Assembly: GCA_029976025.1 (NCBI GenBank)
Contig: JARKNX010000021.1
Span: 19,624 to 83,623 of the forward strand
Direction: 5' to 3'
From: Aggregatilineales bacterium
GTDB taxonomy: Bacteria; Chloroflexota; Anaerolineae; Aggregatilineales; Ch27
Length of the DNA: 64,000 bases
A program made the position numbers and the translations under genes. The notes beneath the pieces are model-generated. The model had not been told where the DNA came from. It worked only from the letters and a program-made list of their open reading frames with translations, and made no database searches. This document shows positions 1 through 64,000 of this stretch, piece after piece; the first letter of the stretch is position 1, and the number at the start of each line of letters is the position of its first letter.

Positions 1-17
1 GCAGATGAGACGCTCCT

Positions 18-66
18 CCCCTCTCCCCGCGGCGAAGCCGCAGAGGGAGAGGGGCCGGGGGTGAGG
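18..66. repeat. REP-like palindrome (CCCCTCTCCC...GGGAGAGGGG-CCGGGGGTGAGG type)
   Basis: Inverted repeat cccctctccc/gggagagggg followed by gggggtgagg; related element at 40367-40434. Confidence 0.6.
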
Positions 67-89
67 TCCTACTCTTTTTCCCCCGCCTG

Positions 90-98
90 TGCTACACT
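90..98 (+). promoter_or_regulatory. Candidate extended -10 (TGcTACACT) for nuoABCD
   Basis: TGn-TAnnnT match upstream of nuoA. Confidence 0.4.
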
Positions 99-230
99 CG
101 CCGTTGTTCGCGGGGGCGAATTATCGCGACTGGATTGACGCCCGCCGCGCCGTGTGTTAATCTCGCCAATCAGACAGGTTTTACCCGATTGGCCGGCCTC
201 CTGTGCCGGCAGCAGTCCGGGAGCGCGACC

Positions 231-584
231 GTGCAAGACTTTTTGCCCATTGGGATTCTGATCCTGATCACTGTGCTGCTGGTGGTCTTTGTCTCGGTGA
301 TGTCCCGCCTGTTCGGGCCATTCCGCCCCACGCGGCGCAAGCAGATGCCCTATGAGAGCGGCGTGGACCCGATCGGCCCGGCCATCCGCCGCCTGCCGAT
401 CAAGTTCTACCTCACCGCCGTGCTGTTCATCCTGTTCGATATTGAGGTGGTATTCTTTTTGCCCTGGGCGGTTGTCATGCGCCGGATGGGCCTGTTCGGA
501 TTGTTCGAGATGCTGATCTTCACCGCCATTTTGCTGGCCGGGTACGTTTATGCCTGGCGCAAAGGAGCGCTGCAATGGGAGTAG
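231..584 (+). CDS. nuoA: NADH-quinone oxidoreductase subunit A
   Basis: [22 protein letters not shown] and KGALQWE motifs; start moved to GTG 231 after GGGAG RBS. Confidence 0.95.
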
Positions 585-1093
585 CCGCATCCGGGGCCGG
601 CAAGACCGGCGCGCCCGGGATGGTCACCACAACGCTGGAAGAGATGGTCAACTGGGCGCGCTCCGGCGCGATGTGGCCGCTCGGCTTCGGCCTGGCCTGC
701 TGTGCCATTGAGATGATGAGCACCCAGGCCAGCAGTTATGACCTCTCCCGCTTCGGGATGGAGCTGATGCGCCCCAGCCCGCGGCAAGCCGACATGATTA
801 TTGTAGCCGGGCGGGTGACCCGCAAGATGGCCCCCGTGCTGCGCCGGCTGTACGACCAGATGCCAGACCCCAAGTGGGTGCTGGCCATGGGCGACTGCGC
901 CAGTTGCGGCGGCGTCTACAACAACTACGCCGTCGTGCAGGGCGTGGATGAGATTGTGCCGGTGGATGTTTACGTCGCCGGCTGTCCCCCCCGCCCGGAG
1001 CAGCTTATCCATGGCATCATGACCCTGCATGAGAAGGTGCGGGGCGAGCAGTCGTTCAGCAAGTGGCGCGGCGATTTCATCCGGCTCGGGTAG
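575..1093 (+). CDS. nuoB: NADH-quinone oxidoreductase subunit B
   Basis: [28 protein letters not shown] (N2 ligands intact); overlaps the nuoA stop. Confidence 0.97.
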
Positions 1094-1133
1094 GCGGGGC
1101 CGCCCGAGGCTTTGAGCAAGGCGAGATAAACGT

Positions 1134-1649
1134 ATGCAGCCCAGTGACCCGGTAGCCGCTCTTCGTCAGGCATTTCCGAAAGCTGTTCAGGACGTGATCC
1201 AGTTCCGCGGGGAGACGACGATTATCATCGACCCGCCGCAGATCGCCCGCGTCGCCGCCCACCTGCGCGACGCCGAAGGGCTGAAGTACAACTTCCTTGT
1301 CAGCATCGTCGGCGTTGACTACCTGCCGGAAAGCCCGCGCTTCGCCGTGGACTACCACCTGCACTCCCTGATCTTCAACCAGGCGGTCCGGCTGAAGGTG
1401 CGCCTGGAGGAAGGCCAGTCCGTCCCCAGCGTGACGCCGCTCTGGTCGGGCGCCAACTGGCAGGAGCGCGAAGTCTACGACATGTTCGGCATCACCTTTG
1501 AAGGCCACCCGGACCTCCGCCGTATCCTGATGCCGGAAGGGTGGGACGGCTTCCCCCATCGCAAGGATTACCCGCTGGGCTATGAAGTCGTCCAGTTCTC
1601 GTTTAACTTCGACGAGATTAACCGCAACAAACCTTACGCCAAAGAATAG
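1134..1649 (+). CDS. nuoC: NADH-quinone oxidoreductase subunit C
   Basis: [34 protein letters not shown]. Confidence 0.96.
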
Positions 1650-1701
1650 CGGGCCGGCCTCCGCTGCGCCCGCAGCACGTGAGTACCAACGGGAGCGCAT
1701 C

Positions 1702-2952
1702 ATGACCATTTCCCCAGAGATGACCCGGTGGGAAGGGACGCTGGATGAGCTGAAGCACCTGGTATCGCCCCGGGCGCTGACCGGCGAGACTGTGCTGCTC
1801 AACATGGGGCCGCAGCACCCCAGCACGCACGGCGTGCTGCGCCTGCTGCTGGAGCTTGACGGCGAGCAGATCGTCACCGTCGTGCCCGATATTGGCTACC
1901 TGCACACCGGCATCGAGAAGAACATGGAGTCCAAGCGGTACGAGCAGGCCATCGTCATGACCGACCGCATGGACTACCTGGCTCCCTTCAGCAACAATCT
2001 GGTCTTCTGTCTGGCGATCGAAAAGCTGGCCGATATCGACGTGCCGGAGCGCGCCCAGATCATCCGCGTCCTGGTGGCGGAGTTGACGCGCCTCAACAGC
2101 CATCTGGTCTGGCTGGGCACGCACGCCCTGGACATCGGGGCCATGAGCGTCTTGCTTTACGCCTTCCGCGAGCGCGAGATGATCCTCGACATGTTCGAGA
2201 TGATCTCCGGCCAGCGGATGATGGGCACGTACTTCCGCCCCGGCGGCGTCTGGCGCGATATCACCTCGGAATTCCTCCCGGCGGTGGAAAAATTCCTGGA
2301 TTACCTGCCGGGCCGCATCGACGAATATGAGGCCCTGCTGACCAAAAACCCGCTGTGGGTTGACCGCACGCAGGGCATCGGCGTCATCACGCCGGAGGAT
2401 GCGATTGCGCTCGGCCTGGGCGGGGCGATCCTGCGAGCCAGCGGCGTCAACTTCGACGTGCGCAAGGCCGTCCCCTACAGCGGCTATGAGACCTACGACT
2501 TCGATGTCCCGCTCGGCCTGCACGGCGACACCTACGACCGCTACATCGTCCGTGTCGAGGAGATGCGCCAGAGCCTCCGCATCATCCGCCAGGCCGCCGA
2601 ACGCCTGACTAAAGTCAAAGGCCCATTCCGCACCGAGAATCGCAAGTTTGCGCCGCCGCCCCGCGCCGAGCTTGGCCAGAGCATGGAGGCCGTCATCCAC
2701 CACTTCAAGCTGTGGACGGAAGGCTTCAATGTGCCCCGGGGCGAGGTGCAGGTCATGGTTGAAAGCCCGCGCGGCGTCCTGGCCTGTTACCTGAGCGGGG
2801 ACGGCGGCAACAAGCCGCACCGGGTGCACTTCCGCACGCCATCGTTCGTCAATATTCAGGCTATCCCCTATGCCGCGCGCGGCCATCTGATTGCCGATCT
2901 GGTCGCCATTATCGGCACGTTTGATCCGGTCCTCGGAGACTGCGATCGTTAG
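1702..2952 (+). CDS. nuoD: NADH-quinone oxidoreductase subunit D
   Basis: NMGPQHPSTHGVLRL, GYLHTGIEK, C-terminal DPVLGDCDR; start ATG 1702 after GGGAG. Confidence 0.97.
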   Translation: MTISPEMTRWEGTLDELKHLVSPRALTGETVLLNMGPQHPSTHGVLRLLLELDGEQIVTVVPDIGYLHTGIEKNMESKRYEQAIVMTDRMDYLAPFSNNLVFCLAIEKLADIDVPERAQIIRVLVAELTRLNSHLVWLGTHALDIGAMSVLLYAFREREMILDMFEMISGQRMMGTYFRPGGVWRDITSEFLPAVEKFLDYLPGRIDEYEALLTKNPLWVDRTQGIGVITPEDAIALGLGGAILRASGVNFDVRKAVPYSGYETYDFDVPLGLHGDTYDRYIVRVEEMRQSLRIIRQAAERLTKVKGPFRTENRKFAPPPRAELGQSMEAVIHHFKLWTEGFNVPRGEVQVMVESPRGVLACYLSGDGGNKPHRVHFRTPSFVNIQAIPYAARGHLIADLVAIIGTFDPVLGDCDR

Positions 2953-2972
2953 TCGGACTGAACGAGGCGGAT

Positions 2973-3473
2973 ATGGCCTGGAAATGGCGGGAATGGCTGT
3001 CGCCGCTGCTGGAAATCTTCGAGCCGCCGCTGGACTCTCTGCCGTCGGATGAGCAGGTTCGGCGCATCCTGCGCGATGTGAGCCGCCTGAAGAAGCCCAC
3101 TCATTACGATCTGACCCGCGCCGCCGGCCAGCTCAGCGCGCTCGGGCAGCCGGCGGTGGACCCCCTGATCGTGGCTGCGCTCAGCAGCCGCAGCCGCTTT
3201 GCCCAGCAGGTCGCCGCGGAGGCGCTCGGCCTGATCGGCGATCGACAGGCTGTCATCCCCCTGATCGAGGTGCTGAAGATCGAGACCTTCGAGGTGGCTG
3301 TCTGCGCGGCCCGTGCGCTGGGCCGGCTGGGCGATGAGCGCGCCCGCGAGCCGCTGGAGTTCGCCGCGCGGTTCGGCTCAACGCGCGTCAAAGAGGCGGC
3401 GTCAGAGGCGCTCAGCAATCTGATGTACGCTGCCGCTGTTTACCCCGCCGGATCAGCACCGCCTCATTCCTGA
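2973..3473 (+). CDS. HEAT/PBS-lyase repeat protein
   Basis: Repeated AAEALGLIGD / AARALGRLGDERA motifs; 20 bp after nuoD. Confidence 0.85.
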   Translation: MAWKWREWLSPLLEIFEPPLDSLPSDEQVRRILRDVSRLKKPTHYDLTRAAGQLSALGQPAVDPLIVAALSSRSRFAQQVAAEALGLIGDRQAVIPLIEVLKIETFEVAVCAARALGRLGDERAREPLEFAARFGSTRVKEAASEALSNLMYAAAVYPAGSAPPHS

Positions 3474-3490
3474 GTACACCGCAATTGAAC

Positions 3491-3528
3491 GCGCCGGGGT
3501 GGCTCGCCAGCCGCCCCGGCGTCTTTTT
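3491..3528 (+). terminator. Intrinsic terminator
   Basis: GC stem gcgccggggtggc/gccgccccggcgt followed by a T-tract. Confidence 0.75.
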
Positions 3529-3608
3529 GCCGGCCCGTGCGCGCGGCAGTATATAATGGGGGCGGGACATCACCCCCACGGACCGGATTGTCATAAGGAG
3601 CGGAGAGA

Positions 3609-5303
3609 ATGGTGTTGAGGAGAATTGGGATCCTGACCGGGCTGCTGACGCTGATTTTGCCGCCGGCGATTCTGCCGCCGGCGATTCTGCCGGCGGCGGC
3701 CCTGGCTCAGGAGGCGTCGGCCTACGCCGTCGTGACGCACTATCCCGCCCCGGGCGGGATGGAGCCAGCGCCAACGGATGCGGTGGCGGTGGCTTACGGT
3801 GTCTACAACAATCGCGAGAACGACTACCGCGCCGTGACGCAGGCGCGCGTGGACGAAGTCGCTGCCCTGATTGAGGCGGAGACCGGCTTCCGCCCCCTCA
3901 TTCACAACGCCTGGGAAGACGCCGTCGAGGGCGCTGCCACGCTCCAGATCGTCAACAACGTCGCCGTGGAAGGCGCGCTTTACACGCTGTTCCTGCCGCC
4001 CGGCTGGACCAGAGCGGCCCGGCTGCCCGTCCTGCTCAGCGGCAACGGGGCCGGCACCAGCAACAACGAGCGCCTGTACGCCGACAGGGAGATCATCCCG
4101 GCGCGGGTGGCCGCAGTCGGCGCGTCTGCTGAGGGCGGCGGCCTGATTGTCGCCATCAGCAACTGTGGCGGCACGGAGAGCCAGGGCGTCGATGAGCCGA
4201 CCTACCGCTCGGTGGGCGCTTTTCTGAGCTGGATCGACGACAACGGCGGCGACAAGCGCAACGTGATCACCGCCGGGGGTAGCCGCGGCGGCGGCTCGGC
4301 TCTGATGTGGGCCATCAACCCGCTGGGGCTGGACTACGATGTGCGCACGGTGTTCGCCGTCGTCCCGCCCACGCATTACGGCTCGCTCAGCCGCGCCAGC
4401 GTGCTGACTTACCCCTCCATGGCCAATATCGGCGCGCTGCTCAGCCATGCTGCGGACGCCTGGCGCTACGACAATCCGGATGCGCCGGTCAACGCTCAAC
4501 CGTCGCCGTTTCTGGAGGCCATCCTCGGCACCGGCGACCCGGATGAGGCCGATGCCCGCAGCCCGATCGGCCTGGCTGAGAGGCTGGTCGGCAAGCAGGT
4601 CCTGATCGCCGCCGGGGCGCACGACGCTTTCTTCCCGCTTTCGCACTTTCTGGAATTCGACCGCCGGCTGGGGGAACTGGATATCCCGCACACAATGATT
4701 CTCACTCTGGCCAGCGGGCATGAGAGCAGCCGCTTCTTTGAGCGATTGCTCTTCATCTACCTGCTCAGCCTGTCGCACGGCGTGCAGACGACGCTGCCGG
4801 ACGGCCGCTTCTATTTCATTGACGCTGATCCGGAGCAGGGCAGGCAGATTTCGCTGCGCGAGTTCTTCGCGGAGCGCGGCATCGAGGCTGACCCCGGCGA
4901 CCTGCCGGTGATCGCCCAGTTCCCCTACCGGGCGGGCGTGGGCAACCCGGTCGATGTGGTTGTGTGCGGCAGGCCCGGCGACGCGATCGCTCTGACGCTG
5001 AGCGGCGCGGACGGCGCGGCTGTCTACGCGCTCCGGGCCACGCTGGACGCGACCGAGTGCGCGGCGGAACGGACTGCCTTCACCTTCGCCCCCGGCACGT
5101 ACACCTGGGCGCTGACGGTCAACGGGCAGGCGGTCAACCCGCTCTACACGCCGACGCGCACGGCAGACGGCTGTGCCCTGCGCGCCGTGACCTACCTGGA
5201 GGCGGAGCAGCCCGTCCCGGCGGATACTTACGCCTACCGGCGCACTATGAGCTTCGGCCTGGATCAGTACAGCGGCATCCCTGACGACTGCACGGTGGAA
5301 TAG
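3609..5303 (+). CDS. Secreted alpha/beta-hydrolase with C-terminal beta-rich domain
   Basis: Signal peptide ending ALA-Q; G-G-S-R-G nucleophile elbow, GAHDAFF (Asp), SGHES (His). Confidence 0.7.
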   Translation: MVLRRIGILTGLLTLILPPAILPPAILPAAALAQEASAYAVVTHYPAPGGMEPAPTDAVAVAYGVYNNRENDYRAVTQARVDEVAALIEAETGFRPLIHNAWEDAVEGAATLQIVNNVAVEGALYTLFLPPGWTRAARLPVLLSGNGAGTSNNERLYADREIIPARVAAVGASAEGGGLIVAISNCGGTESQGVDEPTYRSVGAFLSWIDDNGGDKRNVITAGGSRGGGSALMWAINPLGLDYDVRTVFAVVPPTHYGSLSRASVLTYPSMANIGALLSHAADAWRYDNPDAPVNAQPSPFLEAILGTGDPDEADARSPIGLAERLVGKQVLIAAGAHDAFFPLSHFLEFDRRLGELDIPHTMILTLASGHESSRFFERLLFIYLLSLSHGVQTTLPDGRFYFIDADPEQGRQISLREFFAERGIEADPGDLPVIAQFPYRAGVGNPVDVVVCGRPGDAIALTLSGADGAAVYALRATLDATECAAERTAFTFAPGTYTWALTVNGQAVNPLYTPTRTADGCALRAVTYLEAEQPVPADTYAYRRTMSFGLDQYSGIPDDCTVE

Positions 5304-5474
5304 GGGGCCGGCGCAGCGGCTTCGCAGGAGGTAGAGGAGGGCGGTCCGGGTGTTGCAGCAGCGGGCCGCCCTCCTTTTATGTTGAGTTATGTTGAGTTTT
5401 ACATTATCCGGGGTATCCTAGACTATAGCGACCGGCATCATCGTGATTTATCTGCTGGCGAGGTGAGGATATCC

Positions 5475-6881
5475 ATGAAGATCCTACTGGTTAACCCCCC
5501 GAGCGGCGAGCTGACCGTGGGCCTGAAGCATCTGGCGAAGGTAGAGCCGCTGGGCCTGGAGATCATCGGCGCCGCAGTCCCGGAGCATGAGGTCGAGCTG
5601 CTGGATATGGAGATCGACACCGATCTGGAGGGCGCGCTGCGACGCTTCAACCCGGATGTCGTTGGTGCGAGCGCCCAGGTGGTGCAGACCTATACGGCCC
5701 AGCGCGTGTTCAAAACGGTCAGGTCGTTCAACCCGTCCATTCTCACGGTGCTGGGCGGCCACCATGCCACGCTGTGCCCGCAGGAGTTCAATTCCCCCTA
5801 CATTGACGTGATCGTGCTTGGCGAAGGGGTGCCGGCCTTTCGGGAGATCATTGCCCGCTGGAATGAATCGCGGGAGTTGAATTTTGAGGATATTCAGGGG
5901 CTGGCCCTGCCGCGCCCGGAAGGGATGCACTTCACCGAGCTGCGCCCGTTCCCCGCCAATCTGGATCACATGCCCCGGCCCAACCGCGCCCTGACTGCCA
6001 GATATCGCTCGCACTATTTCTATCTGTTTGAAAATTCCGTGGCCTCCATCCAGACCTCGCTGGGCTGCACCTTCCCGTGCAACTTCTGTTCCTGCCAGCA
6101 CTTCACCCAGCGGCGTTTTATCGCTCGCTCTCCGGAGCTGATCATTGAAGACCTGAAGACTATCCAGGAAGACTTCATCATGTTTTGTGATGATCACTCC
6201 TTCATTGATGTGAAGCGCATGGAGCGGATGCACGACCTGATCGTGCAGGCGGGCATTAAGAAGCGCTACTTCGCCTACACGCGCACGGACTGCGTGGTGA
6301 AGAACCCGGAGATTTTTGCCAAGTGGGCGAAGATCGGCCTGGTGCTGGTGATGACCGGCCTCGAAGCGATTGATGACAGCCGCATCCATGAAGTGAACAA
6401 GAAAAGCAGCATCGAGATTAACGAGCAGGCCATCAAAATCCTGGCGGATAACGGCATCGCCATGAGCGCGGGGTTCCTGGTGATGCCGGATTACACCGAA
6501 GAAGACTTCAGGCGGATTGACGCCTATGTCAGCAAGCGCCCCAACATCGTCCTGACTGAGCTTACGCCGCTCACGCCGCTACCCGGCACCGGCTTTCATC
6601 AGGAGGCGCAGGACAGAGTCATCACCCACCATCGGGAGGTCTACGACCTGGCTCATTTCGTCCTGCCTACCACGGGGCTGCCCCAGCCGGGGATGTACCG
6701 TCTGATGCAGAAATACTACTTCCGGATCGCCCTCCGGGCGGCGTGGCGGCTGAAGCTCTTCCGCCCGCGGGCGGTCTTCAGGCGGCACATGCCGTTTCTG
6801 GTCAGCGGCGTGCTGCGCAATGGTTTCCTGATCAGGCGCATGCACAAGCACACGGCGGTCCCCGCGCCGGAGGAAATCTGA
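5475..6881 (+). CDS. B12-binding radical SAM protein (HpnR-like class B methylase family)
   Basis: MKILLVNPP..EPLGLE, LGGHHAT, GEG, CTFPCNFC (CxxxCxxC), TPLPGT, YDLAHFVLPT; start at ATG 5475. Confidence 0.88.
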   Translation: MKILLVNPPSGELTVGLKHLAKVEPLGLEIIGAAVPEHEVELLDMEIDTDLEGALRRFNPDVVGASAQVVQTYTAQRVFKTVRSFNPSILTVLGGHHATLCPQEFNSPYIDVIVLGEGVPAFREIIARWNESRELNFEDIQGLALPRPEGMHFTELRPFPANLDHMPRPNRALTARYRSHYFYLFENSVASIQTSLGCTFPCNFCSCQHFTQRRFIARSPELIIEDLKTIQEDFIMFCDDHSFIDVKRMERMHDLIVQAGIKKRYFAYTRTDCVVKNPEIFAKWAKIGLVLVMTGLEAIDDSRIHEVNKKSSIEINEQAIKILADNGIAMSAGFLVMPDYTEEDFRRIDAYVSKRPNIVLTELTPLTPLPGTGFHQEAQDRVITHHREVYDLAHFVLPTTGLPQPGMYRLMQKYYFRIALRAAWRLKLFRPRAVFRRHMPFLVSGVLRNGFLIRRMHKHTAVPAPEEI

Positions 6882-6883
6882 TC

Positions 6884-7705
6884 ATGAAAATTCAGTATCA
6901 CAACTGGTCTGGCATTACGCTGCATCAGGGCGACACGGTCATTGGCTTCGATCTGTACGGGGAGGCGGTGACCTGGGATTCCCTCCGGGAAGCCGGGACG
7001 ATCATCCTGTGTGTGACGCACGGCCACCCGGAACATGTGGGCACCTTGCGCGCCCTGCTGGAACTGCCGGAAGCCCGCCCGTATCTGGCGCGGGTCCACC
7101 TGATTTCGTCGGAGGCGGTGACGCGCCATATCAATGCCAGCGGCCTGCTGGCGCCGGAACAGGTGCATGCGGTCCGGGATGGCGAGCAGATCGCGATCAA
7201 CGGAGTGCAGATCGCGATCTTCACCTGGGTGCATATGCCGCTGCTGCCGCCCGGCTTTCGCGCCAGCGCCGAGTATATCCTCCAGTTGGCTCTGCACCCG
7301 CTCGATTTGCTGCGCATCGGGTGGCAGAGCCTGCGCCTGCCGCTCAACGCGCCCCAGTTCGGCTTTCACATTACCTACCCCGATGGCGCCACGGTTCTGA
7401 ACTATTCAGAAGGGGTGCACCGCCTGACCAACGCGGCTGAGGTGCAGCAGGTCGCCCGGGACCTGCCGGCTGAGACCCTCCTCTTTGCAGTCGAGCCAGA
7501 CGACGCCCAGGCCATCCCGCGCTGGGTGGAGATGCTCGCTCCGAAGGCGGTGGTGATCTACGAGGCGCACCGGCCCTGGCGCGATCTGTTCCGGCTGCCG
7601 TTCATCGATCTGGAGGAGTACGCCGGCGTCCTGGCAGGACGCTTCGCCGGGATCGCGTTCCGCGCGCTGATCACGCCCGGCCAGACCATTTCGGATGAGG
7701 GGTGA
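6884..7705 (+). CDS. MBL-fold metallo-hydrolase (HxHxEH variant)
   Basis: VTHGHPEHVG motif; starts 2 bp after the radical SAM stop. Confidence 0.7.
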   Translation: MKIQYHNWSGITLHQGDTVIGFDLYGEAVTWDSLREAGTIILCVTHGHPEHVGTLRALLELPEARPYLARVHLISSEAVTRHINASGLLAPEQVHAVRDGEQIAINGVQIAIFTWVHMPLLPPGFRASAEYILQLALHPLDLLRIGWQSLRLPLNAPQFGFHITYPDGATVLNYSEGVHRLTNAAEVQQVARDLPAETLLFAVEPDDAQAIPRWVEMLAPKAVVIYEAHRPWRDLFRLPFIDLEEYAGVLAGRFAGIAFRALITPGQTISDEG

Positions 7706-7767
7706 GGCGGGAGGCGTTTTTCGCGCCATCTGCCGGCTGTTTTTTACTGTGCGTTCTGGACAGGCTG

Positions 7768-7776
7768 TGTTATATT
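7768..7776 (+). promoter_or_regulatory. Candidate extended -10 (TGtTATATT) for nuoE
   Basis: TGn-TAnnnT ~45 bp upstream of nuoE, after a hairpin/T-tract at 7706-7745. Confidence 0.45.
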
Positions 7777-7821
7777 TCTCGCCAGTGACGAGGAGTTCCC
7801 CTGAAACAGCGAGGCGCATCC

Positions 7822-8355
7822 ATGCTCAAAGAGAAGTATGCCGATCGGATCGCGGCGATCTTTGCCAAATACCCCGACAAACGCTCGGCGATGATGCCGC
7901 TGCTGTACCTGGCGCAGGAAGAATACGGCTATGTGACCCCGGAGGCGCTCGGCGAGATCGCCGCCCTGATCGGCGTTGACCCGACGCAGGTCCGCTCCAT
8001 CTCCGGCTTTTACACCATGTTCCGCGAGGAGCCAAAGGGCAAGTACTGGCTCCAGGTCTGCACCGATCTGCCGTGCGCCCTGCGCGGCGCGGAGCAGTTC
8101 TACCAGGAACTGCTGGCCGAGCTGGATGTGGAAGACGGCGGCACAACCGCCGACGGCATGTTCACCGTCGAGCGTGTGATGTGCCTGGCCGCCTGCGACA
8201 GAGCCCCCGTGCTCCAGAACAACTTCCACTACCACGAGAATCTGGACATGGACAAGATGCGCGCCCTGATCCGGCAGTGGCGGGAAGAAGCGGGCCAGCC
8301 CGCCCCGGACGCCGCCGCTGATTCCGCCGACCCCGACGATTCCGCCGCCGGCTGA
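7822..8355 (+). CDS. nuoE: NADH-quinone oxidoreductase subunit E
   Basis: FYTMF, CTDLPC...CLAACDRAP (2Fe-2S N1a). Confidence 0.95.
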   Translation: MLKEKYADRIAAIFAKYPDKRSAMMPLLYLAQEEYGYVTPEALGEIAALIGVDPTQVRSISGFYTMFREEPKGKYWLQVCTDLPCALRGAEQFYQELLAELDVEDGGTTADGMFTVERVMCLAACDRAPVLQNNFHYHENLDMDKMRALIRQWREEAGQPAPDAAADSADPDDSAAG

Positions 8356-8390
8356 GATTCCCTTTCGCCATCGGAAAGGAGTCCGCGGTC

Positions 8391-8846
8391 ATGGCTGATT
8401 CAATCATCGTGCGCAATCTGACCGCTGCGGATTACGAGGCTGTGCGGGCGCTGTGGGAGGCTTCTGGCCTGCACACGCGCCCGGCGGGCCGGGATTCGGC
8501 GGCGGCCTTCGCCGCCCAGCTTGCCTCCGGCTGCCAGTTCGCCATCGGCCTGGTCGATACCGCCGCCCCCGGGGGCAGCCTGGTCGGCGTGGTGCTGGCG
8601 ACGACGGATAGCCGCCGCGGCTGGATCAACCGGCTGGCGGTGCACCCGGCCTACCGGCGGCGCGGGCTGGGCCTGCGCCTGGTCGCCGAGGCGGAGCGCG
8701 TCCTGCGCGACGATCTGGGCCTGCCCGTCCTGGCCGCCCACGTGGAAAGCTGGAACGAGCCGAGCCTGGCCCTGCTGATAAAGGCCGGCTATATCCGCGC
8801 CGATGGGGTGATTTACCTCTCCAAGCGGGCCAGCGACGACGTATGA
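8391..8846 (+). CDS. GNAT family N-acetyltransferase (YpeA-like)
   Basis: RRGWINRLAVHPAYRRRGLG acetyl-CoA motif. Confidence 0.9.
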   Translation: MADSIIVRNLTAADYEAVRALWEASGLHTRPAGRDSAAAFAAQLASGCQFAIGLVDTAAPGGSLVGVVLATTDSRRGWINRLAVHPAYRRRGLGLRLVAEAERVLRDDLGLPVLAAHVESWNEPSLALLIKAGYIRADGVIYLSKRASDDV

Positions 8847-8877
8847 GCGCCCGGGGCGCGCACGCCGGGCGCATTAA

Positions 8878-8905
8878 TTGCCAACTCCTCGCCGTCTGTT
8901 ATACT
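8878..8905 (+). promoter_or_regulatory. Candidate sigma70 promoter for nuoF
   Basis: TTGCCA-16-TATACT with TGn extension. Confidence 0.55.
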
Positions 8906-8977
8906 TAGACTGACCCTGTAGGAAATCGCCGCGGGGAGGGCTTTTTCCCTTCCCGCGTTTATGGAGCGAGCACACCA

Positions 8978-10300
8978 ATGGCCGAGCACATTCTGCTGCG
9001 CGATCTGGATATCCCCGACATTCGCCGCTTTGAGGTTTACACCCGCCACGGGGGCTACGAAGCCCTGCGCAAGGTCGTGACCACGATGACGCCGGATGAC
9101 GTGATCAACGAAGTCAAGAAGTCCAACCTGCGCGGACGCGGCGGCGCGGGCTTCCCCACCGGCGTCAAATGGAGCTTCATCCCCAGGCAGGAGCCAATTA
9201 AATACGTCGTGGTCAACGCCGACGAATCCGAGCCGGGCACCTTCAAGGATCGCCAGATTCTGGAAGGCAACCCTCACCAGTTGATCGAAGGCGCCCTGAT
9301 CGCGGCTTACGCTATCCAGGCCACCGCCATTTACATTTACTGCCGCGGCGAGTTCTGGGACCTGACCCACGCCCTGGACCGGCATATCGAGGACGCCCGG
9401 CAGGCCGGCTTTGTCGGGGAGAACATCCTCGATTCCGGCTGGTCGTGCGAGGTTCACACCCACCTGGGGGCGGGAGCCTACATCTGCGGGGAGGAGTCGG
9501 CGCTGCTCAACAGCCTGCAGGGGCTGCTGGGCCAGCCGCGCGTCCGCCCGCCGTTCCCGGCGCAAAAGGGCGGCGGCCTTTACTATGAGGCGACCGTGGT
9601 CAACAACGTCGAGACGCTGACCAATGTGCCCTGGATCATCAACAACGGCGCCGACGCTTACCTCCAGATCGGCACGCCAGAAAGCCCCGGCCCCAAGATT
9701 TACTGCCTGAGCGGGCATATCAACCGGCCCGGCAACTACGAGCTGCCGCTGGGCATCACCTTCCGCGAGCTGATCTACGAGCACGGCGGCGGCATCCCCG
9801 ACGACCGCAAGCTCAAGGCCATCCTGCCGTCGGGCGCATCAGGGCCGGTCCTGCCGGCTACGGACGCCGTGCTGGACACACCGCTGACCTACGAAGCGGT
9901 AGCCAAGATCGGCTCCACGCTCGGCTCCGCTTCGATCATCCTGATCGATGAGACGGTCAACATGGCCTGGGCGGGGAGCAAGATGACGCAGTTCTTCGCC
10001 CATGAGAGCTGTGGCAAGTGCACCCCCTGCCGGGAGGGCACGTACTGGTCGCGCCGGCGCTACGACACGCTCCTGGCCGGCCGGGCGGCGGAGAAGGATA
10101 TCGACATCCTGTCCGACGTAGCCGGGCAGATGACCGGCCTGACGCTGTGCGCGCTGGGCGAGTTCGCCGTGAACCCCGTCGTCTGGACGATCAAGCACTT
10201 CCGCCAGGACTATCTGGAGTACATCCAGCAGGCCGCGGCGGAGGAGAAGCCCGCTGCGCGCGGCAAGGGCAAGGCCGCCAGAGACGCCGCCGCGAGGTAG
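8978..10300 (+). CDS. nuoF: NADH-quinone oxidoreductase subunit F
   Basis: GRGGAGFPTG, NADESEPGTFKDR, GAGAYICGEE, ESCGKCTPCREG...CALG. Confidence 0.97.
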   Translation: MAEHILLRDLDIPDIRRFEVYTRHGGYEALRKVVTTMTPDDVINEVKKSNLRGRGGAGFPTGVKWSFIPRQEPIKYVVVNADESEPGTFKDRQILEGNPHQLIEGALIAAYAIQATAIYIYCRGEFWDLTHALDRHIEDARQAGFVGENILDSGWSCEVHTHLGAGAYICGEESALLNSLQGLLGQPRVRPPFPAQKGGGLYYEATVVNNVETLTNVPWIINNGADAYLQIGTPESPGPKIYCLSGHINRPGNYELPLGITFRELIYEHGGGIPDDRKLKAILPSGASGPVLPATDAVLDTPLTYEAVAKIGSTLGSASIILIDETVNMAWAGSKMTQFFAHESCGKCTPCREGTYWSRRRYDTLLAGRAAEKDIDILSDVAGQMTGLTLCALGEFAVNPVVWTIKHFRQDYLEYIQQAAAEEKPAARGKGKAARDAAAR

Positions 10301-10306
10301 CGGGCT

Positions 10307-13111
10307 TCACCCGGCCAGCACAGCCCGCGCTGTCGCAATAACCTCAGCATCGACGTTTGGGGCGCCCGCCAGCGCGTCGAGTTGCCGGCGCTGTTCGGCC
10401 AGCGCGCCAGCGGGTGAGGCGATTTCCACCGCCCGGCGGTAGGCGGCCAGCGCTTCGCCGGCGCTCTCCGCGCCCAGCGCCGCCAGCCCCGTCCGCGCCA
10501 GCCCCAGCGTGTACCACGCTTCATACAGGCTATCGGTCTTCGCCAGCAGCGCGGAAGCCCGTTCCGCCGCCTCCCGGAATGCGGCCAGCGCCCCGTCCCG
10601 ATCAGCCAGGAGCGCGCAAGCCGTGCCCAGCCCGGCGGAAGCGTGCAGGTTGTCTTCCGGCACATCCAGCGCCGTCGCCTCGCGGAAGGCATCCTGCGCG
10701 TCCGGCATGCTGCCCGCCGCGATCAGCGCCCAGCCGAGGGCGATCAGCCCCCAGCACTGCCCACGGGGATAGTTAATCTCCTGGTGGATGGCGACTGCTT
10801 GCCGCGCCAGCCGGATCGCCTCTGCCGTTTCCTCTAGAGCGAGGTAAGCGTTTGCCATCCCAAATAGCCGATGCCCCTCCCCGCGCCGGTCGCCGATCGC
10901 GCGGGCGATGGCCAGGGCATCCTCGTACTGCGCGATGGCGTCGCGGGGGCGGCCCAGGATGCGGTAGGCGATACCCAGGTTGCCCAGGTGAATGCCTTCC
11001 CCGCGCCGATCGCCGATCGCGCGGGCGATGTCCAGGGCTTGCTGGTAGAAGTCGATGGCGCGGCGGGTCTCCCCCAGGTCGCTGTAGGCATTGCCCAGGT
11101 TGCCCAGGTCAGCTCCCTCTCCCTGCCGGTCGCCGATCGCACGGTCAATGGCCAGGGCCGCCTCGTACTGCGCGATGGCGTCGCGGGGACGGCTCAGGCC
11201 TTCATAGTGCAAACCCAGTTGGGTGTGATTGTTCCCCTGTAACCACTGGCTGCTGAGCTTGCCCAGCAGCGCCTCGCGCAGAGGGACGGCGCGGCGGCTG
11301 TGGCCCCACAGCAGTAAATAATCGAAGTCTATGTCGTTCAGCAAGCGGCAGGCGGTATCGAAGTCCCCGGCAGCCAGGCGCTGCTCGAATTCGGCAAGCT
11401 GCGGCGCCAGGTCGTCGATCGTGCGCCACAGCTCGCGCGGCAGGCGGTTCTCGGCGTAATAGTCGGCGGCGCGCCGCGCCAGATTGGCGCGGGTGTAGGG
11501 CGCTGCCGGGGTGTCCTGCGGGGCTGATGCCTCCTCCGGCAGCAGGCGGTAGGCGTAATCGCGATCGATCGGGTGCAGGCTGTACAGGCCGCTGCGTTTG
11601 TCCAGCGTCACGTGGTGGTGGCGCACCAGCGCGCCCAGCGCGGCGGGGACATCCACCTCCGGCGCCCAGGGCGCCAGCAGGTACTCCACCGCAACCGGGT
11701 TGGCGGGCGTGTTCAGCACGGCCAGCGCCTCCAGCACGCGGCGGCTCCCTTCATCCAGGCGGCGGTAGGCTTCGCGCGCCAGTTTCTCGGTGACATGCTC
11801 ACCAAACAGGTCGTCGCGGGTCAGCAGGTCGGCGGGTGTCAGCGGCTGTTCTTCATCGGCCAGGATGGCGGCGATCAGCTCCAGCGCGCGGGGGACGCCC
11901 TGTGTTTTTTCCGCCAGGGCGCGCAGCACGTCCGGATCGCCGTCGCGCAGGCCGCATGCGCCGCCCGGGTCCAGGTCGCGCAGCATAGCCACCGCGTCCT
12001 CACCGGGCAGCCCTTCATCCAGGGGCAGCGGGCGGTACGCGCCGCGCCGGTCCGGCGGGACCGCCAGTTTCTCCCGCGTGGTGATCACGATCCGGGCGTG
12101 GCTGGGCGCGGCCAGGCAGACCTCCAGAAAATCGCGCAGGTCGGGGTCGGTAATCGCGCCGTTCGCGTCCAGCAGGTCTTCCAGGTTATCCAGCACGATC
12201 ACGTACTGGCCCTCGTCCAGGCGGTTCAGCAGGCGCCCTGTCTTCTCGCCAACTGTGCCGCCCGGCTCGCGCCAGATGGCGTCCAGCGCGTCGGCGCCGG
12301 CCTGGTCCAGCAGCCGCCCGACATCGCGAAAGATGCGGTCCACCGTCAGGCCGGTCTGGGCGGCCCCGGCGCGCGCGGTCAGGTAGACGACGCCGTCCAC
12401 GGCGGTCGCGTCGCGAGCTACCAGGTCATCCAGCACGGTCCCGGCCAGCGCCGTCTTGCCCATGCCGCCGCGCCCGATCACGGCGATCACGCGGGCGGCG
12501 GGGTCGATCAGGTATGCAGCCAGATCGGCGCGGGCCTTGTCGCGGTCGCGATAGTGGGGCGGGATGGGCAGGTAATTGACGCGGCGCTGGCGCGGGCGGG
12601 CGGCGCGCTGCTCAGCGTCGCGGGCGGCCTGCTGGCGCTGCGCCTCCATCACCGGTTCGATATGGGCCATCTTATCGGCGACGGCGGCGGGGTCGGCCGG
12701 TGCGGGGACGTCGATAGGCGGGTGTTTGCGCTTCAGGAACTCGATGAACCTGGCTATTCCACTGCTGAAGTTCTCGGAGAGGTCAACATGCTGGATGTTC
12801 CGCAGGCGAAAGGGCATCTCTTGCGGTTTCTCGAGGAGCAGCGTATACAGCGGGCGATTATCATCATCTAGAAACACGCTCCACTCGTCCATGCAGACCT
12901 TCGACGCCACCGAGTGAGACGAGATCACGAAGACCCCCAGGTTGGCGTCTTTGAGTGCCTGTTGAATGGCATGCTGCCAGTTGTCGCCGGGGTCGATGCC
13001 GCCGTCGCGGTGATCGACCCACATGTCGTAGCCTTCGTATTCAAGCTGGTCATGGATCATGTCGATGATTTTGTCGTCTTTGCTGCTGTGGCTGACGAAG
13101 ATCTTCACCAT
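10307..13111 (-). CDS. TIR-STAND NTPase-TPR (NLR-like) protein, 934 aa
   Basis: TIR (KIFVSHSSKD...CMDEW), Walker A GRGGMGKT, Walker B YVIVLDNLE, GVPRAL, 40-aa TPRs; true start probably ATG 13111, not 14188. Confidence 0.9.
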   Translation of the reverse strand: MVKIFVSHSSKDDKIIDMIHDQLEYEGYDMWVDHRDGGIDPGDNWQHAIQQALKDANLGVFVISSHSVASKVCMDEWSVFLDDDNRPLYTLLLEKPQEMPFRLRNIQHVDLSENFSSGIARFIEFLKRKHPPIDVPAPADPAAVADKMAHIEPVMEAQRQQAARDAEQRAARPRQRRVNYLPIPPHYRDRDKARADLAAYLIDPAARVIAVIGRGGMGKTALAGTVLDDLVARDATAVDGVVYLTARAGAAQTGLTVDRIFRDVGRLLDQAGADALDAIWREPGGTVGEKTGRLLNRLDEGQYVIVLDNLEDLLDANGAITDPDLRDFLEVCLAAPSHARIVITTREKLAVPPDRRGAYRPLPLDEGLPGEDAVAMLRDLDPGGACGLRDGDPDVLRALAEKTQGVPRALELIAAILADEEQPLTPADLLTRDDLFGEHVTEKLAREAYRRLDEGSRRVLEALAVLNTPANPVAVEYLLAPWAPEVDVPAALGALVRHHHVTLDKRSGLYSLHPIDRDYAYRLLPEEASAPQDTPAAPYTRANLARRAADYYAENRLPRELWRTIDDLAPQLAEFEQRLAAGDFDTACRLLNDIDFDYLLLWGHSRRAVPLREALLGKLSSQWLQGNNHTQLGLHYEGLSRPRDAIAQYEAALAIDRAIGDRQGEGADLGNLGNAYSDLGETRRAIDFYQQALDIARAIGDRRGEGIHLGNLGIAYRILGRPRDAIAQYEDALAIARAIGDRRGEGHRLFGMANAYLALEETAEAIRLARQAVAIHQEINYPRGQCWGLIALGWALIAAGSMPDAQDAFREATALDVPEDNLHASAGLGTACALLADRDGALAAFREAAERASALLAKTDSLYEAWYTLGLARTGLAALGAESAGEALAAYRRAVEIASPAGALAEQRRQLDALAGAPNVDAEVIATARAVLAG
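10878..11200 (-). repeat. 120-bp intragenic tandem repeats encoding TPRs
   Basis: cgccgatcgc recurs at 120-bp spacing; 10921-10948 is identical to 11161-11188. Confidence 0.85.
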
Positions 13112-13159
13112 CAGCGGGCCTGTCCTTTTCTGTGCGGGAAGCGGCGTGTTACTGGCGGT

Positions 13160-13168
13160 ATTATAGCA
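13160..13168 (-). promoter_or_regulatory. Extended -10 (TGcTATAAT) for the NLR-like gene
   Basis: Consensus match ~50 bp upstream of ATG 13111. Confidence 0.6.
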
Positions 13169-13360
13169 CGGAGAGATCGCTTTCATGTGTGGCCGGGCTT
13201 CCTCTCCCTCCTGCCGGATGAGCGCCCCCGGACCAGCGCCCGCGATCCCCACAGACGCCTTCTCCCCCTCACGCCTATCTGGCGTATACTGAGGGCGGGG
13301 GAGCACCCCCGCGCAGCATCGCAGGCATATACCGGAGGGTGGTTGGAGAGGGGCGTACCC

Positions 13361-14419
13361 ATGAATCCACGAGAGCGGATACAGGCGGTCCTGCGCGGGG
13401 AGCAGCCGGATCGCGTCCCCCGCACGGTCAACTTCTACCCGTGGTCCTTCCCACAATACCCGGACCGTGAGGCGGGCGAGCTGTTCGACTGCGATGTCCG
13501 TTTTGTGCGCATCGAGCCGCCGCCGCGCCAGGCCGAGTTTCTGAGCTACCTGCGCTCCCTGCCACGCGACTCCTATATCGGGACGACCGATATCCTGCGC
13601 ACCTACCACGACTGGGGCTACCACCCGGAGATCGAGCGGGACGCTCCCCTCGGCGACGCCCACACCATCGCCCAACTGGCCGCCGCGCCGCTCCCCGATT
13701 TTATGGGGCGGGCCAACCCGGGCCGGCTCCAGGCCGCGGTGCGCCGCCTGCACGCCCGGAACTACCCGGTCATGGCCGCGCCGCCCCATCTGGGGGGCGA
13801 ATTGTTCGAAACAGCCTGGCGGCTGCGGGGCTTCGAGCAGTTCATGGTCGATCTGGTGGAAAACCCGCCGCTGGTGGAATACCTGCTGGAGCAGCTCACC
13901 GCGCTGCACGTGGCGCTCTCGCTGGCGCTGACGCGGGCGGGCATCGACATCCTGGCCCTCGATGACGACGTGGCCGAGCCGACGCAGATGCTGATCAGCC
14001 CGGATATGTGGCGGCGTTACTTCAAGCCGTGCGTGCGCACAATCATCGAGGCTTGCCGCGCCGTGAACCCCGACCTGTTCATCTTCTGGCACAGCGATGG
14101 CTTCATCGAGCCGATCATCCCCGACCTGATCGAGATTGGCGTGAATGTGCTCAACCCCGTCCAGCCGGATGTGATGGACCCCGCCCACCTCAAACGCGCT
14201 TACGGCGACCGGCTGGCCTTCTGGGGCACGGTTGGCACGCCGCAGCGCTGGGCCTGGGGCACGCCGGACGAGATACGCCAGGAGGTCCGCGAGCGGATCG
14301 CCACCGTCGGGGCGGACGGCGGGCTGATCCTCAGCCCGGCTTACGATCTGGAGCCGGAGTTCCGCTGGGAGAATGTGGTCGCCTTCTTCGACGCCATCGA
14401 CCGGTGGGGGGCGTACTGA
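13361..14419 (+). CDS. Uroporphyrinogen decarboxylase / MtaA-CmuA family protein
   Basis: MNPRERI..RGEQPDRVP, AWRLRGFEQFMVDL, FWHSDG, LNPVQP, GTPDEIRQEV. Confidence 0.88.
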   Translation: MNPRERIQAVLRGEQPDRVPRTVNFYPWSFPQYPDREAGELFDCDVRFVRIEPPPRQAEFLSYLRSLPRDSYIGTTDILRTYHDWGYHPEIERDAPLGDAHTIAQLAAAPLPDFMGRANPGRLQAAVRRLHARNYPVMAAPPHLGGELFETAWRLRGFEQFMVDLVENPPLVEYLLEQLTALHVALSLALTRAGIDILALDDDVAEPTQMLISPDMWRRYFKPCVRTIIEACRAVNPDLFIFWHSDGFIEPIIPDLIEIGVNVLNPVQPDVMDPAHLKRAYGDRLAFWGTVGTPQRWAWGTPDEIRQEVRERIATVGADGGLILSPAYDLEPEFRWENVVAFFDAIDRWGAY

Positions 14420-14464
14420 AACGGCCTCCCCCGGCGCCGCGGCGCCGGGGGCCGCGACGGCGCG

Positions 14465-15313
14465 CTACACCGCCAGGCGGGGGTACAGCCGCGCCCCGAT
14501 CGCAATCAGGACCGCCGTCACCGCGAACAGCACCACAAGGTTGACCAGCAGCAGCGGCGTAACCGGCTGCCCCAGCATCAGCGTGCGCAGGACGTTCACC
14601 AGATACGACAGCGGATTGATCAGGGCCAGCACCTTCAGCCATTCGGGCATGATCGTGATCGGGTAGATGGCGTTGCTGGCGAAGAACAGCGGCATTGTCA
14701 GAAGCTGACCGATGCCCATGAAGCGCTCGCGGGTCTTAACCAGACAGGCGATGATCATGGAGAAAGTGGAGAAGATCGCCGACCCCAGAATCACGGCCAG
14801 CAGCACCCCCAGCAGGGCCAGCGGATTCCAGTTGATGTTCACCCCCAGCAGGGCCGACAGGATATAGACGATGATCGCCTGTGACAGCGCCCGCACGCCC
14901 GCCGAAAGCGCCTTGCCCAGCACCAGCGCCGTGCGCGGCGTCGGGCTGACCAGGAGCTTGTGGACAATGCCCAGATCGCGCTCCCAGATCACCGTGATCC
15001 CGCTGAAGATGGAGATGAACAGCACGCTCTGGGCCAGGATGCCCGGCGCCATGTAGTCCAGATACGACAGATCGCCGGTCGGGATGGCGCGGATGCTGGC
15101 GAATACCTGCCCGAATACCAGCAGCCACAGCGCCGGCTGCACAGCCCGCGTCAGCAGCTCAGTCGGGTCGTGGCGCAGCTTGCGCGCTTCCAGTTCCGCG
15201 ATGACCAGCGTTTTCTGCACAAAGCGGAGCGAAGCGCTGAAGATGCCGATTGGCCTCAGCAGCGCCGCGCTATCCAACTCGCCGTGCGGTACGCCTTGTT
15301 CTTGCAGTGTCAC
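14465..15313 (-). CDS. ABC-2 (DrrB-like) exporter permease
   Basis: YLDYMAPGILAQ, IWERDLG, PLFFASNAIYP, NPLSYLV; start GTG 15313. Confidence 0.9.
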   Translation of the reverse strand: MTLQEQGVPHGELDSAALLRPIGIFSASLRFVQKTLVIAELEARKLRHDPTELLTRAVQPALWLLVFGQVFASIRAIPTGDLSYLDYMAPGILAQSVLFISIFSGITVIWERDLGIVHKLLVSPTPRTALVLGKALSAGVRALSQAIIVYILSALLGVNINWNPLALLGVLLAVILGSAIFSTFSMIIACLVKTRERFMGIGQLLTMPLFFASNAIYPITIMPEWLKVLALINPLSYLVNVLRTLMLGQPVTPLLLVNLVVLFAVTAVLIAIGARLYPRLAV

Positions 15314-16070
15314 GGTACGATCCTCCTGATTCCAGGCTGCTGCCCGAATAATGAATGAAAACGTCGTCCAGGGTGACTTCGTCGCCGCCAATGGAGGCCT
15401 TGAGCGACTCCGGCGTGCCGGAAGCCACCTCCTCGCCCAGGTGCATGATCACGATGTGGTCGCACAGATTGTCGGCCTCTTCCATCATGTGCGTGGTCAG
15501 GAAGATGGTGGTGCCGAACTCCCGGCCAAGCTGCTGGACATGCTCCCAGACAGCGCGGCGGGCGATCGGGTCCAGGCCGACGGTCGGCTCGTCCAGGAAG
15601 AGCACGGCGGGCCGGTGCAGCATCGACTGGGCGATCTCCAGCCGCCGGATCATGCCGCCGGAATAGGTGCGGACCAGTTGATCTGCTGCGCCGTCCAGCC
15701 CCATGAAGGCCAGCGCCTCCCGCACACGCGCTTCGCGCTCCTGGCCGGGGAGATCGTACAGCTTGGCCATGATCAGGAGGTTCTCGTAGCCGGTCAGCGT
15801 GCCGTCGGCGGAGAGCATCTGCGGCACGTAGCCGATCAGGCGCCGGATCTGGGCGGCGTGACGGGTGATGCTCAGCCCGGCGATGATGGCGTCCCCGGCG
15901 GTGGGGGGGAGCAGGGTGGTCAGCATCTTGATGGCTGTGCTTTTGCCCGCGCCGTTGGGGCCGAGCAGGCCGAATACCGTGCCGGCCTCGACGGTGATAT
16001 TCAGATTCTTGACGGCGACCAGATCGTCGAACTGCCGTACCAGATTGTGCGTTTCCAGGATAGGGGTCAT
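15270..16070 (-). CDS. ABC exporter ATP-binding protein (DrrA-like)
   Basis: GPNGAGKS, YSGGM, LFLDEPTVGLD. Confidence 0.93.
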   Translation of the reverse strand: MTPILETHNLVRQFDDLVAVKNLNITVEAGTVFGLLGPNGAGKSTAIKMLTTLLPPTAGDAIIAGLSITRHAAQIRRLIGYVPQMLSADGTLTGYENLLIMAKLYDLPGQEREARVREALAFMGLDGAADQLVRTYSGGMIRRLEIAQSMLHRPAVLFLDEPTVGLDPIARRAVWEHVQQLGREFGTTIFLTTHMMEEADNLCDHIVIMHLGEEVASGTPESLKASIGGDEVTLDDVFIHYSGSSLESGGSYRDTARTRRTARRVG

Positions 16071-16552
16071 GGGCGTTGGGAGGACTCCGGTGAGTCAGGC
16101 GTAAAAGCGCGGGACAAGATATGCATGGCGTCGGAGACGGCGGCGCATTCCTCCGGGGAGAGGATGGCCAGGTCCTGGGCCAGGCGGGCCAGCGTCGCCT
16201 GGCGCGTGTTATGCAGCGTGTCGTGCCCGGATGCCGTCAGCGCCAGGGTGAGGCGGCGGCGGTCATCCGACGCTACTTCGCGCGTCAGCAGGCGGCGCCC
16301 GACCAGCGTATCGATCAGCTTCGACATGGAGGGCAGGGTCAGCCCGACGTGTTCGGCCACGTCGGAGAGCGACGCGCCCGCGTTGCGGCTGACGTAGTTC
16401 AGCGCCCGGAACTGCGGCACCGACAGGTCCGGCGACCGGTGGCTCCTCATCTCGGTGCGGAGAGTCCGCATGATGGTGGGGACGATTTCCATCACCAGGG
16501 AGGCGCAGTGCTCGATTTGCGCTTGATTAGTTGCTTTCTCTAATGGTTTCAT
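16067..16552 (-). CDS. MarR family regulator, probably leaderless
   Basis: LSVPQFRAL, DDRRRLTLALT winged helix; TATACT lies 6 nt before the ATG. Confidence 0.9.
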   Translation of the reverse strand: MKPLEKATNQAQIEHCASLVMEIVPTIMRTLRTEMRSHRSPDLSVPQFRALNYVSRNAGASLSDVAEHVGLTLPSMSKLIDTLVGRRLLTREVASDDRRRLTLALTASGHDTLHNTRQATLARLAQDLAILSPEECAAVSDAMHILSRAFTPDSPESSQRP

Positions 16553-16725
16553 AACCGAAGTATAGCGCCCTGCGGATGGATGCGCAACAACTTCGGGGGT
16601 GAGAAGCCGGGGAAAGGCAGCCGGGAACGGGGCGGGCGGGGGGATATTAGGCTGCGGGGATGCACGCTGGCGGCGCCCGGCTGACCGGCGGCCGGAGTGC
16701 ATCCCCGTTCCGTTGCGAGGCGTCG

Positions 16726-18702
16726 CTAGGCCTGCTTGCCCAGCACGTAGCGGTTCATCCAGTCGAGGAGCGCGTCGTTATGGGCGCGGCGCAGGGGCGG
16801 CGGGCCGACGATAGAGCCAGCGTGCGGGCTGGCCGGCAGCCGCAGCATTTCGGCGACGCAACCGTTGGCTTTGAGCACGGTGTAGAACTGCTCGGACTGC
16901 TCCGGCGGGCAGCGCCAGTCATGCTCGCCCTGCACCAGCAGCGTCGGCGTCTTGCACCGGTGGGCGTACGTGATCGGCGCGCAGCGGGCGTATACGTCCG
17001 GCACTTCCCACGGGTGGCCGCCCAGCTCTTCCACGGCGAACCAGGCGCCGATATCGCTCACGCCGTAGAAGCTCACCCAGTTGGTGACGGGGTTCTCCGG
17101 CACGGCGGCTTTGAAGCGGTCGGTCTGGCCGACGATCCAGCAGGACAGGTTGCCCCCGCCGGAAAGCCCGCACACGCCCAGCCGGTCCGGATCGGCCAGC
17201 CCCTGAGCGATGGCGTAGTCCACGCCGGCCATCAGGTCCTTGTAGTCCAGGTTCCCCCAGTCGCCCTGGATCGCCGTGGAAAATTCGTCGCCGTAGCCGG
17301 TGGAGGCGCGGTGGTTGATCAGCAGCACGGCGTAGCCCGCGCCGGTCAGCATCTGGGTATCGAAGTGGAAGACATGGCCGAACGCGCCGTGCGGCCCGCC
17401 GTGGATGTACAGGATGGTCGGGTAGGGCGGCTTGCCAGTCGGTGGCTTCACCAGCCAGCCCTCCACCTGCACCCCGTCGCTGCCGGGGAAGAGCAGCCGT
17501 TCCACCCCCGGCTGGAGCAGCCCGGACAGCGGCACGGCGTTGATTTCGGTCAGGCGGCGCTCTTCGGCCTTCTTGATATCGCAGGTGTACAGGTCAACCG
17601 GGTTGTGCATGGTGCTGACGGCGTACAGGAGTGACGTGCCGTCGGCGCTCAGATCGAGCAGGTAACACGAGCGTTCCCCCGTGACGACCGGCTCCCAGGC
17701 TTCCGCGCCGTGCAGCGCGACCCGGTAAATGTGAACCTCGCCGCCGTCCTGAACATCGACAAAGGCGAACTTCCCATCGCTGCTGATGGGCAGGCTCATC
17801 GAATAGAGCATGGTCGGCATGTCGGACTGCAGCCCGCCGCCCACGCCGACCTTGAGGCCAGCCGTGCGGCACTGCGGCTTGCCGCCTTTCGCGCTGACTA
17901 TCCACAGGTCCTGCTTGGAGCCGATGGGGCGGCGGGGTTCTTCGCCGGTGAAGGCGATATGCTTGCCGTCCGGGGTCCATCCAGCGGCGCCGATCATGCC
18001 CCAGTCGTCCAGCAGATCGCGGATGCCGCCGTCGATCACATCGACAATGCGCAGTTTGGGGGCGAATGCCCGGAGCGCGTCCGGCAGCATGGAGGCGAAA
18101 TAGAGAATCTGCTTGCCATCGGGCGACCAGCTCGGGTTGGCGTTCATGGCGAGGTCGCTGGTCAACTGGCGGGCTTCGCCCCCTTCGGCGGAGATGACGT
18201 ACAGGTCCTGCACGACCGGGTCCAGGTAGCCGATGCCGTTGAAGCGGTAGACGGAGCGGGTCACGCGGTACGGCTTGGCCGGATCAGGGGGGTCGCTCTG
18301 CGGGCCGGCGGTGAAGGCGATATGCCCTCCATCAGGCGACCAGACCGGGCCGCCCCCCACGCCCTGCTTGAGCGCGGTGAGCGCCCGCGCCTCGCCGCCG
18401 TCAACCGGGATCAGGTAAATCTGCGGCTTCTCCCCGCGCGTGGAGGTGAAGGCGATCTGCCGGCCATCGGGCGACCAGGCCGGCGCGGAGTCCTGCGCCG
18501 TGCCGCTCGTCAACTGGCGCGCCTCGCCCGTTTCCAATGATAGCAGCCACAGCGCGGCGAAATCCTGATCTTTCTCGGTATCGGTATGGGAAACGGCATA
18601 AACGACGTGCTTGCCGTCCGGCGACAGTTTGCCGGCCTGAATGAACTTGAGGCGGAACAAATCTTCCTTCTGAACAGCGCGAGGCTGTACTGCCTGGGAC
18701 AT
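16726..18702 (-). CDS. S9 family acylaminoacyl/dipeptidyl peptidase with PD40 propeller
   Basis: WSPDG repeats, IHGGPH, GLSGGG, GEHDWRC, SPH triad. Confidence 0.93.
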   Translation of the reverse strand: MSQAVQPRAVQKEDLFRLKFIQAGKLSPDGKHVVYAVSHTDTEKDQDFAALWLLSLETGEARQLTSGTAQDSAPAWSPDGRQIAFTSTRGEKPQIYLIPVDGGEARALTALKQGVGGGPVWSPDGGHIAFTAGPQSDPPDPAKPYRVTRSVYRFNGIGYLDPVVQDLYVISAEGGEARQLTSDLAMNANPSWSPDGKQILYFASMLPDALRAFAPKLRIVDVIDGGIRDLLDDWGMIGAAGWTPDGKHIAFTGEEPRRPIGSKQDLWIVSAKGGKPQCRTAGLKVGVGGGLQSDMPTMLYSMSLPISSDGKFAFVDVQDGGEVHIYRVALHGAEAWEPVVTGERSCYLLDLSADGTSLLYAVSTMHNPVDLYTCDIKKAEERRLTEINAVPLSGLLQPGVERLLFPGSDGVQVEGWLVKPPTGKPPYPTILYIHGGPHGAFGHVFHFDTQMLTGAGYAVLLINHRASTGYGDEFSTAIQGDWGNLDYKDLMAGVDYAIAQGLADPDRLGVCGLSGGGNLSCWIVGQTDRFKAAVPENPVTNWVSFYGVSDIGAWFAVEELGGHPWEVPDVYARCAPITYAHRCKTPTLLVQGEHDWRCPPEQSEQFYTVLKANGCVAEMLRLPASPHAGSIVGPPPLRRAHNDALLDWMNRYVLGKQA

Positions 18703-18779
18703 CAGCAGCTCTCCTTAGGGTGGTAGGCGATTCATCTGGATGGCACAGTCCGGTTGAGTATAGCCGGTTTCGCGGAGAG

Positions 18780-18942
18780 TGGGAGGTGGGGAGTAGGGAA
18801 AAGCAGGGAACCGCCAGACGCCAGGGACGCCAAGAAAAGCAGGAAATAGGCGGTGGGGAGCAGGCAGTAGGGGGCTGGTGGTGAGGAGTGATTCCAACCG
18901 ACTTCGATACACTGCCGTGGCGGAGGTTGGAGACCTGCCAAC
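18780..18942. repeat. Cluster of short degenerate repeat motifs upstream of hicBA
   Basis: ggtggggagtaggg / ggtggggagcaggcagtaggg; aaccgccagacgccagggacgccaag; ggcggaggttggagacctgcc palindrome. Confidence 0.5.
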
Positions 18943-19007
18943 AATTTTAGGTTACAGTAGTAGCAGGAAGCGAAGGTGCGTGTTTCGGGAGCAAAGGAGC
19001 GGGAGCC

Positions 19008-19220
19008 GTGAGGCAGGTCATTCTCTACACAGATGAAGATGGATACTGGACTGCCGAATGCCCCAGTTTGCCGGGCTGTATCAGCCAGGGAGACACCAAA
19101 GAAGAGGCTATTGCCAACATCACTGATGCGATTCGGGCCTACACTGAAGCCCTGACTATGGCCGGCGAGGCAATTCCGCCGGACAGCATGAGTCACCAGA
19201 TCGTGGTAGTGGCTGCGTGA
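19008..19220 (+). CDS. hicB: Short HicB-family antitoxin
   Basis: EDGYWTAECPSLPGCISQGDTKEEAIANITDAI; no DNA-binding domain. Confidence 0.9.
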   Translation: MRQVILYTDEDGYWTAECPSLPGCISQGDTKEEAIANITDAIRAYTEALTMAGEAIPPDSMSHQIVVVAA

Positions 19221-19438
19221 GCAAGTTACCCCTGCTTTCTGTGCGAGAGTGTATCGGTGTGCTGGAGAAGATCGGGTTCTATCAGATGCATCAAACTGGA
19301 TCGCACGTCATCATGCGTCGTGACGATCCCCAAACGACGATCTCTGTGCCCAATCATAGGGAAATCCGACGGGGCACGCTGCGCGCCATCATCCGGCAGG
19401 CCGGCATGACCGTTGAGGAATTTGTGGAACTGTTGTAA
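19217..19438 (+). CDS. hicA: HicA-family mRNA interferase toxin
   Basis: QTGSHVIM (catalytic His), VPNHREIRRGTLRAIIRQAG; 4-bp overlap with hicB. Confidence 0.92.
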   Translation: MSKLPLLSVRECIGVLEKIGFYQMHQTGSHVIMRRDDPQTTISVPNHREIRRGTLRAIIRQAGMTVEEFVELL

Positions 19439-19639
19439 GCGTCGAGATGGATCCCCCGCGACACATCAAGAGGTTCGCCTGGTTTTGCCAGGCTATCCTA
19501 TGCGGATAGTAGCTTTACCCCGGGTTGCCTGACGGGTTGGCTCGCACCCGACCACCCGTCTTTTGTTGTCGGGCCGCGCCGGGGATGGTATAGTGCCTTC
19601 CCGTTCGCTGGCCTGACGCAGATCGAAGGATCGCCCTCT

Positions 19640-21520
19640 ATGACTCGCCGCGAGTCGCTCCGCCGGAACCTCCCGCCCCTGATTGTGGCGCTGCTCGTCC
19701 TGCTGGCCGCCTACCTGCCGACGCTTCAGACGACGATCAACGGGGCCGACCACTACTTCACCGCCGACGTGGGCGAGATTCAGATCGTACTCAACCGGTG
19801 GGGGACGCTGCATATCACCGGCTACCCCCTGTATACCGTGACGGGGAACGCGCTGGTCAGCCTGCTGCGGGCGCTGGGGGTCGGGCCGGCGCTCGCGCCC
19901 GCGCTCGTGTCGCTGCTGTGGGGGGAGATCGCCCTGGTCCTGCTGTACGTGCTCATGGTCGTCCTGACCGGCCGGCGCTGGACCGCCGCCGCCATCCTCG
20001 TCCTGTTCGGGCTGGTGCGCACAGTCTGGGTGCATCAGGTGATCGCCGAGGTCTACAGCTTCGGGCTGCTGCTGCTGGCTCTGCTGTTGCTGCTGGCTCT
20101 GTGGCCGGGGCCGGTCCGCGGACGGCTGTACTGGCTGGCTTTCATCGGCGGGGTCGGGGTCGGGCATCACCGCGGCATCGCCTTCGCCGCGCCGGCGCTG
20201 ATCTACGCCGTCTGGCCGGCGCTGCGCCACCGGCTGACCGGCGGCGGGCGTCCCCTGGCCGGTGCGCGGTTCCTGCTCAACTGCCTGCTGCTGGGCGCGG
20301 TGGGCGTCTTTGTCCCGTATGTCTACCTGTGGCTGCGGGCCAGGGCCGGAGCGGCCTGGGTCTACGGCCATCCGGATACGCTGGCCGGGCTGTGGGATCA
20401 GTTCATCGGCACCGAAGCGGGCCATTATATCGGGCTGCCGGCTACATGGGACGCCCTGCGGGCCAATGCTGAGATGGTTGGCTCCGTCCTGCTCACCGAC
20501 CTGACCCTCCCCGGCCTGATCGCCGGCGGGGCCGGGCTGATCGTCGCCCTGAGGAATCCGCGCCTGCGCCGGGCGGCGCTGACCCTGCTCCTGAGCGCGG
20601 CGGCCCCCGCTGCCTTTCATATCGTGCTGTACCGGGACGTGCTGTCCGCCCTGATCCTGCCGGTGGCCGTCTCAACCGCGTTTGGCTGGCTGTTCCTGGC
20701 GGACGCGCTGGCTGGCTGGGCGGCGCGGCGGAATTTCTCCGGCTGGCGGCGCGGGGTGCGGTGGGCCTGGGTTCCGCTCGCGGCGCTGCTGCTGGCCGCC
20801 CTGTTGATCCAGAACGGCCCGTTCATCCACGATCTCGTCACCGACCGGACGGCGCTGGCCTTCATCGATCTGGCCGAGGAAGCGCCGCCGGGTTCGTCGC
20901 TCATGATCGGCTGGGGCGTGTATTACTTCGCCGTCGCCTTCGCCCAGCAGGTGGACCCGGCGCTGGCGCCCCGGCTGGCGGAGGTGAATCTGGTGACACA
21001 TGAGGCCGGGTTTTACAATCTGGCGCGTGACGGTCGGCTGATCACGCCCTCCTACACCTTTTATAACCAGCCGCCGGCCTGGTGGGAGGTGCGGCTGGGC
21101 CAGCCGCCGGTCCTGGAGGCCGCCGCGCCGGGCCTGGTGCGGATCGGGCTGGAGCCGCGCCGCCCTGCTGCGCCGCCGGAGGGCTTCGGCCCGACTTCGC
21201 AGGCGGTGGCGTGCGCCGCCGATTCGGTGACGCTGGATGTCATCTGGGCCACGGCGGATGTCCCCGCCGAGGACCTCAGCGTATTTGTGCACGCCCTGGA
21301 CGCGGATGGCGCCGTGATCGGCCAGGCCGACCAGTCCGCTCCGGTTTACGGCTGGCGGCCGCTGACCGGCTGGACGGCGGGCGAGGCCGTGCGCGATATC
21401 TACCAGGTGCGGGTCGATCCGGCCCGCGTGGATCGCCTGCGCTACGGCTTTTATCGCGTCGCAGATGCCGGCTTCGAGAATGTGTACAGTTACGAGATCC
21501 CGGTCAACTGCGGCGCCTGA
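19640..21520 (+). CDS. DUF2723/TMEM260-like GT-C membrane glycosyltransferase
   Basis: DVGEIQ..GTLHITGYPLY, IAEVYS, GVGHH; multiple TM segments; C-terminal VFVH..QAD..W..GE domain. Confidence 0.8.
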   Translation: MTRRESLRRNLPPLIVALLVLLAAYLPTLQTTINGADHYFTADVGEIQIVLNRWGTLHITGYPLYTVTGNALVSLLRALGVGPALAPALVSLLWGEIALVLLYVLMVVLTGRRWTAAAILVLFGLVRTVWVHQVIAEVYSFGLLLLALLLLLALWPGPVRGRLYWLAFIGGVGVGHHRGIAFAAPALIYAVWPALRHRLTGGGRPLAGARFLLNCLLLGAVGVFVPYVYLWLRARAGAAWVYGHPDTLAGLWDQFIGTEAGHYIGLPATWDALRANAEMVGSVLLTDLTLPGLIAGGAGLIVALRNPRLRRAALTLLLSAAAPAAFHIVLYRDVLSALILPVAVSTAFGWLFLADALAGWAARRNFSGWRRGVRWAWVPLAALLLAALLIQNGPFIHDLVTDRTALAFIDLAEEAPPGSSLMIGWGVYYFAVAFAQQVDPALAPRLAEVNLVTHEAGFYNLARDGRLITPSYTFYNQPPAWWEVRLGQPPVLEAAAPGLVRIGLEPRRPAAPPEGFGPTSQAVACAADSVTLDVIWATADVPAEDLSVFVHALDADGAVIGQADQSAPVYGWRPLTGWTAGEAVRDIYQVRVDPARVDRLRYGFYRVADAGFENVYSYEIPVNCGA

Positions 21521-21686
21521 CCGGGTGCAGCGCCACCCGGCGCTGTTATCGAGCCACCAGCCAGAATCTCTTTGATCTTTTCTGGCGGCTCCCCGTTTCC
21601 CCGACTGCCTGTTTCTCCACCCCGATAGACCTGGCCCGCTGGCGCGGTATACTCCTCCCCGCTGCAGACGGGAGGATGGCGCGCGT

Positions 21687-24149
21687 ATGATCGAAAACTG
21701 GCTGGTCCCAACGCTGGCGCTGCTGCCGGTGCTGGCCGGGGTCCTGTGGGGAGTCGGGGTTCCCTGGGCGCTGGTTGTGCTGCCCCGGCGCGACTGGCGT
21801 TGCCCGGTCATGGTTGCCGCGGTCGGGCTGGCGCTGGGAGCGGTGTTACTCACGGCGGGTATGTTCGTGCTGGGCACGCTGGGCACGATCACCGCCGGCG
21901 GGACGGTCGCCCTCGGCGCGGGGATGGCGGCGGTCGGCGCGGCGCTGGCCTGGCGCCGCCGGAAGTCCGACCCCGGACCGGCCCCGGAGTCCGCGCCGCT
22001 GGCGGCCTGGGAGCGGCTGATTGTGGCCCTGCTGGTTATCGCCGTGCTGGCCCGCCTCCTGCGAACGGCTTACTGGCCGTTCGCCGCTTACGATCCGCTG
22101 TGGGTCTTCGGTTACAACGGGCGCGTCTTCACCCTGACCGGCCAGATTCCGCAGACGACCGGCTACTACCCCCAGCTTCTGGCCCTGCTGTACGCCTTCG
22201 GGCAGATGGTCTGGGGCGGCATCAATGACCACGCCGCCCGCGCCATCATCCCCCTGTTCGCGCTGGGGAGCATCCTGGCCGCTTACCTGCTGGGGGCGCG
22301 CCTCCTCTCCGAGGACCGGATCAGGGGCCGCCGGCTGGGGCTGCTGACCGCCTTCCTGTGGACGGCTTACCCCCTGCACGCTGACTGGTCTCGCTTCGGC
22401 GATCTGGAGATCCCGCTAACCTTCTTCTTCACGCTGGCCGCCCTGTTCTTCCTGCTGGCCTGGCGGGAGGAGTCGCGGCTCCGCTGGCGGTACGCGGCTG
22501 TCGCCGGGCTGATGCTCGGCGGGGCGATGTGGACCAAGCCGACGGCGGGGGCGCTGGTGTGGGGCATCCTGCTGCTCCTGCTGGTGGAGGCCGTCCGGCT
22601 GCGCCTGGACTGGCGGCGGCTGTGGCCGCGCGTCCGGATCGTGCTGCTGACCGGGCTGGCCGCCGCGCCCATCGGCGGCATGTGGTATCTGCGCAATCTG
22701 GCGCTGGGCCACCCGGCTGTGGTGTTCCCGGGGGCGTTCTGGCTGACCCAGGCCCAGCGCAGCGGACAGGAGCTGTTCTGGCCGCTGCTGGCGGCGAGTC
22801 TGCTGGCCGTCTGGCTGGCGGCGCAGCCGGACAGGCCGCGCCCGGACCTGCGGCTGCTGCTGCCGGGCCTGGCGCTGATGCTCCTCGGCGCGCTGCCTTC
22901 GGCGGGGCTGCCCGCGGCGGCGTTCCATCCGGTGGTGACCCGCCGCCTGACCGGCCCGGAAGTTGCCGCGATCCTGATCGGGCTGGCGCTGTACGCGGCA
23001 GCGGTTATCCGCTGGTGGCGGGCCGGGGGAAATGCGCAGATTGGCCGCGCTGCTCCCCGGGATGCGCTGGGAGTCGTCCTGCTCATCCTGCCTTACTGGT
23101 TGACCTGGTTCTGGTCCTATTCCTACCACCCCCGGCTGGCCTTTGCCATCGTGCCCCTGCAGATCCTCCTGATCGCCGCCCTGGCCCTCAAGGCTGCCGG
23201 AGCCGCTGGCGGCCGTCTGTGCCTTGTGCCGCGCGGGCGGCAGCGGCTGGCGGCGGCGCTGCTCGTCCTGCTGGCCCTGCCTGGCCTGTGGATCACTCTG
23301 GAGGACACCGTCCCCCACCTCATCGCCGGCGATCTGCCCGACGACGATGCCAAACAGCTCGCCTCCAATTACGCGCTGGCGCGCACCGTATTTCTGTTGC
23401 GGAGGGAGATCGACGCCAGCGACCGCCCGGTGCGCATCGTCGCGCCGGGGGACCTGCGACTGCCCTTCTTCTTCCCCGATCTGCCCGTTACCACCGATCC
23501 GGTCACCGATCTGGCCGTCCTCGATGAGGGCGTGACGCACTTCATTGACGGCTTCGAGGCCGGCCTGGCCTACGACGCAATCGGGCAGGGCGTGAATCCG
23601 GCCCGCGGCGCGATGGGCCTGTCCTGGCTGGCTGAGCCGCTGGCCCACGAATGGGACGGCGACTTTTACTACGATGTCTACCGGATTGACACGTCCCGCC
23701 GCCACCAGCCGCAGACCTTCAACGGCTATCTGGAGGATCGGGTCCTGTACCCCTTCGCTGAGGTGCTCGGCTACAGCATGACCGGCCTCGACTTCTGGCC
23801 GGGCCGGCGCATCATCCTCAATATTGTGTTTCATGTGCTGGAAGAAACCGACCGGGATTACACGATCTACCTGCATGTGATGGAAGGCGACCGGCTTGTG
23901 GCGACCTGGGATCATGTGCCCGGCAACGCCCGCTACCCGACCTCGCTCTGGCAGGCGGGAGAGTACATCGAAGACCGGGCCTGGGTGGAGCTTGGCGACG
24001 ATGTGTCGCCCGGCACCTACCGCGTGGAGATGGGTTTTTACGACCTGGCGACCGGAGAGCGCGTGCCCGCCCGCGTCGGAAGTCGCACTGCCGACGGCTT
24101 CTTGCTGGTGCCCGTCATTAACAAACTGGTCAGCCCGCCGGCCCAGTAA
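21687..24149 (+). CDS. ArnT/GT39-like GT-C glycosyltransferase
   Basis: YDP, YYPQL, GDLEIP, WTKPT, WYLRN; C-terminal YTIYLH..DHVP..YPTSLWQAGE domain. Confidence 0.8.
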   Translation: MIENWLVPTLALLPVLAGVLWGVGVPWALVVLPRRDWRCPVMVAAVGLALGAVLLTAGMFVLGTLGTITAGGTVALGAGMAAVGAALAWRRRKSDPGPAPESAPLAAWERLIVALLVIAVLARLLRTAYWPFAAYDPLWVFGYNGRVFTLTGQIPQTTGYYPQLLALLYAFGQMVWGGINDHAARAIIPLFALGSILAAYLLGARLLSEDRIRGRRLGLLTAFLWTAYPLHADWSRFGDLEIPLTFFFTLAALFFLLAWREESRLRWRYAAVAGLMLGGAMWTKPTAGALVWGILLLLLVEAVRLRLDWRRLWPRVRIVLLTGLAAAPIGGMWYLRNLALGHPAVVFPGAFWLTQAQRSGQELFWPLLAASLLAVWLAAQPDRPRPDLRLLLPGLALMLLGALPSAGLPAAAFHPVVTRRLTGPEVAAILIGLALYAAAVIRWWRAGGNAQIGRAAPRDALGVVLLILPYWLTWFWSYSYHPRLAFAIVPLQILLIAALALKAAGAAGGRLCLVPRGRQRLAAALLVLLALPGLWITLEDTVPHLIAGDLPDDDAKQLASNYALARTVFLLRREIDASDRPVRIVAPGDLRLPFFFPDLPVTTDPVTDLAVLDEGVTHFIDGFEAGLAYDAIGQGVNPARGAMGLSWLAEPLAHEWDGDFYYDVYRIDTSRRHQPQTFNGYLEDRVLYPFAEVLGYSMTGLDFWPGRRIILNIVFHVLEETDRDYTIYLHVMEGDRLVATWDHVPGNARYPTSLWQAGEYIEDRAWVELGDDVSPGTYRVEMGFYDLATGERVPARVGSRTADGFLLVPVINKLVSPPAQ

Positions 24150-24257
24150 AAATTACCCGAATAAATAAGATGCGCTTCCTGTTCAATCTGCCTATAATCA
24201 TCAGTCAGATGGACGTTGTTTCTGCGCCTGCGAATAAGCGGGATATCCGGGATAGCC

Positions 24258-26576
24258 GTGTCTAACCTTTACGCGCTCCTCCTGCTGATCAGCGCGGCCG
24301 GGCTGGTGTACGTGGCCTGGCAAGTCTCCCGCCAGTTGCCTCAGCCCGGGCAACGGTTCTTCATCCTGTTTCTGCTGGCGACAGCCTTCTGGATGTTCGG
24401 GTACAGTCTCCAGCTTATCGTGCCCGATCAGGAATTCACCTATTTCTGGGCGCGGGCCAAGTGGCTGGGCCGGCTTTATGTGACGCCGCTGTGGCTGATC
24501 TTCGTCATCATCTACACCGGCCCCGACAATGGCTGGCGGCGTCCCCCGTCAAAGTTGCTCCTGGCGGCGCTGCTCGGCATCCCCATCCTCATTATGATCC
24601 TGATCTGGACTACGGGCGCCCACGGCTTCTTCTGGACCCAGCGCCAGCTTCAGGCTGAGTCGGGCTTTTTGCGGTTCATGATCGGCGAAGGGCCGCTGGT
24701 AGTCCCTTATATCCTTTACGCGACTGCGCTCCGGCTGGTGACGCTGGTTATTCTCGTCCACACCCTGCGCGATATCCATCTGCAACGCCGCTACCAGAAT
24801 ACTGTGCTGGCGCTGGGGACGGTCTTCACCCTGCTGATCAGCGCGATGGATATCTCAAACGTGCTTATACCGCAGATAAGCATCCAACTGGCCCCGGCGG
24901 CCTCCGGAATGGCGGCTTTCCTCTTTTACTGGGTGATATATCCCGGCCGCCTGCTGGACATAACCCCGTTCACGCGCAGCGAAATTGTCGAGAGCATGAG
25001 CGACGGCGTGATCATCTTCGACGCGGCGAACCGCATCATCGACTTCAACCCGGCGGCGGAACGGCTGACCGGCCTGGTGGCCGCTGCTGTGGTTGGCCAG
25101 CCCGGCGAGACGGCGCTGAGCGCCCTGCCAGAAGCCGCTGTGCCTTACACGGGCGCCCGCCGCGCCCATGCCGAAGTCCCTTTCCAGCGCGGCAATCAGC
25201 GCCTGGCCCTCGATCTCACCCTGATCCCGCTGACCGACCGCTTTGGGAGTACTTCCGGGCGGATGGTCATGATCCGCGACGTGACCGGCGAGAAGCAGTC
25301 GGCGGCGGTCCTGCGGCAGGCACTGGTGCGCTCCCATGTCCTGTATCAGGCCAGCACGTCGCTGATTGCCTTTGAGAATCTCTCGGCCCTGCTGCGTAAC
25401 GTGGTCTACGCTGTCGTGGATGCTTTATCGGCCTACTGGGTGTGTGTGATCGGCTTCGGCCCCGGCGAGGAGCAGGTCATTACCCACATGGTCAACGGCG
25501 GCCCGGGAGCCGGCGAGGTCTCCCTGCCGACGGATGAGATGCTGCTTTCCGGCCTGGTTGGCCAGGCGCTGGAAACGATGGAGCCGGTCTTTTCGCCGCG
25601 CACTATGCTCCGTGATCCACGACAGGGGGCGGTGACAGCCAAATGGCGCGAGGATAACGGCCTCGGCCCGATCATCGTCGTCCCCCTGCGTTACCGGGAC
25701 CGGACCTTCGGGGCGATGCTGGCGGCGAACCGCCTCGACGACGCCGACTTCAGCCACCAGGATGTCGAGCTTATGATTGTCCTGGCCAGCCAGGCCTCTG
25801 TCGCCATCGGCAACGCCCGCCTGCTGGAGACGGTGCAGCAGTATGCCGCCGAGCTGGAGGAGCGCAACCGCGAGCTGGATGCCTACAGCCATACGGTCGC
25901 CCATGATCTGAAGAAGCCGCTGACGTATATGCTCGGCTACGGCGATCTGCTCAACGAGGACGAGCGGCTGCCGGCTGATGCGCGCCTCTACGCCGCCCAG
26001 ATCAGCCAGGCTGCTCACAAGATGAACAATATGGTCGAGAACCTGCTGCTCCTGGCCCGGCTCCGCCAATCGGAGACCGTGCTGGAGCCGGTCCCGCTGG
26101 GACCTGTGGTGCAGGCGGCGGTGGAGCGCTTCGCCGACGATCTGGCTGAGCGGGGAGTCCGGCTGGAAATTGAGCCGGAGATGCCGTCCGTGCTTGGCAA
26201 TGCCGGCTGGCTGGAGGAGGTCTACGCCAACCTGCTCAGCAATGCTATCAAGTACATCGGGCGGGATAACCCGGATCCCTGGGTGGCGATTCGCGCCCGC
26301 CAGATCGGGGAGGAAGTGTACTGTGAAGTGTGCGATAATGGGCGGGGGATTGCGCCGGAAGACCAGAAGAAGCTGTTCAAGCTGTTCTCGCGCTTTCATG
26401 TCGATCAGGCGGCGGGATATGGCCTGGGGCTTTCCATCGTCATGCGCATCATCACCAAGCTGAACGGCCTGATCGGTGTGGAGAGCGCGCCGGGGCAGGG
26501 CAGTACCTTCTGGTTCACGCTGCCGGCGGCGCCTCCTCCGGCGGAGCCAGCCGCTAATTCCGGGCTGGCGGAATAA
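24258..26576 (+). CDS. HisKA_7TM-PAS-GAF sensor histidine kinase
   Basis: About 7 TM segments; IIDFNPAAE PAS; GAF; VAHDLKKPL H-box; NLLSNAIKY, GYGLGL; start uncertain (24216 or 24258). Confidence 0.9.
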   Translation: MSNLYALLLLISAAGLVYVAWQVSRQLPQPGQRFFILFLLATAFWMFGYSLQLIVPDQEFTYFWARAKWLGRLYVTPLWLIFVIIYTGPDNGWRRPPSKLLLAALLGIPILIMILIWTTGAHGFFWTQRQLQAESGFLRFMIGEGPLVVPYILYATALRLVTLVILVHTLRDIHLQRRYQNTVLALGTVFTLLISAMDISNVLIPQISIQLAPAASGMAAFLFYWVIYPGRLLDITPFTRSEIVESMSDGVIIFDAANRIIDFNPAAERLTGLVAAAVVGQPGETALSALPEAAVPYTGARRAHAEVPFQRGNQRLALDLTLIPLTDRFGSTSGRMVMIRDVTGEKQSAAVLRQALVRSHVLYQASTSLIAFENLSALLRNVVYAVVDALSAYWVCVIGFGPGEEQVITHMVNGGPGAGEVSLPTDEMLLSGLVGQALETMEPVFSPRTMLRDPRQGAVTAKWREDNGLGPIIVVPLRYRDRTFGAMLAANRLDDADFSHQDVELMIVLASQASVAIGNARLLETVQQYAAELEERNRELDAYSHTVAHDLKKPLTYMLGYGDLLNEDERLPADARLYAAQISQAAHKMNNMVENLLLLARLRQSETVLEPVPLGPVVQAAVERFADDLAERGVRLEIEPEMPSVLGNAGWLEEVYANLLSNAIKYIGRDNPDPWVAIRARQIGEEVYCEVCDNGRGIAPEDQKKLFKLFSRFHVDQAAGYGLGLSIVMRIITKLNGLIGVESAPGQGSTFWFTLPAAPPPAEPAANSGLAE

Positions 26577-26577
26577 A

Positions 26578-26606
26578 TAGACTTACCCCGTACGATTTGT
26601 TACAAT
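26578..26606 (+). promoter_or_regulatory. Candidate promoter for nuoGHI
   Basis: TAGACT-17-TACAAT with TGn extension. Confidence 0.45.
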
Positions 26607-26876
26607 AGGCGGGGGCTGGCCGGCAGCTCTGGCTGTCGGGGGCGAAAAATCGGGGACCGTGGGGACGCCAGAATCGCCCGCGTCCTGGCGGTTCAAGTGC
26701 TGTTTGCCGCTGAAGCGCCCTGCGATCGCGAACAGGCCGGACAAGTATGTTGACCGGGGGGCGAAACCGGCGCATAATCCGTGTTTATCCCCCGCCATCG
26801 GCCGGTTGTAGCGGCCTGGCGTCACCCGCTGTACTCTGACTGGATGGCAACCATTCGGGAAGCAAAAGGCGAACGA

Positions 26877-29480
26877 ATGACTGAAAACACAGTAACCCTG
26901 CACATTGATGGAACCCCCTACCAGATGCCGGAAGGCATGAACCTGGTGGACGCGGCGCGCATCTATGCCGGCATTGAGATTCCGATTTTCTGCTACCATC
27001 CCAAGATGGAGCCGGTCGGCATGTGCCGGATGTGCCTGGTGGATATCGGGTTTGAGGCGCGCGACCGGGCTACCGGCGAGCCTGTGCTGAATCCCGACGG
27101 CACGCCGCAGGTGCGCTGGGGGCGCAAGCTGGAGACGGGCTGCACCACCCGCGTCACCGCCGGGATGCACATCCGCACTAAAACTCAGGCTGTCACCAAG
27201 GCCCGCAAGGACATACTGGAATTCCTGCTCAGCAGCCACCCGCTGGATTGTCCGATCTGCGACAAGGGCGGCGAGTGCCCGCTGCAGGACCTGACCATGC
27301 GCCACGGGCCGGGCACCAGCCGGATGGCCTTTGACGAAAAGAAGAGGCTGGGCAAGCACCTGCCGCTGGGCGATCTGATCGTCCTGGATTGCGAGCGGTG
27401 TATCCAGTGTGCCCGCTGCATCCGCTTTCAGGCGGAGGTCGTCGGCGACGATGTGCTGGCCTTCCACGAACGGGCCCGCTCCCTGCAGATCATCAGCATC
27501 AGCGATCCGCCGTTTGATACGTATTTCGGCGGCAACACAGCCGATGTCTGCCCGGTCGGGGCGCTGACCACGGTCGATTTCCGCTTCGGCGCCCGCCCGT
27601 GGGAGATGGAGAATATCCCCAGCATCTCGCCGCACGGCCCGGTTGGCGAGAATATCGCCCTCGGCGTCCGGCTGGACCGCGATTCTGGCGGCGTCAAGCG
27701 CGTCAAGCGCGTCCTGCCGCGCCAGAACGAAGAAGTCAACGAAATCTGGATTTCGGATAAGACCCGCTTCGGGCATCATTTCACGCTCAGCCCCGACCGC
27801 TTGCAAACGCCGCTGCTCCGCAAGCGCGGCGAGCTGGTCGAAGCGTCGTGGTCGGACGCGATCAAGGCGGCCGCCAAAGCGGTCAAAGAGGCCGGCAACC
27901 GCGTCGGCATCATCGCCGGGCCGATGATGACTAACGAGGACCTGTATATGCTGCGCGGGCTGGCCGGGCACGTGGGCAGCCGCAAGCTCGGCGTCTGGCC
28001 GCCCAACCTGGGCGACCCCGATCCGGTCGCCGAAGTCGGCATCGCCGCCGGCTCGCGCCTGACCGCGCTGGGCAAAGGCGACGCCGTGCTCGTGATCGCC
28101 TCCGATCTGGAGGAAGAAGCGCCGATCTGGTTCCTGCAAGCCAAGCAGGCCGCCGATCGGGGCGCGCACCTGGTGGTCGCCAATATGCGCACCACCAAGC
28201 TGGATCGCTACGCCGGGCACGTGATCGCCTACGACTTCAACGAGGGCGTGGATGTCCTCAACGGCCTGACGGCGGCGGCGATCAGCCATCGCTGGACGAA
28301 CAGGAGCGCGCTGGAGCGTGTCAACGGATATGACGAGTTAACCGCGGCCCTCAAGGGCACGCGCCAGCCTTACAAAGAAGCCGCCGAAGCCATGGCGAAG
28401 GCCCGCAACCTGGTGGTCTTCGTCGGCGACGATGGCCTGGACCCGGAGGGGCATACTGCGTTGCTGCGGGCGGCGGCCAACTTCCTGATCATCACCGGGC
28501 ACGCCGGGCAGCTCAATAACGGCCTGGTCCCCGTCTGGCCAGGAGCCAACACGCAGGGCGCCTTCGATCTGGGCTTCAGCAGCGAAAACACCCGCGCCAT
28601 GCTCAAGAACCCGCCGGAAGTGTTGATTCTGGCCGGCGCGCCGGCGGCCGCCGATCCGGCCTATGCCGCGCTGCTGGATCGCGTGGAGACCGTGATCAGC
28701 CTGACGATGTTCCACAATGCCGCCGCCGGGGCGGACGCCCCGACGACCGCCGTCGTCCTGCCCATCCAGAGCTTCGCCGAGCGCGATGGCACGTTCACCA
28801 GCGCCATGCGCCGCGTGCAGCGCTTCTATACTGCGCACGGCCCGGCGGGCCAGAGCCTGCCGGCCTGGGAAGCAGTCGGCCTGATCGGCGAGAGGCTGGG
28901 TATGCCCCGGCCGCCGCGCAGCAGCGCCCTGGTCATGCAGGCCCTGACCGAAGAAGTGCGCCTGTACAGCGAGATGACCTACCCGGCCCTGGCGCGGGTC
29001 GCCGAGCAGTTCCCGCCAATCGGGGCATCGCCGGATTTCTACGGCGGCGCGACGCGGTCTGCGGCGGGCGGCACCGGCATCGCCTGGCCGAGCCGGGCGG
29101 AGGGCAGGGGCAAGCTGACCGTCAAAGCCGTTCGCGCGCCGGAAGGCGTCAAGCCCGGCCCCGGCGAGCTGGTGATCTCCCCGGTGCGCCGCCTGTACGA
29201 TCGCACGCCGGAGTTTTACACCGCCACCCTGATGCATGGGCGCATCCCGGAGCCGTTCGCCGCGGTCAACACGGCGGACGCCAGCCGGCTGGGGATCGCC
29301 AATGGCGATTCGGTAGTCGTGCATGTGGCGGGCGCGGCTGTGCATGTCACGGCTGTGGTGGACAGCTACGCGCCGGAAGGCGTGGTGCTGCTGCCGCTCT
29401 ACCTGAGCAGTGAGCCGATGCCGCTGGTTCCGCTGGCGGGCACGGTGGAGAAGATCACAGAGCCGGTCCCCGCTGATTAA
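26877..29480 (+). CDS. nuoG: NADH-quinone oxidoreductase subunit G
   Basis: FCYHP..GMCRMCLV, HPLDCPICDKGGECPLQD, CIQCARC..CPVGAL; start ATG 26877. Confidence 0.96.
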   Translation: MTENTVTLHIDGTPYQMPEGMNLVDAARIYAGIEIPIFCYHPKMEPVGMCRMCLVDIGFEARDRATGEPVLNPDGTPQVRWGRKLETGCTTRVTAGMHIRTKTQAVTKARKDILEFLLSSHPLDCPICDKGGECPLQDLTMRHGPGTSRMAFDEKKRLGKHLPLGDLIVLDCERCIQCARCIRFQAEVVGDDVLAFHERARSLQIISISDPPFDTYFGGNTADVCPVGALTTVDFRFGARPWEMENIPSISPHGPVGENIALGVRLDRDSGGVKRVKRVLPRQNEEVNEIWISDKTRFGHHFTLSPDRLQTPLLRKRGELVEASWSDAIKAAAKAVKEAGNRVGIIAGPMMTNEDLYMLRGLAGHVGSRKLGVWPPNLGDPDPVAEVGIAAGSRLTALGKGDAVLVIASDLEEEAPIWFLQAKQAADRGAHLVVANMRTTKLDRYAGHVIAYDFNEGVDVLNGLTAAAISHRWTNRSALERVNGYDELTAALKGTRQPYKEAAEAMAKARNLVVFVGDDGLDPEGHTALLRAAANFLIITGHAGQLNNGLVPVWPGANTQGAFDLGFSSENTRAMLKNPPEVLILAGAPAAADPAYAALLDRVETVISLTMFHNAAAGADAPTTAVVLPIQSFAERDGTFTSAMRRVQRFYTAHGPAGQSLPAWEAVGLIGERLGMPRPPRSSALVMQALTEEVRLYSEMTYPALARVAEQFPPIGASPDFYGGATRSAAGGTGIAWPSRAEGRGKLTVKAVRAPEGVKPGPGELVISPVRRLYDRTPEFYTATLMHGRIPEPFAAVNTADASRLGIANGDSVVVHVAGAAVHVTAVVDSYAPEGVVLLPLYLSSEPMPLVPLAGTVEKITEPVPAD

Positions 29481-29550
29481 GGGCTGTGCGCGCCCGGGGC
29501 GGGTTTGCCGGCCGGTACGACCGCCGGCAGTTTGAAGAAGGAAGAGCCGC

Positions 29551-30963
29551 ATGATCGATCCCAGTCTGATTGTCTCCTGCTCGGCCAGCACGGCGTGCAG
29601 CCTGGCCCATGCCATCATCATGAGCGTGCTGATCTTTGCCACGCTGATGGGCGGCTTCGCCTACACGACCTGGCTGGAACGACGGCTGGTCTCCCGCTTC
29701 CAGCACCGGGTTGGGCCGAACCGGGTCGGGCCGGCTGGCCTGCTCCAGCCCGTTGCCGATGGCATCAAGCTAATCTTCAAAGAAGACTTCATCCCGGCGG
29801 AGGCGGATAAAGCCATCTACCTGCTGGCCCCGATTCTCAAGGCGGTCCCGGCCCTGATTGTGCTGGCCGTGGTGCCGCTCGGCCCGCCGATCCTGATCCC
29901 GTGGTTTGACGGCCTGTGGTATCAGGTGCCGCTGGGCATCGCCGATGTCAATGTCGGCGTGCTGTGGCTGCTGGCGATCACCAGCATCGGCACTTACGGC
30001 GTCGTGCTGGCCGGCTGGTCCAGCGGCAACAAGTACTCCATGCTCGGCGGCCTGCGTTCCAGCGCCCAGATGATCAGCTATGAGCTGAGCATGGGCCTCT
30101 CTATGCTGGTCCCGGTCATGATTGTCGGCAGCCTCTCCATTGCCGATATCATCAACGGGCAAACGGCGCCGCCAATTGTCGGCTGGTATCTCTGGCAGAA
30201 TCCGCTGGCGGCGGCAGTACTGATGATCGCCATGCTGGCGGAGGTCAACCGCTCGCCCTTCGATATGCCGGAAGCGGAGTCGGAGCTGGTCGGCGGCTAC
30301 CACACTGAGTACAGCGGCATGAAGTTCGCCCTGTTCTTCGCGGCGGAATACATCGGCATGATCGCCATCAGCGCTATTGCCGCCTCGATGTTCTTCGGCG
30401 GTTATCACTGGCCGCTCCCGGCCACGTGGGCGCCGATCTTCGGGCCGGTCAATATGTTCATCAAAATCGTGCTGTTCCTCAGCGGCATGGTCTGGATACG
30501 GGCCACATTGCCCCGTATCCGCTATGACCGCCTGATGGCCTTCGGCTGGAAGGTGATGTTCCCGCTGGCGCTGCTGGCGCTGGCCTGGACGGCTGTCGTC
30601 CTGGTGGTGGCCGACATGGCGGAAGATCCGCTGGTCTACCAGCTCGTGGCCGGGCTGGTGATGGGCGTGGTCGCCCTGTTCCTGCTCATCTGGACGTGGC
30701 GGCGCAGCCAGCGCAGCGCCGCGCCCCTGGATGTCACCGATTCGCGCAACAGCGTCGGCTGGGCGATCGTGCATGCCATTGGCGCGATTGTGGCGGCGCC
30801 CTTCGCCGTCTATGACTGGCTGATGGCGCACCGGGGCGGATTCTCGGGCCTGTGGGATGTCACCCGCCGGGAAGAAGCCGCGCGCCGCGCGGCCCGGGCC
30901 GCGGCCGCCGCCGCAGCAGCCGCTGAAGCAGAAGCACCGACGGATACAGATAACGCGGAGTGA
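29551..30963 (+). CDS. nuoH: NADH-quinone oxidoreductase subunit H with C-terminal extension
   Basis: QHRVGPNRVGP.GLLQPVADGIKL, AQMISYE, NRSPFDMPEAESELVGGYHTEYS. Confidence 0.96.
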   Translation: MIDPSLIVSCSASTACSLAHAIIMSVLIFATLMGGFAYTTWLERRLVSRFQHRVGPNRVGPAGLLQPVADGIKLIFKEDFIPAEADKAIYLLAPILKAVPALIVLAVVPLGPPILIPWFDGLWYQVPLGIADVNVGVLWLLAITSIGTYGVVLAGWSSGNKYSMLGGLRSSAQMISYELSMGLSMLVPVMIVGSLSIADIINGQTAPPIVGWYLWQNPLAAAVLMIAMLAEVNRSPFDMPEAESELVGGYHTEYSGMKFALFFAAEYIGMIAISAIAASMFFGGYHWPLPATWAPIFGPVNMFIKIVLFLSGMVWIRATLPRIRYDRLMAFGWKVMFPLALLALAWTAVVLVVADMAEDPLVYQLVAGLVMGVVALFLLIWTWRRSQRSAAPLDVTDSRNSVGWAIVHAIGAIVAAPFAVYDWLMAHRGGFSGLWDVTRREEAARRAARAAAAAAAAAEAEAPTDTDNAE

Positions 30964-31017
30964 TTATAAAAGCGACCGGTACGCGGGGGGAAGAGTCTCA
31001 CTGAGAGGGAGTAACCT

Positions 31018-31512
31018 GTGAACCTGATACGCGGATTTGTGACAACTTTCAAATACCTGTTCCGCGAGCCGGTAACCTACCAGTATCCGGAGCAGGAACG
31101 CCCCTTCCGGGAGCGTTATAAGGGCCGTCACGCCCTCAAGCGTTACGACAACGGCCTGGAGAAGTGCATTGGCTGCGCGCTGTGCGCGGCGGCCTGCCCG
31201 GCGGACGCTATCTGGGTAGAAGCGGCGGAAAATACGGACGAAGTACGCTACAGCCCCGGCGAGCGTTACGCCAAGACATACGAGATCAACATGCTGCGCT
31301 GCATCTTTTGTGGCTATTGTGAGGACGCCTGCCCGACTGAAGCGATTGTGCTGGAGCATGAGCACCGGCTGAGCTTCACCGACCGCCGGGACGCTATCTA
31401 CACCAAGGCCGACCTGCTCGACCCCCCGTCGGACGGGGTTCCCGATACGCCGCAGCGTGTCCCTCCGGGGAGCTTTGACCGCTCCATCCCGGATATGCAA
31501 AACCCGCTTTAG
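31018..31512 (+). CDS. nuoI: NADH-quinone oxidoreductase subunit I
   Basis: CIGCALCAAACP and CIFCGYCEDACP. Confidence 0.97.
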   Translation: MNLIRGFVTTFKYLFREPVTYQYPEQERPFRERYKGRHALKRYDNGLEKCIGCALCAAACPADAIWVEAAENTDEVRYSPGERYAKTYEINMLRCIFCGYCEDACPTEAIVLEHEHRLSFTDRRDAIYTKADLLDPPSDGVPDTPQRVPPGSFDRSIPDMQNPL

Positions 31513-31519
31513 GGTGTCC

Positions 31520-31558
31520 CAGCCGGTGCAAGCCTTTGCCGCTCCCGGCTGATTTTTT
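31520..31558 (+). terminator. Probable intrinsic terminator after nuoI
   Basis: cagccgg/ccggctg stem followed by atttttt. Confidence 0.5.
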
Positions 31559-31659
31559 GCCTGCCCGAAACGGCACATGTCCCCTGATATTGCGCCGGGG
31601 ACTCTCTATGCTGTTCGGGCTTTCGCTTAGTGACAAGAAGGAGGTTTCATAAACCCGAG

Positions 31660-32769
31660 ATGCGCGTTGCGGTTCTGGCGAACCTTAAGCAGAACGCTCC
31701 GACCTGGGAAGGCATGTCGCCGGACCAGTGGGATGATCTTGACAGTCCTAAAACGGTCAACGCCCTCATCGCCGCTATTAAGTCGCGCGGGCACCAGGCT
31801 GAATTCCTGGAAGCCAACATCCGTCCGCCGCACAACCTGATCCAGCGCCTGGAGGAGTACAACCCTGATATCTGCTTCAATATCGCCGAGAGCCACTTTG
31901 GCGACGGGCGAGAAGCGCAGGTCCCGGCGATACTGGAAATGCTGGAGATTCCTTACACTGGCAGTAAGGTGTTAACTCTGGCGTTGGCCCTGGATAAGCC
32001 AATGACCAAGCGCATCCTGTGGTATCACGGGCTGCCCACGCCTGAGTTTCAGGTGTTCGATCGGCCCGACGAAGCAATTGAGGAAGATCTGCTGGACGAG
32101 GCCCAAAAAGAGCTGCGCTTTCCGTTGTTCGTCAAACCCAGCCGCGAAGGCACCAGCATGGGCGTCAGCTCAGAGAGCATCGTCTATACTGTTGATCAGC
32201 TTTATACTCAGGTGAGGCGCCAGCTTAAGCTGTACAAGCAGCCGATTCTGGTGGAACACTTCATCGAGGGGCGCGAACTGACGGTCGGCATGGTCGGCAA
32301 TATCGCTGAGCCGGTCGCCCGTCGTATCAGCGATCACGCCATGCGTACCGCCCTCCCTGACGGGCTGAACTTCTTCCCGATCATGGAGATCAATACCGCC
32401 GCCTACCGGGAATCGGAGGCCGGCCTTTACACCAACCGCATGAAGGTGGAGCTGGCTGAGGATTACTACTACCTGTGCCCGGCGCCTGTTGGAGAGGACC
32501 TGGCCTTTGAGCTTAAGGCGCTGGCCGGAGCGGTGTTCCGCGTGATCGGCTGCAAAGATGTCGCCCGCGTGGACTTCCGGCTGGATCAGGCGAACAACGA
32601 TAAGCCGTATATTCTGGAAGTGAATACGCTGCCCGGTCTGAACCCGGGGTACAGCGATCTGTGCATTCAGGCTCACGCCGCCGGCTGGACTTACGAGGAC
32701 CTGGTCAATACCATCCTCGACCTGGCTGTAGAGCGCCAGGCCCGCCCCGGCGTATACGCGCAGGGATAG
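31660..32769 (+). CDS. D-Ala-D-Ala ligase-like ATP-grasp protein
   Basis: IPYTGS, ALDK, FVKPSREGTSMG, EHFIEGRE, ARVDFR, LEVNTLPGL. Confidence 0.88.
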   Translation: MRVAVLANLKQNAPTWEGMSPDQWDDLDSPKTVNALIAAIKSRGHQAEFLEANIRPPHNLIQRLEEYNPDICFNIAESHFGDGREAQVPAILEMLEIPYTGSKVLTLALALDKPMTKRILWYHGLPTPEFQVFDRPDEAIEEDLLDEAQKELRFPLFVKPSREGTSMGVSSESIVYTVDQLYTQVRRQLKLYKQPILVEHFIEGRELTVGMVGNIAEPVARRISDHAMRTALPDGLNFFPIMEINTAAYRESEAGLYTNRMKVELAEDYYYLCPAPVGEDLAFELKALAGAVFRVIGCKDVARVDFRLDQANNDKPYILEVNTLPGLNPGYSDLCIQAHAAGWTYEDLVNTILDLAVERQARPGVYAQG

Positions 32770-33090
32770 CGATGTTGAAATCAGAACGGATCGGGGGCCT
32801 AAATGATGCAGGTCCCCGGCCCTTCTGTTACAATACAGGCAATACCCCCTGGCGGACGGCCTGCCGGGGGGAAAGAAAGAACGGGGGGCCGCCAGCAGTC
32901 CGGGCGGGCGTAGGGGAAGAGACAGGCTTCTGACTCGCCCGCCAGCCCGGTGAGGGCGGTGACCGGGGGGCACAGCGCCGCATTTTCGCCCGTATAAACC
33001 GGGAAAAACCCTGACATTCGTTGTATCATGGCGGCCTGGCGATTTTTGCCCTGGCGAATACGCCATCTGGAATTGGACTATTTGGGTCAT

Positions 33091-33108
33091 TTGCGCTAAA
33101 CTGCACAA
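33091..33108. promoter_or_regulatory. Palindromic operator (Rex-like) overlapping the nuoJ -10
   Basis: TTGCGC-TAAACT-GCACAA; TGGACT-17-TAAACT promoter. Confidence 0.35.
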
Positions 33109-33138
33109 GCGCAACTATTTCTGGACAGGACAACGCCT

Positions 33139-34422
33139 ATGACGGAAGTGTTTGTTTTTTTGATCGTCGGCGCGATCGCCATCCTGTCAGCAGCCTTTAT
33201 GCTGATCAGTGAGAACGCGGTCCACAGCGCGCTCTTCCTGGTCCTGAACTTCTTTTGTGTCGCCTTCTTCTTTCTGACCCTCAGCGCGCCGTTCATCGCC
33301 CTGATTCAGATCACGGTTTATGCTGGCGCGATCATGGTGCTGTTTCTGTTCGTGATCATGCTGCTGGGGGCGGAACGGGTTGTGCCCGGCGCCGGGCCGT
33401 ACCACTGGCTGCCCCGGGCCGCGATCGCCCTGGCTCTGGTCTTCCTGCTGACGATCGGCCTCGCCGTGGCTGGCGGAAATGTGAACTTCAATAATCCGCC
33501 GCCGCCGCAGCCGATGCTGCGCCTGATCCACGCCGCCGACGGCCCGCCGTTTGATGTTTACCTCAACAACCAGCTCTTTGAAGAGAACGTGGTCTACCGC
33601 CAGGCCACCGGCTACCGGTCTGTGCCCGCCGGCGAATATGCGATCGCCATCTATCCGGCCGGGGCGGACCCGGCCACGTCGGCCCCGGCTATTCTGGGCG
33701 ACTTCACGCTGACCAATAACTCGGCGATCAGCGTGGCCATGCTGGGGGCCGGCAGCACGTACACCCTGAGCCGCCTGGTGGATAATCCGTTCTCAACCGG
33801 GGCGGATCAGGCCCGCCTGACCGTGCTCAATGGCCTGCCGGACGCCGGCCCGATCGATCTGGTGGACCCCGGCCTGCCTTCCACGACGGATGACGACGAT
33901 GTCCTGATCGCCAGCGCTTCGTTCGCCGAGCCGATCGGGACGCTGCTTGTCGAAGCCGCCGAAGCGCGCACGCTGACTATCCGGCCTTCCGGCAGCCCGG
34001 GGGCCAGCCCGCTGGTGACCTATCACGATCTGGCGCTGGCGCGCGACACCAACAACATCCTGATACCGTCGCCGGAACGGCTTTCGACCGGCGGGATGCG
34101 CGTCGTCCCCCTGGTGATCGCCACCGCCGCCCTGCCGGAGTTCGGCAGCCCGCAGGCGGTCGGCGCGGAGCTGTATACCGCCTATCTGCTGCCGTTTGAG
34201 CTGGTGTCCGTGCTGCTGCTGACGGCTATGGTCGGCGCTGTGGTGCTGACCCGCCGCGATCTGATTGCCGAACATCGCCCGCGCCGCCAGGTCGTGCGCA
34301 GGCCGCTGGTCGGGCCGCAGGCGGCCTCTGCCCTGGCGACGCAGATCGGGGACCAGGAGTCTGTCGAGCAGATTCTCTCCGAGCCGGCTCCGCCCGCTGA
34401 GCCGACGCCGGAGGGCACGTAG
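33139..34422 (+). CDS. nuoJ: NADH-quinone oxidoreductase subunit J with DUF4397-like insertion
   Basis: [48 protein letters not shown]; 427 aa. Confidence 0.93.
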
Positions 34423-34430
34423 GAGGGCCA

Positions 34431-34751
34431 ATGGAGCCGATCCCTGTTTTTGTGCCGACTGAGCTGTATCTGGCGCTGGCCGTCGTCCTCTTTGTGATGG
34501 GGGCGCTCGGCGTAGTTATCCGGCGCAGCGCCATTCTGATCTTTATGTCGATTGAGCTGATGCTCAACGCTGGCAATCTGGCTATTGTCGCCTTTGCCCG
34601 CCACTGGGGACAGGTCGGCGGGCAGGTCCTGGTGTTCTTTGTGATGACGGTGGCGGCGGCAGAAGTGGCTGTCGGTCTGGCCCTGATTGTGACGATCTTC
34701 CGCTCCAGGCGCAGCATCAACGTTGACGAGCTGCACCAGATGGAAGGCTAG
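34431..34751 (+). CDS. nuoK: NADH-quinone oxidoreductase subunit K
   Basis: [21 protein letters not shown]. Confidence 0.97.
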
Positions 34752-34852
34752 AGCGGCCTCCGCCGGCTGCTTCCTGAAGGCGCCCCCGCCGGGCAGGCGT
34801 TATCCGGGGGGGCAGGGTGGGCTTCACCGCATATACGTGAAGGCAAGGGTTT

Positions 34853-37216
34853 ATGGAAAACCTGGCGCAACTGGTTCCACTGGTTATCATCGCTCCGCTG
34901 ATCGGGATGTTGATCAACCTGTTCCTGGGTAAGTACCTGGGCGAACGAGGGGTTGGCATGGTCGCCATCGGCGCGGCGCTGATCGCCTTTGTCGTGGCGG
35001 TGCTGCTGCTTGTCCAGCAGACGGCGACAGGGTACGCGCCGGTGGTGGTCGAGATCCCCTTCTTCTCGCGCTGGATCGACGTGCCGGCGGCGGCCCTCTA
35101 TATCGGGTGGCAGTTCCGCGTGGACACGCTCAGCGTGACCATGATGCTGGTCGTGGCTGGCGTCGGCTCCCTGATCCACTTTTACGCCACCGGTTACATG
35201 CACGGCGACTCGATGTACCCGCGCTTCTTCGTCTACCTCAACATGTTCCTCGTCTTCATGATGTTGCTGGTGACGGGCAACAATTTCCTGGTCCTCTTCA
35301 TCGGCTGGGAAGGCGTGGGATTTTGCAGTTACATCCTGATCAGCTTCTGGTGGGACAGGGCGCAAAAGGACAAGCAGTTCGGCACTGTCGGCTGGAAGAA
35401 CTCCCTGGCCGGGCGCAAGGCTTTCATCGTCAACCGCGTTGGCGACTTCGGCCTGCTGATCGCGCTCTTCCTCACCTTCTGGACCTTCGGCACGCTGGAT
35501 TTCTACAAGCCGGGCGAGGTCCCGATCCAGTCCGTACACGAACAGACGCGGGTGATTGAGGTCGTGCGCACCGATGAAACGGCGCCCGCCCCGGCCAGCC
35601 CTGCCCTGGACGAGCCGCACCCGGCCGCGATGGGCGTCTTTAACCAGGCCGAACAGATGATGGCGGAAGGCGCCACAGTCAGCTTCGGCTCGATCACGAT
35701 GCCGATTCAGACCGTGCTCACCCTGATCGCGCTGTTCATGCTGCTGGGCGTGACCGGCAAGAGCGCCCAGATTCCGCTGTTCGTCTGGCTGCCGGATGCG
35801 ATGGCCGGCCCGACCCCGGTCAGCGCCCTGATCCACGCGGCGACGATGGTTACTGCTGGCGTCTACCTGATCGTCCGCAGCCAGGTGTTTTACCATTACG
35901 CGCCGTTCGCCAGCGGGGTGGTGACCCTGGTCGGGGCGGTCACGGCTCTGGTCGGCGGCTTCATCGCCCTCGGTCAGTGGGATATCAAGAAGGTGCTCGC
36001 CTACAGCACCGTCAGCCAGCTTGGCTTCATGGTGGCGGCGGCGGGCATCGGGGCCTACACGGCGGCCATGTTCCACCTGGCGGCACATGCCCTGTTCAAG
36101 GCGCTCCTCTTCCTCGGCAGCGGGGTGGTGATTCACGCTGTGGAGCACGGCTACCATCACGTCCAGCATCTGAAGGAGGGCGAGCATCACGCGGAACACG
36201 GCGGCGACGCCCCCGAAGATGAGGAGGAGCCGTTCGACCCGCAGGATATGCGCAATATGGGCGGGTTGAAGGCCAGTATGCGTCGGACGTACTGGTTCTA
36301 CCTGATCGGCGCGCTGGCGCTGGCCGGCATCTTCCCGCTGGCCGGGTTCTGGTCCAAGGATGAAATCCTGGCGGAAGGGCTTATGCGGGGCTTTGTGGAA
36401 GGCGACCTGGTCGGCTACATTGCCTTCGGCCTGCTCTTTATCTCGGCCCTGCTGACGGCGTTCTATATGGGCCGCCAGGTGATCCTGGTCTTCCACGGCC
36501 AGCCGCGCACCGAAGCCGCCCGGTACGCCGGGGAGCGCGCCTACGGCATGCGGGTGATGGTCAACGTCCTGGCCGTGCTGGCTGTGGGCACTGTCGTTTT
36601 TGGCTTCATTAATGTGGCGTCGGGCTTCTGGGTGGTGGATCGGATTATCAGGCCGCATGTGTTCGCCGACTGGCTGCAGCACACTGTCGTTTACGCCCAC
36701 CCGGCCAACGCATTGATGGGCGTGGCTATCCTGGCGGTGGCCGGCGCCGTGATTATGATTCTGGCGGCGCGGAGCATATACCTGCACAGGCCGGTGGTGG
36801 AAGGCGACAAGGACCCGCTCCAGGTCAACCCGCAAACCGAAGGGCTGTTCGCCCTGGCCAATGCCCGGATGTTCTGGGATGAGATTTACGACAAATATAT
36901 TGTGGTGCCGTTCACACGGGCCGGGCACTGGCTGGCTGACCGGCTGGATTCGGCCTTCCTGCACGATTTCGTGCACGATGTCCTGCTCGTGAAGACTTTC
37001 AACGGCGTGGCGCGGCTCCTGGGCCGGCCGGTGGACCTGGGCATCATTGATGGTGCGGTGAACGGCCTCGGGCGTCTGGCGCAGGCCATAGCCGGGCCGC
37101 TGGGCCGCCTGCAGACCGGCTACGTGCGCGTCTATGCGCTGAGCGTGTTCATCGGCGCGCTGCTGGTCATTGTTCTGCTGTTGCTGCCGCTCTTGCAGGT
37201 TATGGGCGGCAATTAG
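34853..37216 (+). CDS. nuoL: NADH-quinone oxidoreductase subunit L
   Basis: GWEGVG, KAFIVNRVGD, GKSAQIPL..WLPDAMAGPTPVSALIHAATMVTAG, HALFKA, LQTGYVR. Confidence 0.97.
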   Translation: MENLAQLVPLVIIAPLIGMLINLFLGKYLGERGVGMVAIGAALIAFVVAVLLLVQQTATGYAPVVVEIPFFSRWIDVPAAALYIGWQFRVDTLSVTMMLVVAGVGSLIHFYATGYMHGDSMYPRFFVYLNMFLVFMMLLVTGNNFLVLFIGWEGVGFCSYILISFWWDRAQKDKQFGTVGWKNSLAGRKAFIVNRVGDFGLLIALFLTFWTFGTLDFYKPGEVPIQSVHEQTRVIEVVRTDETAPAPASPALDEPHPAAMGVFNQAEQMMAEGATVSFGSITMPIQTVLTLIALFMLLGVTGKSAQIPLFVWLPDAMAGPTPVSALIHAATMVTAGVYLIVRSQVFYHYAPFASGVVTLVGAVTALVGGFIALGQWDIKKVLAYSTVSQLGFMVAAAGIGAYTAAMFHLAAHALFKALLFLGSGVVIHAVEHGYHHVQHLKEGEHHAEHGGDAPEDEEEPFDPQDMRNMGGLKASMRRTYWFYLIGALALAGIFPLAGFWSKDEILAEGLMRGFVEGDLVGYIAFGLLFISALLTAFYMGRQVILVFHGQPRTEAARYAGERAYGMRVMVNVLAVLAVGTVVFGFINVASGFWVVDRIIRPHVFADWLQHTVVYAHPANALMGVAILAVAGAVIMILAARSIYLHRPVVEGDKDPLQVNPQTEGLFALANARMFWDEIYDKYIVVPFTRAGHWLADRLDSAFLHDFVHDVLLVKTFNGVARLLGRPVDLGIIDGAVNGLGRLAQAIAGPLGRLQTGYVRVYALSVFIGALLVIVLLLLPLLQVMGGN

Positions 37217-37254
37217 CCGCCATAAGCGAACCGTTCTACGGGGGAACGCATCTT

Positions 37255-38784
37255 ATGGAAAATACCGGGATTTCGCTGACCACGCTGACCCTGTTCGTGC
37301 CGCTGATCGGCATGCTGGTGCTGCTGTTCATCCCGCGGAGCCAGGAACATACCATCCGCTGGGTATCTCTGGCGACCACGGTGATCACCTTTGTGATGAC
37401 CCTGCTCATGCTGGCCGCCTTCAACAGCGGCGACCCCGATCTTCAGCTTGTGACGTATATGAGCTGGATCCCCCAGTGGGGCATCAGCTACTACGTCGGC
37501 GTCGATGGGCTGAGTATCCTGCTGGTGCTGATGACCAGCTTCATCATGCCCTCGGCCATCCTGGTGAGCTGGAAGTCCATCAAGGAGCGGGTCAAGCTGT
37601 ACTACGCCTTCATGCTCCTGTTGCAGTGGGCCATGATCGGCGTGTTCGTGGCGCAGGACCTCTTCCTGTTCTACATATTCTGGGAAGTCACCCTGATCCC
37701 GATGTACTTCCTGATCGGCATCTGGGGCGCGGAGAACCGCGTATACGCCGCCGTCAAGTTCTTCCTCTACACGATGGCCGGCTCGATCCTGATGCTGCTG
37801 GCGATCCTGTTCCTGGGTAACGAGGGCGGGACCTTCGCCGTCCCGCAGCTTGTGGAAGCTGTCCGCAACGGCACGCTCCAGTACGCGCCCGGCATTGAGA
37901 TGCTGCTCTTCGTGGGCTTCGCCATCGCCTTCGCCATCAAGGTCCCGGTCTGGCCGCTGCACTCGTGGCTCCCGGATGCCCACGTGCAGGCCCCGACCGC
38001 CGGGTCGGTCATCCTGGCCGGCATCCTGCTGAAGATGGGGACCTACGGCTTCGTGCGCTTCAACCTGCCGCTGTTCCCGCAGGCCAGCGTGGAAGCCGCG
38101 CCGGTTGTGGCCCTCCTGGCCGTGATCGGCATCCTTTACGGCGCCTGGGTGAGCTACGCGCAGGATGACGCCAAGAAGCTGGTCGCCTATTCGTCGGTCA
38201 GCCACCTCGGTTTTGTGATGCTCGGCATCTTCGCCCTGACCGCCGCCGGCATCCAGGGCGGTATCCTGCAGATGGTCAACCACGGCATCAGCACGGGCGC
38301 GCTGTTTATCCTCGTCGGCATCCTGTACGAAAGGCGGCATACTAAAGCGCTGGCGGCGTTCGGCGGCATATGGAAGGTCCTGCCGGTCTTTGGTGGGCTG
38401 AGCCTGATCTTCGTCCTGAGCAGCATGGGCCTGCCCGGCCTCAACGGCTTCGTCGGCGAGTTCACCATCCTGCTCGGCGCGATGGGCAGCGATGTGTTGA
38501 GCTTCTTCTTCACCTTCTTCGCCACCCTCGGCGTGATTATGGCCGCCATCTACCTGCTGTACCTGTTCCAGAAGATCTTCATGGGGCCGGTGGACAAGCC
38601 GGAGAATGAGGCGCTCAAGGATCAGCCGCTGACCTGGCAGGAATACGCCGCCCTGATCCCGCTCCTGATTCTGGTCTTCTGGATCGGCCTGCAGCCGGCG
38701 GGCTGGTTCGCCCAGATGAGCGCGTCCGTCAGCCAGCTTGTCGCCCAGATCGGCCCCTACGTCCAACTGGCGGCCGGCGGGTAA
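37255..38784 (+). CDS. nuoM: NADH-quinone oxidoreductase subunit M
   Basis: FWEVTLIPMY, IKVP..PLHSWLPDAH, LLKMGTYG, FVGEF. Confidence 0.97.
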   Translation: MENTGISLTTLTLFVPLIGMLVLLFIPRSQEHTIRWVSLATTVITFVMTLLMLAAFNSGDPDLQLVTYMSWIPQWGISYYVGVDGLSILLVLMTSFIMPSAILVSWKSIKERVKLYYAFMLLLQWAMIGVFVAQDLFLFYIFWEVTLIPMYFLIGIWGAENRVYAAVKFFLYTMAGSILMLLAILFLGNEGGTFAVPQLVEAVRNGTLQYAPGIEMLLFVGFAIAFAIKVPVWPLHSWLPDAHVQAPTAGSVILAGILLKMGTYGFVRFNLPLFPQASVEAAPVVALLAVIGILYGAWVSYAQDDAKKLVAYSSVSHLGFVMLGIFALTAAGIQGGILQMVNHGISTGALFILVGILYERRHTKALAAFGGIWKVLPVFGGLSLIFVLSSMGLPGLNGFVGEFTILLGAMGSDVLSFFFTFFATLGVIMAAIYLLYLFQKIFMGPVDKPENEALKDQPLTWQEYAALIPLLILVFWIGLQPAGWFAQMSASVSQLVAQIGPYVQLAAGG

Positions 38785-38804
38785 GCGGCAATCCCGCAGC
38801 ATAC

Positions 38805-38833
38805 AGGGGCGTCCGGCGAGGGCGCCCTTTTTT
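38805..38833 (+). terminator. Intrinsic terminator after nuoM
   Basis: ggggcgtcc/gggcgccct stem followed by a T-tract. Confidence 0.75.
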
Positions 38834-38989
38834 GTCGCCTGTGCGGGGGAGGATCCTCCGGGGTTCACGGCGTGGTGGGACTTCAGGGCAATAGTCCCGG
38901 CGAGCGTGCCCGGCTATAATGGGGGCATGTGGCTGTCCCGGGGACGATCGTCATACAGGCCGCCGGGAGGATGGGGAGGAGTGGGCATT

Positions 38990-40366
38990 ATGCGCAGCTT
39001 GTCGCGGACTGTCGTTCGCTTCTGGCGGGTTGTCGCGCTGCTGATCGTTGTGGCTGCGGTTCTGCCGCTGGCGGAAGGTGCGCTCAGGGAGACTCCGTCC
39101 GTCTCGGCTCAGGGGGAAGATGGGGTAGTTGTCCGCACTACTGACAACGTGCGGCTGCGGGCTGCGCCCAGCACGGCCTCCCGCATCTACGATGTGGCCC
39201 GGCGCGGCACACAGCTCACGGCGACGGCAATCAGCTCCAACTACCGCTGGATTCGGGTGACCTTCCACGGGCAGGGCGGCTGGATGGCCCGCCGCTATCT
39301 GACCGTGGTCTCCGGGGATGTTGCCGCGCTGCCGGTGTCCGATGAATACGTCCCGCCGGCTGTGGTCTCGGCCAGCCAGTACATGCCCGTCAACGCCGTC
39401 GTCGTCGAGGCCCTGCAGGATGTCCATATGCGCACCGAGCCGACCGCCGAGCCGGAAGGGATCGAGGGCCTGCTCAACCCGAACGAGAACGTGATCACCG
39501 TCATGCCCGCCGGGGCGCAGGGATCGGCGCGGGCGATCACGGTGGATGGGCTGTGGGTGTTTGTGCAGTGGAGCGGCTACCGGGGCTGGATCAAGGGCCA
39601 GTACCTGAATGTGGTGGCTGGCTCGCTGGAAAGCCTTGTGCCGCCCAACGTGGAATTTGACGCCGACGGCATTTACTTCGTCGCTGACCGCGCCTATGTC
39701 CTGCCCGGCGGTTGCACAATGGTCCGCTGGGCGGTGGAAGGATCGGGGTCGGTCAATTACAAGGCCCGCCGGGTCGCCAGCCAGGGTCAGCGCGAGGAGT
39801 GCCCCATCCAGACCCAGCAGTACAAGCTGATCGTCGTCCGGCCCGGCAATCAGATCATCGAGCGCACAATCACGATCGCCGTTGTGACGGCGAATGTCAC
39901 TTTCACCGCCACGCCAGATACAGTGGGCCGCGGCGGGTGCACGACCCTGGCCTGGAACACGACCGCCGTCTCGCGCGTCTTCCTCGGCGAAAACGAGGTG
40001 TCTGTGAACGGCTCGCAGCAGGTCTGCCCGCAGGAGACGACGAATTACGCCCTGCGCGCCTATACCGAAGACGGCAACCTCATCGAACAGTCGGTGACGG
40101 TCACCGTGATCGAAGTGACGCCCACGCCGTCGCAGTTCGTCACCATCAACTTCTACGCCGACCGGCTGCTGATCAACCAGGGCGAATGCGTGAATGTCTT
40201 CTGGAACGTGAGCGGGGCGCTGCAAGTGTTCTTCCAGGGGGCGCAGGTATCGCCGCTTGGCTCGCAGCAGTCATGCCCGACGACGACGACCACGTACGCG
40301 CTGCGGGTGTTCACGGTCGATAACCGGATCATCGAGCAGACGGTCGTGGTCTCCGTGAATCCGTAG
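38990..40366 (+). CDS. Exported protein with two SH3b-like and three Cys-containing Ig-like repeats
   Basis: Signal peptide; NVRLRAAPST..WIRV..GW twice; three F.AD...G.C...W...CP..T..Y.L repeats; TATAAT at 38915. Confidence 0.8.
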   Translation: MRSLSRTVVRFWRVVALLIVVAAVLPLAEGALRETPSVSAQGEDGVVVRTTDNVRLRAAPSTASRIYDVARRGTQLTATAISSNYRWIRVTFHGQGGWMARRYLTVVSGDVAALPVSDEYVPPAVVSASQYMPVNAVVVEALQDVHMRTEPTAEPEGIEGLLNPNENVITVMPAGAQGSARAITVDGLWVFVQWSGYRGWIKGQYLNVVAGSLESLVPPNVEFDADGIYFVADRAYVLPGGCTMVRWAVEGSGSVNYKARRVASQGQREECPIQTQQYKLIVVRPGNQIIERTITIAVVTANVTFTATPDTVGRGGCTTLAWNTTAVSRVFLGENEVSVNGSQQVCPQETTNYALRAYTEDGNLIEQSVTVTVIEVTPTPSQFVTINFYADRLLINQGECVNVFWNVSGALQVFFQGAQVSPLGSQQSCPTTTTTYALRVFTVDNRIIEQTVVVSVNP

Positions 40367-40434
40367 CCTCACCCCTCAGTCCCCTCGCCATTAATGGCGA
40401 GGGGAAGCTAAGCGGAGCGCAGCAGGGGTGAGGC
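40367..40434. repeat. REP-like nested palindrome
   Basis: cctcacccct/aggggtgagg enclosing cccctcgccatt/aatggcgagggg; same family as 18-66. Confidence 0.65.
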
Positions 40435-40624
40435 CGCGACAATCTCCGCCCGGCTTCTGTCTTTTATGCTGGCGTGCCGGGGCCGGGCGGGTTACAATAG
40501 GACAGGTTGGGACCGGAATTGGCGACCGCCTTTCGATGACTGGCTGCGGAGGAGGCGCTGTTTCCGTCCGCCGGTTCCCGACCACCCGCCTGATCTGATA
40601 CCCAACCGCCACCTGGGGGTCTGT

Positions 40625-42154
40625 ATGATCCAAATGCCTACCCTGGAAAGCCTCAATTTCGGCGTCGCCTTCCCGGCGCTCTCCCTCGTGATCGGCGCTG
40701 TCCTGCTGCTGGTCGTGGATGTGTTCCTCCCGGAGCGACGCAAAGGGCTGGTTCCCTGGCTGGCTCTGCTTGGCGTGCTGGTCAGCCTCGCTGTCTCCAT
40801 GATCAACTATAACGAGGTCGGCGAAGCCTTCAGCGGGATGTTCATCGCCGACCCATTCACCAGCCTGGTCAACATCATCGTCCTGATCTCCGCCGCGCTG
40901 AGCATCTTGCTGGCCATGGATTATCTGCGCCGGACGGAGATGGAGCACCGCAGCGATTACTACCTGCTGCTGCTCTTCACCACCAGCGGCATGCTGTTCA
41001 TGGGCGCGGCTAACGACCTGATCGTGGTCTTCGTGGCGCTGGAGCTGCTCAGCATCCCGCTGTATGTGCTCAGCGGCTTCCGGCGGCCAAACCTCAAGAG
41101 CGAAGAAGCGGCGCTCAAGTATTTCCTGCTGGGCGCATTCGCCAGCGGCTTCCTGGTTTTCGGCATCGCCATGATCTACGGCGCTACGGGCACGACCAAC
41201 CTGCCGGGTGTGTGGGCAGGCACGGCGGCCATCGTCGAATCCGCTTCGCCGTCGCTGTACCTGCTGCTGCTCGGCGTCGGCCTGATTGTGGTGTCGCTCG
41301 GCTTCAAAGTGGCGGCGGTCCCCTTCCACATGTGGACGCCGGATGTATACGAAGGCGCGCCGACGCCGGTCACCGCCTTCATGAGCGTGGGGACCAAGGC
41401 CGGCAGCTTCGCCGCCCTGCTGCGTATCCTGGTGGTCGGCCTGCCCACGCTGATTCTGACCGGCGCGACCTCGGCAGCCTGGGCGAACACGCTGGCGATC
41501 CTCGCTGCCCTGACCATGATCCTGGGCAACTTCGTCGCCCTGCGCCAGATGAACATCAAGCGTATGCTGGCCTACTCCTCGATCGCTCACGCCGGCTACA
41601 TCCTGATGGCGGTGGCGGCGGCGGGCGACCCGGCGGTGGGCAATCAGGGCGTGCAGGCGGCCCTGATCTACCTGCTGACTTACGCCTTCACTAACCTGGG
41701 CGCGTTCGCTATCGTGATCGCGCTGGAGCGCAACGACGGCACGGGCGGGCAACTGGACGACTTCCGCGGGCTGGCTTCGCAGCGGCCGGTGCTGGCCCTG
41801 CTGATGACCTTCTTCATGCTCAGCCTGACCGGCATCCCGCTGACGGCGGGCTTCATCGGGAAGTGGTATGTCTTCCTCAGCGCCATCAACGCCGGGCTGG
41901 TCCTGCTGGCCGTGATCGGCGCGGTGACCAGCGTAGTCGCTGCGTTCTACTATATACGGATTATCGTCAGGATGTACCTGCAGGAAGGCGACGCCAACAT
42001 TGGCACGTCTCGCCTGTCCTATACGCTGGGAGCGGCTATTCTGGTGGCCGGCCTGGGGACCCTGATCTTCGGCGTGCTGCCCTTCCTGGTGGCCGACCTG
42101 ACCCAGGGAGTGCAGATCGTCCGGACTATCGCGCAGATAGCTGGCGGCGGCTGA
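40625..42154 (+). CDS. nuoN: NADH-quinone oxidoreductase subunit N
   Basis: ALELLS, EEAALKYFLLG, FKVAAVPFHMWTPDVYEGAP, GFIGKW; start ATG 40625. Confidence 0.97.
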   Translation: MIQMPTLESLNFGVAFPALSLVIGAVLLLVVDVFLPERRKGLVPWLALLGVLVSLAVSMINYNEVGEAFSGMFIADPFTSLVNIIVLISAALSILLAMDYLRRTEMEHRSDYYLLLLFTTSGMLFMGAANDLIVVFVALELLSIPLYVLSGFRRPNLKSEEAALKYFLLGAFASGFLVFGIAMIYGATGTTNLPGVWAGTAAIVESASPSLYLLLLGVGLIVVSLGFKVAAVPFHMWTPDVYEGAPTPVTAFMSVGTKAGSFAALLRILVVGLPTLILTGATSAAWANTLAILAALTMILGNFVALRQMNIKRMLAYSSIAHAGYILMAVAAAGDPAVGNQGVQAALIYLLTYAFTNLGAFAIVIALERNDGTGGQLDDFRGLASQRPVLALLMTFFMLSLTGIPLTAGFIGKWYVFLSAINAGLVLLAVIGAVTSVVAAFYYIRIIVRMYLQEGDANIGTSRLSYTLGAAILVAGLGTLIFGVLPFLVADLTQGVQIVRTIAQIAGGG

Positions 42155-42180
42155 TACCCCGGAGATCTTGTAACGCGGAG

Positions 42181-42209
42181 AAGCGCCACCATGAGAGTGG
42201 CGCTTTTTT
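42181..42209 (+). terminator. Intrinsic terminator after nuoN
   Basis: aagcgccac/gtggcgctt stem followed by a T-tract. Confidence 0.8.
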
Positions 42210-42466
42210 GTCGGGCGCCGGGGGAAAGCGAAGCGTGGGGGATAGGCAGCCGGAAATTCGGAGCTGACGGGCTGCCAGATTCGCCGGAGAAGGATTTTCT
42301 GCCCGTTCTTTCTCCATGTCCTCCGCGCTCCCTGCGGCTCTCTGTTTTTCTTGTCCACTATTCGCTGCCGGCTGTCTGCCCCGTCCTGGCCGCCCATTGC
42401 AGATTAAGGTCTGTGGTGTATAGTGATATTAAGGGAGTATCGTCGTGAGCGTGTTCGGCAAATCCT

Positions 42467-44080
42467 ATGGATGATGGCATTAACATCCTGCTTATCGAAG
42501 ATGACGCCGAGTTTGGCCGGCTGGTCCGGTCCGTGCTCGCCCGTTCTGGCAATGCCTTTCTTGTGGAGCAGGTGTATCAGCTCAGCGAGGCCCTGATTCG
42601 CCTGGCGCGGGGTGGGGTGGATGCCGTCCTGCTCGATCTGCGGCTGCCCGATTCGCGCGGGTTGAGCGCCCTGGCCAAGGTGCAGAAAGCGGCGCCGCGC
42701 ATCCCGGTGGTGGTCTTGACCGCCGTCGATGATGCGCAGATGGCTCGCCGGGCAGTTCAGGCGGGGGCGCAGGATTACCTGGTCAAGGGGCAGGCTGATC
42801 TGCGCGGGCTGGGCCGGTCGATCAGCTTCGCCCTGGAGCGCCAGCGCGCGCAAGAGGAGCGCGACCGCCATCTGTCGCAGCTCGCCATCCTGCGCGACGT
42901 GGATGAGGACCTCACCCGCCGGCTGGATGTGGACTTCGTGCTGATGATGGCCCTGGACACCGCCGTGCGGCTGAGCCTGGCCAGCGCCGGCCTGATCGGC
43001 CTGATCGACAACGACGCGCTGATCATGCTCAAGAACATCAACTACGAAGCGGCGAAGGAACTCGACACGCCTATGCTCGGGCGGGGGGTTGTCGGGCGCT
43101 GCCTGCGCGAGCGTAAAGCCCAGCGCGTCCTGGATGTCACGACCGATCCGGACTATGTCGCCATCCTGCCGCGCACCCGCGCCCAGATTGCTATCCCCCT
43201 GATCTCGCAGGATCGCACTGTCGGTTTCCTCAGCCTGGAGACAACAGACCCGGTTCGCTTCACCGAGGAGACCTTCGATTTCCTGAAGCTGCTGGCGGGC
43301 CGTATCGCCACGGCGGTCGATAATGCCCGCCTGTACGAGACAGCTCAGGTGCAGCTCAGCGAGCTGCAAGTGCTGTACAACCAGGTGCGCGATCTGGAAC
43401 AGGTCAAGACCGACATGATTCGCATCGCCAGCCACGATCTGCGTGGCCCGTTGAATAACGCCACCCAGAGTGTGTACCTGCTGCGCCGGCTGAGCAGCGA
43501 CAGCCTGTCCCCCCAGGCGGAGTCCTTCATGGGCCGCATTGACGAGGCGATCGAGCGGATGAGGGCCATCACGGACGGTATCCTCTCGCTGGAACGGCTG
43601 GATGCTACCAGCGAGCTGCACACCGAGCCGGTGGACCTGTGCCGGCTGACGGAGCGCGCCTTTCAGGAGAATCAGGGACAGGCCCGGCTCAGGCAGCAGT
43701 GCTTTGCCCTGCATCTGCCGGCGCGCCCGCTCATCGTCCGCGGCGAGCCGGCCTTGCTCTACGAAGCCATGACCAACCTGATCGGCAATGCCATCAAATA
43801 CACCCCGGAGGGCGGCACCATCACCGTGCTGCTTCACCAGAATGTCCATACGGCCACCTTCAAAGTGGAAGATACCGGCTACGGCATCCCGGAGGATCAG
43901 CAGGAGCGCCTGTTTCAGCCGTTCTACCGCGTCCGCACGGCAGAAGTGGAGGGGATCGATGGGACCGGGCTGGGACTGCATCTGGTCCAGAATATCATCA
44001 CCCGCTATGACGGCCAGATACTTTTCAAGAGCGTCTATGGCGAGGGCAGCACCTTCGGCTTCCGCCTGCCGCTGATATGA
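42467..44080 (+). CDS. Hybrid REC-GAF histidine kinase
   Basis: LLIEDD..LLDLRLPD..YLVK; ASHDLRGPL; NLIGNAIKY; GTGLGL. Confidence 0.93.
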   Translation: MDDGINILLIEDDAEFGRLVRSVLARSGNAFLVEQVYQLSEALIRLARGGVDAVLLDLRLPDSRGLSALAKVQKAAPRIPVVVLTAVDDAQMARRAVQAGAQDYLVKGQADLRGLGRSISFALERQRAQEERDRHLSQLAILRDVDEDLTRRLDVDFVLMMALDTAVRLSLASAGLIGLIDNDALIMLKNINYEAAKELDTPMLGRGVVGRCLRERKAQRVLDVTTDPDYVAILPRTRAQIAIPLISQDRTVGFLSLETTDPVRFTEETFDFLKLLAGRIATAVDNARLYETAQVQLSELQVLYNQVRDLEQVKTDMIRIASHDLRGPLNNATQSVYLLRRLSSDSLSPQAESFMGRIDEAIERMRAITDGILSLERLDATSELHTEPVDLCRLTERAFQENQGQARLRQQCFALHLPARPLIVRGEPALLYEAMTNLIGNAIKYTPEGGTITVLLHQNVHTATFKVEDTGYGIPEDQQERLFQPFYRVRTAEVEGIDGTGLGLHLVQNIITRYDGQILFKSVYGEGSTFGFRLPLI

Positions 44081-44120
44081 TGCGCCGCGCCCGCCGGCCC
44101 TGTTTTTTACCGGATGGATC

Positions 44121-44149
44121 TTGGCAGTGGGCGATATCAGTTGTATACT
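44121..44149 (+). promoter_or_regulatory. Sigma70-type promoter for the ABC operon leader
   Basis: TTGGCA-17-TATACT. Confidence 0.6.
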
Positions 44150-44461
44150 GCTCCTGGTGTCTAATAAGAAGAGGTGTACCAGAAATATCAATGGACGACG
44201 GACCCGGTCATAGTCCCGGTTGTCGCCTGACTGTAATTCCCCGGCATTAGTTCCCTCTGACTACCTCCTCAGGTTATCGGGCGGGGGCGCCGGGCAGGTG
44301 GCGCAGCCGTCCTATTCAACCATAACGATCTGCCGACAATCCAGGGCGTCCGTGTTGGCCTGTGAAGGGTGGCAAGCCCTTCCGGCCACCTGATTGTGCC
44401 GCGCCGCTCCCGGCGTGCCGGTGCCCCGCGTCATTGGGCGGGAGAATCGCGAGGAGGTGTA

Positions 44462-46192
44462 ATGGCCTTACGTGAACGTATCTTTCGCGTCCCTTCCCGG
44501 GGCGGCGCGCTGTTCACCCCGGGCGACGCGGTGGTGCTGCTGCTCATTATTGTGGCGCTGTACGCGGGCGTGCGGCTTGCCCTGGATACGCCGGATGTCA
44601 TCGAAGGCCCGGCGATCACCCTCGATCCGGCGGCGTTGCCCTACTATACGCTGCTGTCGATCGGGCGGATGCTGGCGGCTTATATCCTGTCAATGGTGTT
44701 CTCCATTTTCTACGGGTATGCCGCCGCGCGTAATGCGCGCATAGAACGCTGGCTGATGCCCCTGCTGGATATCCTGCAATCGGTCCCGATTCTGTCTTTC
44801 CTGCCGGTCGTGCTGCTTGGCCTGGTGGCTATCCTCCCGCAGCAGATCGCCATCGAGCTGGCGTCCATCATCCTGATCTTCACCAGCCAGGTGTGGAACC
44901 TGACCTTCAGCTTCTACCAGTCGATGCGGACCATCCCCACCGAGTATCGCGAGGCTGCCGCGGTCTTTCGCTTCAGCCACTGGCTGCGCTTCAAGAATGT
45001 CGAGCTGCCGTTCGCGTCGATGGGCCTGATCTGGAACAGCGTCATGGCCTGGGCAGGGGGCTGGTTCTTCCTGATGGCGGCGGAGATGTTCACCCTGGGC
45101 GCGCGCGACTTTCGCCTGCCGGGGCTGGGGGCATACCTCCAGACCGCAGCGACGCAGGGCGATATGCAGGCCCTGGCCCTCGGCATCGGCACGCTGATTC
45201 TGGTCATCGTGCTGCTGGACCAGTTGATCTGGCAGCCGCTGCTGGCCTGGGCCGAACGCTTCAAGGTCTCACAGGTTGCCAATGATAACCCCGTGACGTC
45301 CTGGTTCCTGAACGCTTTGCAGCACTCCAGGGTGGCTAACTGGCTGAACCAGCGCACTTTTGCCCCTTTCAGCCGCTGGCTCGATCGGACCCTCAACCGC
45401 CCCCCGCAGTGGGTGGCCGGCCTGGAACCTTCGACGAGCGGCAGGCGTTCGCTGTGGGGATGGGTCTTCCTGATTGCGGTGGTGATCGGCATCAGCTTTG
45501 CGCTTGTCCACGCGGTGGGGTTGCTGTCAACCGTCGATCTGGCTGAGTGGGGGAAGATCGCCGTTGGCGCGCTGGCGACTCTGCTGCGCGTGATGATCGC
45601 TGTCAGCATCGCCATGATATGGACGATTCCGGTCGGCGTCCTGATCGGCACGAATCCGCGGGCCGCCGCCATCTTGCAGCCGCTCGTCCAGATCGCGGCG
45701 TCTGTGCCGGCGACCGCCCTGTTCCCGCTGTTGCTGATGGGCCTGCTCAGCGTACCCGCCGGGCCGGATATAGCGGCCATTCTGTTGATGCTCCTCGGGA
45801 CACAGTGGTATCTGCTCTTTAACGTCATCGCCGGAGCTTCCGCCATCCCCCGGGACCTGCAGTTCACCAGCGCCCTCCTGCGGCTGAAGGGCTGGAAGCG
45901 CTGGCGGACGCTGATTCTGCCCTCGTTATTCCCTTACATCATTACCGGATTAATTACGGCCAGCGGCGGCGCGTGGAACGCCAGCATTGTCGCCGAATTC
46001 ACCACGTTTGGCGGCGAGACCAGCCAGGTGACCGGCCTGGGCGCGGAAATCACCGCCGCGACGGACGCGGGCAACTACGCGGTCCTGCTGGCTTCTACGC
46101 TGACTATGGTGGTCCTGGTGGTCACGATCAACCGCCTGGTCTGGCGGCGCCTGTACCGGACCGCCGAGGATCGCTTCCGGATGGATCAGTAG
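44462..46192 (+). CDS. NitT/TauT-family ABC permease (duplicated TM domain)
   Basis: LDILQSVPILSFLP, EAAAVF, GGAWNASIVAE; RBS GAGGAGGT before ATG 44462. Confidence 0.9.
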   Translation: MALRERIFRVPSRGGALFTPGDAVVLLLIIVALYAGVRLALDTPDVIEGPAITLDPAALPYYTLLSIGRMLAAYILSMVFSIFYGYAAARNARIERWLMPLLDILQSVPILSFLPVVLLGLVAILPQQIAIELASIILIFTSQVWNLTFSFYQSMRTIPTEYREAAAVFRFSHWLRFKNVELPFASMGLIWNSVMAWAGGWFFLMAAEMFTLGARDFRLPGLGAYLQTAATQGDMQALALGIGTLILVIVLLDQLIWQPLLAWAERFKVSQVANDNPVTSWFLNALQHSRVANWLNQRTFAPFSRWLDRTLNRPPQWVAGLEPSTSGRRSLWGWVFLIAVVIGISFALVHAVGLLSTVDLAEWGKIAVGALATLLRVMIAVSIAMIWTIPVGVLIGTNPRAAAILQPLVQIAASVPATALFPLLLMGLLSVPAGPDIAAILLMLLGTQWYLLFNVIAGASAIPRDLQFTSALLRLKGWKRWRTLILPSLFPYIITGLITASGGAWNASIVAEFTTFGGETSQVTGLGAEITAATDAGNYAVLLASTLTMVVLVVTINRLVWRRLYRTAEDRFRMDQ

Positions 46193-46208
46193 TGTCACAG
46201 GAAGGTGA

Positions 46209-47525
46209 GTGATGAACGATCGAGTATTGTTGAAAGTTGACCATGTGACGAAGATGTTCGGGCAGGATAAGCGCCAGTTTGTGGCGCTGAAGGATATCAA
46301 CCTGACCATCCGGGAGGGCGAATTTGTGGCCCTGCTGGGGCCATCCGGCTGTGGCAAGAGCACCCTGCTGCGGATGATCACCGGCCTGATCTCGCCGTCT
46401 GAAGGCACAGTCTTTTATCGCGGAAAGCCGGTGCAGGGGGTTAACCCTTATGCGACGATGGTGTTTCAGACCTTCGCCCTGTATCCCTGGCTGACTGTGC
46501 TGGACAACGTGGCGCTGGGGCTGGAGGCCCGCGGCGATACGTCTAAACAGCGCTTTACGCAGGCCGAGAAGCTGGTCGATCTGGTCGGGCTGGACGGCTT
46601 CGAGAGCGCCTACCCGCGCGAGCTGTCCGGCGGTATGCGCCAGAAGGCGGGCTTTGCCCGCGCGCTGGCGGTCGAGCCGGAGCTGCTGTGCCTGGATGAG
46701 CCGTTCAGCGCCCTGGACGTGCTGAGCGCGGAAGCGCTGCGCGGCGAGTTGATGGAGCTTTGGACCGGCGGGAAGCTCCCGACGAAGGCTATCCTGATGG
46801 TCAGCCACAACATCGAAGAGGCGATCTCAATGGCCGACCGGATCATCGTCATGGGCAAGGAACCCGGCCATATCGTGACCGAGTTCGCGGTCGATATGCC
46901 TCACCCGCGGGATCGCAAGGATCCCCGCTTTGAGACGGCGACAGACCGCATCTACGCCGCCATTGCCGGGCATACGCTGCCGGAGGCGGACGAAGTTGGC
47001 GCGGCGCCCGGCAGCGAAGGCCAGACGCGTATGCTGCCGGACGCTTCGGTGAGCGCGCTGGCCGGCCTGCTGGAACATCTCAATGGCGAAGTGCAAAAGG
47101 TCGATATTTACAAGCTGGACAGCGAAGTTGGCCTGGAAATGAGCGAGCTGGTCCAGATCATCGAAATGGGGGAGATGATCGGCTTTGTGGTGGTCAAGGA
47201 AGGCGATATCGAGCTTACCCCGCTCGGCCAGGCTTTTGCGGAGGCTTCGATCCTCACGCGCAAGGAATTATTCGCCCAGCGCGCCCGGCGCCTGCCCATG
47301 ATCCGGTGGATCATGCAGATGCTCCACGCGACGCCCGGCAAGGAACTCCCGCGCAAGGTTTTCTACACCGCTCTGCTGCCGGAGTTCATCGACGAGCTGG
47401 CCGAGCGCCAGCTTGACATCGCCATCAACTGGGGGCGTTACGCTGAGCTGATCGACTACGACGACCGCGGCGAGATGCTCAGCCTGGCCGTTTCTAATGG
47501 CAAGGCCGTTGCCGCCGCGGGATAG
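46209..47525 (+). CDS. NitT/TauT-family ABC ATPase with C-terminal AAA-associated domain
   Basis: GPSGCGKS, LSGGM, LDEPFSALD, C-terminal WGRYAEL. Confidence 0.92.
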   Translation: MMNDRVLLKVDHVTKMFGQDKRQFVALKDINLTIREGEFVALLGPSGCGKSTLLRMITGLISPSEGTVFYRGKPVQGVNPYATMVFQTFALYPWLTVLDNVALGLEARGDTSKQRFTQAEKLVDLVGLDGFESAYPRELSGGMRQKAGFARALAVEPELLCLDEPFSALDVLSAEALRGELMELWTGGKLPTKAILMVSHNIEEAISMADRIIVMGKEPGHIVTEFAVDMPHPRDRKDPRFETATDRIYAAIAGHTLPEADEVGAAPGSEGQTRMLPDASVSALAGLLEHLNGEVQKVDIYKLDSEVGLEMSELVQIIEMGEMIGFVVVKEGDIELTPLGQAFAEASILTRKELFAQRARRLPMIRWIMQMLHATPGKELPRKVFYTALLPEFIDELAERQLDIAINWGRYAELIDYDDRGEMLSLAVSNGKAVAAAG

Positions 47526-47638
47526 GCGCGGGGGGACCTTTCTCCCGCTGTAAAAATTGCGGATTAGCATAGGATGTAAATGGGCGGCGGGTAGCCGCCC
47601 GGCGCCCTTTCTGTCCACCGAGTTCTGAGGAGTGGGCG

Positions 47639-48424
47639 ATGACCTTCCATAAAATTTCTGTGATTGCTCTGATCGCCGCGCTGGTGCTGACGGGGCTGGT
47701 TTTTGTGCCGCCCGCCCGGGCCGCCGGGCCGATCACGCTGCTTTCCCTGACCCGCTTCGTGTGCGCCGGGCCGTCGTTCGATTTCGTGATGGCCGGCGTC
47801 TTCGCTGCCGATGACGGCGGCGGGTCGGACCTGTTCGAGGTGCGCGTGCAGGATGGCGCCGGGGTCTTGCTCTACAGCGCCATCGGCTCCGCCGCTGCTA
47901 TGCCGGGCCAGCAGCAGGTCGTCGTTTCCTACACCGATGCTTCTGGCGCGACCCCCGATCCGACGGTCAACCCGATCCGCATTGAGGTCTACGACCGCGA
48001 TCGCGCCGGCGTGACCGGCCTGCTGGCCGCCGCTGAATTCAGCGTGATCTGCTTGCAGTCGGGCGTTGTTCCTTTGCTGCCCGCCGATCTGGTTATCGTC
48101 GGCCCGCCGGGGACTGCACCGATGACGGCGAGCGGGCTGCCCGTCCTGGCGCCGCCGCCAGGCCCGGCGCTGCAGCCGCCGCTCTCGCCGGCGAACGGCC
48201 TGCCCGCCCAGGCCCAGTTCAACGCCAACATGCGCGTCGCCCCCAACCGCCAGACAGGGCGCATCACCATTGTTGCGGCCAACACACCGCTGACCCTGCT
48301 GGGCCGGACGCGCAATGGTTACTGGGTGCTGGCGCAGGATATGTTCGGCAACGTCGGCTGGATCGTGACCGGGGCGCAGTCGGCCAACCTGGCCCTGATC
48401 GCGGGCCTGCCGCCGGTGCAATAA
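47639..48424 (+). CDS. Exported protein with C-terminal SH3-like domain
   Basis: Signal peptide (ARA-A); Pro-rich linker; NMRVAP...LLGRT..YWV...VGWI. Confidence 0.65.
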   Translation: MTFHKISVIALIAALVLTGLVFVPPARAAGPITLLSLTRFVCAGPSFDFVMAGVFAADDGGGSDLFEVRVQDGAGVLLYSAIGSAAAMPGQQQVVVSYTDASGATPDPTVNPIRIEVYDRDRAGVTGLLAAAEFSVICLQSGVVPLLPADLVIVGPPGTAPMTASGLPVLAPPPGPALQPPLSPANGLPAQAQFNANMRVAPNRQTGRITIVAANTPLTLLGRTRNGYWVLAQDMFGNVGWIVTGAQSANLALIAGLPPVQ

Positions 48425-48442
48425 GTGGGGAGAACGCGAGCT

Positions 48443-48513
48443 GCAAAGGCGCAGAGGACGCAAAGGAAAGACAGAGCAGTTTTTCTCTCCGCGTTCCCGG
48501 CGTCTCTGCGGTT
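48443..48513. repeat. CGCAGAG-type short inverted repeat element
   Basis: gcgcagaggacgcaaag...ctccgcgttcccggcgtctctgcggtt; degenerate relatives near 42309-42345 and 52615-52640. Confidence 0.5.
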
Positions 48514-48654
48514 TCTGTCTTTTCGCTGCCTGCTTTTCCGGGCGGTTTGATTCTTGGGTTTCCACCATGCCCCGTTCCAGGGGCATTTGCTCCTCCTGCC
48601 GGGCCGTACTAGAATGGGACCAATTGTCCGACCGCGCCGCGCAGGAGGCGCCTT

Positions 48655-49197
48655 ATGTCCGAAGACCCTCGCCGCACATTGTCTGACAGCCGTCACAAAC
48701 CGTGGGAGGAGAACCCCTCGGAAGAGTGGGCCTTCGCCCTGGAACATGCCGATCGCGGCGAATGGGATTTCGCTATCGCTCACTGCCGGCGGGCCATCAA
48801 CATCTGGCCGAGCTATTACGACGCCTGGCTGCTTCTGGGCGGCGTGCTGGAGGAAAAGGGCGCCCTGGATCAGGCGCTGGAAGCCATAGAGCGGGCCAGC
48901 GAGATCGCCATTCTGGAGCTTAGCCAGGCGTGGAACAACCTGGCCGGGCTGCGCCTGCTGCGGCAGGAGTGGGAAGAGGCGCTGGTGATCGATCGCATCC
49001 TCGACCTGATTGACCCCTCTCGCCATGCCATCATCCGCTACCGCATGGCTGTCGCCTCCACCCAGATCGGCGATCTGGAGTCCGGCTTCAAATGGCTGAC
49101 GGAGGCCATCGACTACCGGCCCGATCTGCGGGAACGGGCGCTGAACGAGTCATGGCTGGAGCCGTTGCACAGCCGCCTGCTCCAGCGTGACGGCTAG
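48655..49197 (+). CDS. TPR protein
   Basis: AINIWPSYYDAWLLLG, AWNNLAG. Confidence 0.8.
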   Translation: MSEDPRRTLSDSRHKPWEENPSEEWAFALEHADRGEWDFAIAHCRRAINIWPSYYDAWLLLGGVLEEKGALDQALEAIERASEIAILELSQAWNNLAGLRLLRQEWEEALVIDRILDLIDPSRHAIIRYRMAVASTQIGDLESGFKWLTEAIDYRPDLRERALNESWLEPLHSRLLQRDG

Positions 49198-49331
49198 GCA
49201 GCCTGACCGTTTCCTGATGTTCCCCCATCGACTGATCGACGATTGCGCGGCGGCCTGATCCGCCGCCATTGTTTTTCTGTACACTGCATATAGAGATTGC
49301 TGCAGATGAAGATCGTCGTGTGGAGGCTTCT

Positions 49332-51479
49332 ATGAGACGCACGTCCGGGCTGCTTTTGATTCTCCTGATCGCGAGCCTGCTGGCTGCCTGTACGCCGCCA
49401 GCCGGATCTCCCGCCATCCCTTCGGCGGAAATACCCGCTTCCAGCGTCCCGCCCGGCGATACGCCAGCCGCCATCGTCATCCGGCCTACGAATACCCCCG
49501 TCCCGTCAGATACGCCATCGCGCGCCGTGGTGCGCGCTATTCTCCCGCCGCCCACACGGACCCCGCCGCCCGCGCCGCCGCTGCCGGCGACGCCCCGGGC
49601 CGGGAGCGCCCTCCCCACCGCGGCGGATCTGGGCATCGTCACCCCGCCGCCTGCGCCCACGCGGATACCTCCGCCGACCCAGATACCCGTCCCGGCCCCG
49701 ATCATTCGCACGCTGGAGACCTCCAGCCAGACGGTTGATGCGCTGGCACTGGCCCTGCGGGAGGCGCTGGTCCCGCTGACGTGGGTTGTTGAGAACCGCC
49801 CGCCCGGCTCCAACCTGTTGTTTGAGCAGGTCTTCCCTGACAGCCGGGTGGCCCGTGTCGATCTGCCGCGCTGGTTTACGGAAGTTCCGTCCACCGGCCA
49901 GGGGGACGTCGCGCCGTACCTGCCCGCCGGAGACACGGCCGAGATCGTCCTGCGCGTGCGCCTGGTGGATACGGGCGGCGGCACGCTGACCTCGCGTGAG
50001 CTGCGCCTGCCGGTGGCGAACCGCCCCGGCGCTGGCTACATGGTGACTGCCCCTGCCGCCTGCTATGACCTGCCGTATCTGCCTTCGAGCGGGCTTGCTA
50101 TCGGCACACGCGGCGTGGCTGGCTCCAACCTGTACGGCCCGCTGCCCCTGACTTCGGTCGGTGGCGTCGGCGGGCGGATCGTCGGCAGCGTGGACCTGGA
50201 CGAAGGCTTCACCGTGCTGGACGGCCCGTTCTGCTTCCGCCCGCCCGGCCGGGATGCCGATTATACCGTCCGCCAGTGGAAGGTGCGCCCGGAGCGGAGC
50301 GGCGTCGAGGGCTGGGTAGTCGAATACAGCGGCACGCCCCGCCGCTACACCCAGACGATCTTCCCCGTCCGGCGCGATGTGGTTTATGACGCGGCGGCCT
50401 GCACCAGCGCACCGTTCCTGCCCGATCGCGGCATTCGCGTCGGGTACGGGGCGCGGCTATCCGCCTCCATGGTGGGGGGCATGGCCATGATGGCTGACGT
50501 GGCGACCCGCGTCTCTGCCGTGGTGGCGGGCGGCGGCCTGCAGCCGGACGAGGTCTTCACCGTGATCGAGGGACCGTTCTGTTATCGCTCTGAGCCGGCG
50601 CCCGATTCGGCGATCGGCTACCGCCAGTGGCGGGTGCGTTCCGAGCGCACCGGGCTGTCCGGCTGGGTCTTCGAGTATTCCGACCAGCGGCAGGCGTACA
50701 TCGAGCCGGCTGGGGGCGGCACGCCGATCCCCGGCGGCGGGACCGGGCTGGAAATTGCGGCCTTTGACGTGCAGCCGCGGACCGTGGCCGCCGGCGCGCC
50801 GCTGACGATTACCTGGGACGTGCGCGGCGCTAACGGGGTCGTCATCCTGATGTGGTATGCCGGCCTGGCCGATGGCAAGGTGCCCCTCAACGGCGGCGCG
50901 CTCCTGCCCAACAGCGGCAGCCTGACCGTGGCCGCGCCGTCCGGGGTGACCTCCGCCCGCTTCACCATCTTTGAGCAGCCGGAGCCGACGGCGGGCGTCA
51001 CAGTGACGATCGCCTGCGCCACATCCTGGTTCGCCGCCAGCCCGTCGCCCTTCTGCCCGTCAGAGCCGGCACGGTCAGTACAGGCGGCCTACCAGCCGTT
51101 CGAGCGCGGTTTCATGATCTGGTATGAAGGGCGGATTGGCGTGTTCACGCCGGGCGGGGCCGGCCTGGCTTTCTTCCCGGACACGTGGGCCGGCGGCGAC
51201 GTGGCTTACAGCGAGCCGCCGCCCGCCGGGCTGCTCCAGCCGGTGCGCGGCTTCGGGACGCTGTGGGTGAGCGATTCCGGCGTTCGGGAGGCGCTCGGCT
51301 GGGCGACTGCGCCGGAACAGGGCTATACGATCCGGGTGCAGGAGGCCCCGATGATGCGCCGGCCGGGGATGCACGGCGGATACGACGCCGCCGACCGCCT
51401 GATCTCCCTGCCGGATGGCCGCATCCTCAGCCTGACCGTGACCGGCGCGGGCTACTTTAGCTGGCAGCCCGCCGGTTGA
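49332..51479 (+). CDS. Multidomain lipoprotein (Pro-rich linker, two SH3-like repeats, Ig-like domain, LGFP-like C-terminus)
   Basis: Lipobox LAAC; two FTV.(D/E)GPFC..QW.VR..GWV.EY repeats; YQPFERGFMIW, PVRGFGTLW, LGWAT. Confidence 0.75.
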   Translation: MRRTSGLLLILLIASLLAACTPPAGSPAIPSAEIPASSVPPGDTPAAIVIRPTNTPVPSDTPSRAVVRAILPPPTRTPPPAPPLPATPRAGSALPTAADLGIVTPPPAPTRIPPPTQIPVPAPIIRTLETSSQTVDALALALREALVPLTWVVENRPPGSNLLFEQVFPDSRVARVDLPRWFTEVPSTGQGDVAPYLPAGDTAEIVLRVRLVDTGGGTLTSRELRLPVANRPGAGYMVTAPAACYDLPYLPSSGLAIGTRGVAGSNLYGPLPLTSVGGVGGRIVGSVDLDEGFTVLDGPFCFRPPGRDADYTVRQWKVRPERSGVEGWVVEYSGTPRRYTQTIFPVRRDVVYDAAACTSAPFLPDRGIRVGYGARLSASMVGGMAMMADVATRVSAVVAGGGLQPDEVFTVIEGPFCYRSEPAPDSAIGYRQWRVRSERTGLSGWVFEYSDQRQAYIEPAGGGTPIPGGGTGLEIAAFDVQPRTVAAGAPLTITWDVRGANGVVILMWYAGLADGKVPLNGGALLPNSGSLTVAAPSGVTSARFTIFEQPEPTAGVTVTIACATSWFAASPSPFCPSEPARSVQAAYQPFERGFMIWYEGRIGVFTPGGAGLAFFPDTWAGGDVAYSEPPPAGLLQPVRGFGTLWVSDSGVREALGWATAPEQGYTIRVQEAPMMRRPGMHGGYDAADRLISLPDGRILSLTVTGAGYFSWQPAG

Positions 51480-51627
51480 GAAGTATCAGCAGCGGGCGAG
51501 GGGCGGGAGAGCCTTCGGAATTCTCGTGCTCCCCGCTCGGCTGCCTGCCCTTCTGTCTTTTTGCGCTTGCCTCCGGCTGCGCTTCACGGTTGAATCAGGG
51601 CAGAGCGGGATACAACCGGAGGTGAGC

Positions 51628-52527
51628 ATGGTCGGTCGGCTGTGGGGCAGGCTGCGGGGCGGCGGGCGGGCGGAGCGGGCGCGGCTCCTGCTGGCGGAAG
51701 GGTTGGCCCGGCGCCGCGCCGGGGACTACGAAGCCGCTGTCCGCCTGTATGGCGAGGCGCTGGCCCATCTCGAGCCGTCCGCCGACCGCGAGCCGGCGCT
51801 GACCGCCGCGCTTTATCTGGCGCGAGGCATCGCCTGCCGCGCCGCCCGCCGCCCGGAGCAGATGCTGGCCGACTACACCGCCGCCCTCCGCTGGCTGCAC
51901 GGCACCCCCGCCGCCGGATATGACGCCTGCGCCCTGCGCGCCTGCGGGCGGATGCGAACCGGCCACCTGGCCGGCGCGGAGGCTGACTTCCTGCGCTTCT
52001 GCCGGCTGTACCGGCACGGCGCGCCCGGCCTGCTGCCCGATGCTGACTACGACCACGACCGCGCCATCGCCGACTGCTCCCGCGCCCTGGAGTGGCAGCC
52101 GGGGCTGGCTGCGGCGGCCCTGTGCCGGGCGTGGCTGCGCGCCCTGCAGGGCGATCCGGTGGGCGCGGCCCGCGACGCCGGAACCGGCCTGCACCTCCTG
52201 CCGGAAAGCGAGGACCCGGCCCTGCGCGACCAGTTTCGGGCGCTGTACGGGGCGGCTCTGGAGGCTGGTGGCGCGGCGCGGCTGAACCGGCGGGCCTGGA
52301 TGGCGCCGGGCTGGGATTACGCGGCGGTGCAGAGCGAAGGCGGCGGGGATACGCGGCTGGACTTCCGCCGGGCGGGGGGCGACGAGGCGATGCTCGACGG
52401 GCGGCCGGTCTGGGCGGTGCGGGAGGCGCTGGCCGATGAGGGCTGGGCGTATATGGCATCCGAGTACAGCCGGGCGGGCGCCGAGACGCACTACTACCGG
52501 GCAGCAGGGGAAAAAGGCCGGGAGTAG
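51628..52527 (+). CDS. Divergent TPR-like protein with small C-terminal domain
   Basis: GDYEAAVRLYGEAL, AIADCSRALEWQP; GGAGGT RBS before ATG 51628. Confidence 0.6.
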   Translation: MVGRLWGRLRGGGRAERARLLLAEGLARRRAGDYEAAVRLYGEALAHLEPSADREPALTAALYLARGIACRAARRPEQMLADYTAALRWLHGTPAAGYDACALRACGRMRTGHLAGAEADFLRFCRLYRHGAPGLLPDADYDHDRAIADCSRALEWQPGLAAAALCRAWLRALQGDPVGAARDAGTGLHLLPESEDPALRDQFRALYGAALEAGGAARLNRRAWMAPGWDYAAVQSEGGGDTRLDFRRAGGDEAMLDGRPVWAVREALADEGWAYMASEYSRAGAETHYYRAAGEKGRE

Positions 52528-52707
52528 GGGAAAGATGGGCCGGGCGCGTTTGCCAGCCGGACGATTGACGGGCGCCCGGCTCCATGCATCCGGCAGACCT
52601 CATATCGTCTTCCCCCTGAGTGTTCCGCGTCTCTGTGATTCCCGCTTTTCCATCTTTTCACCGGAGACTCATCGCCATCTCGCGTTCAGGCGCTATAATC
52701 TCCCCCC

Positions 52708-53478
52708 ATGACCGAACAAGCACCTCCCCCCCGCGTGCCCGTAGAAGAATACGGCCAGCAGTATTTTGAGAGCTACAACTACGCCGACCGTCCGCTGGGG
52801 CGATTCAGCATGTACTGGTTCGCCCGGCGCTACTATGCCGCACTGGTCAGGCGATTCGCTCCGCCCGGCCAGGACCGGGCGCTGCTGGAGCTGGGCAGCG
52901 GGCTGGGGCACCTGCTCGGCCTGCTCCAGGACGACTTCGCCTGCACCGGCCTCGACCTCGACCCCTGGACAGTGGAGCAAACCCGCCGCAACGCTCCCCG
53001 CGCGACAGCCCTGGTGCAGAACGCCGATGACCTCAGCCCCTTCGCCGCCGGGCAGTTCAGCGCCGTGGTCGCCCTGCACGTCGTCGAGCACCTGCCCGAT
53101 CCCGCCGCGACTATTGGCGAGGTCCACCGTATCCTCAGGCCGGGCGGCCTGTGGCTGTTTGCCACGCCCAACCCGGTCTACCGCCTGCGGGCGCGCAAGG
53201 ACCCGGCCACCGACGCCATCGGCAAGGACCCGACGCACATCAACTGCCAGCCTCCGGCCCGCTGGCGGGCGTGGTGTGAGGAAGCCGGCTTCGCCGTGCT
53301 GCGCCACTTCGGGGATGGCCTGTGGGATGTGCCGTACCTGCCCGTCCTCCCCGACGCGGTCCAGTTCGGCCTGTTCGGCCTGCCGGCGCTGCTGCAAGTC
53401 CTGACGCGCGGCACCTTCATCCCGCTGAGTCAGGGCGTGAACCAGATCGTGATCGCCCGTAAAGCCGACAGCGCCTGA
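52708..53478 (+). CDS. Class I SAM-dependent methyltransferase, probably leaderless
   Basis: LLELGSGLG, HVVEHLPDP, LRPGG, ATPN; TATAAT 52694-52699 lies 8 nt before the ATG. Confidence 0.9.
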   Translation: MTEQAPPPRVPVEEYGQQYFESYNYADRPLGRFSMYWFARRYYAALVRRFAPPGQDRALLELGSGLGHLLGLLQDDFACTGLDLDPWTVEQTRRNAPRATALVQNADDLSPFAAGQFSAVVALHVVEHLPDPAATIGEVHRILRPGGLWLFATPNPVYRLRARKDPATDAIGKDPTHINCQPPARWRAWCEEAGFAVLRHFGDGLWDVPYLPVLPDAVQFGLFGLPALLQVLTRGTFIPLSQGVNQIVIARKADSA

Positions 53479-53548
53479 TTGAGGTTGTCCGGGCAGTTGT
53501 TTGTTCGCCGCAGTTATTCGCATCGTGTCAGATGGGATAGGCTCCTCT

Positions 53549-54889
53549 ATGAATCGCTTCGCCAACTTTGCTATCGTCATCAACCGTGTTGTTGTCATCC
53601 TTGTCGTGCTGGCGTTCACCCTGCCCGCCGCGCTGATCCTGGCGCAGGAGGGCGAGATCGCGCTCGTCCCGTTCACCGATCAGGAGATGGGCTTCAGCGG
53701 CGTCGGGCCGGAGGGCTGGATGGTGGCCCAGCCGGGCGTCTACCGCCGCCTGAATAACGAGACGGATCTGACCGCCCTGATCGAGTCTTCGGCGCTGGGC
53801 TTCGCTCTGGAAGATATCACCGCCGGACTGCTGCAGCGGCTGGGCCAGACGGCCCTGCCGGAAGAAGCGACCGTGCTTGAGGCCAACACGCTCACCTGGA
53901 ACATCTACCGCTTCGATGTGCCGCTCCCTACCGGGGGAGCCGTCGCTATCGATCTGGCCCTGGCGGAGAGTCCTTACAGCCCCTTCATCGTCCTGCTGCA
54001 AACGCAGGCTGACGAGCATGACGCCCTGTACGACGCCCTGTTCCTGCCAGTGGTGGAGGCGCTGCAGCCGTTTTCGCTCAACTGGGCGCAGCCGGAGCCG
54101 GTCCCTTTCGCGCCGCTGATGGAGCCGGAGCGGCTTCAGCCAGAGGTGCTGAACACCCGCCCGCACGATGTCACCGCCTACACTCAGGGCTTGCTGCTCT
54201 ACGACGGATCGCTTTATGAGAGCGCCGGCCTGTACGGCGAATCCACCCTGCGCGAGGTGAACCCGGATACCGGCGAGGTGATCCGCAGCGTACCCGTGCC
54301 GGCGGAATACTTCGCCGAAGGGCTGGCCCTGGTGGGCGACCGGCTGATCCAGCTCACCTGGAAGGAGCATGAGGCGCTGGTCTACGACCTGGAGACGTTT
54401 GAGCGGGTGGATACAATCCCCTACGAGGGCGAAGGGTGGGGCCTGTGCTACGATGGCGAGGTCCTGTACATGAGCAACGGCAGCCCGTTCATCACCATTC
54501 GCGACGCGGAGACCTTCGCAGTCATCGATCGCGGCCTGGTGACCGTGGCCGGGCAGCCGGTGGACCAGTTGAATGAGCTGGAGTGTGTCGGCGATTATCT
54601 GTACGCCAACATTTACCAGGCGGATTTCATCGTCAAGATTGACAAGCACAACGGCAATGTCGTCGCCATCATTAACGCGGCTGGCCTGCTCAGCCCGGAA
54701 GAACGGGCCGCGCTGGTGGTCGGGCAGCAGGTGCTCAACGGTATTGTCTACCTGCCGGAGTCGGACACCTTCCTGATCACGGGCAAGCAGTGGCCGACGA
54801 TGTTCGAAGTCCGGTTCGTCCCCATGCCGGAGGCTACACCTGCGCCGGAGGCTACGCCCGTGCCGACGGCAGCGCCTGCCTCAAATTAG
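53549..54889 (+). CDS. Exported glutaminyl-peptide cyclotransferase with extra N-terminal domain
   Basis: PHDVTAYTQGL, LYESAGLYGES, FAEGL, QLTW, GEGWGL, LNELE, VLNGI. Confidence 0.9.
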   Translation: MNRFANFAIVINRVVVILVVLAFTLPAALILAQEGEIALVPFTDQEMGFSGVGPEGWMVAQPGVYRRLNNETDLTALIESSALGFALEDITAGLLQRLGQTALPEEATVLEANTLTWNIYRFDVPLPTGGAVAIDLALAESPYSPFIVLLQTQADEHDALYDALFLPVVEALQPFSLNWAQPEPVPFAPLMEPERLQPEVLNTRPHDVTAYTQGLLLYDGSLYESAGLYGESTLREVNPDTGEVIRSVPVPAEYFAEGLALVGDRLIQLTWKEHEALVYDLETFERVDTIPYEGEGWGLCYDGEVLYMSNGSPFITIRDAETFAVIDRGLVTVAGQPVDQLNELECVGDYLYANIYQADFIVKIDKHNGNVVAIINAAGLLSPEERAALVVGQQVLNGIVYLPESDTFLITGKQWPTMFEVRFVPMPEATPAPEATPVPTAAPASN

Positions 54890-54910
54890 GGCCTGGGTAT
54901 GTGAAGCTGT

Positions 54911-54966
54911 GGGGGTGACAGGGGGCCTGAGCTGACGAGGCAAGGGGCTTAAGCCCCCTGTCCCCC
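54911..54966. repeat. REP-like GGGGCTTAAGCCCC palindrome
   Basis: caaggggcttaagccccctgtccc; inverted copy at 56085-56110. Confidence 0.65.
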
Positions 54967-55011
54967 TGTGTTGAACATAGGGTGGTCGGGTTCTATAGAA
55001 GGGATCGCGTG

Positions 55012-55848
55012 GTGAAGCGAATTGGACTGCTGCTTGCCGCCGCAGCCGGGGCGATCGGGGCCGGCTTCTTCCTCCTGGATCGCCGCGTGCAGGTCCCGCT
55101 GGAGGGCAAGGTCGTCCTGATCAGCGGGGGGGAGTCCGGCCTGGGCGGGGCTGCCGCGCGCGCCTTCGCCGAGGCGGGCGCGCGCCCGATCCTGGCTGAC
55201 GGCCTGGATGGCGCGGCCTCTGACGCGGAGGCGCTGAGCGCGCTGACGGAGGATGTCCGCCGTCGTCACGGGCGGATCGATGTGCTGGTCAGCGCGACCG
55301 AGACGGCGCTGGGCGGGCTGTTCCAGGACGGCGATCCGGCCCGCCTGCGGGCGATGGTCGAGACCGACCTGATCGGCACGATCCATCTGGTGCGGGCCGT
55401 CGCCCCGATCATGATCGCGCAGGGCAGTGGCCATATCGTGATTGCCGCCGGGCTGGCCGGGCGGCTCCCTGCGCCGGGATACGCCGCCTGGACGGCGGTC
55501 CGGGCCGGGCTGGTCGGGTTCGCTGACGCCTTTCGCCGCGAGGTGGACGATGCCGGCCTGCGCGTCTCGCTCGTCCTGACCGGCGCGGACGGCCTGCCCC
55601 TGCCCGCCGACGGCTTCGCTGCCGCCGATGCGGACACGATAGCGGCGGCGCTGGCGATCCGCGAGGCTGTCTATGCGGGCCGGCGGGAGGTTGTCGCGGG
55701 CGGGCTGTCCTCTCGCGCTCTGGTCCTGCTGAACCGGCTGGCTCCGCCGCTGGCCGACCTGTACTGGCGCTGGCGGCTGACGCCGGAGTTCCTCCACCGG
55801 GCGGCGGAGCGCGCGCGGCAACAGGCGCGCTATACCGCTGAATTTTAA
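55012..55848 (+). CDS. Degenerate SDR-fold protein (probable pseudoenzyme)
   Basis: SGGESGLG and GRIDVLV retained; NNAG replaced by SATE and YxxxK by WTAVR. Confidence 0.75.
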   Translation: MKRIGLLLAAAAGAIGAGFFLLDRRVQVPLEGKVVLISGGESGLGGAAARAFAEAGARPILADGLDGAASDAEALSALTEDVRRRHGRIDVLVSATETALGGLFQDGDPARLRAMVETDLIGTIHLVRAVAPIMIAQGSGHIVIAAGLAGRLPAPGYAAWTAVRAGLVGFADAFRREVDDAGLRVSLVLTGADGLPLPADGFAAADADTIAAALAIREAVYAGRREVVAGGLSSRALVLLNRLAPPLADLYWRWRLTPEFLHRAAERARQQARYTAEF

Positions 55849-55869
55849 GGATTGCGCCGGACGATTATG

Positions 55870-56060
55870 TGTTATACTGTTGGCATCGTCGGGATAGCGA
55901 AAGGAGGTGATCGAGAGTATGTCAGGTCATAAGGGGGTGTCCCCGTAATTCGCCTGCGCATCATCTCCGAGCGCTGCCTTTTACGGGGGCGCTCCCACCC
56001 TGAACGACTGTGAAGCTGCAGTCGGGCGGCTGGAGGTTAACACCCTCCAGCCGTTTTTTT
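55870..56060 (+). ncRNA. Candidate small structured RNA carrying a 9-codon ORF (55919-55948, MSGHKGVSP)
   Basis: TGtTATACT, AAAGGAGGTGATC, ATG..TAA, two hairpins and a terminator. Confidence 0.5.
56026..56060 (+). terminator. Strong intrinsic terminator
   Basis: gcggctggagg/cctccagccgt stem with a run of seven Ts. Confidence 0.85.
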
Positions 56061-56084
56061 ATGCGGGCGGGCCAGCGCCAGCAA

Positions 56085-56110
56085 GGGACAGGGGGCTTAA
56101 GTCTCTTGTC
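56085..56110. repeat. REP-like palindrome (inverted copy of 54941-54964)
   Basis: gggacagggggcttaagtctcttg. Confidence 0.6.
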
Positions 56111-56222
56111 TCCGGTTATCGCGCCCGCTGTTCGCCTTCACCCGCCCCCGTCTTTTTGCATCACCGGCGCGATGCAGTATCATGGCTCCCGGCGCGGCAG
56201 CGTTACACTGTGAGGGAGAGCC

Positions 56223-57134
56223 GTGAAGGGACGAGACAGAATTCTGCTGGGCGCGGTCGGCGGCGCGCTGCTCCTGTGGCTGTGGCGGCGGCGCCAGGCT
56301 CCGCTGGACCTGGCCGATAGCGTCGTCCTCATCACTGGCGCGTCATCCGGCATCGGGCGGGCAGCGGCGCACGCCTTCGCCGCGCAGGGTGCGCGCGTTG
56401 TCCTGGTCGCCCGGCGGGAGGCCGTCCTGCGCGCGGTGCAGGAGGAGCTGGCGATCTACGCCGCGCCCACGCTGGTTGTCCCGGCGGATGTGACGCGCGA
56501 CGCCGATCTGGAGGCGCTGGTCGGGGCGGTGCTGGCGGCGTGGGGGCGGATTGATGTGCTGGTCAATAACGCCGGGCTGTCCTACGGCGGCCCGCTGGAG
56601 GAAATGGACCCGGCCCGCATCCGGGCGCTGGCCGGGGTCAACCTCTACGGCCCGCTGAACCTGACCCGGCTGGTGCTGCCGGTGATGCTGCGCCAGGGCG
56701 GCGGGCATATCGTCAATGTCAGCAGCGTAGCCGGCCTGATCGGGGCGCCGGGCATGGCGGCCTATACGGCTACGCGGCGCGGGCTGGCGCGCTTCAGCGA
56801 TGCGCTGCGGCGGGAAACCGCCGGGACCGGGGTGCATGTCTCCACCGTTTACCCGTCCTGGACGGCCACGCCGATTCTGGGTGAGCTGGATGTGCAGCAG
56901 TTATACGACAGCCGGGTCCTGAACGGCTGGGATGGGATTGACTCGCCGGATATCCCGGCTATGGCTATTGTCGATGCTGTGCGCTCCCGGCGGCGGGTGG
57001 TGATCCTGGGCGGCGGGTGGATGCGCGCCGGCGCGCTGGTGGAGCGCGTCGCGCCGGCTGCGCTCGATCTGTTCTGGCGCGCCGTTGTGGATATCCCCGC
57101 CTATCTGGCCGCGGTGCGCCGCCTGGGGGCCTGA
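56223..57134 (+). CDS. Membrane-anchored SDR oxidoreductase
   Basis: TGASSGIG, DV, NNAG, NVSS, YTATR (Lys replaced by Arg). Confidence 0.9.
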   Translation: MKGRDRILLGAVGGALLLWLWRRRQAPLDLADSVVLITGASSGIGRAAAHAFAAQGARVVLVARREAVLRAVQEELAIYAAPTLVVPADVTRDADLEALVGAVLAAWGRIDVLVNNAGLSYGGPLEEMDPARIRALAGVNLYGPLNLTRLVLPVMLRQGGGHIVNVSSVAGLIGAPGMAAYTATRRGLARFSDALRRETAGTGVHVSTVYPSWTATPILGELDVQQLYDSRVLNGWDGIDSPDIPAMAIVDAVRSRRRVVILGGGWMRAGALVERVAPAALDLFWRAVVDIPAYLAAVRRLGA

Positions 57135-57146
57135 AATCCGGGCGCG

Positions 57147-58427
57147 CTACGAGCCGGGCTCCGGCGTGGCCGTCAGCAGGCCGTCCTCAGAGCCTTCCGG
57201 CGTTTCGGTCGGGACCAGCGTCACCACGACCTGACACTGGGCCAGCGCGTCGCGGATATCCGTCTGGGTCGTCGTCGTCGTGGCCAGCGCCAGCCCTTCC
57301 AGCAGGATTTCCCGCGCCCGCGTGCAGTCCCCGATCACGATGTAGCACGTCCCCCCGTAGTAGTAGGTGAGGGCGTTGGTGGAGCCAGCGGCAATGGCCC
57401 GGTCCAGCGTCCGCGCGCACAGGTTGAACTCCCCGGCGGCCCGCTGCAGGGCGCCGAGGATGCTCAGGCAGGCGATGTTGTTCGGGGCGATGGCGATGCA
57501 CCGCTCCGCCGCTTCGCGGGCCTGATCCTGCTCGCCTACGTAAGTCAGCAGGACGCGCGACAGCGCGGCGTAGGCTTCGGCGTTCTCCGGGTTGCGATCG
57601 AGCACGTCGCGCAGGAGCCGCACGGCGGTGTCATAGTCTCCCTGCCGGATGTACAGATCGGCCAGGTTGAAGACGATGTAGCTCTGCATCGGGGCCAGCT
57701 GGCGGGCGCGCTCGTAGGCCTGCACGGCGGATTCCAGATCGCCGGTATATTCGGCCACATAGCCGTAGTTGCGCTGCACATTGTAGTCCGTCGGGTTCAG
57801 CTCCAGCGCCTGATCGGCGGCTTCCCGGGCTTCTGCCGGCTTGCCCATATCAATATACGCTTCGGCCAGGAAGGACAGCGCCACGGCGTTCTGGGGGTCC
57901 AGCTTCAGCGCCTGATACAGGCTGGGGAGCGCCTGCTCTATGTTCCCCTGCCATTCGTAGACCATCCCCTGAATAGCCCAGGCCAGCGGATCGTAGGGGT
58001 TGGCGTTCACCGCCTGCCCGGCCAGCTCAATCGCTTCGGCGCCGTGCCCCGTCGTCGTCAGGAGATGCGCCAGCCGGAAGTGCACGTCAACATCGTTAGG
58101 CAGGCCCGCCGCCGCCAGCCGGTAGTTGGCGATGGCCTCATCCATCGCGCCGCGCTCGTAGGCGGCGTCGGCGATTTCCAGATAGCTGAACGGGGATTCG
58201 GTTGGCGTGGCGGTCGGGGCGCGCAGCGTGGCGACCTGGCTTTCCGCGCTGGCAATCTGGCGGAACAGGGCGTCTTCCAGCGGCTTGCGGAACATATCCC
58301 GCTGGTCGTAGATGCCGGCCCCGATTACGACCACGATTGGCGTCAGCAGGTACAGCCACCACCAGCGCAGGTTGAACAGCCGCCGCCGCTGGCGGCCGGT
58401 ATATCGTTTGGGCGTCTTGAGATACAT
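57147..58427 (-). CDS. Single-TM TPR protein 3
   Basis: Basic N-tail, TM, PTATP linker, multiple TPRs, C-terminal Cys residues. Confidence 0.85.
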   Translation of the reverse strand: MYLKTPKRYTGRQRRRLFNLRWWWLYLLTPIVVVIGAGIYDQRDMFRKPLEDALFRQIASAESQVATLRAPTATPTESPFSYLEIADAAYERGAMDEAIANYRLAAAGLPNDVDVHFRLAHLLTTTGHGAEAIELAGQAVNANPYDPLAWAIQGMVYEWQGNIEQALPSLYQALKLDPQNAVALSFLAEAYIDMGKPAEAREAADQALELNPTDYNVQRNYGYVAEYTGDLESAVQAYERARQLAPMQSYIVFNLADLYIRQGDYDTAVRLLRDVLDRNPENAEAYAALSRVLLTYVGEQDQAREAAERCIAIAPNNIACLSILGALQRAAGEFNLCARTLDRAIAAGSTNALTYYYGGTCYIVIGDCTRAREILLEGLALATTTTTQTDIRDALAQCQVVVTLVPTETPEGSEDGLLTATPEPGS

Positions 58428-58432
58428 AGCCC

Positions 58433-59650
58433 TCAATTATCTCCCAGGTCCGCCCCATCTGTCGAACCGTCCGACTCCGCCGGGATCAGCTCTGGCGGCG
58501 GCACGACCTGGCACATGCGCAGCCCTTCGCGAATGAAGCCGAGGATGCGGTCGGACTGGGTGCGCTCCATGGATTCTTCCAGCAGCGGGACAGCCAGATC
58601 GCAGCGGCGCAGGTACACATAGGCCAGCCCGCGCTGGTAGTAGCAGTAGATGCTGTCGAATTCCAGCGCCACGCACTGCTCGTAGGCGTCAATTGAGTCC
58701 TGGAACTTGCTCTCAGCGTAGTAGACCTGTCCGATCTGCTGCCAGGCGGCGGCGTAAGTCGGGTCGATATCCAGCGCCCGCCGGCAGTAGTCTTCGGCGC
58801 GGGCGTCTTCGCGCAGGTAGAGATAGGTCTGGCACAGCCGGAGCAGGGCGCGGACGTTGGTCGGGCGGATAGCCAGCGCCCGCTCGTAGGCCGCAATAGC
58901 CGCCGGCACGTTCTCCAGCGCCCGATATTTTTCCGCCGCCTCAAAGTACAGAAAGTCCAGCGTCGGGTGGAGGGCGATAGCGGCTTCGAGGGCCCGGATA
59001 GCGCCCTCGCGGTCGCCAAGCCAGGTCAGCGCGTAGGCGTAGGCGCGGAAGCTGTCCATGCTGTCCGGGTCGAGTGTGACGGCCCGCTCGCCCATCTGAG
59101 CGGCCTGCTGCCAGCGCCCGATGTCGGCATAGGCCCAGGCCAGGTAAGCGTAGGTCGGCGCGTAATCGGGGTGACGCTCCAGCGTGGTCCGGCCGAGCGC
59201 GATCGCCTCGTCCACGCGGTCGATCTGGTAGAGGCCATAAACCTTGAGCGCCAGGCCGCGCGGGTCGCCGGGCGCCAGCGCGATCATGTGCTCGGCGGCA
59301 TCCAGCGCCTCGGCCCCCCGATTCAACAGGAGCAGCGTGTGGGCGTATTCGTTGAGGATATCGAGGGAGTCCGGCTCCATGCGCAGCGCCTCAGCATACA
59401 GGCTGGCGGCGCTTTCCAGATCGCCGGCCACATAAGCCGCGTACCCTTCCTGCGCGACAGCCGAGGCGGGGGGCGTCGGCGTCGGCGGCTCCCCCAGGAA
59501 GCTCACTGCCGCCGTCTGCAAGCGGTCGAACTGCCAGATGGCAAGGATGATGATCAGCGCCCCGGCCGCCAGGCCGATCAGCGGGCCGGACGATCGCCGC
59601 GGATACCCGCCGCCGAAGCGCAGCCGGGATCGATCACGCCGGATATACAT
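58433..59650 (-). CDS. Single-TM TPR protein 2
   Basis: Same architecture; PDYAPTYAYLA, LDFLYFE. Confidence 0.87.
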   Translation of the reverse strand: MYIRRDRSRLRFGGGYPRRSSGPLIGLAAGALIIILAIWQFDRLQTAAVSFLGEPPTPTPPASAVAQEGYAAYVAGDLESAASLYAEALRMEPDSLDILNEYAHTLLLLNRGAEALDAAEHMIALAPGDPRGLALKVYGLYQIDRVDEAIALGRTTLERHPDYAPTYAYLAWAYADIGRWQQAAQMGERAVTLDPDSMDSFRAYAYALTWLGDREGAIRALEAAIALHPTLDFLYFEAAEKYRALENVPAAIAAYERALAIRPTNVRALLRLCQTYLYLREDARAEDYCRRALDIDPTYAAAWQQIGQVYYAESKFQDSIDAYEQCVALEFDSIYCYYQRGLAYVYLRRCDLAVPLLEESMERTQSDRILGFIREGLRMCQVVPPPELIPAESDGSTDGADLGDN

Positions 59651-59652
59651 GG

Positions 59653-60903
59653 CTAGAAGATTCCAATAGGGGTCGGGATAGGCGTCGGCGTTGGCGCTTC
59701 GGTCGGCACGATGGAGAAGTCATAGTTCGGGTCGTCTTCGGCGCACATATACAGCCCTTGCAGGATATTGCGCCGGATATCGGGCGAGTCGGTGTAGTTG
59801 AGCGCTTCCTGCAGGATAGGCACGCCGATGTCGCACTGGGCGAGCCGGTAATGGGCCAGCCCGCGCAGGTACCAGCACTCGATATACTGCGAGCCGGAGA
59901 GTTCCACACAGGTGTTGAAGGCGTCGATGGCGCTCTCGTAGTTACGGCGGGTGTAGTAAATCTGGCCGACCTGCTTCCAGGCGCGGGGGTCGAGGGGGTC
60001 GCGCTCCAGCGCTTCTTCGCAATAGTACTGGGCACGGTTATCAATACGCATGCTGAAGTAGGTCTCGCACATGCGGACCATCGCTTTGGTGTTTTCTGGC
60101 TGGATTGCCAGCACGTGCTCGTAAATAGCGATCTTGGCCGGGTCATTGTGCAGGCCGGTGTACGCCCCGGCCAGCTCGAAATACAGGAAATCCAGGTACG
60201 GGTGAATCTGAATGGCGGCCTGAAGCTGTTCCGCCGCCAGATCATAACGCCCGGTCCAGACCAGGCTCTGGGCGAAGGCGCGCCGGGCGTCGATATTGTT
60301 GGGGTCCAGCTCCACCGCCCGGCCACCCATCTCCTGCGCCTGCCGCCAGCGGCCCAGCGCGTTATAGGCCCCGGCCAGGTAGGCGTAGGTCGGCGCGTAA
60401 TCCGGGTTGAGGTCCAGCGCCTCCAGGCCGATCGGGATGGCTTCTTCCGCCCGGTCCAGCAGGTCCAGCGCCCAGACCTTGAGGGCATAGCCGCGCGGAT
60501 CAGCCGGGGCGGCAACGATGGCCTGTTCGGCGGCGGCCAGCCCCTCTCCCAGCTTGTTCTGCAGGAGCAGGATGCGCCCGTACTCGAACAGGTAGTCCAC
60601 ATTGGTCGGCTCCAGGCGCACGGCCTGGCTGAAGTTATCCTCCGCTTCGGGCAGGCGGCCCGCCAGATACGCTTCGTAGGCGGCGTTCGCCAGCGTCGGC
60701 GCGGCTACAGTCGGCGGGGGCGGCTGCACCAGCGCCAGCACGCGCGGCTGGATAGCCTGAAACTGCCAGGCCACCAGAATGATGCCGGCCATCATGCCGA
60801 TCCAGAGGAGGATCAGCCAGAGTCTGGCCGCGTGTCGCCGCCGACCGGAAAAGTTCAGGTGGGAGGCGCTGCGGTTGATGCGAATGCCGCGTTTGAAGTC
60901 CAT
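59653..60903 (-). CDS. Single-TM TPR protein 1
   Basis: Same architecture; PDYAPTYAYLA, LDFLYFE. Confidence 0.87.
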   Translation of the reverse strand: MDFKRGIRINRSASHLNFSGRRRHAARLWLILLWIGMMAGIILVAWQFQAIQPRVLALVQPPPPTVAAPTLANAAYEAYLAGRLPEAEDNFSQAVRLEPTNVDYLFEYGRILLLQNKLGEGLAAAEQAIVAAPADPRGYALKVWALDLLDRAEEAIPIGLEALDLNPDYAPTYAYLAGAYNALGRWRQAQEMGGRAVELDPNNIDARRAFAQSLVWTGRYDLAAEQLQAAIQIHPYLDFLYFELAGAYTGLHNDPAKIAIYEHVLAIQPENTKAMVRMCETYFSMRIDNRAQYYCEEALERDPLDPRAWKQVGQIYYTRRNYESAIDAFNTCVELSGSQYIECWYLRGLAHYRLAQCDIGVPILQEALNYTDSPDIRRNILQGLYMCAEDDPNYDFSIVPTEAPTPTPIPTPIGIF

Positions 60904-61092
60904 AGTCTCGCTGCCGGCTCAGCCGCCCGGACGCGTGTCCGGCGGCGGGCGGCCCCATCTTCGCTGTGATCGTACCACACAAACCTGAGCGCCAGATAAT
61001 AAAAGTGGGGGGCGAACAGCAGGCGGCAGGGAGCGAGGGCAAGGCGGGCGCGGGTGTCCAACTGAACGTCCGCGTCCCTCGCCCCTCACTTC

Positions 61093-62706
61093 TTACTGGG
61101 CCAGCTCCGGCTGGTAGGCGAAGTGGATGTGGGCCAGGTCCGGCGGCGGGGCGGGCATCGGCTCTTCCCAGCGTACCGGGCGGATGAAGGTCTCGCCCTT
61201 GGTATGCGCCGCGATCAGGGCGAGGGCGTGCCGCCACTCCTGCTCCACGTACTCCGATCCGGCGGCGTGGCTGGACCAGAACAACTGGAAGATGTCGGCG
61301 CGGTCGATCAGGGCGATCAGCTCCTCCCCCCAGTGCTGGCCGGGCCGGAGGGTGGTCACATCGCGCAAGTATTCAATGCCCAGCGCCTTGTAAGCCGCCT
61401 CCACCCGCCTGACGATCTGCTCGTCCTTGTGGCTGTAACTGCAAAAGACTGCGTCATAAGCCCGCGCGGATTCCTCCACTGTCTCAGCCGTCGCCGCGTC
61501 CGCCGTCTCGGCGACGTAGATCGAGATCGGCACGTCGGCCACGATCACGCCTTCCACGGTGAAGGTGATCCGGCCGTTGGCGGCTTCGTCAGGCGGCGCA
61601 TCGGTCGCCTGGAACTCGAAGTCGAAGCGGTGCCAGTCCTTGCGGAAGCGGATTGATGCTGCGGGCGGGTTGAATTCCAGGCCGGGGACGTCTGGTGTGG
61701 CCGTGATCAGGGCGCCTTCTTCCACCGGCTGGCTCGCCGGGCGGGTTGTCGTCCGGATATCCGCCCGGTCTTTGAAGCGCTCCGCGACATCGGCGCTGAC
61801 GCTGACCGCCGCCGTCTCGCGATAGAAGTAGGCGGCCAGCGGCTGCCAGTCGTGCGGCCTGGCCTCCCGGGGATAGTGGGCGGAAAACAGCACCGGCGCG
61901 GGGGCCGGCGGAACATCCGGAGTTAGCCCGGGGGCGGAGGGCAGCTCCGGCGCGGCTTCCTCTTCTCCCTCCGATCTGGTAGCTTCTGGCCGGCGGGCGG
62001 GGGCAGCGGGCGATGGTGAGGCGGGCGCGCCCGCTTTTTCCGCCAGTATTTTGTCCACGATGGCCGCCCGCTCTGACCGGTTGAAGAGGATATCTTCCTC
62101 CTGCAGGATGACGATCATCAGCTCATCCAGCAGGGCGCGCTGTTCCGCCGGCGAATCAGGCGCGATCGCTTCCCACCCTGACGCGCGGATGCGGGCCTCG
62201 ACGCGCTCCTTCAAATCGGCGGGCGATGGTTCCGCCTTTTCCGCCGTTTCGGATGCGTGCTGCTCAGCGTCGTGGCTGCCGCCCGGCCCGGGTTCGACCT
62301 TCGCGGGCGGTTCTTCGCTTTCGACCTGGTCCGACACCTCACACCCGGTCATGCCTGTCCGCGGGTATTCCGGCATTTCCAGTTCCAGCGTCTCATCAAT
62401 ACCCGGGGCGGGTGTCGGGGGCGCTGGCGCGATCGAGCCGGGTATCCACGGAAATGCAGGAGTGTCGTCTTCCTCAGGAGCGTCGTAACCGGGCGCTCTG
62501 CGGGCTGTATCCGCCGGGGATGCCCCCCGAACGGCCCCCGCTAAAGAGGCCGCCGAAAGCCCCAGCCCGATCAGCGGTATCAGCGGCAGCCCGAAGCCCT
62601 CGCTGGCCGGGGCGGGAGCCGCCAGGCTGACCAGCAGCCAGGCCAGCGAGAATACCAGCAAGGCGGTGCCGATCAGAATCAGGACAATCTGTCGTGTGCG
62701 CAGCAT
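61093..62706 (-). CDS. Membrane-anchored protein with C-terminal TIR domain
   Basis: Two N-terminal hydrophobic helices; acidic/Pro linker; TIR VFCSYSHKD..FQLFWS..SEYVEQEW; GGAGGAG RBS before ATG 62706. Confidence 0.88.
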   Translation of the reverse strand: MLRTRQIVLILIGTALLVFSLAWLLVSLAAPAPASEGFGLPLIPLIGLGLSAASLAGAVRGASPADTARRAPGYDAPEEDDTPAFPWIPGSIAPAPPTPAPGIDETLELEMPEYPRTGMTGCEVSDQVESEEPPAKVEPGPGGSHDAEQHASETAEKAEPSPADLKERVEARIRASGWEAIAPDSPAEQRALLDELMIVILQEEDILFNRSERAAIVDKILAEKAGAPASPSPAAPARRPEATRSEGEEEAAPELPSAPGLTPDVPPAPAPVLFSAHYPREARPHDWQPLAAYFYRETAAVSVSADVAERFKDRADIRTTTRPASQPVEEGALITATPDVPGLEFNPPAASIRFRKDWHRFDFEFQATDAPPDEAANGRITFTVEGVIVADVPISIYVAETADAATAETVEESARAYDAVFCSYSHKDEQIVRRVEAAYKALGIEYLRDVTTLRPGQHWGEELIALIDRADIFQLFWSSHAAGSEYVEQEWRHALALIAAHTKGETFIRPVRWEEPMPAPPPDLAHIHFAYQPELAQ

Positions 62707-62729
62707 GGCTCCTCCTCCGCCGCGCCAGC

Positions 62730-63173
62730 TCAGGCGCCAAGTATCGCGGAAGCCTGCCGGGCCAGCTCCACCACCGGCGGCAGGTCCTCCGAGGCCAGCA
62801 GGCGGGCGCGGATATGGCTGTCTACGTACAGCACGCCGAGCACCACTCCGCTCCGTATGATCGGAGCGCACAGAATGGTGCGCACGGCGGACTTCAGCCG
62901 CAGAGTGTCGCTCCCCGCTCCCCGCGCGTTGGAGCCAACCAGGGCTTCGCTGCTCTCCAGCACGGGGAGGATGGTGCTCTCGTAACAGGCGGCAAATTCG
63001 GGATTTTGCAGCGCCCCTTCATCGATCTGGCGTCCGGCGACGAGGATCGGCGTGTGCGACTTTCGGTTGCAGAGCAGGATACACCCGCGCTGGGCGCCTG
63101 TCCGATCCATAGCCTGATCGAGGATGCGTTCAAGCTGCTGTCGTTGTGTAGTGGAGAGTTCTATGCCGGGCAT
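62730..63173 (-). CDS. Stand-alone GAF domain protein
   Basis: LERILDQAM..GAQRGCILL, TILCAPII, LGVLYVDS; AAGGAG RBS and upstream TATAAT. Confidence 0.78.
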   Translation of the reverse strand: MPGIELSTTQRQQLERILDQAMDRTGAQRGCILLCNRKSHTPILVAGRQIDEGALQNPEFAACYESTILPVLESSEALVGSNARGAGSDTLRLKSAVRTILCAPIIRSGVVLGVLYVDSHIRARLLASEDLPPVVELARQASAILGA

Positions 63174-63249
63174 GGTGAACCACATCTCCTTCAGGGACTG
63201 GTGGGCTGGACGCCGCCATGTTGCTTTCTATTATACAGCGTGGGTCTAC

Positions 63250-64000
63250 TTACGCGCCTGCCGCCTGGCGCTCGATAGCCAGCGCCGCGCGTCGCCGGCT
63301 CTCCAGGCGCACGGCGGCCAGCCCCAGTGCGATGGTCAGGGTCAGCATCCCGGCCAGAATCAGGAAAGTTTCTGCCGTGCCGGCGGCGATGGCGTCCGGC
63401 GGGGCGGCCCCGGCGTCAGTGGTGATTTCCCCGGCCATTTCCGGTATCACGTATGACAGGGAGCGCGTGGCCCACAGCGCCCCGACCAGGGCGATGCCAA
63501 TGAGCTGGCCCAGGTTGCGCGTCAGCGCCAGGAAGCCGGAGGCCAGCCCCAGCCGTTCGTGGGGGACGCTGCCCATCACGGCGCTGTTATTGGGCGACTG
63601 GAACAGGCCGATACCCAGGCCGGTCGGGATGCTGAGCAGGGCGAAGATGGCCGGGGCGGTGGTCAGGTCGGTGAATGCGCCCAGCAGCCAGTAGCCTGCC
63701 GCGCTCACGACCAGGCCCAGCGTCGAGATGCGCATGCTGCCGATGCGGTCAGAGAGCCAGCCCGCCGCCGGGGCCACCAGCGCCAGCGCCAGCGGCCACA
63801 CCGCCAGAATCAGGCCAGTGCCGAGCGCGCTGACCTCCAGGGCGTCTTCCAGATAAAAAGGGATGATGATGCGGCTGGAAGTGGCGATGAAGACCAGGAC
63901 GGCCAGGATCAGGCTGACTGTGAACTGCGAGTTGCGGAACAGGGTCAGGTCAACCATGGGCTGCGCGACGTGCAGCTCAGCCATGATAAAGGCCGCCAGG
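63250..64000 (-). CDS. MFS DHA2-type efflux transporter (5' end outside window)
   Basis: PMVDLTLFRN, GWLSDRIG, GLFQSPNNSAVMGSVP. Confidence 0.9.
   Translation of the reverse strand, partial: LAAFIMAELHVAQPMVDLTLFRNSQFTVSLILAVLVFIATSSRIIIPFYLEDALEVSALGTGLILAVWPLALALVAPAAGWLSDRIGSMRISTLGLVVSAAGYWLLGAFTDLTTAPAIFALLSIPTGLGIGLFQSPNNSAVMGSVPHERLGLASGFLALTRNLGQLIGIALVGALWATRSLSYVIPEMAGEITTDAGAAPPDAIAAGTAETFLILAGMLTLTIALGLAAVRLESRRRAALAIERQAAGA

Follow-up and report, generated by a model that had tools for sequence, protein, structure and literature searches.

The NuoJ subunit of respiratory complex I encoded in the window (the whole stretch of 64,000 nucleotides analysed here) combines the membrane core of its family with a folded two-domain insert, and is a member of both NuoJ and DUF4397. 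The insert occupies the loop joining the fourth and fifth transmembrane helices (TM4 and TM5), probably on the outer side of the membrane, and purifying selection has maintained the module across most of one Anaerolineae order, the Aggregatilineales.

The nuoJ product has 427 aa, as the original prediction had stated, and is longer than the 19 solved NuoJ/ND6/NdhG chains that match it (162-252 aa, E 5e-19 to 1e-12). The Pfam family PF00499 (Oxidored_q3) matches it with 130.5 bits for a cut-off of 33.2, in two separate stretches, and all the NCBIfam NuoJ equivalog models match without reaching their full-length cut-offs (118.5 against 192 for the best), which is expected from the splitting of the NuoJ core. 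The solved chains cover only residues 2-114 and 329-385 of the query (for example, residues 7-112 and 129-176 of 6hum_G align to residues 2-105 and 335-382), and about 225 residues are therefore extra, exactly between TM4 and TM5. AlphaFold2 helices and a concordant hydropathy profile give five TM helices in the order TM1-4, loop, TM5 (Table 1), and the N-terminus, starting with MTEV, is common to the homologues. The full-length model (pLDDT 83.0, pTM 0.71, with a poorly defined tail) is paired with E. coli NuoJ at a Foldseek probability of 1.00 and 33-36% identity. The protein thus shares with canonical NuoJ/Nqo10/ND6/NdhG (3rko_J, 4he8_J, 8e9g_J, 6hum_G) the five-TM core, the TM3 segment and the gene position between nuoI and nuoK, here with a gene resembling a D-Ala-D-Ala ligase (Ddl) following nuoI, but differs from them by its loop of about 225 residues with two beta-sandwiches, where the canonical TM4-TM5 loop has roughly 17-40 residues.

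Within this extra segment, the DUF4397 family (PF14344) matches residues 126-241 with E 1.7e-22 and 80.7 bits, for a cut-off of 30.6. The insert had been predicted at 33490-34135, that is residues 118-332, which on their own match PF14344 with E 3.4e-23; these coordinates fall inside the extra segment, the latter being slightly wider, from about residue 115 to residue 337. The second unit obtains no separate Pfam call. When an alignment of 44 homologues is cut in halves, unit 1 (residues 122-224) and unit 2 (residues 225-328) align to each other by hhalign with a probability of 94.8% and E 5.2e-8 over 76 columns: unit 2 is related to unit 1 and belongs to the same DUF4397 family. AlphaFold2, given 14 aligned inserts of different genomes (pLDDT 91.9, pTM 0.88), yielded fifteen strands in two blocks and zero helices, both units being beta-sandwiches, and in the full-length model the beta domains span residues 126-330 with a pLDDT mostly above 90. 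The two beta-rich units announced between TM4 and TM5 are thereby recovered by profile comparison and by structure prediction. All 14 inserts match PF14344, and both PF00499 and PF14344 are present in each of the 120 homologues listed whose architecture was read, out of 1409 found at E <= 1e-3 among 8000 scored, so the DUF4397 match is not due to chance. In the 44-homologue alignment, the conserved positions of the insert are R128, D139, Y141, G165, G175, G203, R226 and N231, which recur across both units; they look fold-determining and, as far as an alignment can tell, mark no binding site. No catalytic motif was found in the sequence of the insert. In the segment returning to the membrane, P338 is invariant and G336 nearly invariant.

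Table 1. Positions in the window of nuoJ, of the parts of its product and of other genes of the nuo locus
Feature	Position	Strand	Basis or remark
nuoA-D	135-2952
HEAT-repeat protein, unknown 564-aa ORF, B12/radical-SAM protein (in this order)	between nuoA-D and nuoF
nuoF	8978-10300
TIR-NB-ARC-TPR protein, 1292 aa	10307-14188	-
Two PMT-like glycosyltransferases	19640-24149
7TM histidine kinase	24216-26576		followed by nuoG onward
nuoH	29551-30963	+	470 aa
nuoI	31018-31512
Ddl-like ATP-grasp gene	31630-32769	+
nuoJ coding sequence, 427 aa and stop	33139-34422	+	ORF list; PF00499 130.5 bits
TM1-TM4 of NuoJ core (aa 1-114)	33139-33480	+	AF2 helices 2-23, 27-47, 53-80, 91-111; hydropathy; solved NuoJ chains
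Pro-rich linker after TM4 (aa 115-125)	33481-33513	+	sequence; without secondary structure in model
Beta-sandwich unit 1, DUF4397 (aa 126-224)	33514-33810	+	PF14344 E 1.7e-22; AF2 strands 126-215, pLDDT >90
Beta-sandwich unit 2, divergent DUF4397-like (aa 225-330)	33811-34128	+
Return segment with short helix before TM5 and conserved FGSP motif (aa 331-349)	34129-34185	+	AF2 helix 338-347
TM5 of NuoJ core (aa 350-378)	34186-34272	+	AF2 helix 350-378; aligns to C-terminal stretch of solved NuoJ/NdhG chains
C-terminal tail, basic then acidic, probably cytoplasmic (aa 379-427)	34273-34419	+	basic stretch after TM5; M. smegmatis NuoJ C-terminus (available part of PMC10068793)
nuoK	34431-34751
nuoL	34853-37216	+	787 aa
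P0266, probable secreted protein, 458 aa	~38990-40366	+	between nuoM and nuoN

The nuo locus (window 135-42151) corresponds to one complex I interrupted by unrelated genes. Besides nuoJ, a scan for the subunit genes other than nuoE recovered nuoA-D, F, G, H, I, K, L, M and N, and no Rfam match was found in the window. The succession nuoG-H-I-J-K-L-M-N is the same in 22 related loci, a few of them truncated by contig ends: 13 with the fused nuoJ, three with a plain nuoJ from within the order and six from outside the order. The same genome also holds a second nuo-like cluster (nuoA-H-J...J-K-L-M), distributed over contigs C50 (1-2066) and C66 (8581-12579) and split at two contig ends exactly within its nuoJ, as well as an Mrp/Mbh-like cluster on contig C12 (25192-27854).

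The module probably lies on the outer (P) side of the membrane arm, beside the NuoH/A/J/K region. Its outward orientation was already proposed in the original prediction and is now strongly though indirectly supported by the charge bias, the topology of NuoJ and secreted paralogues. The insert has 10 K+R for 23 D+E and is acidic in all 44 aligned homologues; the loop between TM3 and TM4 is basic, as is the stretch following TM5. Residues 329-385 of the query align to residues 137-193 of the Mycobacterium smegmatis NuoJ chain, the C-terminus of which reaches the peripheral arm and is hence cytoplasmic according to the available part of PMC10068793; the loop preceding TM5 would therefore be on the opposite side. 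The three other DUF4397 proteins of the same genome (1070, 694 and 537 aa) start with signal-peptide-like or lipoprotein-like sequences, and among structural relatives AlgF resides in the periplasm and the PepT and HGSNAT domains lie on the extracellular or luminal side. These three large secreted proteins (C150, 48217-53655; C187) consist of 3-6 DUF4397 repeats each. The one of 1070 aa also has a Pro/Thr linker and repeats of SH3-like modules, so that the organism combines DUF4397 and SH3 modules in a single surface protein.

Structure comparison with Foldseek placed the extracellular domain (ECD) of PepT1 or PepT2 at ranks 1 to 8 for the insert (E 8.2e-8 to 2.0e-6, probability 1.00), and the same PepT set constitutes the neighbours of AlgF itself, according to the available text of the AlgF authors (bioRxiv 10.1101/2023.07.25.550544). 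The ECD of these transporters (SLC15A1/A2; 5a9h, 5a9i, 7nqk, 7s8u) likewise consists of tandem Ig-like folds lodged in a loop of a multi-pass membrane protein, outward-facing as is probable for that of NuoJ, but its identity with the insert is only 8-11% and its host is an animal POT/MFS peptide transporter instead of the NuoJ of a respiratory complex. It binds trypsin, as reported in the accessible portion of PMC4597091, a role that relies on a di-aspartate motif and has no obvious counterpart in the NuoJ insert and would be biologically implausible there. We take this resemblance as a convergent architecture or a very remote common ancestry of the domains, not as orthology. AlgF of Pseudomonas (6czt, 6d10) has two 8-stranded beta-sandwich domains, a type that the insert shares, but it is a soluble, free-standing periplasmic adaptor of alginate acetylation encoded in the alginate operon (algI/algJ/algX), and it bridges AlgJ and AlgX (available text of bioRxiv 10.1101/2023.07.25.550544), whereas the insert is encoded inside nuoJ, a gene of a nuo operon. 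By sequence, a profile of the 14 inserts ranked AlgF (6czt_A, E 0.06) and PepT1 (E 0.086 and 0.35) first in the PDB, below significance; a single-sequence phmmer search of the insert against the PDB gave chance-level matches only (Rieske subunit, E 0.09), and no match to the AlgF family PF11182 was found in the insert at E <= 1. The insert had been predicted as "DUF4397/AlgF-like": it is DUF4397 by sequence and AlgF-like by fold, the first part of this description standing in full and the second at the level of the fold only, outside the AlgF family. By analogy, the module may work like AlgF or the PepT ECD without being a member of either.

The reading that we prefer for the function, and to which we give, architecture included, about an even chance, is that of a built-in, non-catalytic binding or scaffold unit. 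The NuoJ (ND6) of a 14-gene NADH:quinone oxidoreductase carries some 205 folded residues plus linkers in its TM4-TM5 loop, with which it would dock a protein or an envelope component onto complex I from outside, proton pumping being left to the unchanged TM core. We infer it because the insert has no catalytic signature and because its nearest structural relatives, PepT1/2 ECD and AlgF, are protein-binding adaptors. Against it, the inserts diverge fast, with a mean pairwise identity of 0.35 for unit 1 and 0.30 for unit 2 versus 0.65 for TM1-4 in the 44-homologue alignment, which would also fit a loosely constrained brace, and the conserved residues appear to determine the fold without giving a binding-site signal.

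Hints of a connection to the cell wall, circumstantial and limited to the window's own family, come from genes of the operon encoding a Ddl-like ligase and an SH3_3/Ig-like secreted protein. The D-Ala-D-Ala-ligase-like ATP-grasp gene located between nuoI and nuoJ matches PF07478 (E 8e-35), below all the NCBIfam Ddl cut-offs; the window's own family (G446, G443, G445, G448) is the only one in the order to have it at this place. The probable secreted protein, P0266, has a hydrophobic N-terminus and bacterial SH3_3 domain(s), plus three repeats in which Cys pairs are conserved, and only 7 close homologues of it were found; SH3-type genes follow nuoM in G443, G447 and G448 and not in G445. These Ddl-like and SH3 genes were considered as an explanation of the order-wide insert and discarded, being confined to that family.

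The main rival of the docking unit is a structural brace without external partner, which would pack on the outer NuoH/A/J/K/N surface and stabilise the membrane arm or help to assemble it, and which we regard as rather unlikely. The supernumerary subunits on the intermembrane-space face of mitochondrial complex I offer a parallel for such a brace. The complex I of M. smegmatis (8e9g) provides a precedent for clade-specific additions to NuoJ and NuoH, which secure parts of the complex as described in the available part of PMC10068793, but these are C-terminal tails on the cytoplasmic side, and the Chloroflexota insert is a folded module in a loop that probably faces outward. The combination of a conserved length (220-244 aa in all 44 homologues) with a fast change in sequence would suit a shape-constrained element, and the same clade also elaborates NuoH and NuoL. 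The closest structural relatives of the insert are nevertheless adaptors for other proteins, and the occurrence of the NuoH extension does not strictly follow that of the insert, the f84 loci being devoid of the second extra helix.

Considered in themselves, these two other subunits present the following features. NuoH of the window is extended at its C-terminus by two TM-like helices (aa 362-380 and 402-420), with a poly-Ala/acidic tail; the second of these helices is found again in the loci of families f1, f2 and f85 and not in those of f84, and the lineages with a plain NuoJ and the outgroups have none or one. NuoL contains two inserts, one acidic/Pro-rich (near aa 217-288) and one His/acidic (near aa 430-480), and its length is 720-877 aa throughout the order versus 593-692 aa in six outgroup loci.

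A speculative alternative is a regulatory role through TM4/TM5: the module would act from the outside in, the binding of an external ligand or partner biasing the conformational state and activity of complex I, and we consider it quite improbable. The conformation of NuoJ TM3 marks the open and closed states, according to the accessible parts of PMC10068793 and PMC8357420, and in the AlphaFold2 model both ends of the insert are tied to helices that border the TM3 region. This reasoning is however purely geometric, and the Pro-rich linkers look flexible, which would make them poor transmitters of force.

In the window's order, the whole protein is matched at E <= 1e-40 in 253 of the 382 species genomes, belonging to five families (f1, 9/9 and the window's own genome; f84, 38/42; f85, 19/19; f2, 166/261; f88, 20/21), and three families have no match at this threshold (f86, 0/4; f87, 0/1; f89, 0/24). 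The f2 genera G672 (462 aa) and G533 (466 aa) miss the threshold, yet carry the fused gene with PF00499 and PF14344 and a more diverged insert. Plain NuoJ frames of 241, 191 and 195 aa were found in one genome each of f86, f87 and f89, respectively; the relatives G672, G533 and G473 also have a second, plain NuoJ paralogue (frames of 193-222 aa). Outside the order, none of the 385 genomes of the same class matches at E <= 1e-36, and in a sample of 400 genomes of the phylum, including six unpublished ones (G227, G038, G272, G145, G344, G173) on which nothing else here depends, the best match beyond the window's own genome (E 2.2e-27) concerns the N-terminal core only. Since diverged inserts could slip under these thresholds, absence means here that the fused gene was not found in the genomes searched. 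Five long NuoJ frames from outside the order (G386, G290, G083, G243, G257) were rejected as fused genes, showing no DUF4397 at the NuoJ locus. A search of the order with the insert only was unusable for counting fused genes, as it also matches the large multi-DUF4397 paralogues and misses diverged inserts. A pattern search for related loci in genome contigs gave 325 matches, of which zero were confirmed.

Among 1.84 billion cluster representatives, 113 matches were obtained at E <= 1e-30, most of them full-length proteins of 390-495 aa, the rest being fragments and a few giant multi-DUF4397 proteins. Homologues are named "Anaerolineae bacterium", "Chloroflexi bacterium" and, for P0093, Aggregatilinea lenta (NCBI name). 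The Aggregatilineales/SBR1031 group is described as facultative aerobes in the available part of PMC8067394. The architecture is already labelled by automatic annotation, a 462-member cluster of the ESM Atlas being auto-named for both domains. No published description of a DUF4397-bearing NuoJ was found in the main texts of the literature searched: the DUF4397 papers listed do not deal with NuoJ in their titles and the beginnings of their abstracts, the complex I structure papers listed do not mention "Chloroflexota", and the available portions of the Aggregatilineales/Anaerolineae genomics papers mention neither "nuo" nor "NADH dehydrogenase".

A tree of 23 loci, inferred by a single method (FastTree, LG+gamma) from a concatenation of NuoG, H, I, K, L, M and N in 3108 columns, NuoJ being left out, placed all 14 insert-bearing loci on one side of a branch with an SH-like support of 1.000. 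Rooted on the loci from outside the order, these loci are monophyletic, with the plain f86+f87 as sister and f89 further out. On the simplest reading of this sequence-based tree, the insert seems to have been gained once. Free-standing two-domain Chloroflexota DUF4397 proteins of 278 and 265 aa (ESM Atlas clusters) superpose on the Atlas model of the homologue P0093 (residues 119-330) with TM values, normalised by this query, of 0.88 and 0.85 over 205 and 202 residues. They share the family and the two-domain arrangement of the insert, but are secreted as proteins of their own, and in the second, 265-aa cluster an LPXTG anchor is present in 12% of the members. This superposition makes them a plausible type of donor and suggests that the insert was probably captured ready-made from a secreted or wall-attached two-domain Chloroflexota DUF4397 protein. 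By sequence, a search for close free-standing relatives of the insert (118-377 aa) found only P0147, an apparent fragment of a fused gene.

In the closest pair of genomes (G445-G446, dS 0.36), the insert and the TM core have nearly the same Nei-Gojobori dN/dS, 0.091 and 0.089, respectively; in four pairs further apart, for which dS is near saturation, the values are 0.32-0.52 and 0.14-0.21. The module is therefore kept by selection and evolves faster than the core, as is usual for exposed domains. That it would be a tolerated passenger, a functionless domain lodged in a permissive loop, could be suggested by the short and variable canonical TM4-TM5 loop and the quick divergence of the insert sequence, but is highly improbable given its retention in five families, its stable length, its dN/dS below 1 in all five pairs (0.09-0.52) and the absence of any secondary insert-free form among the 14 loci of the clade examined.

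That the fusion is an artefact, from a chimeric assembly or a mis-joined gene call, has a negligible probability and is already refuted: the source draft genome consists of 225 contigs with 3.68% contamination, but hundreds of independent genomes have the same architecture at the same operon position, and zero-mismatch contigs from a different study (run X2: 33100-33375, 33346-33714, 33719-34032 and 34018-34450) bridge both insert junctions, the second and the fourth spanning them, with four insert bases uncovered. Two studies of wastewater and activated sludge yielded metagenomes with near-identical DNA, and two contigs of RNA libraries, which can contain DNA, display zero differences (X10, 34078-34269; X11, 33828-34021). 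In runs X2 and X3, a joint 33363/34183 was also observed, where 198 other letters replace 819 bases of the window between conserved TM3 and TM5 flanks. It was rejected as a variant of the window nuoJ, its flanks being short and mismatched, and is read as the plain nuoJ of relatives co-occurring in the wastewater samples.

To our knowledge, bacterial complex I is regarded as a minimal enzyme whose outer face bears essentially no folded part. In a whole order of Chloroflexota that are abundant in the environment, a well-folded two-domain module probably lies there, borne by NuoJ, the subunit at the heart of the coupling region. It is a natural experiment for asking whether a large cargo in the TM4-TM5 loop is tolerated or put to use. 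It also forms a striking parallel to the extracellular domain of PepT1/2 and offers a handle for assigning a function to DUF4397, and the existence by name of a cultivated relative with the same architecture, Aggregatilinea lenta (P0093), makes cryo-EM and genetics conceivable. Going beyond docking as such, the module could be an interface of the respiratory chain with the cell envelope or a partner complex, which may tether complex I to the wall or to another extracytoplasmic protein and, being clamped between TM4 and TM5 beside the TM3 switch, let outside events tune its activity; we consider this unlikely, but if true it would be the first case of a sensory or docking domain on the outside of a bacterial complex I.

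Follow-up and report, generated by a model that had tools for sequence, protein, structure and literature searches.

The putative transcription unit between two SDR genes

The window, as we call the whole stretch of 64,000 nucleotides analyzed here, carries two co-directional SDR genes (54982-55848 and 56223-57134; PF00106) separated by a gap of 374 bp, and this gap is occupied by the features listed in Table 1. A preliminary description of the locus had placed between the two SDR genes a complete small transcription unit, consisting of an extended -10 element, a 13-nt complement of the 16S rRNA 3' end, the short open reading frame MSGHKGVSP* six nucleotides beyond it, and a terminator. All of these elements were recovered, the flanking reading frames both belong to PF00106, and the presence of a promoter-like site and a terminator belonging to the unit itself is consistent with its being complete. 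No tRNA or tmRNA gene was found in the window with ARAGORN.

Table 1. Features of the unit, in window coordinates.
Feature	Position	Strand	Remarks
-35-like hexamer, TTGCGC	55852-55857	+	Sequence; 3/6 consensus matches
Extended -10 element, TGtTATACT	55870-55878	+	Sequence and family conservation
Shine-Dalgarno stretch, GAAAGGAGGTGATC	55899-55912	+	14-nt perfect complement of the 16S 3' tail
Mini-ORF, ATG...TAA, 9 codons, MSGHKGVSP*	55919-55948	+	Six bases after the Shine-Dalgarno stretch
P1ext 5' arm, UCAGG	55922-55926	+	Pairs with 55999-56003; MFE fold
P2 5' arm, segment A (codons 5-9 and stop)	55933-55948	+	Pairs with 55981-55996
Anti-SD-like motif, AUCAUCUCC	55960-55968	+	Can pair with GGAGGUGAU at 55903-55911
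P2alt 5' arm, segment B, GAGCGC	55969-55974	+	Pairs with 55989-55994
P2 3' arm, segment C	55981-55996	+	55989-55994 shared with P2alt
P1ext 3' arm, CCUGA	55999-56003	+	MFE fold and alignment
P3 hairpin, CGACUGU / GCAGUCG	56005-56024	+	56005-56011 with 56018-56024; window fold
Intrinsic terminator	56025-56060	+	12-bp stem, 56025-56036 / 56044-56055; T run 56054-56060

The putative promoter was not listed by a consensus promoter scan, which missed 55852-55878 with its weak -35 match and a spacer of 15, and its assignment therefore rests on the extended -10 element and on conservation. Across the aligned copies of the family described below, the -10 string TGTGYTAYRCT is conserved in 59 of 59, and the family alignment shows a conserved CTTGCR at the -35 site. 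Transcription would accordingly be expected to start near 55884-55886, some 15 nt upstream of the Shine-Dalgarno (SD) stretch. At the other end, the terminator-like site (56024-56056, followed by its T run) is the only one in 55000-57200, where shuffled sequences yielded a mean of 0.8, and its loop, YUAAYNC, is moderately conserved in the family.

Complementarity of the SD stretch to the 16S rRNA tail

The 16S rRNA gene of the same genome (contig C26, 1488 bits) terminates in ...GGATCACCTCCTTTCT, which is the exact complement of the SD stretch. The originally reported 13-mer, AAAGGAGGTGATC (55900-55912), thus holds against the genome's own 16S 3' end, and G55899 extends the match to 14 nt, so that the SD stretch pairs with the entire free tail. 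The 13-mer occurs three times in the 3,999,610 bases of the genome, compared to 0.06 expected occurrences; the remaining two copies are the antisense of 16S ends, making the window copy the only one outside rRNA. Furthermore, AAGGAGGTG has 21 occurrences in the genome, of which only three precede long ORFs in a simple scan. Given the perfect 14-nt complementarity, the lack of any other non-rRNA copy of the 13-mer and the scarcity of AAGGAGGTG sites ahead of long ORFs, the window SD is, by sequence, the strongest ribosome-binding site of the genome, and it serves nine codons.

This property extends to the family as a whole. Among 44 distinct members that lie outside pattern-based selection, the SD is the best-conserved stretch of the RNA, and 16S complementarity ranges across the family from 8 to 18 nt, with 13 as the commonest value. 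The SD is frequently predicted to be paired, its median unpaired probability in nested ensembles being 0.31. Opening it is predicted to cost a median of 5.0 kcal/mol in the family, and opening the region from the SD to +15 a median of 12.7 kcal/mol (16.7 in the window), whereas the predicted SD:16S duplex contributes a median of -22.5 kcal/mol (-26.5 in the window). On these predicted energies, ribosome capture is plausible despite the fold. Very long SDs are reported to slow the escape of the ribosome, a behavior that would fit a trap as well as a translated message.

Distribution and genomic context of the RNA family

A DNA search of 40 relatives returned ten matches (E-values from 1e-23 to 8.7e-5), and an exact-motif scan of species-representative genomes returned 48 loci, nine of which repeat the first ten DNA-search matches and all of which carry the titles Chloroflexota, Anaerolineae, Aggregatilineales or Phototrophicaceae. 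A covariance model (R1) found matches in 45 of the 151 genomes of the order (~30%), with one convincing copy in each; the element is likewise single-copy in the genome of the window. These matches are unevenly spread over the families of the order (f1, 6/9; f5, 4/4; f6, 29/36; f8, 3/19; f7, 1/21; f4, 1/24, a 31-nt fragment; f2, 0/36). A broader model (R2) added two further weak matches elsewhere in the class and, among 150 other Chloroflexota, seven weak matches of 27-33 bits, which consist of an SD, a start codon, a frame of 14-22 codons and a terminator, and for which homology is uncertain. The model-matching sources amount to 83 and the distinct sequences to 80, almost all from one order of Anaerolineae.

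The genes that accompany the element differ between clades. In the family of the window, an SDR gene lies downstream in five loci, upstream in one (L009) and is missing in one (L012). In approximately 28 of 50 loci, by comparison, the element sits between a divergent DEDDh exonuclease gene and convergent genes for a GNAT protein and an HtrA-like protease, both neighbors being encoded on the opposite strand, an arrangement seen again in divergent members of the same family. Flanking reading frames here and at the representative loci L031 and L032 encode SDR, glutamine cyclotransferase, TPR, DEDDh exonuclease, GNAT and HtrA-like proteins; NCBIfam searches of the large-clade neighbors gave far-sub-threshold matches only (RimJ/RimL-like GNAT, DnaQ-like exonuclease), to which we attach no functional meaning. 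No conserved co-directional downstream gene was detected across the loci compared. Because the neighbors vary between clades and are both on the opposite strand in the largest one, a role as a cis-acting leader appears unlikely and the element is better viewed as an independent gene.

To relate this family to described RNAs, we scanned 55500-56500 against Rfam (E ≤ 10). No family reached its threshold, the best match being CC2171 (RF01867) with 16.6 bits (E 0.52) against a gathering threshold of 75; an Rfam scan of 16 relatives (E ≤ 1) yielded sub-threshold CC2171 matches, of 24.6, 27.4 and 31.1 bits, and one tRNA in a flank. CC2171 is hence the only Rfam family touched by any member, in agreement with the initial impression that the element belongs to no named family, and the literature searched, of incomplete coverage, held no published description of it. 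A second CC2171-like match in the genome (contig C162, 16.4 bits) lies inside an open protein frame and was attributed to chance. A search of the entire genome for RF02471 (Ms_IGR-5, threshold 45 bits) returned nothing at E ≤ 10. We also considered a divergent 6S RNA and rejected it, as the 6S RNA of the genome (RF00013) is on contig C52 (61.6 bits) and none is found in 55500-56500.

Predicted fold and alternative helices

The minimum free energy (MFE) fold of the window RNA has a predicted energy of -85.4 kcal/mol (z = -5.7). Both stems of the preliminary description, 55969-55994 and 56005-56024, can form hairpins, and the second of them is P3; the first corresponds to the alternative helix P2alt and is absent from the best fold, in which 55981-55996 pairs with 55933-55948 to form P2, a helix of 16 bp. 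In a model-fitted alignment of the 80 distinct sequences (A5), 94.0% of the cells are in standard pairs, compared to 40-47% when the partners are slid, and 33 of 37 pairs present changes on both sides, figures that lean high because A5 was fitted to the model structure and is biased towards it, and in which sequence counts overstate independent events because many members are close kin. None of 500 shuffles reached the observed pairing values, and the same helices were recovered independently in single-sequence folds.

Changes on both sides are distributed over all of the helices: four of four pairs in P1ext (86.6% of cells paired), eight of nine in the P2 core, five of six in P3, a hairpin that is missing from some divergent members, and 13 of 13 in the terminator helix (98.7% of cells paired in the model-fitted alignment). 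P2alt was assessed on an unfitted MAFFT alignment (A2), where 82% of the cells pair, compared to 30-63% with slid partners, and three of five pairs changed on both sides. Between clades, P2alt passes from GGGTT:AACCC to GAGCG:CGCTC and to GGGTG:CACCC, representing few independent events. Taken together, these compensatory changes lend support to four helices (P1ext, P2, P3 and the terminator) and, as an alternative, to P2alt.

A further pairing may join the SD to the anti-SD-like motif, which constitutes an internal mimic of the 16S tail. RNAalifold predicts a helix GGAGGUG:CACCUCU that is kept in 46-50 of 50 sequences, and CACCTC is found in 53 of the 80 distinct members; one clade (L100, L102 and L105) lacks the mimic. 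The predicted SD:mimic duplex reaches -9 kcal/mol or lower in 77 of 80 members, the shuffled mean being -9.3, and its median of -11.7 kcal/mol is only ~1.5 standard deviations better than that of shuffled C/U-rich sequence, so that the duplex can be regarded as suggestive only. Covariation was looked for in this pairing and none was found.

The MFE structure is the P2 form in 50 of the 80 members and the form combining the SD:mimic duplex with P2alt in the other 30. When a ribosome footprint was imposed as a constraint, segment C re-paired with segment B in 49 of 50 cases. In these computations, P2 (A:C) and P2alt (B:C) with the SD:mimic duplex are thus shown as two near-isoenergetic predicted conformers. 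Inspection by eye found no antiterminator in which the terminator arms pair with the ORF or with segment C across clades, and no partner of the 5' CAUCGUYGG that is kept across them.

Conservation of the frame and drift of the peptide

Of 78 distinct members scored, 76 have a reading frame of 6-17 codons, and in the remaining two it has 12 codons from a GTG. Nine codons is the most frequent length (n = 46), followed by 10 (n = 19), 12 (n = 5), 6 (n = 3), 11 (n = 2) and 17 (n = 1), compared to only 12 and 21 of 78 members in which the two alternative reading frames have a length within 6-17 codons. The start codon is ATG in 70 and GTG in six, at a spacing of 5-11 nt from the SD. No member lacks a start codon, a stop or a short frame, even in lineages with indels, and the stop is held at the end of the P2 arm despite changes in the intervals around the G-run (+3; +1 and +2; +3 and +3). 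The stop codon faces UUA in P2, with which TAA, TAG and TGA can all pair, and part of its persistence could hence be structural, at the level of the RNA.

The encoded peptide shows a different behavior. MSGSKGATL, MLYGLMGCTR, MKKTMVEVSP, VSDQGTVEARLR and MAVWWG are among the diverging peptides of the family, and distant members encode unrelated peptides of 6-17 residues. Where the peptides of one clade have residues in common, these derive from the AGG and GGGGG motifs of helices P1ext and P2. Furthermore, entropies are flat over the three codon positions (0.67/0.83/0.63) and 23% of the single-base codon differences are synonymous, which we assume to be close to the level expected of random substitutions. 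The peptide sequence thus shows no sign of protein-level selection, and the frame itself is retained. This completes the comparison of covariation with codon conservation suggested by the preliminary description: the helices covary and the codon positions bear no mark of selection on a protein.

A probable ribosome-engaging small RNA and its alternatives

Our main reading, held with moderate confidence, is that 55852-56060 constitutes an independent gene whose product is a structured small RNA of ~175 nt that doubles as a mini-mRNA, with selection acting on ribosome capture, very short translation and the fold rather than on the peptide. Such an RNA would probably work by engaging ribosomes rather than by making protein. 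The preliminary description had offered ribosome binding or decoy activity, a ribosome-protected regulatory RNA and a micropeptide as options; our data favor ribosome binding and ribosome protection, and disfavor the micropeptide, given the drift of the peptide, the flat codon entropies and the synonymous fraction.

In the mechanism that we envisage, the 30S subunit would bind the SD, the predicted duplex energy (-26.5 kcal/mol) paying for the opening of the footprint (~17 kcal/mol), and would initiate at the AUG. Translation of the nine codons would melt P1ext and P2, leaving segment C to re-pair with segment B. After termination, a ribosome still tethered to the SD could re-initiate, giving reiterative translation, or the internal mimic could capture the SD and the RNA would close. 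Ribosome occupancy near the 5' end might also shield the RNA from RNase J, a 5'-to-3' exonuclease encoded in this genome (551 bits against a cut-off of 400). The RNA would then behave as a ribosome-gated riboregulator, a term used here as a placeholder, whose abundance and conformation report ribosome availability, with target mRNAs, proteins or the pool of ribosomes as candidate outputs. These steps appear credible because there are published precedents for mccA stability, for reiterative translation and for the block of RNase J1 by 30S subunits, to which we return below.

Among the alternatives, the most probable is an RNA that binds through its SD without being translated, either as a decoy masking the 16S tail of the 30S subunit or, in a closed SD:anti-SD form, as a mimic bound by bS21 or another platform protein; its AUG and frame would be incidental or serve only ribosome release. 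The whole-tail complementarity of the best-conserved element, the retention of the anti-SD-like CACCTC in 53 members and the low accessibility of the SD would all suit such a binder, as would the encoding of bS21 in the window's genome and in 146 of the 151 genomes of the order, and the precedent of OLE RNA, whose P6 stem is an SD:ASD mimic bound by bS21 (PMC12054373). Yet in every member the start codon stays 5-11 nt from the SD and is followed within 6-17 codons by a stop, features for which a pure decoy would have no use. In addition, bS21 is near-universal while the RNA is present in ~30% of the genomes, which leaves no co-occurrence signal, and the SD:mimic duplex lacks covariation. We therefore consider this explanation unlikely, and we prefer a translated mini-mRNA to a pure decoy. 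More improbable again is that the unit encodes a functional nine-residue peptide (a signal, a cofactor precursor or a regulator) whose expression the RNA structure would only tune. Such a gene would account for the strong SD, the ATG and the retained frame, and the two largest clades do share a loose pattern, M-x-G-x-K-G-[AV]-x-[LP], but the common residues derive from the invariant AGG and GGGGG motifs of P1ext and P2, codon position 3 varies no more than positions 1 and 2 (0.63 vs 0.67 and 0.83) with a synonymous fraction of 0.23 that is assumed to be near random, distant members encode unrelated peptides, and no neighboring processing or receptor gene is conserved across clades.

The remaining explanations attach the element to particular genes or deny it a function. 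The idea that the element acts in cis on the downstream SDR gene, as a leader or attenuator with the mini-ORF as leader peptide, has in its favor the co-directional SDR gene found downstream here and in four other loci of the window's family, along with the leader-like frame and the alternative helices. It is nevertheless very improbable, since the SDR gene is upstream in L009 and missing in L012, both neighbors are on the other strand in ~28 of 50 loci, the terminator lies outside the alternative helices so that no antiterminator is evident, and the terminator is separated from the SDR start by 160 nt containing a promoter-like site (56155-56183). Still less probability attaches to an MccA-like precursor minigene of a peptide-nucleotide antibiotic: the frame is very short and conserved in length, with a strong SD and a terminator right after it, as reported for mccA (PMC4231749, PMC6495379), and a RimJ/RimL-type GNAT gene is nearby in one clade, but the C-terminal residue is Pro in the window, Leu or Pro in most members and Asn in only five of 78, no MccB-like (E1/ThiF) gene was found in the flanking frames of the representative loci scanned, and the GNAT matches fall far below named-family cut-offs. 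Finally, the shortness of the frame might have pointed to a chance arrangement or to the decayed start of a former gene, one of the outcomes foreseen in the preliminary description along with an absence of homologs. This is refuted by the many homologs (80 distinct copies), by the compensatory changes, by the conservation of the whole unit with its own terminators and by the uniqueness of the 13-mer in the genome outside rRNA.

Beyond the main reading of a translated, structured small RNA, we put forward a bolder version as a speculation that is itself rather unlikely to be correct. The RNA could be a device for parking ribosomes or masking the anti-SD, in which the full 16S-tail duplex and the tethering frame hold a 30S subunit or 70S ribosome, or the closed form holds a protein such as bS21, setting the number of SD-competent ribosomes. 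The mimic would then be an autoinhibitory latch, and the exchange between P2 and P2alt its reset.

Implications

Even under an ordinary reading, the data define by sequence a new RNA family, with 80 distinct sequences and a model (R2), for the Chloroflexota, a phylum in which few regulatory RNAs have been described, and its unusual design recurs elsewhere. The best-conserved element of this covarying family is a maximal complement of the tail with which the ribosome docks mRNAs. The targets commonly assigned to small RNAs are mRNAs or proteins; if the parking or masking reading were true, this family and CC2171 would exemplify a recurrent class of "super-SD" small RNAs whose target is the ribosome itself, not mRNAs. 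If ribosome engagement holds, the family would offer a compact natural system, in an understudied phylum, in which to relate strong SDs, short frames and anti-SD mimics to ribosome residence, and also a test system for RNA stability against RNase J and for the pool of initiation-competent ribosomes. It further provides a concrete hypothesis for CC2171, an orphan Rfam family of similar design.

Comparison with known systems

In leader-peptide attenuators (trp, erm, cat), occupancy of a short frame chooses between A:C and B:C helices, and the Chloroflexota RNA shares with them the short frame and the alternative helices. It differs in having no conserved downstream gene and in a terminator stem that is separate from the alternatives, so that its action, if any, would be in trans. 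The dual-function RNAs RNAIII, SgrS and SR1 are likewise small RNAs with a short frame, their conserved peptides having at least 26 residues, whereas the peptide is unconserved here. Minigenes of the lambda bar type, which act through peptidyl-tRNA drop-off, have frames of 2-3 codons; we set this possibility aside because the frame is longer and the last sense codon is unconserved. A riboswitch was also set aside, as the interior of P2 is variable and contains insertions, and so was a type I toxin, the frame being too short and not hydrophobic.

The consensus of CC2171 (159 positions) likewise opens with a 16S-complementary GAAAGGAGGUGAUCCA followed by GUG and has a terminator hairpin last. 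It is the SD string and a generic terminator that produce the matches, with the middle unaligned, and CC2171 belongs to the Alphaproteobacteria, another phylum; the likeness is, on this sequence evidence, one of design and no proof of common descent. Expression of CC2171 has been demonstrated by Northern blot, its function and inducing condition being reported as unknown (bioRxiv 10.1101/2022.01.24.477521).

Two further systems share the use of SD-like pairing outside conventional initiation. In the STAB-SD and hbs-type stabilizers of Bacillus, a 5'-proximal SD also pairs with the 16S 3' end, and 30S binding blocks RNase J1 (PMC4113751, PMC5737220). A STAB-SD does not initiate and stabilizes a long downstream mRNA, whereas here a start codon stands at canonical spacing and the RNA ends ~110 nt past the stop. 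The OLE RNA is noncoding and contains SD-like and anti-SD-like strands that can pair with each other (PMC12054373). It differs in its length (~600 nt), its occurrence in Bacillota, its lack of a mini-ORF and its overall architecture.

A parallel to a translated mini-mRNA is provided by mccA, the mini-mRNA of the microcin C operon, which is ribosome-bound and exceptionally stable (PMC4231749). Its short frame is translated reiteratively, as are ORFs of 2-8 codons and, to a lesser extent, those of up to 15 (PMC6495379). According to the same sources, mccA shares with the Chloroflexota RNA a strong SD, a frame conserved in length and variable in sequence, and an intrinsic terminator just downstream (PMC4231749, PMC6495379). 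The RNA family described here departs from mccA in having no C-terminal Asn, no mccB neighbor and no downstream operon, and in that nine codons, not seven, is its commonest length; to the shared design it adds a two-state fold with covariation and an anti-SD mimic inside the RNA.

Genomic context of the element

In the window, the small RNA gene lies between two short-chain dehydrogenase (SDR) paralogues, which show roughly 31-42% identity to each other's orthologues. The Pfam match of the upstream paralogue begins only at residue 79 of 288, indicating that its N-terminal nucleotide-binding part is divergent. A glutamine cyclotransferase gene, two tandem genes for TPR-repeat proteins and a promoter-like site also lie in this neighborhood.

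Features of the window at and around the element
Feature	Position	Strand	Basis or remark
Glutamine cyclotransferase	53501-54889		PF05096
Upstream SDR paralogue	54982-55848		PF00106
Terminator stem of the element	56025-56055		SD/anti-SD-like duplex in the window copy, CUGGAGG with CCUCCAG
Promoter-like site	56155-56183		Ahead of the downstream SDR
Downstream SDR paralogue	56223-57134		PF00106
TPR-repeat protein, first of two in tandem	57147-58436	-	Pfam scan
TPR-repeat protein, second of two in tandem	58433-59650	-	Judged from ORF translation

In one family of the order Aggregatilineales, the element is consistently followed by convergent genes encoding a GNAT protein and an HtrA-like protease (loci L031, L032, L067, L092, L099, L103 and L104), and in the larger clade (L031 and L032) it is also preceded by a divergent DEDDh exonuclease gene. 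The GNAT protein encoded beside the element in this family matches PF13302 and is RimJ/RimL-like, with RimJ/RimL scores far below the cut-offs of the named families.

Two contigs of the element's own genome, C26 and C36, carry an identical 16S 3' end and spacer sequence, and C36 stops within the 16S gene. The pair looks like either a single rRNA operon split by the assembly or two operon copies.

Structural variation among homologs

Near its apex, the terminator is moderately conserved (RGG-YUAAYNC-CCY), divergent members included. Conservation of this kind is unusual in a terminator loop. In one sub-clade (L034, L051, L061, L066, L068, L072 and L073), the loop of the long helix P2 contains an extra ~15-20 nt that form an additional hairpin and duplicate part of the P2 3' arm (GUGAAC), indicating that the P2 interior tolerates insertions.

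Divergent members and possible relatives

At L125, a locus from a different order of the same class, the SD and the anti-SD mimic (an internal CACCUC-type motif able to pair with the SD) present a perfect 11-bp complement, AGAGGUGAUGC with GCAUCACCUCU, and the 17-codon frame passes through the mimic. Weak model matches were also obtained in other Chloroflexota classes (L128, L129, L130, L131, L132 and L133). These units are composed of an SD (TAAAGGAGGTGATGC), an ATG, a frame of 14-22 codons (e.g. MSDSSHCSITGGLL) and a terminator, and a GCATCAC within the frame is complementary to part of the SD. The L128-L133 units may belong to a family of "super-SD" small RNAs that is sister to this one.
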